Positions 1 to 64,000 of a stretch of DNA of 64,000 bases are shown in pieces. The stretch comes from Ascidiella aspersa. Lineage: Eukaryota. The DNA is taken from positions 29,946,001 through 30,010,000 of the forward strand of contig OZ004608.1 in the NCBI GenBank assembly GCA_963924565.1, written 5' to 3'. Position 1 is the stretch's first letter. Every line of letters starts with the position of its first letter. The notes beneath the pieces are model-generated. The model made no database searches. It was not told the origin of the DNA and was given only the letters and a program-made list of their open reading frames with translations. The position numbers and the translations under genes are program-made.

Positions 1-3000
1 AAAGCGTATTAAAACAGGGCTTAAGGTTAACAGTGTGCCTCACTAAGACTTTGCTCTGCCTGATTTTATCGCAATGAACGCCACAATGATCGCCAAATGA
101 TCTTTGGGTGCTACGAGCGTTTCAACGTTGTCTGTGCGAAACCGCAAGATTGTTCTGTCAAATACCTGACTTGCCGGTTCGGCAGCCTGACAAAGTTTCG
201 CACAGATAACAGTACGGTACTGCGCGTTATGGCTGCCTACTAGGCCAGGTTGAAAGACCAATTGGCACAATTTTACTCAAACTGTGTGTCGTGGAAGTTG
301 CCATTTTGAGCAGAAACCAATTTTTATTGTAGACAATATATTATTTACTGGATAATTGAATTTATAATGTGTTTTTTACAATTGCCTTATCGTTGCTGTC
401 AACCTATAATAGAATCGTTTTGTAGAACGTACCTCATTTTTTTATCTTATGTGGAAAAAGTCAGATGTTTGCTTTTTTAAGGACATCTTTGTGCCATCTT
501 TCGATCTTGTGAAACAGTTTTTTGTTCCTTAGGACGACGATTTGCATTTTTTAACACTTTTATTGCCCTAAAATGGCTCGAAATAGAGTTGAAAACGTTA
601 TCGCATATCAAAAACTGAGCGGATTGAGTGCATTTGCCAATATTATTGTTTATCTACACTGGTGCTTATTCGGTCTACATATTATTCAATTTGTTGTGCC
701 GCACTGTATTTTTATACTTCAATTTCAGGAGTGAATCCAAACCCAGTCGGAAATTTTTGCCCGTTTATCCCCGGGCCATCACGGAAAATATTTATATCCG
801 GCTAAAGGTATATAACCCTGACAATAATCGGTGATATATGACATATTTTTCTGGGTTATTTCTGTCGAAGCTTCATAATCATCGGCGCTTCCCAGAATTT
901 TGGTGATAAATGTGGTTTTCGTAACTTATTCGGCGATTACCATATTTTCTGGGAAAAATCGAACCTAACCACAAGTTGTTTTTTTTTACTTTGTAGACTC
1001 GCCTATTTTAACAGTTTCTTTGCTAAACCAAAATTTTAACCTATATCATACACATATGTAATAATGTTTTGGGGGTTACTATTTTTACTTGGGTATAAGT
1101 TAGCTGTTATAATCTTTATAGTTTTCTTGTTTAGGCAACATATTTAGCAAAGTTAAGAAGGTATATTTAGATATGCTGAAAAAAAAGATGTTAATTGATA
1201 AAATTTATTACATTAGTAAAGGTTAAGTTGCCTGAACACAAATCTTTTGGAAAAGTACTATTCGTACCAACGCTATACACATAGTTTCCTACTTAAGGCA
1301 ACAATACTGGCTACCCGATGCTTCAACTTCGCGCCGACCTTTCCCCGCTCTGTCCTTGCAATTTATTATATTGCGTTTTTTTTTATTTACAAACGGCGCG
1401 CATATTTTTGAACTCCAGACGTCCGATTGGCCGATATGCGGATGACATCACAATCGAGTTTGAACGTTTATTGTTAAGACAATTGAAATCACAAATCAGT
1501 TGAAAGCTATAGGGCAGCTGAGTGTTAGACTTTTTCGTCAGTTGTTGTTTTCTTTTTTTACCTGCCCTAAAATTTTTACCTTAGCCCTAAAGATCAGGTT
1601 AGCTATCAAATATATGTTTAGGATAGTGTAGGCTAAGCTATATTTGAAGTTTTATATCAGAATAAAAAAATAAATTCATTGAATAAAATAACTTTTAGCA
1701 AGAACTAAATTTGTATCTAAACAAAGTAGGAAACAAGCTCCATTTTTACACCTGTTGACAAGTTTATTTCTGTGGCAGGTGCACATCCCAGATTTTTTAC
1801 GCAATCTAAAGTCACATCTAAATATTTGTATTAAGTGAGCATAAAATCCTGACTAAATACCTGGAAATCTTAAAAAAACTAAAGATATCGACATAAAGTG
1901 CCAATAAATGCCAACACCAACATGGCCTCTGGGATTAAAAGCTGATGGATGTTAAAGATTTTCCTAATTGGGGCGGCTGCTTATCAAAATTTGCAGGTAA
2001 GTTAGTTAAATATCATACTGTATAAGGTGCATGTGATTTTTATTTATTATTTCATATGTTGGGCTCTAATGTTTTGCCAATAGTTTTTTTTTTAATTTTG
2101 TAAACGAATTATGTGTATTTTTGACTGATTTTAACTTGAAATAATTTTGCTTGTCAACAAATAATAATCGTCCTACTTATTAGTTACAAGCTAATTTTTT
2201 AGGCCTTCTCCTGTTCATAGGTCACAAAGACCAAACTGCATCTGTTATCGACTACAAGGTGCAATAGACTGGGATGGTGGCAGAGGTGCAAGAAGACAAG
2301 CCAATACCATTGCTAATAAAGAAAACACAGAACCTGTGATGACCACTCCCTGCGAATCAAGTCCGATATAGCTGAACCTGTGTTGACTGACTCATTTTCA
2401 GAATCTATATTTCTGACAGTGAATAAATCATACAAATGGAACCTTCAGACAATTATTGATGTCTTTTTAAACTGCAGTTTGTTATTGCCTTGTACAGTTT
2501 CTATTTCTGTGTTTCTTTTTGTTTCTTTCCATATTTTTAACGTGCATGAATAAAAGCTCAATGTAAATTTACCCATGGTGTTTTGCAGATTTATAGTCGT
2601 AATTTGACAGGATGCCCAACCATATTTATACCTTATGGCCATGACTGGGCCATGTACCTGCCGGTGTTGAATTTCCGTGCTTACATAACCGATTTATCAC
2701 TGAACATATGTAGTTGGCCCTTGCAAGGCGAGGGGATAAAACAGGCATGGCACATGGATAATTTTCCGACTGGGAAGGTACTTTCCGGTAATTCTGTTTC
2801 TTGATTTTTGATTGGCGCTTTTGTCAGCCCTGGAAACAATACCTAAGGCGTTGTCAGTTGTAAGGGGTCCCGCCCCCTAGACCGAAACGACAGCAGACCG
2901 AATTCGCGGCTAATCGTCGGAAGTGCGAATTTGCACAAAGCCGATATGTTTTAATGTTGGCACGTTGTGCCGATTTTCTGTTGGAAGACTCTTAATTGCC

Positions 3001-3591
3001 CCTGGCTTCGTCGTCATTAGCACGCACCCAATGCGCTCGTGACCTAGTAAACTTATTACTATCCCGCCTAATTCATTCAGTTTTGGCAGATGGCCGAAGG
3101 GCTCATAAGGCACGTTTTGGTCGCAAACCTGCCAGCCGCCACGTCACATTATCCAATTTGACACATCGCGGGCAAATGCCCAGAATCAATCATGTTTATT
3201 TTGAATTTAAAACGAGTACAACGTGTGTAACGTTTGTTTGAAAATATACAAAAAAACAGGGTATATGAATAAATCGAAGCAGTGAACAATGATCATGCGT
3301 TATAAATTTACCAAGGTCGATTTTAGGAAAAAATGCAAAATGACTGCACTGAATCAGAATAACCTGTTGCATAACACATCAGTAAACCCACAGGTTCCGC
3401 TGGTCAACTTAACCGAAATTATTTAAAATATTATATAATTGGATAAACGCCAACCTAAATAACTTGAAGTCTTGATCTCTTTGTATGCTCCCCTTTGTAT
3501 TAAACTAAGGTGTACGTGGTATTGGACGTTTGCGGTATGTGCGGAGCTTTGACAAATACCTCCGACTTACTCGGTGTTGTTGTGTTTACAG

Positions 3592-6500
3592 TGATCGGCG
3601 CCACGAGATGCTTCAAGACGAGTGGGGTGTTTGGAGTTCACGAGATTTACAGGGTCGCCAAAGGTAAGTGTGGCCTCTTTAATTTACCACACAGTGTACC
3701 TGGACGGTCGCTGGTTTCCTTTTTCCGGCTCTGCATGCTTATATGCCGGCATGTCCAAAATTATCGGAAACGAGCTGATACTGAAGTCAAGTAGTTTAAT
3801 GTACTCGCCTAATACTGAAGTTTTTAGAAAACAGTAGTTTAACAGTAGTTTTGTTTTAGAAAACAGTAGTTTAACAAATAAAATGCTACGTTAACTCTGA
3901 AGTAAGTTTTGGTCATATAACAAAATAAATACCACTTTCGCAAGTTTCAATTTGTAGCAATATTACTTATTTGACCATAGCAATTGACGTCAGTTTATTT
4001 GAGCATAGCAATGACGTCAGTTGGTACCGGATCGGACCAACATACGTTGTTGTGTAAAATACATATGCTATCGAAACCTATACGAACTGTCGGACATACC
4101 TACATTTATAAGCCACCTATACCGTTTCTAATTGTTTCTTTGATCTGATTCGATTTATTAGTATTTTAAACAAATTTGTCAGAACTTTTTACTCAGATAG
4201 ATTTTTCAGGACTTTTTAACTTGGCAAACTCTTTAAGTAACTCGTTATTTTTTTGCAGCGCCCATCGTGAGTGGGGACGGCCACGGACTGGGAGTGGGGA
4301 ATTCCCTGGAAAGTCCCTCGTACTACTACGCGAGTCATCACCATGACAACCGAGCACCCCCGCCCAGCCCGCTCGTGTTACGTCAGCAGACCAAGTCAGT
4401 TTGCTATAATTTATACTGCCGTATTAAAATGTAAAATCTTACCGTGATGTGTCGCCGCTGAATTGCTTTGCCAAAGGACGCAAATTTACTACTTGCGCCA
4501 TTTTCTGTCTTGTTTATTTGTACTCGGCATTTAACTCGTTACTTGGACCTTTGCCGCCTTTGTTTTTCAAAATATCCGCATGCGCTTTTAGTGTTTAGAA
4601 CTATTATATTTCGATACGACCCAATTTAACTTGTAGAAATAATTTAGAGAAAACTTGGTTTGGGTGATAAGCTCTTAAGATGATAATACCCCGAGATGCA
4701 AATTTATCCATGAAAACAAAATATTTATTACGTTTTATATACTGACGTTTATCATTTTTTAAATTATTTTTAAAATGTTGTTTACCAAGTAGACTATATT
4801 ATTTTGTGCGTAAAACAGTCGCATACTATTATTATTAGGAATCGGTTTTCTATGTATTGTTTTAAATTTTTTTCTGTGTCAGTCGAAATTGTTATCCTCA
4901 GAATTTGTCAGTGATGTAATGACTTCAGCCACTGATTTTAAATGACCTAACTTGAATAAAGTATGTTGCGTAAAAAGACTTGACTTGTCTTTCTGGTATG
5001 CGACATCGTTCGGACCTAAGTCATTAGGGTATTTTTATTGTAAAATTTGGTTGTTTTTAACCTTGTTTTATTGCCCTCCAAGTATTGCCCTTGATTAGGC
5101 AAGTTTGGCAAGTTAAACAATTTTATACTTTATTTTGATAAAAAGGACTTGGTACTTGACTTGCTATGTGAATGACTTGAACTGGAACTTAACTTTCTAT
5201 TTTCGCAAATGACTAGACTTCGACTTTTTTTCAAGGTCAAAGTCCCAAGTCCTTTTTATCAAAATAAAGTATAAAATTGTTTTTTTCAAGGTGACATGTT
5301 TATAACACTGGAAATTGCTACTACTTTATAGAAACACATGTGCGTCAATTTCAATCCCATTTGTTTGTGCTGTCGTTTCCAGTCAGAACAAGCGCCTGAA
5401 GTCGTCCGGGAGCAGCATGTCGACAGAAGAACCAAACGGACTCGAGAGCGGAGGCGAAAATGACTCAGAGGCTTTCTACAATCGACCGCCCAGCTCGCAC
5501 CCAAGCTGGCAAGGTAAGGTTTTCTTTACTTGGTGGACAAACCTGAAAAATCGTTTTAAAAACGTCTGCTATCTTGGTTTTGTCAGCGATTTGTAAATTT
5601 TCTACAGTGTTGTAAGCTAAAGTTATTTTGAAACGAAGGCCTAGTCAAGTCGTTTGCCAAATAACTAAAGACAGGGTCAAGTTATTGTTGATAAATAACA
5701 GGTCAAATTCCAGTACAAGGTACAACCTTAGCAATTCCAGTCGTTAACATAAAAGATAAATATTAAACTATAAAAAAATTGGTAGAAATATTAGATTTCA
5801 ATCAATACTTTGCACAGCAAACACCAAAAACGAAACAATCAGCAAGCAAATTTCACATCCAAAATTTGGTAGATAACAATGTTTTCAATTCAAACAATAA
5901 GAGTAATGTCAGTAATTTTTCTCATTTAATTAGGTCCAATTCATTTTATTTTTTGAAATTACTTTAGTTAAGTTGTTTTGCCCAAAACACATAAGTCGGG
6001 ACAAGTAAAGTTATTTGAAAAGTGACTTAATTTCGTAAGTCATTATACAATACTGAATTTCGGTATATTAAAACCCAGAATTAAGTCAAGTAATTTGAAA
6101 ACAGTGAGTCCAGTAGACTTAAGTCAAGCCGTTGAGTCATTGACTGAAGTCGTTACAACATTGCGAATTAGAACAACACAAAATGGAAGTCTAGTCCTTG
6201 CAGCCGGGTGCTGGATTGACAAGGCATTTGCGCATCGCGCATCATGACACCCTAATAAAACCGCAATTAACGGCTTAAATCCCACGCGCATGTAAGTACA
6301 GCAGCATAAGTAGCATCAACAGGCCAGCAGTGAACGCCAATCATCCGTAGAACCTCACTCGACGTATACACGGTTATCAGATTAAAACGACTCCCTTCTG
6401 ACTTAACGAATCTTATTGGAGTTTATTGCGGGGGGTTTTGGACGCGGTTTTATGCACTTTTTTTCTCCGAATAGGTTATAATTAAAGGTAAGGGGTATTT

Positions 6501-9500
6501 AGCATAGCAGTTAGGGGATCGCCAAGCTAATTTGTCGGCTCGTGGCATACTTCCCTAAAATGGATAGAATACAGTTAAAATTTTGTTGTATTCAATTCAG
6601 CAATAAATTGTGGTTTGAAATTAAACTGAACCACAATTGCATAACTTTTACTATAGTTTTTGGAAAACTTAATTTATTTTTACTTTATTTAACAAATAAG
6701 CTATTAAAAAGTTTAAATATAAAAATGTATAATTTTTAAATTCCGGCCGCGACCGCATGTCATTACAATATCTACCCCTTTATAGGAATGAAAGTTTGGT
6801 GACCTCCTGCTTTAAATTCACACCCGACTTTTTATGCATGTTACACCTAAACGGGTCTAATTTGTTCGTATGTGATTTCTTCTTTAGATCGTTCGATCTT
6901 TTTAAAATTCAAAACCATTGACAGCAGGTTTATGCCTGTTAATCACTGATCCGCTGACGACTTTATAGTTTAATTAAATAAACCACATTGAATGGATTCG
7001 CGGCCAGGTCATCATTTAGAAAGAAGTTTTTTGGTGAAGAACGTTGCGCAGTGGCACAAAAGTTTAAAGTGTCAAAAACTGAAGACATCACGAATATTCT
7101 GTAAAATGCACCTTAAACTTTCTATTCAACGATAATTTTAATTAAAATTTAGCCGTAACACTTATACATCCTCAAGCTTGATTTGTGAAACCTGCTAAGC
7201 TTTGATTAACCTCAATGCGTTCATGTTACCATCCGAAGCGGTGTAGTCTAATTGCTGGTTTTTACGAAGTGCTTAAAGGCCTCATGCCGACCTCTATAGC
7301 TACTCGAAACGCCACTCTTTGATCTTATATAATTTAAGGTAACTGCGGTGGAACACGGATATGTTCTCAGATTCTAATGAATCACCACCACGCCGGTGCC
7401 TACGGCCGATGAAATTCGATTGTAACAAAACTGAAAATGGTCGGTTTCGTTTCGATGTACTTAGGCTATTACACGCATTACCTCATCGCAATCGGAATAA
7501 TACGCGACGCCGAAGCTTGGGCTAAGTTCAGCAAAGAGTTCCCGCGAATATTCAGCATCTTGGAAGCCGAAACCTTTTTGTACAACTAGTTTTCCGCGAA
7601 AATTTCGAGCATGTGCTGCTAAGTTAAAAGGCAAAGCTTGGGTTTAAATTGGAAATGAGTTCCCGCGAATATTCAGCATCTTGGAAGCCGAAACCTTTTT
7701 GTACAACAAGTTTGCGGCGAAAATTTCGAGCACTGTTATGTTGAGTTAAAAGGCAAAGCTTGGGTTTAAATCGGAAATGAGTTCCCGCGAATATTCAGCA
7801 TCTTGGAAGCCGAAACCTTTTTGTACAACAAGTTTGCGGCGAAAATTTCGAGCACTGTTATGCTGAGTTAAAAGGCAAAGCTTGGGTTTAAATCGGAAAT
7901 GAGTTCCCGCGAATATTCAGCATCTTGGAAGCCGAAACCTTTTTGTACAACAAGTTTGCGGCGAAAATTTCGAGCACTGTTATGCTGAGTTAAAAGGCAA
8001 AGCTTGGGTTTAAATCGGAAATGAGTTCCCGCGTGTATTCAGCATCTTGGGAGCTGTAACCTTTTTGTACAACAATTTCGCGGCGAAAATTTCGAGCACT
8101 GTTCTGCTGAGTTGAAAGGCAAAGCTTGGGTTTAAATCGGAAATGAGTTCCCACGTATATTCAGCATCTTGGGAGCTGTAACCTTTTTGTACAACAAGTT
8201 TGCGGCGAAAATTTCGAGCACTGTTCTGCTGAGTTAAAAGGCAAAGCTTGGGTTAAAATCGGAAATGAGTTCCCTCGTATATTCAGCATCTTGGAAAGCC
8301 GGATACTATTTGTACAATTAGTTTTCGGCGAAAATTTGAGCACTGTGCTACTGAGTTAAAAGGCAAAGCCTGGGTTTAAATCGGAAATGAGTTCCCGCGT
8401 ATATTCAGCATCTTGGGAAGCCGATACTTTCTGTACTACAAATTTCGGCGAAAATTTCGAGCACTATGCTGCTAAGTTAAAAGGCAAAGCTTGGGTTAAA
8501 ATCGAAAATGAGTTCCCTCGAATATTCAGCATCTTGGGAAGCCGATACTTTTTGTACAACTAGTTTTCGGCAAAAATTTCGAGCACTGTGCTGCTAAGTT
8601 AAAAGTAAAACGACAAACCGCAGTCGGCCAGAAGTGCGAACTAGGGAAATCGAACAGCTGCGCCAAAGCTGTAAGGCAGGAACCCACACGCAACACACAT
8701 CACACGAAAACGGTAATGGGCCGTGCATTGCTCCTCGCTGTATCTACGCAAGTTCGAATTAATCGCGCTAATTTGATTATAGTCGGGGCCGTTCAGAATG
8801 TCTTTTACAAGGGCGGCGCAAATGATCAAACTTCTAGGTTGCTATTCAAGTTGTTTGGTTGTTTTCTAATAGGCATTTTGCTAATATATGTGGAATTAGT
8901 TTTTATCTTTTTTTCTCTATTTTACACCTTAGTGTTTTTAATTTTTTAGGTTTATCCACTTAAACACTTTTCGATCACCAAACAGACTTTAATAGGTACT
9001 TATATTAGAAAAGCAACAAACTTGCTTCAATCATATTTGTTTGAACTTACACAAGATTATTGGCGTTGGATTTTTGATTGTCAAAACTGTTTGTTGTTTA
9101 GTCGTATTTTCCATCTGCATTAAAACAAAACAACTTGCATTAAAACAACTTGACGTTGGCTCTTTTTCAACCCTAAAAAGGTACATTTACCCGAGGTCAA
9201 AAATACCTGGTTTGAGGTGTTTGTTTTAAGCGCCGGACACGGTCACAAGTAAACTTATCGCTTTCTTGCGTTTTATAATTAAACAGAAAAAAAATGACTA
9301 AAAAAATGTAGAACAAGCAAAAAAAAAAGAATTGACTAGGTCATCAGGGAAACGAGGTGTAATTTTGTTCCCCTCACTTTTAATAATATTTTAATATGAT
9401 TGCGGTTATTCTTTTATTTACAGGCAGCCCCCTGCAATCCCCGACGGCTAAGACGACGCGCAACAACAACAACAACCAAGGTGACCTTTCCAACGGCGCC

Positions 9501-12500
9501 CACTCCTCTGTGACGTCACCAGGTAAGTGCTTTGTGACGTTGTTGATTGGAAGGGGTTCGATGACGCAGTAGCCCTATTTTTGATACGGACTGATGATCC
9601 CCCAGTGTGAAGTTGCTTGTACTAACAAAATGTGCAAGTATTGGCGCATGGTTGTTTCTCGACTCGCTCCTCTCTGAGCCTGCATAGCTCAGTTGGTAGA
9701 GCGACGGTCCCGGCTTGACCGGAGGTCGTGAGTTCGAACCTCACTGCAGGCCAGTTGTTTTTCTGGCTTGCTCTGCTTGCATCATAGATCAACAGATTCG
9801 GTGAATCTGCAATGGCTTTCAGTGTACTATTGATACGGAAGCCGTAATCGTTGGTCATAAAGCAACTTCCGAGGGGCTAGATCACAGATGTTATTAAACA
9901 CATATGTTTGTGTGTGTCTTTCATAGCCCTATTTTAGGTCGATGAAACGCTATAGAGACAAGGTTTTTAAAGAGTTGTTTTTTTTGCGTGGTTGTTTTAG
10001 AACAGGGGTTCTCAACCTTTTTTGTATGTTTTACCCTTTTAACGAAGATGAATATCAGATTTACCCCCAATATATAAAATTGTGCTCATTTATTAAAAAA
10101 CAACGTAAGTAACGAATTACATCAGTTATTTTGCGACGGCTGTCCTTGCTTTTCAGCAACGAGTTGTTCCATGTCTGATAAAGTAGTAGAGAATAACTGC
10201 GCCTGTTAAGCCGTACCCAGTGACAAAAAGTAGGCAATCACATGCAGCACTGAAATTTCAGAAGGTGTACTAAACCTACTTTAAACCCGCTATCGCTTAA
10301 CTTGCGATAAGGAATAAGCTGAAAAAGTATCAATCAGCGAAGCATAACGTTACCTACATTAGAAAAAGAAATTAATAGACTTGCTTCGAATTAGCAGTTA
10401 ATCTGAACTTGGAAAGTAGGCTATACCAATACCTACAGCCGTCACAATTTTTCTGTTTCGTCAGCTGATGTGGATACTTTGATTGATAGCTCATATTTAC
10501 CACATAAAGCGAGAAAATTAAACCCTGGGGTAGATTTACCCCAGGTTAAGAAAGGCTGTTTTAGAACATATGATTATTGTATTTATGTAAATTATCGTAG
10601 GATATATTTTTCCGTTTAATGTTTTGATTTCCTGTTTTTTCTTGCTTTCAGCTGACATGCTGCCACCACACACTCCGGGTTCATCAAGCAGCGCTGTATC
10701 CGCCTTCCCAAGGCTACAAAGTAATATATGTTTAGTGTAACCGGCTGCTATGTATTGATTTTAATCGTCCACGGCAATAATGCAACCTACATTTTTTGTT
10801 TTCAATATAAAAGAATAGAAAAGTATCAAAATTAAATGTGTCAGTTATAAGTTATAAAATATATTTGTATTTTGTGTTGAACGGCTTCCGTTTTTAAGGT
10901 AGCTTTTCTATCCAACATTGTTGGCGGCAAGTAATGCTTTTGTCATGTTTGGTTTTACTGTTTTTATTGTTTGGTACAGTGTTCAGAAGGGAGGGTGCGG
11001 TTTAGGGCGAGATACATATCTTCTGATTCAACCAACTAATTTGACTTATTGACTTTACTATTCCAATTTGTGATCTTTTTTATGTTTGCATCATACCTTT
11101 TTAATTCAACAAAGGAAAAAAATTTCTTGCGCTTTTTCTGCTCTCAAGATCGATAAACAAAACAACCAAAAATGACCAAAATAATCATCGATGTATTTTC
11201 GTTTGCGATGGCTTTTCAGTGTACTACAATGATACGGAAGCCGTAATTTTGGTCAAAAGTAGCTTCCGAGTGGCTAGATCACAGTTGTTATTAAAACACA
11301 TATATGTGTGTGTGTCTTTCATTCATATTTTCGCTACAGTCGCATTTTCACCCAACTAACACCCCCTTTACCCATTTAAAAGGCTCGCACTCGGCCGCCT
11401 GGCACCCCGTGCTGCAGCAGACCCACCCCTTCAGCTACGCGTCGCCCCAGCCCTTCTACCACCCCAACCAGGACCTGAAGGATTTCGCACAGTTTGCCTG
11501 TCTATCTGCCGAGGCCGCAAAACATACGCCAAGTCAGGTGGGCATTTGTTTTTTAATTGTTTTTTCATTCGTTTAATTAATATTATTATTATTATTAATC
11601 CAGTCCTAACAATAAATTAAAAAAATGTAAATTAAATTTTTAGTGTTAACATCAAACCAAATGTTTATAAAACAATATCACCTCGCTGCGAGAATAAGAT
11701 TAAGAATGGCTTACTTTGACTGGGTATCAGTTGGGGCTGGGAATCAGGACTAACCGTTTTAATAATAAATGGGGTTTGTTGGGGCATTGCTTGCTTTTTC
11801 GTGTGAATAAATTTGTAAACAAGTTTTCTAGCCAAGAACATAGGTGATATATATTTTCTTAAGTGTAAGAGACAAATTCCTGCGTGTTTTGCCAAAAAAT
11901 GTTTCTTGCAGATATCTTTGCTATACTTTTCTTTAATACAAGAACTAGCAGACTAGAACTAATATAGTTTCGGTATTAATAACGTAATATTTATCCTCAG
12001 CCTAATTGAGTTCCAATATTGTGTTTCATACCAAAGCAAAGTAACGCTGCGGACGTGCCATAATTCAATTTTAGCAAAACCTGGCAAACTTAGCGAAAGA
12101 AGAGGAATTGTATCAATTGAAATATCTTTACTAGGCTCATTGGCTGACTATCGGAATGAAAGTATTGTCCGCATAAACGATTTACATCTATTGAGTTACT
12201 TACGCTATTCACACAGATACTGAGCTACCATCCACACACGATGCCACATATGGCGCTCGGTGGCGCCAACTCGCGGACGGGAAGCAACGTCCAGGTGTCG
12301 TCACACGATGGCGCCACAGCGGACCGGTGGGCGCACAATCACATGGACGAAAACCCGTCGGCTGACTACCATCCCATGCTAGGCAACGAAAGAATTCAAA
12401 GTAAGTGAAGTAATTAATTTTGATTTTCAATGGCAATGTAGGTTTATGATTCAAAGAATTCATACAGGTTTCCATCAATCTGAACTTAATGAATTATTTT

Positions 12501-13674
12501 GGCTGGATGTTGTAACTAGTTGTAGGAATAATATTAAAGCACATACAAAAGTAGGGACCATTATTACCTCAGCAGTGAGAAAATTAGATACAATTACAGT
12601 ATAAATAAAATACATGTAACTTACTGCTAGATTCGTTTGACATGTTTAAGTTTCTTTTGACAACGTCACGACTTTAATCTCAATATAGCTTTACAGTTTA
12701 AGTTAAGTTAGGCAATTGTATTTACGGCATTCGAGAGAAAGTTGGATTTCTCGGCTTGTTGTTTGTGTTTTGTTGGCTGTTTTAAACTGTTTTCAAGTTT
12801 TAAAAATCATTTGCTATAGTCGCTAAGATAAATATATTTGTAACAGTGTATGAAAAGCTTTCATTAAAGGAACTGTTCAGTTCGGTAATCGAATCATGCT
12901 GGTTGAAAACTAGAACGATTTTCCAAAATATAGCATGCTTCACAAATCAAGTAAAAAAAATCTTTTCTGCTTTGAATTTAGCCAAGTTTAGGCTACCCTT
13001 CACATCAAAGTATGTAAATATAAAAGTGGGTGCGTTTATTTTGTTAGATTTGCTTAAAAATTTGCATAGATAAAATTGGCAAATTAAACTAAAGGTTATT
13101 TTTTTGAAAACAAACCAATCTTGATAAATAAAGATTTTACCCCGCTTACCTCAGACGTTGTTCTCATGCATAAAACATCGCCTATAAATACTGTTGTTGA
13201 ATAACTCGAACAAAATGCAAATAAATCGCTGGTATTTGGTTTAGACTGGAACAACTTTCATTTTCAAACGAGTGGTGGTCACGACGTTGACCCAATAAAC
13301 AATTGCGCAAAGCAAGGTAGAGTAGTGAGTACAGTGCCAATCTTATTTAATAGTTTGATAAACTTTATTTGTTTCCCTTTTTAGAAGATTTGTGAAGTTG
13401 GTCTTATCCCCATTATTTACCCCTCTTTGGGTTTTGACCAATATGATTGAATTGAAAAATAACAATTTCGCAAAGGCAAAGGCATTTCTGCTTATTTTCA
13501 GACGTGGTCCCAGGCCTTAACCCGGGCGAAGCGCTGGTTGCCGAGGAGCGACTTTTCCCGCCAATTCCCGTTTCCATGCTGGACGCGTCGCGTGGCAACA
13601 ACGTCGGCGGCGTCGGCCAGCAGGGGTCGTCTCAGGCCTCCAACCAGGGGCCGCCCCTCACCCCCAAAGAGTGA
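3592..13674 (+). CDS. NFI: Nuclear factor I (NFI/CTF) transcription factor, 3' part (DNA-binding exons lie upstream of the window). Exons 3592-3663, 4259-4394, 5383-5513, 9424-9522, 10652-10720, 11383-11537, 12217-12400, 13502-13674
   Basis: The GT-AG exons join in phase. The product reads FKTSGVFGVHEIYRVAKAPI...SLESPSYY...NKRLKS...EAFY...YHPNQDLKDFAQFAC, colinear with vertebrate NFI motifs ([53 protein letters not shown]). The last two exons are less certain. Confidence 0.85.
4909..5310 (-). mobile_element. Non-autonomous DNA transposon (MITE), CAGTGTTGTAA-ended, GACTTG-rich family
   Basis: Ends are CAGTGATGTAA...TTATAACACTG. Flanks gaatttgt/gaaattgc match at 6 of 8 positions (decayed TSD). 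Contains an internal perfect 38-bp inverted repeat. Confidence 0.55.
5605..6163 (+). mobile_element. MITE of the same family as 4909-5310, in opposite orientation
   Basis: Ends are CAGTGTTGTAA...TTACAACATTG. Segment 6136-6163 is the near reverse complement of 4909-4936. The interior is CAAGTC-rich. Confidence 0.55.
7512..8605. repeat. Tandem array of ~9 copies of a 122-bp unit in an NFI intron
   Basis: GAGTTCC recurs at 7536, 7657, 7779, 7901, 8023, 8145, 8267, 8389 and 8510. Units are near-identical and most contain a HindIII site (AAGCTT). Confidence 0.97.
9582..9923 (+). mobile_element. tRNA-containing retroposon (SINE-like), longest copy in the window
   Basis: A 12-bp TSD TAGCCCTATTTT lies at 9570-9581 and 9924-9935. 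A tRNA-like cloverleaf is internal. The 3' body is shared with the copy at 11202-11325 and ends (GT)n-CTTTCA. Confidence 0.8.
9678..9752 (+). ncRNA. tRNA-like cloverleaf with A and B boxes inside the retroposon; anticodon arm non-canonical
   Basis: Acceptor stem GCCTGCA/TGCAGGC, D stem GCTC/GAGC with loop AGTTGGTA, T stem GTGAG/CTCAC with loop TTCGAAC. The anticodon arm is 2 nt too long (CGGTC-CCGGCTT-GACCG) and lacks U33. TTTTT follows at 9758-9762. Confidence 0.7.
10003..10558. mobile_element. hAT (Charlie-like) MITE
   Basis: TIRs CAGGGGTTCTCAACCT / AGGTTAAGAAAGGCTG. Perfect 8-bp TSD TTTTAGAA at 9995-10002 and 10559-10566. Confidence 0.85.
11202..11325 (+). mobile_element. 5'-truncated copy of the 9582-9923 retroposon
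   Basis: Aligns to ~9808-9923 (TGGCTTTCAGTGTACTA..TGATACGGAAGCCGTAAT..GGCTAGATCACAG..GTGTGTCTTTCA). An 8-bp TSD TATTTTCG lies at 11194-11201 and 11326-11333. Confidence 0.8.
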
Positions 13675-13965
13675 CCCCATTTCTAACCCCGACACACCCC
13701 GACCCCTTATATGTACCCAAAGCCCGCTCTGTATCCAAAACCAGGAGTTATTGGGAACTGAAAATTAGCTAGATGACGTCAGAAGTGGAACTTGTCGTCT
13801 CTTGAGTAAAAAATGGACACGACTGCAAGTGGACAAATCCTCACAGTGGTCGTTGTCCGGTCATATACTGGGCCTTCCCCGTTTTGCGTTGTTTCGGGTT
13901 TGTTCCTTTCGCCGAGATCAGCACGTTTTTTGTTGCCCGACCTGTACATGAAGTTCGTATCCCGT

Positions 13966-14055
13966 GGTCTAGGGGTGTCCGATAAAGTATTTTTAAGTCT
14001 ACGGCGACTGGCGGTCTAGGGGTGTCCGATAAAGTGTTTTAAGGTATACGACGAC
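13966..14055. repeat. Two-copy direct repeat, period 47 bp
   Basis: GGTCTAGGGGTGTCCGATAAAGT occurs at 13966 and 14013. Confidence 0.8.
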
Positions 14056-17000
14056 AGCCGATGATTTGATACCACACCCACAATTACTTAGTCATTTTTT
14101 TAAAGCGTTATTTTCTGACAAGAGAAGCCTATATCGACTGTATTGAGTCGTAACTGTCTTCTTTCAAGAGACCTATTTTTAGAATCTTAAACAACGATAT
14201 TTTACGACTAAAGTTATGCTTTCGGTAGAATTGCCGCTTTTAAAAAAATCTCGACGACTAAAATATTAGGTATCGGTTCTGTGCCAATATAAAAAGTATG
14301 TTTTCAATGAAATAGTGATTTTTTTTCTATGAAACGAGTTTGCTGGAAAAACCTGAAAGGCTACAGTTACGCTGGTACACATCGTACGAGAACCTTAATA
14401 CGGTAATCAGCTTGTATCCTACATTACCGGACATCCCTACGCCAACGGTCCTTGTTCGCATCCCGAAGGCCCTTCGCTTCCGTTCGGGTCCGTTCGCGTT
14501 TGTTCGCGCCGTTTCGCCGCGATCCTTGTCGTTACCTCGTCACCGAGCTGAAGCACGCGCCGCTCGACTTTGCCCGCCGATCGTCGACCTCACTTGACCC
14601 TTGTCTCCTCAGCACAGCACCTTTGTATACTTCTATCTACTTGCAACCGGCGCCGAACGATCGATTATGTTACCTCACTCTTGGCGAACGCTGCTCGAAA
14701 ACGCGCTTTGCTGGCCTGCTGAACGCTTGCTAAAGAAAACGCGCTCCTAAAGCTCGGAATCCGCATTTTTGATGACTTTTGACGCTTTTCGTAGTGCGCG
14801 CGCGTGTGTGTTTTTGCAGTGTTGTGATTTCTTCGTTATTTTCAGTTTCGCTCGCTCGCCAAAGTTCCAGCATCTTGTCCCTGATAGTTCTGGCGTCGCA
14901 GTTCGGCTATTGTCCGGTCGGCGCACCCACAAAAGTTCCAAAGGTAGCGGGTTCGAAACCCGCCAGTTGCGCGGTCACCTAAGTTCCCTTTCTTCCGTTT
15001 GTTTTGCCTGTCAAGCGCAACAACATTACGATGACTGTTTTAGTTCATGTTTAGCCTATGCTTTCGCGTTTTTTGTGCGACTTCGAGGTCGAACCCAATA
15101 AAAAATTTACTGATGTCACGATGACAAAAATCTGTGACGTCACAAGTGTTGCGTAATCGACTATGATTTGTCCTCGAGACATAACAAAACTTCGACGCGC
15201 CAAGACTTACGCAAGTGTTTCGTATCCGCTGCAACGTGCAATTGACCGGTGAACAGGAAATGACGTCAGCGTTTGTGACGTTTTTGATGACGTGTCACCT
15301 CCCGGTTTCCATTTCTTCCTTCACGCCGAAGGCCTGTGAATAATCGCGTGTGTACAAGAAGCAAAAACCTTTTAAGCGCCGCTTTCTCTAAATGTTTCTC
15401 GCCTCTTTTAACTTTGCATTCGTCAGTGTATTTATTCTATCTTTTGCCAGGAAATTCGCTTTGCCGGATCAGCATACGCAAAGCGGCTGGCGGTCTGAAA
15501 AAAGTGATTTTAAAGTTCGCCGTAAGTTAATATTTTTCTAACGCGAACAAAGCGTTATCTAAATTGAGGAATTGATTCGTTTTGTTCCTTAGCCTAGAAT
15601 GAAGCAAAATCGACCAACTCGAAAGTTGGACAAAACTTTTGCCTTGAACAACATTGCTTTAGGTGTAAGTTCGACTGTCCTAAAAAGTCCGTCGAACAAT
15701 TCAGAGGCCTGATCTGCGTTTACCTTTTCTGTTTGTTTTCCCGTTGCAATTTCGCCGTGTCCGAGAAACAGTGGCGTTTTCACTTTTCTGCCAAGAGTTC
15801 AACTCTCTAAATTTTAAACAAACTGACTTCCGTTTTAGTTCTAAACTTGACGTGTTACAAACTATCAGCGAACCTTTTTGCCACCGACTGCTAAAAACAA
15901 CCCGTTTTCAAATTATCTGTTTCTGCCAGTATTCTATTTGTTTAAGTATTGCTCCTCCTATACAGGCCTTTATTAATTTCATGTTCAAGCTAAAATCTGA
16001 ACGGTTTTCGCACGAAATAACCCTTTTCGTTGGTATACCAAGCTCTTTGCGCTTAACTTAAAGCCTAAAATTCATTCAATGCAAGTTTTACTGGTTTTCT
16101 TTCGCCGCAAAGTCTTTGTTTTTTAAACTATAGCGTGTTGTTCAACTTTGCGATTTTCTTAAAAGTTCAATGGCTGTCAGTTGATCGCTTTATCTATTTG
16201 AGTTCCGCCTGATTTGTACAACTTTGGACTGTCTTGGTCCGTTGTCAGTTCCAGTCTTGAAAGCCACGAAGAACAATTTCCTGCAACACCAAGAGATATC
16301 AATTACAGTCACCATCAGTAAGAAAGAAATATCCTTGGCTAACTTTTGACTCTTTTGTTTCACAACTGTCAACAGCCCCTATTTGAAATGCTGTGCAAAT
16401 ATCCTCGACAACAGCTGTGTCGATATCTTTTTGGTGTCAAGCAAAAGGTGTAACACGCCAACTTATTGCAGAACTCCTGGTTCACCATTTTTGCAATAAG
16501 AGCGAAAAACGCTGCCGCTCAAAAAGTGTGTTAGTGACGAAAATACAGTTGAAGAGCAGATTTAAAATCAGTAGTAATATAACGTAAAACAAATATCGTC
16601 TTCATGTTCATTCAGCGTAACATTCATCGAATTATACTCTACAATACATTGCAACAGCTAGTTCGATTAAACTCAATATATTAATCACTGACTGAATGCT
16701 TGACTAGTCTGTAGACATTTTAAAGTGGAAAGTTGTCTTGACAAAACTATTTTCATTTATTGTTTTAATGTTTTCTTGTTTTCACACTCATTCGTTTCTT
16801 TTCGTTCGTTTTCTTGCGAAATAAAGTTGACTATGAAAGGTGAAGAACTATCACGTGGTTTGGTGCCAGGCTTAAAGCGTTTAATCCATTTAAAAATATT
16901 TTAGGTTTGGCGGGTGTAGCTGTATTTTGCTATCTATGTAGGTAATCTAAAACAGAATATGAAACCTATATAAAAAAGGGACGTCTAAGAATATGAAATA

Positions 17001-19440
17001 CATGTGTAGGAAGTTATGCCCTTTTAAGCAGTGGTTCCTCACTGGAGACTATTTAAAAAATAATAAATTTTAAGCCTAATAAAATTGTCATGCCCCAATG
17101 CCTATATCAACCTGTCACCTTTATCAGGATTTTTTTTTTATCAGGATGATGTCGATTTACTCCCACCTTTAGGTTAAACAATTCATTATCAAGCTACCTT
17201 TCATATTCGTGCATAGTGTACCTAACTTGTATAATTTATTTGTTTTAAACTTCTATCTCAAAATAAGTTTTAAACGAAATAAGCCTAAATTATTTAGTAA
17301 TAGATATATATGCAATTTTGAACCCTTTAAAAACTGTTACTACCAGAGTTATTTTAAGTAACGTTTTATAGTTTTTTAAAGGGCTTAAACAATAAACTTA
17401 AGCACACAACATTTAAATACCTTTTTCTTATGTCTTAAAATGTGTTACATAGTTTTAAAAATTTATTTTAGTTTGAAGTATAGTTCGTCAGTAAGATTAA
17501 TTAAACAAGTTCCGAAGCTTTCAGGACTAAAAACTAAAAAAAATAACGCTATACTGGACACACACATTGCGTAAACCGCAAAGATTTTTTTATAATTCTA
17601 CCTTAATATGGTAAACATTTATACTATGCTCTCTGTTCTAAGAAAACACTACATGTATTATACTGTAGGTCCTTCACGTAACAACTCTTTTTGGCAGAAC
17701 ATTAGTATTAGACGTTTCGAAAAACGTGTACGGTTTAATAGGATTCATGTTCGAAAATAAAAAAAGTGGTAGTGCTTATAATTTCATTTGTAAAACCTTT
17801 TGCCACATTATCAAAAAGAAAGCTTGTCAAATAATTGCTAAAGCCCAGCAAAAATGAAAACATACACGCTCGCTTTTTTAGGAGGCGGCATAACAACTTT
17901 TTAAACGCGTTTCTTTGTAGAAAAGTTTTTATCAAACGCTTTGTACCACGGCTACACTACAAAGACTGTGCTCATGTTAACTGTCGCGGCGACTTAAGAA
18001 AATGTTTTTTTGCGCAAAAAACTCTTTGTGGTCGACAGTACGACACAATATTTTCTATTTATAGCATAATAACCCAGTTAGATTATAACAGTTGTCCCAT
18101 CGCGCAAATGAATAGCTAACGGCATTTGGTTCACACAAAAGACTCGAAAACTATAGACAACACTAATATACGTGCAGGTAAAAACGGGGGGTGAGTGTGA
18201 CGTAACAATGTGCTCATTGTGATGTGACAGAAAAGGTGCCGAGGCAGAAATCTCTGAACAGTGGACAAAAAAAAACTGACACCAACGTGTGGACACTAAG
18301 AAATTCACAACAAAAGTTAAACGCATTTATGATTGCCACACATTAAAAACATGACGATATTTGTAACGCCGTGACGAATGGCTTTATACACATCAAACTG
18401 GTGGAAAGTCAGTGACTATACAAACGTATGATGAACAAAATGGATATATTTTACCACTAAACGTTCTACATCGACAAGATAAACACAAGTTAGGTGGTGA
18501 AGTAATGATTAGTTTCAAGCAACACAAAAAACAAGCTTCTAAGCAACAAAATAAAGCACGTCAATGGAAGAGCAACTCAAGACAAACACGAATTAAAGCG
18601 TGATTTTATTACGTCCTACAATTTAGACTGTGATTCATTTATAAACCTACAGAAAACAAAAACTATTGAAAGCATTTATAAAATTATATTTGCCGCAAAC
18701 TTATTGCGTTTCTACGTAAGCAGTGCATTACAATGATAAAAACAAGCACCGCGTATACTCACTTTATAAATCCCGAATCAGCGACAAAACACAAAAATGC
18801 ACTTAAAAAAAATAGCGAGCGGAAACTGCACTACAGTAATACAGCACAATGTGAATTAAATGCATCCTAAAATTGAGTTACACAATGAGATAAAACAGCA
18901 GGACTCAAAAAGCCAGCTTCGCGAAAAGCTGCTTACAAGTTTGGACAACTATGTAGATAAGGATTGAAACGGTTTCAATCCCAATTGGTTAAAAACGTGT
19001 ACAGCAATAGCAGTCGTGCATGTGTGTTTGTTACGGGGTTGTAGTTGGTAGAAAAAAACAGTTGAAATTTTTGACCACAGTTTCGTGATGTCACAGTTGA
19101 TTGGCGTTGCATAATATACAAAGTCCTAGTGATGGGTTTATTGAAAGCGGTTGTTACAATCTGTAAATGAAATAAAAACAGACGGATTAGTTAAGAGTTT
19201 AAATCCTAATTGTGATAACGATGTCCAGAAATAAGGTTGTTTATCTGGGGCGGTGAATAAAGTCATGCATTCAAAAGTTTTTGTCATTCTTAAACCACTT
19301 TGCTATACCTTTGGGAGTATTGAACCTTTTTATTTGGTTACATTCGTATTTAGCCAAGTATAACACGCGTACTTAGCATGCTAAGTAACCTTAAAAAAAC
19401 ACTACTAAAACATGGATATGAATATTAAAAGTCAGATATT

Positions 19441-22400
19441 TTACCTGAAATTCCTGAGCCGCTGTATGGCGCCAGTGAGCAGGGCTTGTTTCCTGGGAGG
19501 GTCGGAGGATAGCTTTGGTCCCCCGTTGGGATAGTGCGCCTTGTAGATGTCGGGGTACGACTTTTGAAACTGTAGAGACAAAACACCGTCAAGCAATGCA
19601 CTTCAAATAAATTAAGTACACTTATATTTTGCAAACAAAACGCAAACAAAGTTAAAGAGTTATATTTTTGCCAGGTGCAAAGTTTTAATGCAACAATATT
19701 TTGTATCAACATTAAGAATAAATTTTGTAAAATCTCCTTATTTTAATAAATGCTGTAATAAAAGTGACACGAGTGCAAAATCCAAGTACTTAAAACTGAA
19801 GCGTTTTTTTTTTTATTTTAAAAATCTTTGACTTTTGGCCAAACCCTTCGTTTCTTTTTTGCGCTTAAACAAAATGCGTCGGATATGGCAGAACATTACG
19901 GGGGCGGAAAAAAAAATAGGCGGAAAAAAACAGTTGCATTGAAAATTTAGTACCTTTCCAGGATACCCGAAATATATTTAAAAGCCTATGAGAATTTTTG
20001 TCAAAAAAACTTTTTACGAACCTGTTTCAGTCGTTTCTTCTTCTCTTTGTGGGAAACGTTTCGGTCGTCGACTATCGTCTGCAGGAGTTCAGACAATGCC
20101 GACCTCAGTGTGGACTGACTGTGGTTGGCGTACTCGTCGCTGGTGACCTGACACAAAAAGGACGCCGCATTAAATGGGGTCGTTCAAGAGTAACGACAAT
20201 TTTTTTCGCGCAAATTGACACTCGAATCGGCGTTTGGTTGTATTATAATTTTATTATAGCAAACGAGAACTGAAGTATAAATTTGACGCGTTGTTTACAT
20301 TTTTTGTTTTAAAATATTTGGAAAAAGTCTAGCGGTGAATTAATTCCTATAATAATCACAATTTTTGCAATTAGCTTTTACTATTGCGCAGTCAATATAA
20401 TGCAAAACTTTTCTGTATCCCCAAGCAAGCAAGAGATAGTACAGCAAGTTTCTAAAAAAAAAAAAAATTGGGGGGCTTAACATCGCGAGGGATGGGGCTG
20501 TCCGATGTTTGCATTTCAAATAGACACTAATTAAATCTTTATAACGTTTTGCGCGAATATTAAAACACTGCTATTTTATGTATTGGAATTTTCCGTATGT
20601 CACGACCTGCATAAAGTGTATGGAACGAGAGAATGATAAAAAACGTGAATTTTAGAAATAGGTATAAAAATTGTCTAGGTTGTACGCATTTAATAAATGC
20701 ATTCAGCGCAAAAAAAATAAAAAAAAGTGATGAGTAACCTGTTTGCAAAACGTGAACTGCCGCGTCAGCTTTCTGGGTTTCGGCGCCGGGGCTTTTTTGG
20801 CCTCCTGGGCCGTCTTGGCGCCGGCGGCCACCTCGGCCGCCAGTTTTTCGGGCACGCTCATCAACAGACCGGCGTGGTCGAGCATAAAGCAGAAGACACG
20901 CTCCGACAATTTTCCGCTGACGTCATTAACTGATGACGTCGACGAAGGTCTGATGACGCAACGTCGAAACTTCTGGATTATCTGCGTGAATTTTAAGGGT
21001 TAAAATGTTTTTGGGCAGGCGAACAAATAACATTTTCCAAATAATATAATAAAAAACGTTACTTTTTTGCAAATATTGGTTTACTTTACCAAAATTTTGT
21101 CGAGCTTATCATTTTAACCTGTTTTAAAACTAATCGCTAGAAAAATATTAAACATATTAATTTTTTTCTGCGTGTCTATACTCCCGAATCGCTTAACTAC
21201 AGAACAAAACAGGTGAAATATTCTCCGGAATTATGAGCAAAACTAACGAGTTTAAAATCTTCACGTATGACATTTCATCGTCAAATAATTCATTGCAAAA
21301 TAATCATGTTCTAATCTATAAGTTTGGTCATTTTTCAATTATCAAATTTATCACAACAGTTTAAACCTACCAGCGATCGTAGCGAGAGATGTTTGTCGAA
21401 GGTGATCAAGTTCGGGTTTCTCAGCATCTTGGACAACAGCCGAAGCAGCAAGTGCAGTTTCCTGCGATGCGATTTTTGATTAAATAAATCAGTTTCTCAT
21501 TTTTTTGATTGCAGCCTATGGTGAAAGTTGCAGCTATACAATCTTAAAGTTCTGTTGCAAATTCATTTACCTGGAATTGAAGCAAATATTTACTCCTTGA
21601 AGTGTCTATTTTATCATCTTATTGTTGGAAAACATTATTTTTCAATTTTGTCGATACTTAATTTTATTTACGTTGCACATAAGTTTACGAAGGCATTAAC
21701 ACTTGCAGCGTGTGCTTTAAACGTCCCTCTATATTTGCAACACACATCGTCCCGGCTTGACCAGAGGACGTGAGTTCGAATCTTACCGCAGGCTAGTTGT
21801 TTTCTAGCCTGGCCTTGTTTGCACTACAAGTGTACTATATATTGGTGCCATTATCGTTAGACACATTGTGTATAAGTATGTTAGACACATTGTGTATAAG
21901 TATGTTTCAGAAGACACATTTGTGTATAAGAGAAAACACATTTTGTGTATAAGTATGTTTCAGTTACATTTCAACAAATCATCATTTTCAGTTTAAAGCT
22001 GGAGATTTACCTTCTGTTGGGCGGAGGAAGAAGTAGAAGGCACAACTGGAAGGCTTCGCTCGAATGAGGGCGGGTCGATGTCTGGGCGTCTCCTGCACAA
22101 GTTACCAAATCAGGCGATAATTCGACAAAACCGAAAGCAAGCATACGCGCCGCCACCTCAATATGTGTGATTGTCTTGCGTTTATTGGCAAAGTGTAAAA
22201 TAACATCATAAATCTTTAGCGAAATAATTGTTATATAGATCGTTACATCATTAATGCATTTGAATCAATTTCGAAGGTTAATCTAACGAAATGCACAAAG
22301 AATCACGCGTTTTATGAAGGAAGAAAACAGACCTATTTAACAACGACGTTAAAAGATAATAAAAATAAAACACTTACCAGGTGAAAAAGTTAAAAAAAAT

Positions 22401-25400
22401 TGTCTTATTTATTTCAATATTAAATATCGTCGTTTTTATAAGTAAATCAACGTTTTTTTTTATATATATTGAGATAAGCAATGTTTTTAGGTTCAGTATA
22501 ACTTTTGCTTAATTTATAAAAGTCAGTTTAGGTTTGTAACAAATTTTAAATTTACGTTAAGTCATTTTTTAGTTTTTCTAACCAATTGCGACTCGTTGTT
22601 TTCGCGCCAAATCAAGGGCTGCGCTTAGTGGCGATTGCGGCTCTTCTTGCGCCTGATTGGCCAACGCGCCCGGGCGGCCTTTGTGACGTAACAAGGGCGT
22701 GGTGGGGTCGGATGAGTTGCTCGATGGTGAGGGAGCAAGTTGGGAGGGTCGGACGGGAATTTGGGGGTGCAGACTGCTGTAAGATCTGAGGGGGTAAATA
22801 GAAATCAGTCTTTAAGCTCAAAGTAAAAAAAATATACTTTGAACAACTTTTTTTTGGCAGTAAACTTTGTATTTAAAGAAATAAAAAAAAACTAAAAATG
22901 TTTGCAAACAAATGTGTGGCGAAATAGTTATATTTACATAATATTAAGCGTTCGTTAGTGACTTAAATTTGGTACAGAAATTAAAAAAAAACTATTAGTT
23001 TTTCTTATAGAACGCGAAAAATGTAAAAACAAATGTTAGTGCAAACAAGCGAACCATTTCGTCTAACCTAAAAATTTGCTAAAAATTTCAAACCCTACTT
23101 TACAAAACTACAACAACCAAATCAACATTCATCAAAAAAATATACATTTCTAGATTGAATCACTCAAAAATAAAAGTTAAACAAAGCGTAGGACATTATT
23201 AGTCACAAAAGTCAATAAAACCATTGGAAATCATTTTTCCCAAACAAGCCGTACCGACTAAGCCTTTGGAATTTGCTTTCGACTTCCTTTATCGACGGAG
23301 CTTTCCCAATAAAGGAATGCTCTGTGGAGCCAGCCGACACATAAGGGAGCCTTGTGATCCTGCTTCTTATCTGGTGGGCCGCTTGGGGGTCCGGTTTGGT
23401 TCCGGGGGGAGGGACCTCCCGACGCTCGATGATGTCCGACTTGGGGCGGACACGGCGCTGCGGCACCGCATTTATGACGTCACTGTTTGCGAGCGGCTTT
23501 CTGTGGCGGTATTTGACCTCTGTGAACGAAAGGAGTTAACCTTTAAGGCCAAACAGAAAGGCAAATAAGAGATTGCACGATTACAGATGTTATAAGTTAA
23601 ATGTTTGGAAATAAGGTGACACAGTTGAGCCATAAGAAGTTCACTTTATGACATTTTACTATATGCTATTTTATAGTGATCTGGTTACTCCCGGAAGTAC
23701 AAGCCAAGAAAATTAACAATTTTTTTTAAATAAACAATGCTGTCTACTAGTTGCTACTTCCTATGTATAATTTTAAACGTAATGTTAACACAGTATTAAC
23801 GTTTTTAAGGTAGACTTATTTTTATGGTTTGTCAGTCACATAAGATAAACCACAATTTATGCTTTAAATCTACGGATGCTATGTTTTGAATATAATTTCT
23901 AATATTTAGAGCAGGCCTGCGAGTTCGGTAGAAACTACCCCAGTCCCGAATCCGGTTCCCGATTCTACAGCCTGTATTCACCAGTTAATGGAACTAAAAT
24001 GGGCTGGGGATATTGAGCAATTCACTCATAGGAGGGTGATATAATTCACCTATACCCACAATACATGATTTCAAAATATTTCACCAAATCCTTTTCCACC
24101 TTTACAATTCACAGTTTGCGGCCTTATCACTTTCGAAATTGCGCATGGGAACGTCGAACTCGGGACTAGGGTAGTTTTCGTATACTTCAGGGGTGGGCAA
24201 ACTGCGGCATGCGAGCCGCATGCGGCTCTCCGGCATGTTTTTTGTGGCCCTTCTAGTTGAATCGTAAAATTTCAAAAAAAATGTAAAAGTTACCAAGAGT
24301 ACCGTTTATAAACGTTTTTTCTTCTTTTATTTATTTAGGCCAGCATTTCGTTTATGACGTAACACTAGACATACAGTCCGAAGAGTTAGTTAACAAATAA
24401 TAAATATCGTTTATGACGTAATACTAGACAGTCCGAAGAGTTAGTTAACTGATATTAATAAATACTGTGCGTGTTATTTGCTATTACCGTTATTACCGCG
24501 TTGTTAGATTACAATTCTGTTATTATTGCGGCTGGCCTTGCATTATTTACCTTTTTTGTATTATATTAATTTTGAGGCTCTTTGGTGCTTTTATTTTCTG
24601 CAAATGGCTCTTCCATTAAATACATTTGCCCTCCCCTGGTATACTCGAATCCCAAAGTTCCTAATACGAATCCAGCAAAATAAACGGACTCTGTCGATTT
24701 TCGTGTCACGAGTCCGACCCCGTAGCCCTGCTTTAAACCATCACTTCAATGTTCAATCGCTTACAAAGCGAGCTGGCGACTTTACCTTGAGCGCGAACAG
24801 AGTAAACTCTCTGCACAGTGATGGGCGACAACTTCTTCATGAAGCGAGGAAGACTCTTGTAACCTCCGGCCGCTCCGTTCATCCTGTTGTACATCTCGAA
24901 CGCCGACTCTCGCCTCCCGTCATCCGAGGATACAGGAGGAGTCCTCCGGGACATGATTTCCATATAGGGATCGCATCTTTCGCTCTCAGGAGGAGATTCA
25001 GTATCGATTAGGTCCTCACAACTGGCGCTGACGATCTCGTCGTCATAGTAACCGGAAGAGCGATGCTGAACTCCGGACTTGTTCTTCTTCTGGAGGAAAG
25101 AAGAAGGAATGGCTTCCTTTTCTGTGTAAGAAGGAGGCGGGATAACGTCATCCCTCGGATCGGACGGAGGAAGATTTTCGTCGTCCGCCATCAGATCGAG
25201 TTCCAGCTCCTTCCTCATTGTGTGGCTCATGTTGAGTAGAAGGTTCTCCACAGAGGAGTAAATTACATCCTCTTCATCTGTTAATGTATGCCTATGGTTA
25301 ATCGTGGAAAGCTTTGTGAAATGCATAATGGGTAATGAGCGGTTTAATAAATTGCCTAAAATAATAGGATACAAAATGGCGTGTTAGGCTAAATCAAATA

Positions 25401-28400
25401 ATAAACAACACAATTTACCGCTGTTCGCTTTCTTGAAATCTCCGAAAGGCTTCTGGTGGAAGCTTAGGTTGACGTAGCTCTCACTCCCGGCTCCGACTCC
25501 GTGTTCCCTGATCCTCAGTTCCGGCAGGGAGGCTCGGATTCCGTTGTTGTTTGCTGATATGTCCCCGTAGTATGATATCCTAGACAGGGTGCATTTTAAG
25601 ATTTGGTATCAATGTAATTAAAATGCAATTTGTACAAAACTCAATTTGATGGTCTGCGATAATTTATCTTAAACGCCAAAGACTGAAGACCAATTTTATT
25701 GCGTAAATCGCCAACGATATACAGTTGCGTAACTACCAAAACGAATTAAAAACGCTCGTCAAACATGGTAAAATCTCGGCATTTGATAGTCTGATACCCA
25801 ATCAAGGTGAGTGCTCATTAATAGACAGTAACCCAACTGGTTAGTGCAAATATTAATTGAATATAAATCCTGTATGTCCTTTTCAACTTACTAAAAAACA
25901 GTCGAAGTCCTGAAAAAAGTAAAGCAATCCTGAAATACGTTTAACCTTTAATCGTCGCTTTTCGGTTTACAAGATTTAATGTGATTTCGGTTGGTAGCCA
26001 AATTTGTTTTAATCAAGCTCTGAAATTCAAGCGAATCTCTTGAGAGACTTTATTACAAAATACAAATTTAAAGTTAAAATTGCATTTTAATGTCACCAAG
26101 GTTAGCACAGCGGTTAACTGATCGCCGGAAAAGACCATTTTCAACAAAAAATACCATTTTAAACACTTTTTCAACTGCTCTTTACCTCCGGTTGCTCTCG
26201 TTCGGCTGGAGACAAAAAGAGTCCTCTTCATCAAGGACATCAAGAGCCGGGATGCTCTGAAAGCGATCGATCCAGGAGGGGTTTTTAGCTCCTCGCTCCT
26301 TGGCGCTTTGCCTCCTCTTTAACTGACGATCGTCATCACCATTGTTATTCGCCTCCTCCGCGTGCCGAAGACACAGATCCGGGACGCTCCCGGAAGTAAG
26401 AGGAGGAGGTTGAGGAGCAGTGAAGAGCTTCTTTGACCTTCCGCTCCTCCTGCGACGAACGGCGATGTTCTCGTGTCGCATTTGTGCCTGTTCCAGCGTC
26501 TTACGGATCCGGTCCAGCTCCGAGTCGTCGCCCCGGGCAACCGACGGCTTGACGTTGCTGTCGCCTTGGCAACGAGATTTTTTTTTTAGTTTTGTGGTGG
26601 TATCTAAGGACGTCCGATAGTTCGGATCGTTTCGGATAGCGATACCCGATGTTTTGACTATGAAGTACGACAGTGCGATTAAAAGCTGGACAGGGTTCAT
26701 TAATAAGTCGATTTAATAAAGTGTGTAAAATTAACACAAACAAATAGCGTAGTTTACTTCACAGATTGTTATGCCAGCATGTTAGTACAAAACTAATACC
26801 TTACCAGGAAAATATGTTCATTGGTTTTGACAAATAATATGCGGTATCCTTATTTATTACAATTAAGTTTCTCCATATGGATTTGATTTGGTCGAGTAAC
26901 AGAAGTTCGGCAATTAAAAGTACTTTTTTAGATATTACGTTGATATTAGGTTGTATTAATTTATTTTTTTATTTTTTGCAATTAAAAGTATTTTGTAGAT
27001 ATTACGTTGTACAATTACAAGAAACAAAAAAAATGACGTTGGACCTAAAAAATGTCTTTTACAAAACATTGTAGTTTGTAAACATATGTGTGCTTTTTAC
27101 ATAAACTTGGTATATAGCTCAACTGGAAGTTCTAATAACATTGTCTTAACCTTGCAAAGTTTAGGAAAAAATTAGGACTTTAAGTACGATAGGCGAAATA
27201 CTTAACTTTTGAGCAAAAGTTGTCAAGGTTATTACCTTCAATGGCGACGGTGTGTGTGTGTCCCCTGCACATTTCGTCCAAGAGTTCGCATCGAACCAGC
27301 ATCGTAGTGATTACGTCATGCAAGTCGACTGTGACTAGACAATCGGGCATCGCGTCAAAGTACTCCAGGATCGCCTTGAATACGTCTTTTTCGAAACCTA
27401 CGAAAGTTCAAAGTGTAAAAGTACTTGATTCTGAGTCTGTAGTGTAGAGTCAAGGGCGGTTCTTGCGAAAGCGATTGAAGTTAACGACAAAACTGGCCGC
27501 AATAAATCGATGGGCAATTCATTTGGCAAATAAACGACAAGAAACAGTGTTTTTAGGAATTTATACTTTACGCGGAATATAAGCTACCGAGTTTCGCATT
27601 GTGACAAACGTTGCTTAAATATGATTTTGTTAAACTATTATATCGTAAAAGTATTAAACTGTATATCTATTAAAATGTTTGAGAATTTTGTCTGAAAAAC
27701 AATGAATACTAAATAATATATAAAAATATTTTTACAAACATTTTAAGGGAAACTTTGATTGCATTTTTTTTTTGTGCAACTCGTGTCTATTGCAAAACAA
27801 AACTTCATAGATTAACATTTTTATTCCGTGTAATAAACCAAGCCTGGCTTTAAGAATGTGTCGGGCAAGTTTCGTATTTCATTACGAATTGCACACCATA
27901 GGTAAAACCAGGCCTGCGGAGTCGGTTAATAAAACAACCCGAGTCCGACCGAAAAACAATCAAGTTCCAATCCTGACTCGGAGTCCGGACAAATTTGCCG
28001 ATTCGAGCCTCGAGTCCGTCTACGACTCTACAATCTACATCCTGTATCACATCCATTTACGTGACTGGAATATGATGAATAATATACAGCAATCCAACCA
28101 TCGGAGTGTCATATAACTCATCCACCGGCAATACGTGTTTGGAAAATACTCCACCACACGCTGTTTTAACTTAACAATTTACAGCTTCGAACTTAAAACT
28201 GCGCACTTCGGACTCGGGTAGTCTTGCTCGAGTCCCGAGTCCGACTCCACGTCAATAAAGAAACTCGGTTGAGACCCAAGCCTGACTAGCCCTGGGTAAC
28301 AAAGCAAAAAAAATGGAAAACTGTAAACTTATATACCTTCGTAGTTAGGCAGTCCGCTGTCGGTGCTATCAGGCCACCCGGCCAAACACTTCATGGCACT

Positions 28401-31400
28401 CAGGATCCAGCAGGGCAGCTCCTCTTCCGGGCTCACGTGCACCACACCGGAGGGCGCTATTTTGGTGGCGTTGTGACGTAGCCAGTCGACGTTGAGCAGC
28501 CTTTCTGGCAGGACGTCGCTCACGTTTTGAAGGTGCAGGACTCTTCGCAGGCTAAAAAGAATATAAAAACATAATGGTTTTAAAGTAGTGTTTTTTAATT
28601 TGTTTTCCTCATGGCGAGCACCTGGTTACAACGAAATCACTTTGCTTAAATTTACGCTAGTTTAGTAGATCAACGGAATTAAGAAACAAATCGTTCATAG
28701 CGCTAAAGGCGCACTGAGTCATACGACATACGTAAGACCCGGAAATGCGGGCGTGCCACTGATAATAATCGCAAAACAGGTCGAGATACAATGCTTTTAA
28801 GCAACTTGTTAGACAAGCAAAGGGTATAGGTTTTGGCAATTATAAAGTTTTAGCTATTTTAAAATTAAAAGGTAGTTACAAAATTAGTAAATAATCTAAA
28901 AGCCCAGTTAATTTACTTCTGTGACGAGTTTTCAAAGTAATTTATACATGAAAAGCTACGCTTTACAAACAGTTAAACCAACTGTTCACTATAAGCGACA
29001 GAACACAACCAACGGTAACACTAGCATAGCTGAATCATCAAGCGCATATTGCAATGGTGAGAAATTATTTTCAATTTAAACAGATGATGGAAAAAACGTT
29101 TTTGATTTAAAACTTCAAGATGATCGCCATAGATGCTTCTTGTGGCTTTCCCTTTTCCCAGTGTTTGTAAATGACACTTTTAAACGCACAGCGTTTAGTA
29201 GCTGTCCGGAACTCTAGTTTAAGAACATTTCTTAAAGCTAGAGCGCTTATTTGAGAATCACGGATATACGTCAGGCCAGCATGACCCCACGACGCAAACA
29301 CTAATTAGTTTATTTAAAACAACCCTACTAAACGATATTCAAATTGATGATTTACCACCTCAGGAAAGGTCAAACGATGCACAAACAAATTCTTCGCGTT
29401 GTAACTCGCACGTAAAGAAAAATCAACAATAAATAACGGTACCATGTCAGGAAAGATTTCCTCCAGACCACTTCGGTTTCCTTAGGTGACAGCTCCATTC
29501 CGACTTGATCGACTGACACACTTGCGTCTTGGCTCGCACCTTTCCAGCTCTGCACGAGCCCATTGTCCCCTCGCTCCAACCTAATGGCCGGTGCAATCTA
29601 AACAAAGCGCTGGCAATTACAGATAATTTGTACCCGGGTTGAGAGGCCCTTTGTATCGCGAGGTGTGCGTGATACAGGGTGGCACAATTTCAATTTTATT
29701 TTAAAGTTTAGTTTACCTAGAAAAGAAATATATAAAGAATCCTATGACCAAGAAAATTATTTTTATTGGTTGAAGTAAAAACGAACTTGCTACGATGTTG
29801 TAATACGTGCCACAAACACCAACCCTTTTTGATTGCTAATTAGTAATCATAATCATTCAACAATTCAATGTTGTGGAATGCAATTTAAACAGATAATACA
29901 TTAAAGTTGTTAAGTGGATATATATTTTGAAAAATTATAACCATAGAAAAAAAAACATTAAATTTAATAAGACCAGACACAATTTCCTCTAAAGCTACTT
30001 AAAAATCATTACAAATAATAATGTACAAATAATGTTCTATTTGGTAAGTTTGTTACCTGAGTGAGGTTCGGAGTCGATTTGTATTTCTCTTTTTTAATTT
30101 TGGGTTGAATTTTGTCCTTGTTATTGGGTACATTTGTGTTTGCTTGAAGAAGTGCGAGCGGTTGCCGAATTGATTCAAACGGGGACTCAGTCACAGGAAA
30201 CCTAAAAATTATTTGTATTAAACTTATTGAGTTTAGGCCACTTCTTAAACTGTTGGTAGTCTTGGAAAATATACAGTTAGTATGGCTAGAGAAATTTTCA
30301 AGAATACTTTTTTTTTGTCTATAACAATTAAAAATAGTGAGAAAAGTTAAATATTCTCTTATTACGTTTTATGTTATTCAGGTCATTACTTTTTTGACCA
30401 CATGCAATATTTGAACTGCCATTTTGTTAAATCTTGCAATCTTTGAACTGCAAGTTATTTTCATATTGACATGGTTTTAGTACATAATATATATTTTTTT
30501 TAAATTATGCATAGGCTAAACAGGCAGTTGCAAATTGTTCGTCACAAGTCTGTATGCTTTGTTCAATAAACTGCACGATTGAGAAATATGTATAAAAAAT
30601 TGCAGCATAGATTTCTGCAACACCTATAAAGTTGTCCATTGTCGGCGAAATCCTCTGAACCCCACTGGCCTTGAATATCTTCGAACACATGATTTTTGAG
30701 AAACTTTTTTAGCAGCTGGATGGTCTGGTGCCTGGTGACCTATCACAATGTAGGAATAAATAATGGAAAATAGTTAGCTTTGAAAATTGCACTGAATTAA
30801 TGAAAGAAAACAACTGTACAAAAAAGTATCACATTAAAATTCCACAAATACTTTATTTCCATTTAAAAATATAGAAAAAATTGAGGGTTAAAAATGGTAA
30901 TATATTGGCAGAAAAATCGGCAATGATCTAGAATCCACTTTTTTAATGGTATAAAATCTTGTTATTAATTGAAATTAATAGACAAGGATGAAATAAATAA
31001 GGGATATCAATTTAATATTAATAATACTCAACTCACCCAAACACTACTTACTTGAGTATTTTAATTTAAGCGCTAACGGAAAAATAAACATTACTTACTT
31101 ACTTACTTACTACCTCGCACCTCAACCTGAATAATGTTAGCGAAATAAAGACAAAAATGTGGTAGGATGTTAGACTAGCGGCAAAATAATGCTTTAGAAG
31201 TGATGATTATACAACTCAAAACTTTGTTGCTTAACCTTTAGTTTTGATTTTTAAACATTTTTATTGCTTTTATACCTGAGGACCAAAGTTTCCATTTGCC
31301 TTTAATAACGCATGGAGCCATTCAATTGCCTCGTTGGCAGTGAAACAGTCATCATATGTTTTGAGCAGTTGCCTGTGTTTCTTGGTTGGTATTCCTGCTT

Positions 31401-32130
31401 GAAAGAGGCGGACAACCTCATTCCACTAAAAATAGGTAAAACAACAATGGGTAATTAATTGTTAAAAAGAAGTCCCTCAAGTATTGTAGAAAACAAATTC
31501 TTAAAGTGGTGTATTATAGGTATCAACAAAAAAATAATTTTAGGCCTCATTTAAATTAAGCTAAAGTCCAAAACGATTAAAAAGTTTACTGTTTAGTAAG
31601 TTCACTGATCATGACATAACATATCAACAATAAATACATTTTAAAGTAAATCCTAACATCAAGCTTTAAGTCAACCTAAACAATAATTACACAATGGAGT
31701 TTTAGTCTGTAGTCCATGGCACTATTCGCCAAGATCTGTGGATATGCCGCTTAAAATTTTTTAAATTTATATCAATAATAATATTGCAATAATGTTAATT
31801 GATTAAATTCTGATTGATTGCTTCGAATAATATGTAAAAAATCGCTATTTTAATCACTTGCACTGATATTACATTTAAATGATGAAATTTTGAGCTGTGT
31901 GATCCACAGATCTTGACAAATGAGTAACATTAAATGTAGGTGTGCATCAAGGTATATGCACACTTGAGGTTCCTATTACCACAACTCAAACTTTTTGTAA
32001 AGTTTTTGTGAAATTATATTAGATGGGCTGCCCACTTGCCACAGAATGCAGACTTATGCAAATCAATTTAGCCAATTACCAATTTAGTAGCTCGGTAAGG
32101 TCCATGAGGAATGTGTCCAGACGATATCAT
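19441..32130 (-). CDS. DEPDC1: DEP domain-containing protein 1/1B-like (DEP + RhoGAP-like), ~1085 aa. 17 exons: 32130-32080, 31425-31276, 30739-30624, 30201-30057, 29597-29443, 28551-28337, 27397-27236, 26657-26186, 25579-25419, 25277-24786, 23519-23255, 22785-22583, 22092-22011, 21461-21371, 20981-20739, 20147-20022, 19569-19441
   Basis: Exons join in phase. The N-terminus [28 protein letters not shown]...[27 protein letters not shown] and the motifs [46 protein letters not shown] and [18 protein letters not shown] are all DEPDC1-family hallmarks. An alternative last junction (acceptor at 19161, ending ...NFRL*) is possible. Confidence 0.92.
21749..21837 (+). mobile_element. Fragment of the tRNA-containing retroposon
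   Basis: GTCCCGGCTTGACCAGAGGACGTGAGTTCGAATCTTACCGCAGGCTAGTTGTTTTCT matches 9707-9764. Confidence 0.75.
21858..21962. repeat. Minisatellite, ~4 copies of a ~23-29 bp unit
   Basis: GACACATT(T)GTGTATAAG(TATGTT) is repeated. Confidence 0.75.
23912..24730. mobile_element. MITE (CAGG(G/C)CTGCGGAGTCGG family) interrupted by a younger element
   Basis: Ends are CAGGCCTGCGAGTTCGG...GAGTCCGACCCCGTAGCCCTG. The interior resembles 27909-28294. Confidence 0.6.
24188..24638. mobile_element. hAT MITE nested in 23912-24730
   Basis: TIRs CAGGGGTGGGCAAA / TTTGCCCTCCCCTG. 8-bp TSD GTATACTT (24180-24187) / GTATACTC (24639-24646). Confidence 0.85.
27909..28294. mobile_element. MITE (CAGG(G/C)CTGCGGAGTCGG family)
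   Basis: Ends are CAGGCCTGCGGAGTCGG...GACTAGCCCTG, with GAGTCCGA subrepeats. Flanks are ggtaaaac/ggtaacaa. Confidence 0.65.
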
Positions 32131-33074
32131 TTTCTTGATGCTGGTAATTTGGTTATTCACATTCCATTGGCAAATTCAAAAACTAGCCAAAGCACAAGTG
32201 CACAACTACAAGAAAATACGATAAAATTGCATTCAAGTCCATATTTGAGGCTATTAATTGAACGTTAATTACTAGAACAATCATCAACTCGAAACGAATC
32301 AGCCTCATAAAACAATTTTAAGCAAAACGATGGATTGCTAAATTGCCTGTCTCTAACCAGAATAGTATTTTTTTCAACTGTTGATCGCGGCCTCATCTAT
32401 CCCATATATAGTTGTAATTTAAACTGTATTCTATTTTCGCCTGTTGTTCTTGTCTCTAACTTTCATTAAGAATTATTACTACTGTAATTAATTTAATTTT
32501 AGAGCACTTACGTGGTTATTTGCAAAATTCTGCAACTTTGCTAATTTGTAATTCGCGCTGGGCTAAGGTGCGCCACGTATAGCGCTAAAGAGTAAATTAT
32601 TTTTAACGGGAGTACTATTTCAAAATCATTTATTAACCAAAAGAACACGGATTCCAAAGTCTTTTTTTATTTGCTGTATATACAAAATTTAGCACACGGT
32701 TAATACAGATGAATATTTGGCACACCATAAGTAGAGATGAACATTTGACACATAATAAAATAATTAAGCTTGAGAATAATAAAAAACTCCTATAAACCGT
32801 GTAGTGAAAACTACAAAAATCGTTAAAGTATCAAAAACTGTTTACAGGTTATTGTATTTCCAACGAGTGTAGTAGTTTTGTTATTATTATACGTTGCAAT
32901 GAAATGCACAGTGGAGACTTTTTAGGATAGGGCTTAAATTAGGCTACATAATGTACAACTGACTAGTCTAAACTATCACCGAACACAAAACTATATAGAA
33001 ATTACTACTACACAAAGCTCAATTCATGTTTGACCCACATATAAAGGACCGTCAAACATTTTATGATGCTCTTT

Positions 33075-36000
33075 TTACCACTGGCCAGGCCCCTTCCGCC
33101 CATGATCACTTGTGTTGGAGAATGGATTGGGGTCGTACTGATCGCAGACACGAAAGGGCTGAACCGCGATGCATTTGTTGACCATGACCAAAGCGGTTCG
33201 AGACGGAAGATAGACCTTAACAAAATTCAAAGGTTAAAACAAATAATACATTTAAAATAACCGGATCGGCCTTGTTCTGGCCAACTGCAAAGACAGCATT
33301 GGTTTGTTAACTGTTGAAATAGTTTTCAGACCAAAACATTTTTTATATTCATGATTTACATAAATGTTTGACATCAAGATTTTACATTTCCTCGCTATTT
33401 CAATAGTAAATTTTCATTAATATGGTATCACCTGAACATTTTTAGTCTTTTATGAATCACAATTTAACATCTTAAATCACATAACTCATTAAGACAATGT
33501 TTACCTGTACGGAGTTGTTTCTGTTGTCGAAGCTTCCAGACTCAGTGTTGAAATCCACGCTTGATTCAATCCTTCCGTAGCCTCCGTAGTAACTGTTATC
33601 GCTGTCAAGGACGATTTTGTATCTGAAAGCAAATCTCGAGTTTACAAGTGTGATTGCGAAACTTGTCATTTTTTTATATTTTAGCACGGTCTGTAAGCAT
33701 ATGTAACTTTACTCACTGTTTCAATATATTTATCCAATATGGCGCCAAAAAATCTTGTCAGCTTGGTAACATTGCCGTTCTTGTGGAGTTCGAAAGATAT
33801 TTTTGCAAATATGTTATACCGTAATATCGGTTTGAGTTATACTTTAACCGTACTACAGAGGGCGACTTTTAAGCACCTCTAATTAAAAGCACATCTTTCA
33901 AAATTGTAGGTTTCAAAAGGCTGAAGGCATTCAAGGGCACAAGCTCTTTACTTACGTTCCAGCCTTGTCAACTCCAACACGGTATCCGGGATAGCTCTTG
34001 GTTGGATGAAAGTTGAAGAGAAAAAGCAAGTCGGCCCGCTCGAAGACGAACACCTTGTCTCCCTCGTGTTTTCGACTCACATAGCCCTGTTAAAGAAAGG
34101 CAATATAGCACTGAAAATACTTGGAAACCGTTATCCATGTGGTAAAATGAGTGAGATAGGATACGTTAAAATATTTGTTTACGGCAGTGAAAGTAAGTCG
34201 GAAAGGTTTTTTTTTGGTACATATTATCCGTAAAAAATGTTCCTTTTTTACCAGGCCATGTTCTTTTTTCAACAGGCTTTCCTTTATAATTAAAAAAGTT
34301 TTTAAGTTGTATAGTGGTGCACTACATCGAGCGATAACCTCAGGTTCCTATGATTCCTTTTTAGACGTTCCGTTGTGACGTAATATTGTTACGTCATCTC
34401 TGAAAAATTCCATGCGTTACAGTAAAAAAAAATCACTGTTTCCGTAAGAAAATTATTCTACACTACCATTACTTGTTTGGTATATTTGCATTACGATAGA
34501 AAATGCCGTTTTTATTGGCTCAAAATTTACAATTGGGCATAATTCTTCACTGTTAAAAAATACCTACAAATTGGACCTATTTAAGAAGAAGAAACTACAA
34601 GCCAGTACAACAAAAATATAGTCTTTACCGGTGCAGAACAGAGCCATCCGTGCTGTTGTTCCAGCTCGTTGAGAGCCTTCTCGAAGCGAGCGAGGAACTT
34701 GTAGCGTAGCTGCTGGTCGTCACACAGCTCGTAGCGACGCCGGGAAAACTCCAAGCTCCAAGAGTTGTGCTCCGACGGCAGCTCCAGCTGATCTGGATGC
34801 CCGAACTCGTTGCCTGGCAACAAAGATTTTAAAGTCTCAACTTTTGTCTAGTGATTTTTAATAAGGGAAGGACTGGAGGTATCGATGCTTTGGATTGTTA
34901 AAAATTACGAAATATGTGTGTATAGCCGACTCGATTCGGAGTTTTACACTAGGGAATTTATTGTGGTATTACTTTTTAGATTTTAACATAAATAATGAAT
35001 ATGTTGGTTAAGGGGAATATGGCCATCCTAAACGTTTTATACTCAACATTCAGAATAAGATCGACACAAGAATAGAATAATTAACTGCACTGCTTTCAAA
35101 ATACAATTTACTGAAATCCGTTCGACATATTGTACTGTATAAGAAATATTTACCTGAGGTTTAATATGGAGTTGAAATACTTTCAAAATATGTTTAAGCA
35201 TTTTGACCAATCCTCAATATATATGTTGTATATAGGCTAGCAAGAATTTACCTTACGGATGGGCGAACCTACTTACCCATGAAGTTCATGTAACTCTCCC
35301 CAGCCAAGGAGTGGGTCATCAAGCGAATCATCTTGTGCAGCGCCATGCCCCTTTCCACCCCAGGGGTGATGGGTTTCGATTCGGACATGTTGTGGCAAAG
35401 TTCGTTGCCCATCAACTTGGAAATCAGGGTCTGTTGTCCTGCCATGCTCTGCGAGTGAATCACACATCATTAAATGGCACAGTATTCAGCATAAAATATA
35501 CTAAAGTGTTTTCATGTTTGCATGGACGAGTTTACCATAAAGGTAAGTATGGGTATTGTTTTAAATTTAAACCTTTTTATATAGGCAAATACCGCCCTGT
35601 GGTTTTGGACATAAAATTGATTTACTAGCTTAAGCAGTTAATTAGGCTGTATTGTTTAATTTGAAAAATATACCGGTTTGTGATGCTTGATATCACAATA
35701 AAGTATTAGGAAAAGTGTATACCAGGCAGAACAAACTTAACGCTTGATCTGGGCGTAAATGAAACAATACACAACAAATGAATGTTCACACTTACCTGTT
35801 GGCGACTTTCAGCCATAGCAACTGTTTTTTCTCCTTTGCGTTTCTGGGTCATGGCGTGGAAAATAAATCCCATGTTCCAGTCTTCATCTCTGCTCTCATC
35901 CAATAACTGTAAGCAGAACACAAGGTTTTCCAATTATAAATCAAACGTTGATCAGTAATTTTTTATTACTACGCTCGTCTCAATTTATTGAACTATAGGG

Positions 36001-39000
36001 TGGCATGAGCAATTTGACTAATCATATAAAGTAGAATAAATTGTTAATTGAATATTGTTCCAACAGTTCAACGTCACCAAAACTTAATGGTGTTCCGAAA
36101 CCTACAGTTTTTTCAAACGCTCACCTTCACCCATTTGTTGGGAACCGAGGTTCCGAGCTTGTAGTCGAATCCGAATCCACCTTCGCGGATCGATCGGCAC
36201 ATTCCTGGCATTTCTGATTCTTGCTGCATGCAATAGAAAACAATCAACTTTAAGTTATAGGCCTAAGTTGCAAAAACTTTTTGCTACATATATTGTACAT
36301 TGTAGCCAGAACCTTACATCTAAATGAAGCCGCTCGAAACTTACCTGAGCAATCGTGAGGACGTTTGGGAAGAAGCTGTGAAGCATGTCGTTGGCCAATG
36401 TCAGGTAAGCAATCGATTCAAGATCGATGTGGGTGCCAAAGTACTGTCGGTAGTCGTCAGACCAACGACGACCTGACAAAAGTCTCTGGTGTTAGGACCA
36501 AACCAGTAATGTCAATAAAAAACATTTAGCTTTCAGCAAACGTTAAGTTAAGTTTATCAAATGTTTGCAAAGACTAATAAATAGGCACGGGGCTAGTGCA
36601 TTGCTTAGGCCTTAGGCGTTGCTTTATAGCTCTATCATATACCTTCGCTGCGGTCGTGATAAATCATGGAATCGACTCCGTTGAACCTGAATCCGTCAAA
36701 GTTGAACTCGTCCATGAAATAACGGAGGTTGGACATCAGAAACCGCAGCACTTCCCATCTGGGGACAAAACAGTATATGATAATCTGCTGTTAGACGAAC
36801 CTATACGCGGTTACACTAGCGATTTTCATGAATGCGTTGCCTATCTATATGTAAGATGGCGATTAATGAAATATTAAAAAGCAAATTAAAAATTGAGCCT
36901 ATTTTTTACAGTTGCCTTTGCCTTGCTACCAATTCATGGAAGATTAAAAAACCTTGCGACACTAAAGATTAAAAAATATTGTGACACTATTAAGGCGGAG
37001 TTAATCAGCTGGCCAAGAACCATAGTAATTTCCGTACTTCGTGTAGTTAAACAATCGCGTTTGGCTCCGTTCCCTGGTGCCGCGTCTGCCCTCGTGAAAA
37101 TAACCGTCCACTGATCCGTCGAACATGCTCAGGCCGGTCTTGGCCATGTTGGAAGCCTCGTTGTGGTGGACGTCCATCATGACCGTAATGCCAATGCCGT
37201 GAGCGCTGTTAATGAGCATCTTAAGGTCCTCCGGGCTTCCGAAACGGCTGCAAATTAAACTGATGATTTAAACCGAATGCTGTTTTTTGCCCATGGATAT
37301 CATTTAGGCGTATATTAAGTGCTTTAAAATCGATATAAGTAAAATATTAGGTAGTTCTATGACAAGAATTTCATTTGTAGCCAATTTTACTATACATATT
37401 TATTTTATTTCAATTTAACTATTATTTCAATGTATTTGTCGGGATGTTTATTGTTTAAAATATTCCTTTTGGCTATACGAAATTAGTTTACATTTTACAT
37501 TTCACTTGGAAGTACGTGGTAGGCAAGCAAACATATATTAGGCTATGTACTTTACGTCAGCTATATTTTGACTTTGTTTGAAACTTTGACCGAGCTCAAG
37601 GCCTTTTTTTTATCTAATTTTTTTCTCGCTTAACTGTATGCACTTGTCACGTCTTAGTTCCAATTTAATAATTGTTTGAAGTTTAAAATTGATTTAAAAT
37701 TGATTTGCCATTGGTTTGTGGTTTTTACGTTTTTATGCCAAAATATTTCGAGTTTGTAATAATTTCAACTCGATATTATTATACCTTCCGGTACTACATT
37801 ATTCATCTCACAAAACCTCACACGGTATATTAAGACCATTACATACAGCACACACAAGCGTCGTACCTCGACACGGCAAAGAAGTTGGCCACCCTTTCGC
37901 CGAAGCTGGCGTATTGCGGGTGTTCCATGACGGCCAGCAGCAGGACGCAGTTGTAGCCCATCTCGCGGATGCGGGGAAGCACCTCGTGAGCGAACTGCCG
38001 GTAGGTGGCGACCTGGGGACGCACTGAGGCGGAACCGATGTGAGCCTCGTAGATGCGAAGACGCTCGGGCTTGGGTGGTCGTCTGTTGGTTGGCTGTGAA
38101 GAAACAGGTGGAAACACTTTTTAGGTGTTTGCTCAAATTGTTTTTTTAGGTGATGCTTGCAATGTTATGTGGCCTGTAGCAAAGTTCTGTAGTATTTTGA
38201 AGCAAACTGGTTGGTTTCATCAACCAATTAAATTATAAAAACGATTTAAACCTTGCATATTTTAAGAATATTTTTTTTTTTTTTTTTTATGCCTATTTCG
38301 GACAAGCTTTTTCAAAATATTTAAGGGTTAATTTTTTGTCCAGTCAGTTTTTGCAAATTAGCATATTTGTGTTTATGCGGATTGTAGCCATTATGATAGA
38401 ATGTCTTAAGCCTTAAATGGCTGATTTTACCGTAAGATATTATTCAAATTTTTGTGTAAAATTTGTTCGACTAAGAAACATATTTGTAATAGTAATGGCT
38501 ATAGCTTTTCATAATCCATGCACTTTACTTCAGTAAAACCACAACATTTTTCTATATTTACTTATTCTTGTTTTATCAAATCGCAGTGTTAATGCATAAC
38601 GCTTGATCGTAAAACCAAAGTAAGAAATTAAGAATGTAATCATTGATCGAATTTCGTTAGAAGGTATCAATCAGCGGCTATTTAATTGCATTGATATCCT
38701 CATGGTAAGAGCTTATCATTGTTGGCTTAACATTTAACAACAAGCTTTTCTACCAATAAAACATTTTTGCTTTCCAACCACAATCTCTCACCAAGCAGAC
38801 TTCGCTCCTGGGAGGATTCCACATCCTCCATTTCCGCGATGAGGAGTTGTTTTCCTCCACGAGGTATCTTGCCCAGGGAGACACCCTATCGATTCGCTGC
38901 TCTCCCTGCTTCCCATTGTTCTTCGTCTCAATAACGATCTGCGAAAGAAAATATAAAAGTTTGGATATTGACAAATTTTCTCCGGTGCCGCGTCTTGCCT

Positions 39001-40397
39001 AGTGAAAATCAACTCTTTCCCTAGTGAAAATAAAATAATTACGCTGATCGGTCAAACATTCTTAGGCCGGTCTTGGCCATGTTGGAAATACGTAAAAGTT
39101 TAGGTATTGACAAATTTTAAGTATTTTTTGTAAGTTGGTTACTTGTGCGCAGATTTCACAAAACATTAAACAAAACGCTAGATCTTCCTCGTTTTGTGTT
39201 TAAGATCTACTTTTGCTATGTAAAAATGTAATGCAACCTGTAGGAAAAACTTTGCGGGTAATAATTTTGCATAACCCTATAAAACCCAAGTCTCAATTTA
39301 ACACACAAAACGTTATACCATCGCTTTCAAAGGCGTTGCATTGACGTTATGTACTATACAAAGAAAGAAATCGACGCCAGGTGTATTACCTTCAATTCGC
39401 TGAGATGGTGAATGCGGCAAGTTCCGTCATGGTTGGGCGGAATGTACATCTCCCACTTGCCGTAAGCCTTCGCCTCGTAACCCCACTCTTCCCAGTTGTC
39501 TGCAAAAGCATTCCAAGATTACAGTTTTTTTTAATGCAACTTTAAACAACAAAAACATGGGACCCTCTATGTACAGGCACAGGTTTATACATGCCTGTAT
39601 CAAATTTTTCGATTGATAAATTAAAATGAATGAAAATGAATGCAGAGCTCGATTTGAATAAGATCAACCATTTACAGCTAATCAGTCACAATGTACCTTA
39701 TGTACTTCCACACGTATTTTCTGTCTCTACGTATTTCCGCGTACTAAACCGATTATCCTTAATCTAAACTACAGTATCATTGTTTTTTTTCTGGTTCACT
39801 GAGAAACGCATGCTCAACGCAACAAATTGTGGCCAATGACTTACTGAATTCTCCCTTAAGGAATATTGCTTTTGCGTTGGGCGCCCACTCTCTGCAAATC
39901 ACTGCGTTGTCGGGCAGAACGTTCACTCCGAAGTCTTTGTAACTGCGACTGAAGTTGTCCATTCCCTCAGACGAGTCGATGGCCGTGCGCGCCTTTTCGT
40001 AGATCGCATAGCTGAAAAAATATTATGGAAAGCTTTACCGATTGTCCTATTTCAACATTGAGTAGGTGGAACTTCGCTTTCTTGAAGAGTAGGAAATAAT
40101 TTATCTTGCTAGACGATAAATCACGATTACCACTTTAACAAATCCATTTTTTAAATAACTGTATGGCTGTAATATGCTACATTTCCCAAGTTGTAATGTT
40201 TATAACTTATTTTACTCTGCCTGGTAACAGATTGGAACTTACACAGTAATCTGTTAACTGTTCGAATTGTGATGAGCAACTTACCGTCTGCGAATGTCCT
40301 TCTCGAAGTTTCGAAGCTTCGGGTCGTTGTTCATCATGCTCTCGATGGCGGGGACTCCCCAGCGTTCGAAGTCGTTGTTATAGTCTGTGCTGTCCAT
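33075..40397 (-). CDS. Glycogen branching enzyme-like protein, copy A (CBM48 + GH13_8 fold, catalytic residues replaced), 724 aa. 15 exons: 40397-40285, 40011-39845, 39499-39390, 38938-38792, 38093-37867, 37247-37038, 36758-36643, 36472-36345, 36223-36125, 35906-35796, 35448-35277, 34813-34629, 34086-33956, 33622-33505, 33215-33075
   Basis: The exons sum to 2175 nt in frame. GBE1 motifs present: [69 protein letters not shown]. No gene symbol is given because the catalytic triad is absent, so this is probably a paralog of GBE1. Confidence 0.93.
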
Positions 40398-40529
40398 GGC
40401 GAATAGGTTCGGTCCAAGTTGAAATGAATAAGGCAGCAAAGGTAACTGACAATTAGACGACTGTAAGGCACGTTGTACTCAATTGAAGCTCAGTTGTGAA
40501 CTGAATGCTGATGGAAGAGATGAAGCTAT

Positions 40530-40650
40530 TTTTATAGGCGCGAACGGGCGGATTAAAATTTGAGCGATGATTAAACTTAAGAAGATGCAATTTTACGGAT
40601 TAATTTATAGTTGTATATGCGCTTCATGAGTTCGTTTATTATTTTAATCC
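40530..40650 (-). promoter_or_regulatory. TATA box and TAATCC sites of GBE-like copy A
   Basis: CGCCTATAAAAA on - (TTTTATA at 40530-40536), ~135 nt upstream of the ATG. GGATTA/TAATCC at 40550, 40597 and 40645. The TATA box is conserved in copy B. Confidence 0.65.
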
Positions 40651-42591
40651 ACTTCCTATTGGACACGATCGGGAAATAGCGCATCCAGTTTCAAACTCTT
40701 CGTTATGAGGGTCACGTCAAACTTTAGAATGGGCTGACTTATATCAAAAATATTAAATACGAGCGGTGCTCTCACAAATACTTTTAAATGTATTATTCCA
40801 ACTTTTTTAATGCCTTACTGCCATTAAACATAATTGTTAACTAAAGAACAATACACTTTTTATTTGACTTCATAACCTAACATTGTTAGCCCGCTTTGAT
40901 GAATCTTCCTGTCCCAAAAGCGCCCTGCTTGTACAATTCATTATTATAAGTTCATTAAAAATGGACACGTAACATAAGGTGTAGCCAAATAAGTTAAATC
41001 ATTTATCCCTCGGCATATAGGTTTTTGGCCAATAGGCTTTTAAATATCTCCCAAATTAAATCAGGAAAAATATCACAAAACGTAAGAATAAAAGGTCATA
41101 CAGTATAGGTAGTAGGCCTACCACCTTTCTACATCTAGATACTACCTCCAGGTATTATACTTCAAAGTGTTTTTTTAATTTAATTGCATGTTTACGAGGA
41201 AGGGATTTTATTGGGTTGACTTGTATAATTTTTTCAACATTCCGTACCAAACATACATAATAGCAAGATCAAGATATTGAACAACTTAACAAATGAAGGT
41301 TACTCGATCTATAAGAGTGTTGAGGCCTAGGATAATACTATATGATTACCTCTATCGCACATATGATAACCTAAATTTGTAAACTAGGAAAGTGCCGTAA
41401 ATTACGTAGTTCTGGACTGTAAAGGCTTACTTTCATCACTGGATTCGATAAAAATGGTATTTTTTCAACATTTGCCTAGCCTATATATATTTAGTTTTCA
41501 AATAAGACGCAGGTTAAGTAAACCATAACATGGTAACACTATATGGTTACGGAACATGCGTTAAACCAGTTTGTTTAGCAAAACATTACAATAAAATAGA
41601 TATTTAGTAAAGTTACAATAAAAGAGATTGAAACAGCTCATTCCCTGTGCAACAAGGTTGAAAACCCTTTTTAATATTTTGCATTTTTATCGTACACAAA
41701 AATGTGTATCCACAAGCTTACCAACAGAGTGGAATTTGAAATCCTAATTTAATATCTCTCGGTACCCTTGAGCGTTGTAAACAACACGTAGAAGTGCCGC
41801 GGCACCCCGGTTGAGAAGCACTACCTTAAACATAACTATTGTTTTTATAGACACACTGTAACGGGGTTAATATATCAGGAAACTTTATTAGTGGACATTA
41901 CTTCTAATTTACTATTTGTTGCCCGCAGTATATTTTATTTTACCCAATTTTGAGTTTTTAACGTGAGTGTTTACGTTTCTTGTAGCCCATAATAAGTATC
42001 TATGGCATCGTTATGAAGCGATTTTCGGGGAATCCTTTGAGTTTCTGGCGCATTTATCGAAAAGAAATAACAAAAAAAAATCTATTAGCATTTGTTTAAA
42101 TGTTTCAACTTTTTTACTGCCTATAAATCAACTGCTACCTTTTCAAACATGTGAATATTTTGTATTGGATGGAATGGATTCAGCTGAGTTTAAATCAAAA
42201 AATAAGAATCATGCGATTTAAAAAAAGTCATACGATTTGATGAACAACAAAATCAGTTATGCGGTAAACAAACTTTAATATTAAACACAATTTCCATGTT
42301 GAAGTTGCGACAATCTGCATCAACTGCATATTTTGGTAATTTAAGTTGCAGCGCAATATGAAAATGATGTTTCTTAGCAATTGTCAAATTTTCACAACGT
42401 ATAGGTGCGATAAGTGTGTGGGAATTTCAGTTCAAATTTCTTCCGTTTTAATAGCTGCGTCAATCTTTCAAAACTTTCCCAGCTAATCCGATCAACGTAA
42501 TCGCCAAAGTTCCGACTTGACCCTAATTTGTAACATAATGATTTAAAACTTTTCGCGCGCGCGGTTTCCCGATGGCTGTACAATGGGAAAT

Positions 42592-42727
42592 GGATTAAAC
42601 TCAATGAAACCCATAAGCGAACTCACGCAACCCATATATCCACTTAATTTCTAAACCTCGGAAATTGCATTTAAAGCTTAATCATCGCGTGTATTGCAAC
42701 TTAATCCGCCAGTTCGCGCCTATAAAA
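42592..42727 (+). promoter_or_regulatory. TATA box and TAATCC sites of GBE-like copy B
   Basis: CGCCTATAAAAA (TATAAAA at 42721-42727), an Inr-like TCAGCA/TCAGTT ~25-35 nt downstream, GGATTA at 42592 and TAATCC at 42702. Confidence 0.65.
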
Positions 42728-42859
42728 ACAGCTTCAACTCTTCCATCAGCATTCAGTTCACAACTGAGCTTCAACCGAATACAACGTGCCTTACAGCCAT
42801 CCAGTTTTCAGTTACCTTTTCTGCCTTATTTGTTTCAACTTGGACCGAAGCTAATCGCC

Positions 42860-45800
42860 ATGGACAGCACAGACTACAACAACGATTTTGAACGCTGGGG
42901 AGTCCCCGCCATCGAGAGCATGATGAACAACGACCCGAAGCTTCGAGACTTCGAGAAGGACATTCGCAGACGGTAAGTGGCGCATCACAGTCTAACACTG
43001 TATAATTATCACATTTTTAACAGTTTACAGATTATAGTGTAAATTACATTCTGTTAAGAAAAATTAGGAACATTACATTTTCGGAAAGTTTGTAAATTAC
43101 AGCATTTGTAAAAGTTCGAATCGGTGATTTAATCGTTAATTTCTCTTCTAGCATGGTAAATCATTCCAAACTCTTTCAAAATCTAAATTTTACCCTACTC
43201 AATGTTGAAATAGGATAATCGGTAAAGCTTTCCATAATATATCTTTTCAGCTATGCGATCTACGAAAAGGCGCGCACGGCCATCGACTCGTCTGAGGGAA
43301 TGGACAACTTCAGTCGCAGTTACAAGGACTTCGGAGTGAACGTTCTGCCCGACAACGCAGTGATTTGCAGAGAGTGGGCGCCCAACGCCAAGGCAATGTT
43401 CCTCAAGGGCGAATTCAGTAAGTCATTGGCAACAATTTGTTGCGTTAATCAGTGTAGCATAAACGAACTAAGGACACTATGCACTTATTCATTGGTAATC
43501 GGTATGATAAACGCAATTACATTGTTCAGCGCTGGAAATGTCTTTGCACTGAGTTATATAAAACTCCATCTTTACATTCGTTTTATTTAGCTTAAATTTA
43601 TCAATTCGAAATATTAAATTTAGACAGATTCAATCATGCGCCTATTCAGTTACACTTGCACAGAGGGCCATATAACTATTCGTTGAATTTAAGTTCTACT
43701 AATGGAACAAGTTGTAACTAGTTCAATGCCTTCGCAGACAACTGGGAAGAGTGGGGCTACGAGGCAAAGGCTTACGGCAAGTGGGAGATGTACGTTCCTC
43801 CCAACCATGATGGAACCTGCCGCATTCACCACCTCAGCGAATTGAAGGTTTGCGTTTTCCGTTTTATGGCGTGCATATAGGCTACATCGTACCAAGAAAT
43901 GCCGTTATAAACACTACATTGCGTGCAAGTCGGTGGAATAAATCAACTTTTGAGGCTGACAGAGAACTATTTTTTAACCAACGTCAGCACGTTTTAACGT
44001 ATATAAAACAATTCTAAAAAACAAAAAAATCTTCGCAAAAATTATTATGATCTACAGTGCTATAACAAAATGATAATATATTTAAGCTTATATGAATGCT
44101 TTAAAATGGATAAAAATATCAAAATAATTTACGAGTAATTTAAAAAAATACCCACATTAGCCATTGGATATTAAAATCAAGCCAACTTTCAATTATTTTC
44201 TCGTAGATCGTGATAGAAACAAAGAGCGAAGGAAAGCACGAAGAGCAGCGAATCGAGCGAGTGTCTCCCTGGGCAAGATACCTCGTGGAGGAAGACAACT
44301 CCTCATCGCGGAAGTGGAGGATGTGGAATCCTCCCAGGAGCGAAGTCTGCTTGGTGAGAAATTGCGATTGGAAATCGACGATATTATATTCATAGGAACG
44401 CTTGATGTTAAATGTTGATAAGCTCTTAGGCTAAACATATCAATGCAATAAAAAAACTGCTGATTTACAACTTTTAACGAAATCCAGTCAACGATATCAT
44501 TTAATATTTCTGACTGAGGTTTTACGATCAAACGTTATGTATCGCTTTGGACCACAGAACATTACAAGCAGCACTTTTTTGAAAAAACTAAAAGACCAAA
44601 CACCTGAAAAGTTTTTCCATATATTTTCCCCACAGCCGACCAACCGACGACCACCCAAGCCCGAGCGCCTTCGCATCTACGAGGCTCACATCGGGTCCGC
44701 CTCAGTGCGTCCTCAGATCGCCACCTACCGGCAGTTCGCTCGCGAGGTGCTTCCCCGCATCCGCGAGCTGGGCTACAACTGCGTGCTGCTGCTGGCCGTC
44801 ATGGAACACCCACAATACGCCAGCTTCGGCGAGAGGGTGGCCAACTTCTTCGCCGTGTCAAGGTACGACGCTTGTGTGTGCTGTTTTTTATGGTCTCCAT
44901 GAAACGTGTGAGGTTTTGTGAGACGAATAGGGACGGAAATAATATTAGAGTACCGGAAGATATAGTAATATTAGGTTGAAACAAAACTCGAAAACTTTTC
45001 AATAAATATAAACCTAAAAATTACAAACTAGCGGTACGACAATTTTTGTAAATAACTGTCAAACTTTAAAGAATTATTAAATTGTTACTAAATCGTAACA
45101 AGTAAACATAGCCTATCAAAAATTACTTCCATGTTTAAACAAGTACTGAAGCGGCGCATTATATTTTGTTCTTATCAATCTTTATGGATACAAGGGTCAT
45201 CCAATAAGAGTAATTGTTCCTTGTTTAAAATCATCAGTTATTTTGCAGTCGTTTCGGAAGCCCGGAGGACCTTAAGATGCTTATCAACATCGCGCACGGC
45301 ATGGGCATCACGGTCATGATGGACGTCCACCACAACGAAGCTTCCAACATGGCCAAGACCGGCCTGAGCATGTTCGACGGATCAGCGGACGGTTATTTTC
45401 ACGAGGGCAGACGCGGCACCAGGGAACGGAGCCAAACACGACTTTTCAACTATACAAAGTACGCCAATTACTTTTCGCTAGCCCATAAGTGTGTTACAAT
45501 CTTCTTAATCTTCAGTGTCGAAAGGGCCTTTAGTATTTTAATTTTGTCCTTAGATGGGAAGTGCTGCGATTCCTGATGTCCAACCTCCGCTACTTCATGG
45601 ACGAGTTCAACTTTGACGGATTCAGGTTCAACGGAGTCGATTCCATGATTTATCACGACCGCAGCGAAGGTATGTGATAGAGCTATAAAGCAACGCCTAA
45701 GGCCTAAGCAATGCACTAGCCCCGTGCCTATTTATTATGCAGCACAAATCTATGCAACCCTTTAATGAACTAAACTTAAAGTTTGCTGAAAGTTGAATGT

Positions 45801-47392
45801 TTTTTTTTCTTGACATTACTGGTTTGGTCCTAACACCAGAGACTTTTGTCAGGTCGTCGTTGGTCTGACGACTACCGACAGTACTTTGGCACCCACATCG
45901 ACCTGGAATCGATTGCTTACCTGACATTGGCCAACGACATGCTGCACAGCTCCTTCCCAAACGTCCTCACGATTGCTCAGGTAAGTTTCGAGGGAATTCA
46001 TTTAGCTCTAAGTATCCTGGTTATAATGTACAATATGGTTATGTAACAAAAAGCCTTCACAACTTAGACCTATAACTTAAAGTTGATTGTTTTCTATTGC
46101 AGCAAGAATCAGAAATGCCAGGAATGTGCCGATCAATCCGCGAAGGTGGATTCGGATTCGACTACAAGCTCGGAACCTCGGTTCCCAACAAATGGATGAA
46201 GGTGAGCGTTTGAAAAAACTGTAGGTTTCGGATCACCATTATCTTTTATTTACGTTGAACTGTTGGAACAATATTCAATAAACAACTTATTTCATATGTT
46301 TTGTCAAATTACTCATGTCACAACACAGTTCAATAAATTGTGGTGGGCGCAAAAATAAAAAATGACTGATCAAAGGTTGAATTATTATTATTGGAAAACC
46401 TTGTGTTCTGCTTACAGTTATTGGATGAGAGCAGAGACGAAGACTGGAACATGGGATTTATTTTCCACGCCATGACCCAGAAACGCAAAGGAGAGAAAAC
46501 AGTTGCTATGGCCGAAAGTCGCATACAGGTACGCTTAAATATCAAATTGGTGTGTATTGTTGCCAGAGAAAGCGTTGAGTTTTTGCTGCCAGGTGTATAA
46601 TTCTTACAAATGTATCCTGGTGATATCAAGCATTACAGACTTGTATCTTTTTTTAATTAAACCACAGGTTATTCGTTAAAATATATGGTGATAAATATTG
46701 ATATGCCATTCCCTCGCAGAGTATGGCAGGACAACAGACTCTGGTTTCCAAGTTGATGGGCAACGAGCTTTGCCATAACATGTCTGAATCGAAACCCATC
46801 ACCCCTGGGGTAGAAAGGGGCATGGCGCTGCACAAGATGATTCGTTTGATGACCCACTCCTTGTCTGGGGAGAGCTACATGACCTTTATGGGTAAGTAGG
46901 TTTAACATTCAGTACGGTAAAGTGTTGCTATATACAGTGCTATATACAGTGGGGAGCCACCGTAAAATAGCATTAGCTCCGGCTCCAGCTCCGGAGCCAT
47001 CAGACAATTATTAAATGGCTCCGGCTCCAGCTCCGGAGTCGTGAAACTCAATCCTTTGGCTCCGGCTCCAGCTCCGGAGCCATCAAACACACACCCAATG
47101 ACTCCGGCTCCAGCTCCGGTGCCACCAGTCACTTATTCAATGGCAAGTTTTAAAAATTGCTTTTGGCTAACTAACGTTGGAGATGGAACAAAATATAATT
47201 TCTTAGCTTTAGCACCACAAATTGAAAAATGGCTCCAGCTCCACAAAAATAATAAAAAGGGCTCCGGCTCCGGCTCCAGCTCCACAAAAATAATAAAAAT
47301 GGCTCCGGCTCCGGCTCCAGCTCTACAAAAATAATAACAATGGCTCCGGCTCCGGCTCTGGCTCCAGAGAAAATGCTTAGCTCCGGGCTCCA

Positions 47393-47427
<35 letters not shown>

Positions 47428-49670
47428 CCAGCCCTGGCTATATACAACATAGATGTTTGGAGGATTGCTCAAAATGCCTGAAAAAAGTTGTTGCGCCACG
47501 ATATAATTACAACCTTTAGCGAGGTTAAATACGTTTTTCAAATCTATAGGGGGTTTCTTTTAATTTTGAGTTTTTTAAGTAGTACAATTGAATTTGATTA
47601 CTTAAATATTAAGTTAAAATTTTGGGATCGTGCAAATGTCGCAAATAGCCATATATATATACAGTTCTACCGCAATAAACCCATTTCGCGTATTACCGTT
47701 AAACTGGGATCAGGTCCGGATCCAAGATTTTTGCCCAAATCTTTAAATTATTTGCCAAAACTTTAACATTCGAGGGCTCGATGAGACGCACTTCGATTGT
47801 AAAAAAAATAGGCTGGCATACTACAAAACATAATTGAGTTTCGCACCTACGATTCGAGTCGACCCTGCACACATAAGACATTGTTTTTAAAACCGCGAAC
47901 CGCATATGCACCCAAACCAAAATTTGAATGCCAAAAGCAAAGGTCAAGACTTCCGAATCTTTGTTGCCAGGCAACGAGTTCGGGCATCCTGACCAGTTGG
48001 AGCTGCCGTCGGAGCGCAACTCTTGGAGCTTGGAGTTTTCCCGGCGTCGCTACGAGCTGTGTGACGACCAGCAGCTACGCTACAAGTTCCTCGCTCGCTT
48101 CGAGAAGGCTCTAAACGAGCTGGAACAGCAGCACGGATGGCTCTGTTCTGCACCGGTAAAGACTATTTTTTTGTAATAACTTGTAGTTTCTTCGTAGTTA
48201 AACTAGGTCCAATTCGAATGTTGTTTTTGAACAGTAAAGTATTGTGCCCAAAAGTAAATTTCAGGCCACTGAAAATGGCACTTTCTAACGTAATGCAAAT
48301 ATACTAAACAAGAAGTGGTAAGAGTAGAATAATTTTCTTGTCGGAACGATAAAGTTTTTTTAATGGAACGCAAGGAATTCTTAATAGAGGACGTACAATA
48401 TTACGTCACAACGTGACGTCTAAAACAAGTGACCTTGTTATCGCTCGATGTAGTGCACTAAAGTACAAATAAAAACCCATTTTAAATACATTCAAGAAAG
48501 CCTTTAGGAAAACGAACATGGCCTGGTAAAAAATAACATATTTTACCGATAATATATACCAAAAAACCTTTCCGGCTACTTTTACCACTGTGAACAAGTA
48601 TTTTAACGTATCCTATCTCACTCATTTTGCCACTTGGATAAAGATTTCCAAGTATTTTCAGTGCTATATTGCTTTTCTTTCACAGGGATATGTGAGTAGA
48701 AAACACGAGGGAGACAAGGTGTTCGTCTTCGAACGAGCCAACTTGCTTTTTCTCTTCAACTTTCATCCAACCAAGAGCTATCCCGGATACCGTGTTGGAG
48801 TTGACAAGGCTGGAACGTAAGTTAAGACCTTGTGCTCTTGAGTGCCTTCAGCCTTTTAAAGCCTTGGCGTAGATTTTGGGCTATTTGCTATTAATTAGGT
48901 TTGCTTAAAATCGCCCCTCTCTAATGCGCTTACAGTATAACTCAAACCGATATTTGTTACAATATATCTGTAATGTCATCAAGCTAAAAAACGTTTTAAA
49001 CGTCATATTGGATAAATATATTGAACTAGTGTGTAAAAATTATATATGTTTTTACAGTACTGGTGATTTAACCGCAAATCAAAAAAGACAAGTTTCGTAA
49101 TCACACTTAAACTCGAGACTTGTTTTCAGATACAAAATCGTCCTTGACAGCGATAACAGTTACTTCGGAGGCTACGGCAGGATTGAATCAAGCGTGGATT
49201 TCAACACTGAGTCTGGAAGCTTCGACAACAGAAACAACTCCGTACAGGTAAACATCGTCAAAATGAGTTAAATTGTTTTGATTTCTGTAAACCTGTTTAT
49301 TCTTTGACGTCCCAAAATACTTAGTTAATATTGTTTTAGGTACGAGTTAATATTGTTTTAGGCTAAAAACCTGGTAAAAATGGTAAAAAAAATATCGATG
49401 TCTAAACTGATGTAAATTATATGAAGAAGTCGTGTTCTTAAAATACTTTTTTCAATATACTAATTGCGGTAGATATCGATCTGGTAAATCCGTAGTTCTT
49501 TTTAATATACAATCACGTTTGATTTTGTTTAGGTCTATCTTCCGTCTCGAACCGCCTTGGTCATGGTCAACAAATGCATCGCGGTTCAGCCCTTTCGTGT
49601 CTGCGATCAGTACGACCCCAATCCATTCTCCAACACAAGTGATTATGGGAGTAAGGGGCCTGGCCAGTGA
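42860..49670 (+). CDS. Glycogen branching enzyme-like protein, copy B (catalytic residues replaced), 723 aa. 15 exons: 42860-42972, 43251-43417, 43738-43847, 44207-44353, 44636-44862, 45249-45458, 45554-45669, 45853-45980, 46103-46201, 46418-46528, 46720-46891, 47971-48155, 48686-48816, 49130-49247, 49533-49670
   Basis: The exons sum to 2172 nt in frame. Exons 1-14 have the same lengths as in copy A. It carries essentially the same GBE1 motifs and all introns are GT-AG. Confidence 0.93.
46935..47436. mobile_element. hAT-type MITE rich in GGCTCC subrepeats, in intron 11 of copy B only
   Basis: The right end is GGCTCCCCAGCCCTG. The left end CAGTGCT..GGGGAGCC is disturbed by a 12-bp duplication. 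TSD GCTATATA lies at 46927-46934 and 47437-47444. The paralogous site in copy A (~35228-35240) is empty. Confidence 0.85.
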
Positions 49671-50387
49671 TAGAAAGAGCATCATGAAATGTTTGGCGTT
49701 CCTTTATATGTGCGTCAAACATGAATTGAGCTTTGTAAAGTAGTGGTTTTCGTAGCCTTGTGTGTTCGGTGATAGTTTAGAGTTAATTGTACTGTTCATC
49801 ATTACCAAGCGAAATCCTAACGAGGAGTCCCCTGTACATACCTGTCGATTGTGTAAAAAAATCAGGAAGAATCCTTTTTATTTTCACACACTCACAAAGT
49901 ACATTTCAGATAAACGTTAAATTTTCTCTCTATTTTGATCTTGTAGTTATTGACTTTGTATCATTTGCCAAACTCTTTATTTTGTAATAAAGTTTTTACC
50001 TTCACTATTTATTAACATTATCATCACATGTGTTTATTTTAAGTGCCAACTTAACGTCAACATTTGCCAATAAACCAATTATCATATCATTATATATGTG
50101 TTCTTGTTTTAAATACAATAAAAAATGTGAATTGTATAAAAGTGATACAATATTGCAGCTCCTAAAAGGAAAAATAATACCACCAATTAGGAAAAAATAA
50201 TACCACCAATTTACATTTGTAAAGAGTTTCTAATTTCCAAAATATACAAGAGTATGTTCACTTAGTTCATTTTATAGTTTGTTACAAATAATTAGGGGAT
50301 TGTACACAATTTTCAATGGTCCAACATGGCAAAAAGGTTAAAGATCACTGGTTTAAACTTGCGAAACTATCATGCGGATATTTAGAG

Positions 50388-50707
50388 CAGGGGTTCCTAA
50401 ACTTTTTTTACCGCGGACCTTAAATTTTTTTTGCTTCGCGTGCACCACGGTAGGCAAAAAAAACATTCAAAAATGACGTAATAAATTGACGTCACAATAC
50501 AAATAGACTTCATAAATCTGTTGATTTCGTTCTAAAAAATGTAATTGTGGAATGGAGTCTTAATACAGTCAGTGCAAAACCGTTTTGATTTTTAATAAAC
50601 TGTTTTACTTGAAAAATAGATAACTTCATAAATACACATTAATATTTCTTTTTGATATTCATGGACCCTCTAAAACTAGTTGACGGACCCTAGTTTAAGA
50701 AACGCTG
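50388..50707. mobile_element. hAT (Charlie-like) MITE
   Basis: TIRs CAGGGGTTCCTAAACT / AGTTTAAGAAACGCTG. Flanks atttagag/atctagtg. The 3' end matches 62497-62563. Confidence 0.7.
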
Positions 50708-51533
50708 ATCTAGTGGGAAAGTGAGAGATGCGAAACAGTTCCTCCACTGTAAAAAAGGCGTGATCAAGAAAATGTGGCAAGCGTACGCCGTGAGATTACG
50801 TGTCGCACGATTTTGAAAACTTGGACATACATTTAGTTACGCAGGAAGCCCAATTGTCAGCCCGCGAATAAATTAAACAAAGATCCGAAAAGCAATGGGA
50901 TGTTGAAAATGCAAAATCGTCAAGCGGGAATAACCGAAACATATGCTTTACAAAAGACTTTTAAGTCGAAGCATCATCGATAGCATTTTTCTCGAAATTT
51001 TATTGTTACGAACAATAAAGTCTATATAGGTCATTAGGTATATCAGAAACGGAGACCAAATTTATTGTATAACTATATTCCTAGTAGTTTCCATATCGAC
51101 TAACCTAACTTGTCTAACAATTTCCAGGCGACACAGTGGTACACGGCGGATTGAGATAAATAACTCAATTTCGTGATAAATAACTCAATTATAAAAATAA
51201 AACAAAATTCAACTCAAATTATTTGTTCAACAGACTTGAGTCAAGTAATTTAAAAACAATGACCTAAGAGTAACTAAGTCAAGTAAAAGGTTTAAACAGT
51301 GTAAATTAATATCCTATATGTATTTTTATAATGCGTTTTAAGCGACCATGCAAAGCTGTCATATTTAAATCGTAAAACATTGGATATCAACTAATTAAAC
51401 CTATTGCGTTCTATTATGTAACTCTATACAAAAATAACTTAAACTTAACTGGCAATCGCGAATAAAACAAAGCCTGTATTCCGAGTGGCATGAGCAAAAA
51501 ACGGTCGGGCATAATGGTAACATAGCGGAATGA

Positions 51534-53141
51534 TCACACAGCAGTAGACAATATCTCGACGTGCATCGCCTCCATTTCTTCAACAGCGTCGGGCAAAGCT
51601 AAACGCAGGTCAATCGCGTCGCCGGCGTTTTCCTCCTGAATCCCGTCGGGAGAGAGCGCCTTTTCCTGACAGCATGCGAACTTGTCCAGCAGCGTTGAAT
51701 GGACCAGCGCGTTTGCTGCACTGCTCAGAGGCAGCAGGCTTCCTGCCAGCAGGGCGTAGTCTTCGGAGCTAAGTCGAAAAGCGCCGCCAACTGCTGGCAA
51801 GCAGATACAGGAGACCGGCGCCCAGCAGCAGAGGCGTACAAGTGTCATGAGTGAGGAGCGGCGCAGCATGCGAGCGTTAGGATGTCGGCGTTGGGTCAAG
51901 AGGCTTTTGTAGGCGAGAAGGCATGAAGCGGCCGCGTAGGACAAGAGGAGAAAGTTAACTGCCAGGATTGCGGCAGCGTACTGTTGCTGGCCTGTGTCTG
52001 AAGACGCAGCCAAGTTTGGCAAGCAAACGCTTGTAGTGCCGTAGTAGCCCAGGTTGCAGCTTAACGTTCGATCGGGTAAGACAGCCGCAATGAACTGCTC
52101 CGCTTCCGACCGGCCCATATTGGCGCACTTTGCTAGCTGAGCGGCGCGCTCCGCCAGTTTGAGCTTCATTGTTGACTCGGCAGCGAAGTAAAGGCGATGG
52201 GAAGAGACGTGAGACAGCACGCGTCCGCTGAAGTCGTACTGCAGAGGCAGTAAAGCCAGATAAAGCGCTAATAGCCAAGCGCACGCGCAAGAAAGCATCA
52301 CGATTTTCGCATTCGGTTTCTTCGCTGGATGCCGGAAAACGACGTGAAGCCACAGCGATGACATTATGGCCATTATGAAAATACCCGCCTCACTGGACAG
52401 AGTAAAAATCACTCCCGAGACCTTGCAAACGTCAATGGCTTGTACAAGGTGATCGAAGTCCGCGTTGAAGTCCAACAGCTCCCAGTAGAACCTCACCCCG
52501 AACAGGTACACTCCGTTTAGGCAGTCGGCTGTCGACAAACTGAGAAAGAGCAGGTTCAAGCAGCGAGTCAGCCCACTTGCTTTTCTGTCGCACCAGTAGA
52601 CCTTGGCAACCGTCAAAGACACAGCTAGGTTGCCGAAAAAGGCAACGTAGCACACGGCCCACAGCACGGTTTGAAACCAGGGCGGTGGAGCCACGAGCTG
52701 CCGCCTTAAATTTCTAAAGTCAACCTCTCTGTCCGTGCAAAAATCATCACAGGATGTGATTTTGTCGCAAAAGCTATCGCTATGTTTGGTTTGGCTGTCA
52801 TTGGGGCTGTCGTGCAGTAAGGGGCAAAGTTCCGCCTCATCTAAAACCATCCCGTCGTTCGCGCCAAGGCAAATCCATTCGCAAGGCGACAGGTTGATCT
52901 TGCCCGTCAGACCGCATATCTTTCGGATTGGTTCGCATTCCCATTCGCGTTCCGAAATCCATTTTTCGCTTCGGTTAATTTGCCTTTGCCAAGTTCGGTT
53001 GCACGCCAGTTCTATTATTTGCTCAGTTAGGTTAACCGAATAGTGACACCCCTTGTTGGCAGCCACGCACACTAAGGGCAGCATCAGCACAACAGCTAAA
53101 TCAAACAGCATACCTGTTGCATTTAGATACTTCGGCATCAT
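51534..53141 (-). CDS. Intronless class A GPCR related to the relaxin-receptor/LGR (RXFP, GRL101-like) 7TM group, 535 aa
   Basis: Single ORF with a signal-peptide-like N-terminus, a Cys-rich ectodomain and seven hydrophobic segments. Motifs: GNLAV (TM1), LSLSTADCLNGVYL (TM2), CKVSGVIFTLSSE (TM3), YYGTTSVCLP (ECL2), CCWAP (TM6), LLPLSSAAN (TM7). Confidence 0.8.
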   Translation of the reverse strand: MMPKYLNATGMLFDLAVVLMLPLVCVAANKGCHYSVNLTEQIIELACNRTWQRQINRSEKWISEREWECEPIRKICGLTGKINLSPCEWICLGANDGMVLDEAELCPLLHDSPNDSQTKHSDSFCDKITSCDDFCTDREVDFRNLRRQLVAPPPWFQTVLWAVCYVAFFGNLAVSLTVAKVYWCDRKASGLTRCLNLLFLSLSTADCLNGVYLFGVRFYWELLDFNADFDHLVQAIDVCKVSGVIFTLSSEAGIFIMAIMSSLWLHVVFRHPAKKPNAKIVMLSCACAWLLALYLALLPLQYDFSGRVLSHVSSHRLYFAAESTMKLKLAERAAQLAKCANMGRSEAEQFIAAVLPDRTLSCNLGYYGTTSVCLPNLAASSDTGQQQYAAAILAVNFLLLSYAAASCLLAYKSLLTQRRHPNARMLRRSSLMTLVRLCCWAPVSCICLPAVGGAFRLSSEDYALLAGSLLPLSSAANALVHSTLLDKFACCQEKALSPDGIQEENAGDAIDLRLALPDAVEEMEAMHVEILSTAV

Positions 53142-54313
53142 GATGCCTTGGGTCTCGAAAGACTACCCTTTCTTAATTTCTCGAAGGATTTACCTTGACA
53201 CTTTGAGCACAAATTATATCTAGCATATACATTCAGTTATGCACTTGAGCTTAAAAATCGACTTTAGAAACACAATCCAGGTTAACATTAACTATATGAA
53301 TTTTAAATTTAAAGTCAACAAGTCGTGCTTTTCCGGTGTACGAAAAGTTGCAGAGGCTTAAAAACACCACCTGTTCTTGCTGAAAAGATTACTGTGTGTT
53401 GCACCGTGATTAAAACGTATTGTATACAATGGAGCTATAGATGCAGGCCTACGTCATTTTATACGGGATCAACAACAATCGACTCGCGGAACCGCAAGTA
53501 TGGAAATATAGGAAATGCTAGTCATGGCATTATTTCTTCTGTGCCGTTTGCAACAGCCTTTCAATTCGGGATTTTTATAACACACTTTGTTAAAATTCTA
53601 TACTTTTTTCACCAAATACGCAAAGCGACGCTTGTGCTATACGTATGGTTACGATGTGTGCATTCTGAAGTAGCGTGTTCAAAGAAATGAAAGTTCTTTG
53701 CAGACTTTGCGTCGTCAATCATTTTAACCGCGGGGCTGCATTGAATGGATTCCATTAAGATAAACCTTATGAAATATATCTAAAAAACGGATGTTATTCC
53801 AATGGCTAATAATTACTAAATAGATGTTATTGTTAGCACCATATTCGGGCAATGTATTTTCCACTTTTTTTTATTAAAATGCTATTTTTTCATTACAATG
53901 CCATATTTTCTCTGAAAAAACATTTATGCTGCAAAATTAACATGTAATGCAGGTTACGATTTGCCCACTCGGACATCGAAACATTGTGATCAATACCAAG
54001 CACGTATACAGCTACACAATATAAAGCAAGGATCTTAAGCCTAAATTTTTGGCGAGCAAATGAAAAACATGCAAATTATCCAAGTACATCTTGGGTAGAC
54101 CAAGACCTAGGGGTGGATCCAGGATTTTTGTTTGGGATTGGGTTGGCGGCATAATTTTTCAGATTTAATGTCACAATTTGTTATCTTAAAATCGTGATGT
54201 TGTCAAACAAACTGGTGTCGAATGTTTCAACTGAAGTTAGGTTTGGGTTGAGGGCATTAGGCCATTCATCTGGGCTTTGCGCATATGGATAAATGTCTGT
54301 GTGATATCGCTAT

Positions 54314-54575
54314 CAGGACTGTTGAGTCGGTTGAAAACAACCTAAGTCCGACTTTTGCCGATAAAATAAAAGTCGAGTCCGACTCAACTTTGCTGATTTT
54401 TTCGAGTGTCTAGGTGGACTCTGATATATCCCGCATCCAACACGTTTATGTCCTAATTAAAATACGGTTGATATACAGTAATCCACTCACAGGAGTGTCA
54501 TATAACTGATCCATCCGGGATTTCACTTTCCGGGATTATATTTTACTTTTACAGTTAACAGTTTGCGGCCTTATC
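54314..54575. mobile_element. Decayed MITE of the CAGG..GAGTCGG family
   Basis: Starts CAGGACTGTTGAGTCGG. Shares GAGTCCGACTC and GGAGTGTCATATAACT.ATCCA with 27909-28294. Confidence 0.5.
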
Positions 54576-55869
54576 GGTCAATGGTCCTCACAATACGTTT
54601 GCCCAAATTACCTTGAAAAATGCTAATGTATCTAGTAATGTGCTAATAATTATGATGTAAAAAGCCCTCATGTTTTCTTGTCAATTTAATTTTTTGTCAA
54701 ATTTAAAATAAACGCAACGCAGATATCACCATAGTGTAGGATAAGTAGAGATACCACCATCTGTTACCGGTCCGATTGTATCTATACGCAGTACCTCAAG
54801 CACATTTTAGATTGCCTCCAAAATTCGAATTTTGGGTAATAGACGTGTTGCGTTTTTTATAGTCCTTGAAATTCGATAATTTGAACTTGATTTTGTAAAA
54901 TTAAACGGCATATAAACCAGAGTTTGAAATACTCATTTTGCTTTGTGACGCAGCATTATCGGTGACGACCAGAAAAAGCGGTGTGCTAAATAATAAAACC
55001 AAACAGTATTTGCATTGTTATGCTGACACTTATCTGCCAATGATTTTTTAATTTGTCCAATAGTCTAGCATTTTAGCCTACAAAGACATGTTGCAGCAGT
55101 TTAGCAAATAGTATAACATTTGCTTAGTCATGGTTGTCTGCTAAAGTGTTTCAGTGCTTGTATTTAAGATAAACTCAAGAGATTTAATATGCACATAAAA
55201 AGGATGTCTTTAAATTAATAGTTTTTCTTGAGAAACTCTACACTGTGCTTGCATGTTAGATTACGTTATCAATAAAACTCAGTTGGACGCTGGACTACAG
55301 TTCTACAACATTTATTTTAAAGCTAACGAAAGTACGAAACGAGGTGACAAAGTTGAAATTGCAAGCCTTGCAAGGAAGGTGTAATTGCGTAAATGTTGAA
55401 TACTTGACCCACCCAAACCCAAATTCTCATACCTAACCCAAATATTGTTAGAAATATAAACCCACGGACACGGCCACGGACAAAATGTTGTAGGATTCTA
55501 GACCACCGCCATCAAAGTATAATTGCGTTTTGATGCTTTAGCAAATAAGTTGTTTAAGCGGGTTGAAAGTTTTTGCGGCTGTCATAACTTTAATTATGAA
55601 ATTTGCACCTCTTCAAAGGTGTCACTACCTAAAACTGCAAGCACAACTTATTTTTTTCTTGGTTGCTCGGTAAAGTTTGCGTTGCTGAAGGAATTTCACG
55701 GCCATTTTCCAGGAAATGCAATTTTTCCAATCTGCAAATCTATTATGTAGATCTTCTGTTTTGAATAACGTACATAGGAAAGTAGCGATAAAAATGCCTA
55801 TTTTTACCATTTAGGAAATTTATTTTATTACACTTATTTCATTAGGAGGATTTTGTAGACCTTTTTAAA

Positions 55870-58800
55870 ATGGGTGAATTGCGATATGATGGAAAAGTTG
55901 TCTTGGTAACAGGATCTGGTGCAGGTTAGTTGTTAATGTAAAAAGTCAAACTCCATTATAACATGTGGTCAAAATTTTTTAGTTGTGCTGTTTTACTGAA
56001 TAATGTATTTAACTTGTGTTTTACAGGGCTCGGAAAAGTCTATGCTCTAGAATTTGCAAGGCGAGGTGCATTTGTTGTAGGTAAGTGCAGACATTTCAAC
56101 AAAATGTGTATTTTGTTGACACTTACAATTAATTGTGTCATTTAATTTAAAATATATATGAATTTCTAGTCACAAGGGAGGTCTCTTAAAGCCCTATTAC
56201 ATTTTAGTCTCTTTCTGCCAACTTAGATCTTTCGACTGAAATGCTTGCCCAAAACCCAGCTAATAAAGTAAAAAAAAAAATAGCCCGCTTAGGAGTATAT
56301 TTATCCAAGAATTTAGACATAGGATTTCGGTAAAAATATTTTTTTTTTGCATGAACATTTGGCGTCCACAAATTATGGAATTCAGTAGGGTCTTAAAGTC
56401 ATAATGAAAACCAAAAAATTAAATTTCCGTGATGAATAATAAAATATTTATATGCCCATGGATGAAGACTGAAACGTCACCCCCGAAGGGTAGTGGGTCA
56501 TGGTTGAGAAACCCTGGATATGTGTATTTGCAACATGTATTATTAATTTCTTCTTAATAAATAACATAAAAATTAGGATATATATTTATATATTATACCT
56601 GGCCTAGTTAAAACATGTTTTTACAATAGAAGTTGTTTTTATTTTAAGTCAATGACCTTGGTTCCACACCTGGAGGCGTAGGTGAATCATCCAAAGTTGC
56701 TGACAAAGTTGTGGAAGAAATCAGAGCGGCTGGTGGAAAAGCAGTGGCCAATTATGGTTTGTACAATTTCTTACAATATTGTAAAATAAAATGAGGAATC
56801 TATTCTTTTTGCCATACTTTTTTTAGAATCTCATTTCAGCTACTAGATAAAATTGTGGTTTAGCCAAGCATAAATAATACAAATTAAACATAAATCCAAA
56901 GTGTTACATCTGTAAAAATTGCTTTTACTATTTTGGGTGTTTAGATTGTTCTATTACTATAATTATTTGGTTTTTTTTTGTATAGATTCAGTGGAATTTG
57001 GAGAAAAGCTGGTCCAAACCGCTTTGGACAACTTTGGAAAAATTGGTGAGACAGTTTCTTTTTCTGAAAATCACCTGATATACAATATAGAATAAGTTTT
57101 GTTTTGGGGTTGGTAAAATATATGTAAACAAAAGATATTGTATATAAACATTTGAGTTGTGATTTGTATAATGTTGATTTGTTATGATTTTTGTTGTGCG
57201 CTAGTTATAGTTGCAAATGCATGATACCTTGCTGGGAAGGGTATTATGCATTTGTTTGAAAGTAGTTATCAACATCAGGTTTAAATCATTGTTAAGCAAC
57301 CACTATATTTTTGGCCATAGTTTTCTTGACAAAATGATAAATGTTGTATGGTTACACTAAAAGTGCATTGTGTAGAGCCTCTATAAAACAAAATAATTAT
57401 GAAATGACTACCAGGACCGTTTTCAGTATACATAACATTGTTTTATATATATTTCAGATATTGTGATCAACAATGCTGGGTAAGCCATGCTGCGTTCTTT
57501 ATTAGCAGAGTGACCTTTGAACGCTATTTAAGCTGCATGTTGTATTACCAACACTAGTTAACCATTAACTGGTGACATTTTATAGGATGTATCAGGCATT
57601 TTTAATGTCACCTTTTTGCTTCCAAGTATTTCCTCTGTTATCACAATGTTGCTGCAAAAATATAAGGCATTGCATATCATAGAAATGCAGCTTCACTATT
57701 ATTCTTATATTGGCTACAAATCTAGTTTCTTGTTTAAGACATATATTTCAACATTGTTTTAATCTATAAACAGCGCATTTGATTTAGTTATTATCTGCTA
57801 TGGATATTGGATATACCTTTGCAGGTTTCTCAACACTTATGAATTACATATTTGATGAAAACAATTGTTGAAAAATTAATACAAATTTAGTCTAAAAAAC
57901 TAATATACCTATTGCTGATAAATATTAAATTGATTTATCATACTTGCTACCAGTAGTAGGCATGTAAATACAATCGTCTGATTTCCCTTAAAGAATCTTA
58001 AGAGACCGCTCTTTCAATCGGATGACTGAAGCAGAATGGGATCTGATCATTAAAATCCACCTTAAGGGAAGCTTCTCTGTGACGAAAGCTGCTTGGGATC
58101 ACATGAAGAAGCAGGGTTTTGGCAGGATCATAATGACTTCTTCACCTTCTGGTATCTACGGCAACTATGGCCAGTCAAATTACAGTGCTGGTAAGTATAT
58201 TATGCAATCTTTGACAATAAACATTTCCACACGGTAACTGACAGTGCCGTTTTTGCTTTTTAAGATCATTTTTTTAATAATTTTTTTCTTTATTTTTATA
58301 AAAGCTTGTATTTTTTTGGCACACAAGCTTTTATATTTTATAAAAAAAATATTATTTGACCACTTAAATTTTCCAATTATTATCTTTCTCAATCAGTTTT
58401 TCGAAAAAAAAATATTTCAACCAGCCTTTGTCTGACAGATATGTATTTATTTATTCTAAAATATTTTTTACCTTGTCTCTGTGTTACCACAGCTAAAATG
58501 GGTCTTGTCGGATTCGCCAATACTCTTGCATTGGAAGGCAAAAAGTATGGAATTTTTGTCAACACCATTGCACCCACAGCGTGGACCAGGCTAACAGAAA
58601 ATCTAATGCCGCCAGGTAACTGATTAAGTTTATTTCTTTCAATCAAGGAATGAAGGATTTATTCACTAAGCGAACGCAACATTCAAGAATCTAGTTTAAT
58701 TTTTCTCTATTCCACCGGAACACAAACGTTAACCAGGGGCTATATTCTTTGAGGCCATTAACTTAGAAATTGTGCGATGTTAAAATTCTATTCAAACTAA

Positions 58801-61800
58801 AAATCTTGATGCTAACAGTTAACAAAATTTTCTTAAACAAATTTAGACACATTTAATTGGTTTTTCAAAGCGTCAGCGTTATAATTAAACATGTCTGGAA
58901 ACGATTAAGGCCAGTCATTTGATCTCTCTTTTTAAACAATATTGCTATGTTGTATGTCTCACTGGCTATATTTCTGTTACAATTGTTAAAATGGTAGTGT
59001 ACATCAGTCGTGTTTTTGTGATACAGATTCGGAAAAGGAGATGAAGCCAGATTTCATCATGCCGTTGGTCGTGTACTTGTGTCACGATTCCTGTACAGAA
59101 ACAGGTATGTTTGTTATCAGTTTACACTGATTTAACCTGTTACATTGCACTTAGAACCCAAAAGAGTTTAAATCCATGTCTGCTGAATCGAAGTAGGCCA
59201 TTTTTACTGTTTCGTTTGGGGTAGTGTCGAATCCGAGAAAGTTTACAACCTTGTTATATATATATAAATATATACATATATAAGCATTTAAAAGCACAAT
59301 CAAACGCTATTTTTCAACAATCCCTGACTATATTTCCGATAGTCTTGACACGGCATTGCATATGCGCATTCCGTTACCCCGCTCGGAGCGTTTTAACACG
59401 GGTTATAGGTGAACTTACAATTTAAAAACTTTCTTAAAAGCCTTTATTTGCCAATGACTCTTAACAAAACAGTCGTCGACCAGCTTGGTTTGCATCGTAA
59501 TATGAGTGGCGTCGTCTAGCAGCGAAAAACAGCTTATTTTATTTCCGCTAGGCGGCGTGTTTGAGGTCGCCGGTGGCCTGGTTTGCAAGCTGAGGTGGCA
59601 GCGAACGAAGGGTGCCGTCTTGCGGGAGCTTGGTAAGCCCATGAGGCCCGAAGATATAAAGGACAATTGGACCGCGGTGACCGACTGGAACCAGGCCGAG
59701 GCCTGTCAGGTCAGTCTCAATAAGCATGCTAACCCAGTCGAATTTTTATTTAACTGTTTTTTTATTCAACTTGCCCGATTTGCTCCTTGAAATATTGGAG
59801 GTTCCTATATAGAAAATATGAGAAATCCCGGTACATAGCAAACTGAATGTGTAAAATATGAAGATATCTCCTCGCCTTTACACGTATTTGACGAGAATGA
59901 CTTCAAATAGAAGAAATAGACTTTTCTGTCTTGTCATAGTGTCAGTCATTAATAAGTTCCACTGTTTGTATTTCATGCTCAGGCTTAGAGGGATATCTTA
60001 TCGTAATAATAGCAAATTGTGACCAAGAAAGGAAAATTAAATTTCGGTACATTAAGTACTCTAACAATGAGGTCAGTACTTATACCAACTACTTACTGAA
60101 CCTGTGTGTGAAGTTTACCGTGGGTCGCATCAGTTCTTATCGTTACCTCTTTCGATTAGGCTAATGCGGTTTTTATAATGCGTAGAACCAATAGTGCTAT
60201 TATTTGTTTTTCAAATCGTGTCACTGCTGTGGTTAATTTACAGTGTTTACTGTTATCAGCCTTAAATTTGTTTCTTTAACGTTTTGCGATGCCAGGTTAG
60301 TCACATTGTTTACGAGAGTAAATTCGTCAACTTCCTCAATCAAGTATAATTTGCTACAAAACTAGTTTCGTGTTTAAGACGTATATCACAGTTCCTGTTT
60401 TAATCAGGAAACGTTTTTGCATGTTGCCAAAACATTACATGCTACAAAACCGGAACACCACACAGTTTGAGAATCACTTTTTCAACTTCTTTGACGTAAT
60501 ATTACTCTGCCGTAGTTGCAGTAGTGGCCTATGTTTAAGTACATAAGAGACAGTTTCGGCTACTCAAAACACCCTAGTAAAAAACACTGCACCGTTACAA
60601 AACGGGAGTAATACAAATGGTTAAAGGACCCAGCCATAAGTTTGAAATAAGAAAAATCCCATAGTCAAAATTAAACACAGGGATAAGAGCAAAATAGGAC
60701 TACAGTTATTATGGCCATTTAGGCCTTATTCCGATGAATTTTGGGCTTCCAGTGAGTTTATGTCTTACTCAGACGATCTAGATCTTATTCTTTGGTGGTT
60801 ATTACTGTGTATTTCGCTTAATTATGTCGTTGGTCTTAATACTATGGTATTATAGTTTATTCAGCTTAGATATGGTTGCTGTGTAGGCCTCGTTGTGTGT
60901 TTCCGATGTTAACCCCCACCCCCTTGCATAGACCATAGGCGAGGCGACCATGAAGGCGGGCGAGGCGATCGGACGCGTTCAGAGCGGTGACCACGACCTA
61001 TCCTCGTGCCACGCGATCCGACCAAACGTCGCCAAGAAGCACGTCTTTGCGCCCATCACCACGCGACATGACCCCTACTCTATCATCCTCTATGCGCTCG
61101 GAGGTGGGTTTGGCGCTTGTCGCGTGCTTTGCGATGTCGCATGTCGCGTGCTTTGCGATGTCGCTTGACGCGTGCTCTGCGATGTCGCGTGTTCTGCGAT
61201 GTCGCTTGACGAGTGCTCTGCGATGTCGCGTGTTCTGCGATGTCGCTTGACGCGTGTTCTGCGATGTCGCTTGACGCGTGCTCTGCGTTGTCACTTTTTG
61301 GATGCTCTGCGATATCGCTTGTCTCGTTTCTGCGATGTCGCTTTGTTAGTCTGCTCTAGAATCTAGATAAACTGTTTTTTAATTGCACGTCATTTTGCTT
61401 ACGATACTCGTTTAAACCCGATTCTCGGTCGAGTCAAATATCTGAACCATTCAAACCTTTACTAGATTCTCTATCTCGTCGAATTGCATTTCGGATTGTT
61501 TCCCGATTGGAATGCTGCCCGAAACCACGCCAGTTACGTAATTTGGCGTAAAACTATCTCCGTGTTACATTAAAAAATAGCCTTTCTGGCGCAGGATTTC
61601 GAGAGAAATATTTTATTAGGAGTCGTTAGCGGTCACAAATTATGGAATGCAGTCGGGCATATCTTTATTTTTATCGGCGTGTTACCTAAAAAAATAGCGT
61701 TTCTGGCGCAGAATATCTGGCGTAGGATTTCGGAAGAAAAACAAGTTGGCAGGAATCATTGGCGCTTACAATTGTAATTCTGTCAAGCATCTCGTTATCT

Positions 61801-64000
61801 TTATACTTTGTTGTAGTTGGATCCTCCACGACCCAAAAGGATCATCTCAAGTTTCTCTTCGAATCAAACGAGAACTTCTGCGCCCTGCCCTCGTTCGGGG
61901 TGGTTCCCCCCTTCGAGAGCCTGAACCAGATCGCGTCGGTCGAGGGTCTCGACATTAACCCCACTCAGGTGGGTCAAACTCGGGGAATTCCCTCGGCGAA
62001 TTTTACGGCAACGCGATCGCTAATGATAGGTTATGATATAGTGAAACTCGGCAAACTATTAAAAGTGTCGCTCTTAACGTTGTTATACCCTTTTAAGGGT
62101 TTCGTGCCTCTGTGACGTAATTGCGATCGGTTGGTGAGATGTGAAGTCAAATTTTTTTAAACTGCTTTCGCAAATTTGCGTTTCATCCCATTTCACCATA
62201 GTCCGAGCATTCGCTCAAAATTGCCCAAAATGTGTAGCTTCACAGTATAAATGGTTAAAGCACCATTTTTTTAATGAAGTGAATCAAGATTCCAAAGCGC
62301 TGTATAGGCCAATTCGTGGTCCACGGTAGAGGCGAGAAATTTACAAGTAAAAATTTTCCCAAAATACAAGTAAATTTCCGAAATCTGTTTTTTACGAGTC
62401 CAAATACATTCAGTGTTATGACGTGTTATTTTTAATGTAACTGTTTTCTTAAATTGATTACTTCTTAAATATACACTAATATTTCAATTAGGCCTTCATG
62501 GACCCCCTGAAACTAGTTCACGGACCCCCAAGGGGTCCATGGACCCCAGTTTAAGAACCCCTGGTATGGGGTATCGACAAATAAAACCTGTGTGTGCTTT
62601 TTTATCGACCAGATCTTGCACGGCGAGCAATACCTGGAGATTTGCAAGCCGATCCCCACAGAGGGAAAGATGACCAGTCATCCAAAGCTGGTGGATGTTC
62701 TCGACAAGGGATCGGGATGCGCTCTTATTATGAACGGTAACGAAACGTCTTCCTTTTATTTAAACATTAGGGTGTGTCTTTTTGAGTCCAAAACCATCGG
62801 CGGCAGGTTTTAGCCAGTCGATCACTGCTCCGCTGACGCGTATATTAACAAGTAAAACTCATAGTTGAAAACATGAGTAAAAACAGGATCAGACGTTTTT
62901 TTTAGAAGGAAAATATATTTCGCCAAGTGGCATCGTTAATTCTTGTAAGAGTACAAATAAATAAAATAAGAGCGCAGCCATCAACAGACCACTAATGTAT
63001 TTGTACTCTGGCTTACTGATGGCTATTGGTGGCTCAGCTACTGGTGGCTTCAAAAGAAAAATTCCGTTTGAGATTCAATTGGTATTTTTTTTTCAGTCGA
63101 CACTTTCGACGAATCGGGCGAGAAAGTCTTCTTCAACCAGTTCGTGACGTTTGTGGTCGGCGCTGGAGGATTCCGCGGAAAACGGAACTCGGACGAACTC
63201 AAGGTAAACACTTACAAAGGTGCATCACTGACATCAGTTTAGTGTTAGGTTGTTGATGTAAACCAGTGTTTCTTAACCTTTTTTACTTGTGGGCGCACCT
63301 AGAGACGTATGAAAAACGTGGGGGCGCACCTTACGAGTGAAGCGAGCGCGAAATTTTTGAGGTGTACCGATATTTCTCTCAAATTGCCTGCATTTTTTAT
63401 TATATGGGTTTTACAGTTGCATATCTTTAAAGGGACTTAGAGCCTTTGGGACTAAAAACGCTATGTTGTCCATTAAAGTCTTATTCCGATTAATTTTGGA
63501 CTTATTTCGACATGCTTTCTCCCTTCGCTCGCGGCGCATCTAGCAGCCTTCCATGGCGCACCAGTGCGCCGCGGCGCACCGGCTGATAAACAAATTGATA
63601 TATTTGCAGATATGATGGATTTAAGATTACCGAAGTGCCATACCTGTGCAGAAAGGCTGAATAAATTCGCAGAACGCTTAATGTAATTTAATTTTAAGCA
63701 ATTAGTTTTTAATTTTACAAGCTGGCAACTTAGGTCTTTATAGGCCTTCTTTTAAACTTGTATTGCAGACCGTGCCTTGAAATTATTTACTTCCATGAAA
63801 AACAAAATCAGTTTGACGGGCACGACCGCAGAAATGTAAAATTAATCCCAAAACTAGCATGTCTCGTATAACAAGCTTTCAAAATGTTTACCTATAATAC
63901 CACAAAAATCTTGGTTAGCCGGCAATTGCGTAGAAGTATCGAAAAAATACCAAACTTTAAATTTTTACAGCCCCACGCTGCGCCGCCAAAGCGCAAACCC
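55870..64000 (+). CDS. HSD17B4: Peroxisomal multifunctional enzyme type 2 (17-beta-HSD4), 5' part, running off the window. Exons 55870-55924, 56027-56080, 56649-56756, 56986-57045, 57458-57479, 57994-58190, 58493-58615, 59027-59104, 59552-59709, 60932-61103, 61817-61968, 62613-62736, 63097-63203, 63971->64000
   Basis: Reads [40 protein letters not shown], then NNAGILRD and NYSAAK (SDR YxxxK). The hydratase-2 domain follows with [28 protein letters not shown] and GAGGF. Confidence 0.95.
61118..61342. repeat. CpG-rich minisatellite with 18- and 25-bp units
   Basis: GCGATGTCGC is repeated with variable TTGACGCGTG(C/T)TCT linkers, starting ~15 nt after the exon donor at 61104. Confidence 0.9.
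62497..62563. mobile_element. hAT MITE 3' end fragment
   Basis: CATGGACCCC..GGGGTCCATGGACCCCAGTTTAAGAACCCCTG is homologous to 50661-50707. Confidence 0.6.
63264..63598. mobile_element. hAT-like MITE with GGCGCACC subrepeats
   Basis: The left TIR is CAGTGTTTCTTAACCT. The right end GGCGCACCAGTGCGCCGCGGCGCACCGGCTGATAAACA is degenerate. Confidence 0.55.

Follow-up and report, generated by a model that had tools for sequence, protein, structure and literature searches.

Two intact paralogs of the glycogen branching enzyme GBE1 in the ascidian Ascidiella aspersa, predicted to be catalytically dead and probably glucan-binding

A head-to-head gene pair

The window, by which we mean the whole 64,000-nucleotide stretch of DNA that was analysed (Ascidiella aspersa contig OZ004608.1, positions 29,946,001 to 30,010,000 of the forward strand), is free of assembly gaps (N) and covered from end to end by the reads of two DNA runs. 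It contains a head-to-head pair of glycogen branching enzyme (GBE) genes, copy A on the plus strand and copy B on the minus strand, with 15 exons apiece. The gene models were made from the window sequence by a splice-site search against reference GBEs; the spliced proteins were compared locally, and structure and profile searches were carried out with single exons. All introns are GT..AG (28/28 across A and B), exon lengths are the same in both copies, and each A exon can be placed on B with 90-98% identity and zero gaps.

42860..49670, plus strand: copy A, predicted dead GBE paralog, 723 aa, 15 exons; spliced model, all introns GT-AG, open frame
42860-42972, 43251-43417, 43738-43847, 44207-44353, 44636-44862, 45249-45458, 45554-45669, 45853-45980, plus strand: copy A exons 1-8
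46103-46201, 46418-46528, 46720-46891, 47971-48155, 48686-48816, 49130-49247, 49533-49670 (stop included), plus strand: copy A exons 9-15
40397..33075 (coding to 33078, stop 33077-33075), minus strand: copy B, predicted dead GBE paralog, 724 aa, 15 exons; A exons map gap-free, open model
40397-40285, 40011-39845, 39499-39390, 38938-38792, 38093-37867, 37247-37038, 36758-36643, 36472-36345, minus strand: copy B exons 1-8 (high to low)
36223-36125, 35906-35796, 35448-35277, 34813-34629, 34086-33956, 33622-33505, 33215-33078, stop 33077-33075, minus strand: copy B exons 9-15 (high to low)
40398..42859, no strand: shared 2.46-kb head-to-head spacer (inverted-repeat scan and sequence reading)
42721..42728, plus strand: TATA box of A, TATAAAAA within CGCGCCTATAAAAAC, 139 nt upstream of the ATG
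40529..40536, minus strand: TATA box of B, CGCGCCTATAAAAAT (reads TATAAAAA as in A), 139 nt upstream of the ATG

Within the spacer about 160 nt beside each ATG are duplicated (arms 40268-40556 and 42701-42989), and the middle is unique. Both models bear out the original prediction of two full-length spliced frames (724 and 723 aa) with canonical introns and TATA promoters; what it said of each copy was right, but its A and B labels are inverted with respect to those used here, the MAESRQQ copy being the one on the minus strand. Hydropathy also agrees with its claim that a signal peptide is lacking: neither a signal peptide nor a membrane segment was detected in A/B by this measure (maximum 19-residue Kyte-Doolittle mean 1.23), and the first 30 residues have a mean of -1.2.

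Replacement of the catalytic residues

GH13 catalysis requires an Asp nucleophile (PMC4581599). Residue correspondences were taken from an alignment to the human GBE1 chains 4bzy and 5clt, in which the catalytic sites of GBE1 are occupied in A/B by DVHHNE, FRFNGV, TIAQQES, MAESR(I/Q)Q and SFGE, the motif changes that had been claimed; the four AAC and CAG codons likewise read as predicted.

45630..45632, plus strand: AAC, Asn351 of A, where human GBE1 has its catalytic nucleophile, Asp357 (alignment)
36680..36682, minus strand: AAC, Asn351 of B, nucleophile position (alignment)
45978..45980, plus strand: CAG, Gln406 of A, at the acid/base Glu412 (alignment)
36345..36347, minus strand: CAG, Gln406 of B, acid/base position (alignment)
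46520..46525, plus strand: CGC ATA, coding for Arg474-Ile475 of A where GBE1 has His480 and Asp481; the codons in B are CGC CAA, for Arg-Gln (alignment)
45337..45339, plus strand: GAA, Glu285 of A, at His291 (region I, DVVHSH > DVHHNE; alignment)
44831..44833, plus strand: GAG, Glu245 of A, at the Tyr of SFGY (alignment)

The catalytic triad Asp357/Glu412/Asp481 is therefore absent, reading N/Q/I in A and N/Q/Q in B. Five of the seven conserved -1 subsite residues are changed, as had been proposed: with the triad go H291 (to E) and H480 (to R), while D286 and R355 are kept, and the SFGY tyrosine has become E. The CBM48 motifs said to be retained (REWAP, GEFNNW and GKWE) are present. On the strength of these replacements we infer that A and B are catalytically dead and unable to branch. 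None of the 40 listed DNA-read differences, beyond which there are 90 more, touches a catalytic codon; in exons, most of those listed match the sequence of copy B, a sign of cross-placed contigs.

An intact GBE1 in the same genome and selection on the pair

A search for a separate canonical GBE1 had been suggested, and one was found on the same chromosome as A/B (C2:1,742,778-1,752,523, at ~1.74 Mb) with all motifs intact (DVVHSH, GFRFDG, VAEDVSG, YAESHDQ). Its 15-exon plan matches that of A/B, identical lengths being found for 11 of the first 14 exons, and it has no proximal TATA box. Judging from its motifs, this gene would be the active paralog that carries out the catalytic job; its intactness rules out a residue loss shared with the canonical gene. 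A second cluster, on C6, holds three further dead paralogs (C6_1, C6_2 and C6_3), one of which, C6_1, is broken by a transposon, bringing the dead copies in the genome to five. TATA-box promoters and head-to-head pairs occur in both clusters.

A and B are held by purifying selection and are not decaying pseudogenes. Between them dN is 0.017 and dS 0.188, giving a dN/dS of 0.09 that is uniform along the gene and well below 1, as had been anticipated (75 synonymous and 29 non-synonymous differences; Fisher p = 6e-31). The 2172 coding bases contain no indels, and the introns have diverged to ~69% identity with ~2050 gap columns. In a neutral substitution simulation at the observed synonymous divergence only ~0.03% of ORFs like these remain open per copy, so that chance does not account for the open frames. 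The selection results and the intact frames contradict a recent pseudogene. The C6_2/C6_3 pair is similarly constrained (dN/dS 0.107).

An ascidian family without the nucleophile

The dead clade comprises the copies of this genome together with GBE-like proteins of Clavelina and two species of Ciona. In the tree, nine dead paralogs from the four species form one clade (100/100). Its sister group is the canonical GBEs of ascidians, both lying within a tunicate clade that also has 100/100 support, and A/B are sister to Clavelina P0154 (99/98). The tree and the shared 15-exon plan thus place A/B inside metazoan GBE1. A relation to the SLC3 proteins is contradicted by the tree, which makes A/B branching-enzyme kin, and by the lack of a hydrophobic segment. 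The claim of a two-gene pseudoenzyme stands in that both genes are intact and lack the catalytic triad, but the pair is not isolated: it belongs to a set of five copies and to an old ascidian family.

No dead member retains D357 or H291. The nucleophile has been replaced variously by N, S, C or R, mostly by N, and this position is evidently no longer constrained; the paralogs of Ciona intestinalis, C. savignyi and Clavelina lepadiformis have N, C or R there. Nucleophile-less orthologs thus exist in three other species, as the original prediction had hoped to find, but the change of E412 to Q does not recur in them: it is confined to A/B, as are H480>R and the Tyr>E change, and E412 and H480 survive in most relatives. 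All dead members still have D286 and R355, and three changes are family-only, E210R, Q236L and D496G being found in 10/10 dead sequences. The C-terminal tails are 37-221 residues long, versus 8-13 in canonical GBEs. Those of the C6 subfamily and of Ciona P0153 are rich in Gly, Ser, Asn and Tyr, a composition typical of self-associating proteins, and in C6 they carry (T/A)SGNSYG repeats. Exon 5 found no match above 64% identity among protein representatives, and in Styela only a canonical GBE was seen. A literature search agrees with the earlier statement that no animal GBE pseudoenzyme is known to have been described: no paper on one, ascidian or otherwise, was found, and all that turned up was a Ciona 'GBE-like' gene listed incidentally in a table.

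Fold and oligosaccharide cleft

Exon by exon, the PDB matches of A along the protein are to GBE structures of human, rice and Candida (4bzy, 5clt, 3amk and 7p43). Pfam searches with single A exons returned Alpha-amylase_C above the cut-off and CBM_48 and Alpha-amylase below it, and the architecture is that of GH13_8: N-terminal helices, CBM48, a (beta/alpha)8 barrel and an Alpha-amylase_C domain. Structure prediction used Clavelina P0154, which is the nearest public ortholog, in place of A/B; this model (pTM 0.83) superimposes on human GBE1 with a TM of 0.94 and, together with the conserved cleft described below, upholds the claim of a kept fold core. Model confidence is low at the rim of what was the active-site cleft, and sequence comparison finds this rim heavily remodelled in the dead paralogs. 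This remodelled rim may accommodate a new ligand.

In crystals of human GBE1 a non-catalytic cleft between CBM48 and the barrel binds acarbose and maltoheptaose. The residues that line it have been named (PMC4581599). All ten dead sequences, from the four species, retain eight of them (W91, P93, Y/F/H119, G120, K121, W332, E333 and R336), that is 8/8 informative positions, whereas canonically invariant columns overall are kept at only ~70% in the dead paralogs. Human W91, K121 and W332 correspond to W80, K108 and W326 in A/B. The other two of the ten cleft residues, N62 and E63, are not conserved in the dead paralogs and vary among canonical GBEs too. Retention of the cleft residues suggests that A/B bind glucan. 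The eight residues might also be conserved simply through holding CBM48 against the barrel.

Origin, role and alternative explanations

A and B are probably functional, catalytically dead GBE1 (GH13_8) paralogs that most likely serve as non-catalytic binders of glucan or glycogen. The pseudoenzyme interpretation of the original prediction is supported by the canonical paralog, the low dN/dS, the nucleophile-less relatives and the kept fold and cleft. The RNA data given below, with no read on any exon of copy A, weigh against a functional role. A single DNA-level duplication of GBE1 in an ancestor of ascidians would have given rise to a copy from which two residues disappeared, the nucleophile Asp (its first change being most likely D>N) and the His of region I. 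Retained for a non-catalytic job, the dead copy would have been duplicated again, giving the A/B pair here and the C6 cluster on another chromosome. The loss is most advanced in A/B, where none of the three catalytic carboxylates remains and the two histidines of the -1 subsite and the SFGY tyrosine are replaced as well. The presumably cytosolic protein would dock on alpha-1,4-glucan chains or glycogen particles, neither cutting nor branching them, and could act as a binder, scaffold or regulator, by analogy with the inactive beta-amylase BAM9 for starch. Both the glucan binding and the cellular role are what we infer from the evidence above.

It is also conceivable, though on balance unlikely, that the proteins are non-catalytic but have a job unrelated to glucans, having been recruited as structural or scaffold proteins that a single cell type produces in bulk, like the enzyme-derived crystallins. 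The promoters fit strongly regulated, high-output genes, both clusters having TATA boxes and head-to-head pairs and the canonical gene having no proximal TATA, and the long C-terminal tails, the Gly/Ser/Asn/Tyr-rich composition in the C6 subfamily and Ciona P0153 and the remodelled rim point the same way; conservation of the oligosaccharide cleft in every dead sequence, set against ~70% of the canonically invariant columns overall, argues against it. Improbable, in our estimate, is an enzyme with a new chemistry or substrate in the old pocket. In its favour, all members still have D286 and R355 at the -1 subsite, and most relatives E412 and H480, new acidic residues stand beside the old acid/base in A/B (QQESE), and constraint is strong along the whole barrel, but the Asp nucleophile that GH13 needs (PMC4581599) is replaced in every member, and in A/B none of the three catalytic positions carries a carboxylate and both histidines are gone. 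Very improbable is a pair of unexpressed pseudogenes at the very start of decay: no RNA read fell on copy A exons among the ~7.8 million sampled from the species' only RNA data (tissue unknown, no calibrating control gene), where the only reads at copy A lie on a genome-wide repeat in intron 11, and the sister copy C6_1 is transposon-broken, but two intact 15-exon ORFs with indels confined to their introns, the dN/dS, the conservation of promoter, TATA box and all splice sites in both copies and an intact orthologous family in three other species speak against decay.

The glucan-binding reading of A/B can be extended, tentatively, to an old multi-member ascidian family of GBE1-derived pseudoenzymes that organises or regulates glycogen particles. 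A/B and the Clavelina protein might be plain glucan binders, and the C6 cluster and Ciona P0153, with their self-associating tail, might gather glycogen into condensate-like bodies. If true, plants' non-catalytic regulators of starch would have their first counterpart in animals.

Relation to known systems

A/B share the four-part architecture, the 15-exon plan and the CBM48-barrel oligosaccharide cleft of canonical animal GBE1 (GH13_8, EC 2.4.1.18; human 4BZY, 5CLT, 5CLW), to which they are 47% (vertebrate GBE1) and 53% (the genome's own) identical. They differ from it in D357N, E412Q, D481I/Q, H291E, H480R and the Tyr to Glu change in SFGY, in their remodelled active-site loops, and in a C-terminal tail of ~40 residues, a TATA promoter and the inverted-pair arrangement. 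The GBE-like proteins of Ciona and Clavelina fall in the same clade (100/100), are without D357 and H291, and have in common with A/B the changes E210R, Q236L and D496G and an N-terminal W-G/E-V-P-x-I motif, Clavelina P0154 being 58% identical to A/B; unlike A/B, they mostly keep E412 and H480, and P0154 also keeps D481.

Outside the family, 4F2hc and rBAT (SLC3A2 and SLC3A1) are GH13-derived heavy chains of amino-acid transporters (PMC8537225). Like A/B, whose role we take to be non-catalytic, they put an animal GH13 fold to such use, but they are alpha-glucosidase kin and type II membrane glycoproteins, disulfide-linked to SLC7 subunits, whereas A/B have no membrane segment and lie inside the GBE1 clade. 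The plant inactive beta-amylases BAM4 and BAM9, dead paralogs beside active ones that regulate glucan metabolism non-catalytically (PMC8774843, PMC12046210), provide a working analogy for the mechanism of A/B, as dead paralogs of a storage-glucan enzyme kept beside active ones. They differ in fold and family (GH14) and are plastidial plant proteins; BAM9 binds and activates alpha-amylase 3, and for A/B there is no candidate partner.

Sea squirts are the nearest invertebrate relatives of vertebrates, and they have long kept several GBE1 paralogs that are predicted to be unable to branch and retain the surface glucan site. According to a broad phylogenomic survey, most organisms other than green plants and cyanobacteria have a single copy of GBE (PMC4236520). 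The family amounts to a natural separation-of-function allele series, in which first the nucleophile only, then the acid/base and then everything is lost, and could serve as a probe of the roles of GBE1 besides catalysis. Such roles bear on the polyglucosan diseases, in which GBE1 protein and glycogen binding matter, and Ciona is a tractable organism for knocking out the family. Meanwhile, branching activity should not be assumed from the 'GBE-like' label in current annotations of ascidian genomes.

Gene structure and selection

The window carries an inverted head-to-head duplication whose exons are 85-98% identical and most of whose intron sequence cannot be aligned (inverted-repeat comparison). 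Copy A was modelled with reference glycogen branching enzymes (GBEs, GH13_8) retrieved in a profile-free search with exon 5, followed by a splice-site search scored against those GBEs; its exons, each aligning gap-free to the minus strand at 90-98% identity, then gave copy B:

42860-49670, plus strand: copy A, 15 exons, 723 codons and stop
40397-33078, minus strand: copy B, 15 exons, 724 codons, stop at 33077-33075

Exon lengths are identical between the copies, all 28 introns start with GT and end with AG, and both genes have a TATA box (TATAAAAA), set in a conserved CGCGCCTATAAAAA, 139 nt upstream of the ATG. These spliced models bear out the original prediction of two intact full-length ORFs (724 and 723 aa) with canonical introns and TATA promoters. 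Its proposal that signal peptides are absent likewise agrees with the hydrophilic N-termini of both proteins and with a hydropathy scan in which no 19-residue window was membrane-like.

A and B differ by 75 synonymous and 29 non-synonymous changes (dS 0.188, dN 0.017; Fisher p = 6e-31 for the contrast), and the resulting dN/dS of 0.09, as far below 1 as had been anticipated, is similar across all 90-codon blocks. No indel separates the copies in 2172 coding bases, whereas the aligned columns of their 14 introns show 69% identity beside ~2050 gap columns. In a simple neutral simulation, with half the synonymous distance assigned to each copy, 0.03% of ORFs remained open. Both genes are thus intact and evolve under strong purifying selection.

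Loss of the catalytic residues

Single exons were searched against solved structures and aligned to the branching enzymes of rice and Candida and, with residues numbered as in UniProt, to human GBE1 (4bzy and 5clt). The alignment to human GBE1 gave the following replacements:

Asp357 to Asn: AAC at 45630-45632 (A) and 36680-36682 (B)
Glu412 to Gln: CAG at 45978-45980 (A) and 36345-36347 (B)
Asp481: to Ile in A, to Gln in B
His480 to Arg: A and B
His291 to Glu: A and B
Tyr of SFGY to Glu: A and B

Asp357 is the nucleophile, Glu412 the proton donor and Asp481 the transition-state stabiliser, all strictly conserved in GH13 (Froese et al., PMC4581599). Residue by residue, Asp286 and Arg355 are retained in both copies; judged by this alignment, A and B have lost every residue required for GH13 catalysis. 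The claim that the whole triad, together with H291, H480 and the SFGY tyrosine, had been replaced was upheld by the exon alignments to 4bzy and 5clt and by the codons, and since residue correspondences and codons match, every earlier statement about the sequence is correct; only the labels A and B were reversed relative to those used here.

Canonical and dead paralogs in the same genome

The exon 5 search of the 308-Mb assembly returned six loci, one of which, on the same chromosome as the window (C2), is the separate canonical GBE1 whose existence had been in question:

C2:1,742,778-1,752,523 (L007:7778 to L008:7523), minus strand: canonical GBE1, 691 aa, identified by exon 5 match and motifs

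Its motifs DVVHSH, GFRFDG, VAEDVSG, YAESHDQ and SFGY are intact, so the pathway enzyme is present in the genome. The gene, closest to the canonical GBE of Phallusia (85% identity), has 15 exons like A and B, with exactly equal length in 11 of the first 14, a shared plan from which it follows that the dead genes, as we term those without the catalytic nucleophile, arose through DNA duplication of GBE1. The remaining three of the six loci form a second dead cluster at 29.96-30.00 Mb of another chromosome, C6:

C6:29,963,815-29,999,859 (L010-L013): dead-GBE cluster, three copies
L013:558-9859, plus strand: C6_3, 894 aa, intact
L012:1232-8910, minus strand: C6_2, 828 aa, intact
L010:3815 to L011:7935, minus strand: C6_1, broken
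L011:228-2589, minus strand: ORFs of 261 and 556 aa inside the C6_1 insertion, with THAP9_C, Tnp_P_element and TNP-like RNase H / GTP-binding domains
after L013:2316 (local 2416 of the C6_3 region): GC donor of C6_3 intron 4

C6_2 and C6_3, both intact and likewise arranged head to head, have TATA boxes at -102 and a dN/dS of 0.107 between them. The C6 proteins read DVMHGR, FRFSGV, TIADEHS and YPENHKQ, the nucleophile having gone through substitutions other than those in A and B, and end in a Gly/Ser/Asn/Tyr low-complexity tail of 130-200 residues of (T/A)SGNSYG repeats. Exon 5 of C6_1 is interrupted by an insertion of ~6.5 kb encoding a P-element/THAP9-type transposase; by its domain content this is a DNA transposon of that type that broke one dead-GBE copy. 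Intron 4 is GC-AG (donor GCAAGT) in all three C6 copies, as opposed to GT in A, B and the canonical gene. No TATA box lies within 250 nt of the ATG of the canonical gene, whereas all four intact dead paralogs have one.

An ascidian family of dead branching enzymes

The best match of exon 5 was the Ciona savignyi protein H2Y7M0, which lacks the canonical motifs, and searches with this protein and then with a Clavelina relative yielded two dead paralogs each in Ciona intestinalis, Ciona savignyi and Clavelina lepadiformis, named solely 'branching enzyme(-like)', along with canonical GBEs in Ciona, Clavelina, Phallusia and Styela. In a maximum-likelihood tree (LG+C20+F+G4, 22 sequences, 690 columns) the nine dead sequences included form one clade (100/100) with the canonical GBEs of ascidians as its sister group (99/96), within a tunicate clade (100/100), and the sister of A and B is P0154 of Clavelina (99/98). 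The tree places A and B in an old ascidian family.

D357 is absent throughout this family, being N in A, B, both Clavelina paralogs and one Ciona pair, S in C6, and either C or R in the remaining Ciona pair; parsimony suggests that D>N came first and that the position then drifted. H291 is missing from every member, H480 from A and B only, D481 is kept solely in P0154, and E412 is kept outside A, B and C6. Of the N and Q changes sought in relatives, the former recurs in Clavelina and one Ciona pair and the latter is confined to A and B. The dead proteins have invariant private changes (E210R, Q236L, D496G). Their N-termini carry a W-G/E-V-P-x-I motif, and their C-terminal tails are 37-221 residues long, compared with 8-13 in canonical enzymes; the tail of Ciona P0153 is Gly/Ser/Asn/Tyr-rich like the C6 tails. 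A and B retain about 70% of the 228 alignment columns that do not vary among 15 canonical metazoan GBEs, and the columns lost in nearly all dead members fall in loops after regions I, II and IV.

A phylogenomic survey, which does not mention tunicates, found one GBE in most organisms except green plants and cyanobacteria (PMC4236520), and full-text literature searches turned up no description of these proteins, the one mention being a table entry from a transcriptome study of Ciona (PMC8012850). Non-enzymes derived from GH13 are already known in 4F2hc and rBAT (PMC8537225), but these are membrane proteins from another GH13 branch. The dead GBEs are interpreted as a pseudoenzyme family, and their standing as a family is well supported.

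Possible function

Human GBE1 has a non-catalytic oligosaccharide cleft formed by Trp91, Pro93, Tyr119, Gly120, Lys121, Trp332, Glu333 and Arg336 (PMC4581599). In the alignment these residues are present in every dead sequence, with Y, F or H at position 119. P0154 is the closest relative available publicly, with 58% identity to A; its AlphaFold model (pTM 0.83) superposes on human GBE1 with a TM of 0.94, the low-confidence regions being the C-terminal tail and the loops around the old active site. The A and B proteins are probably inactive but would keep the ability to bind alpha-glucan by way of the conserved cleft, and such predicted glucan-binding proteins would dock on glycogen particles and act there without catalysis, the working analogy being BAM9, an inactive plant beta-amylase (PMC8774843, PMC12046210).

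A structural role unrelated to glucan would fit the TATA promoters, the gene pairs and the self-associating tails; with the cleft present in every dead sequence, we consider it unlikely. A new catalytic activity, in proteins whose triad is replaced, is more doubtful still. That A and B are recent pseudogenes is highly improbable in view of the dN/dS of 0.09, the indel-free coding bases beside gapped introns and the neutral simulation. The case is weakest on expression: the species' only RNA data (tissue unstated, no control gene) gave 0 reads on the exons of A in ~7.8 million sampled reads.

Other features of the window

The only part of the window that bears RNA reads is a repeat in intron 11 of A (46900-47450), made up of tandem 41-42-nt units with many GCTCCG hexamers; B, whose intron 11 is shorter, lacks it. 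The depth of the repeat is ~1000-fold that of its surroundings in two DNA runs, and many of the RNA reads continue into unrelated sequence, which together identify it as a very abundant dispersed repeat. Just downstream of A, an uninterrupted ORF of 535 aa (51534-53141, minus strand) weakly matches the 7TM rhodopsin family (E = 2e-6, short of the Pfam cut-off) and may be an intronless GPCR gene.
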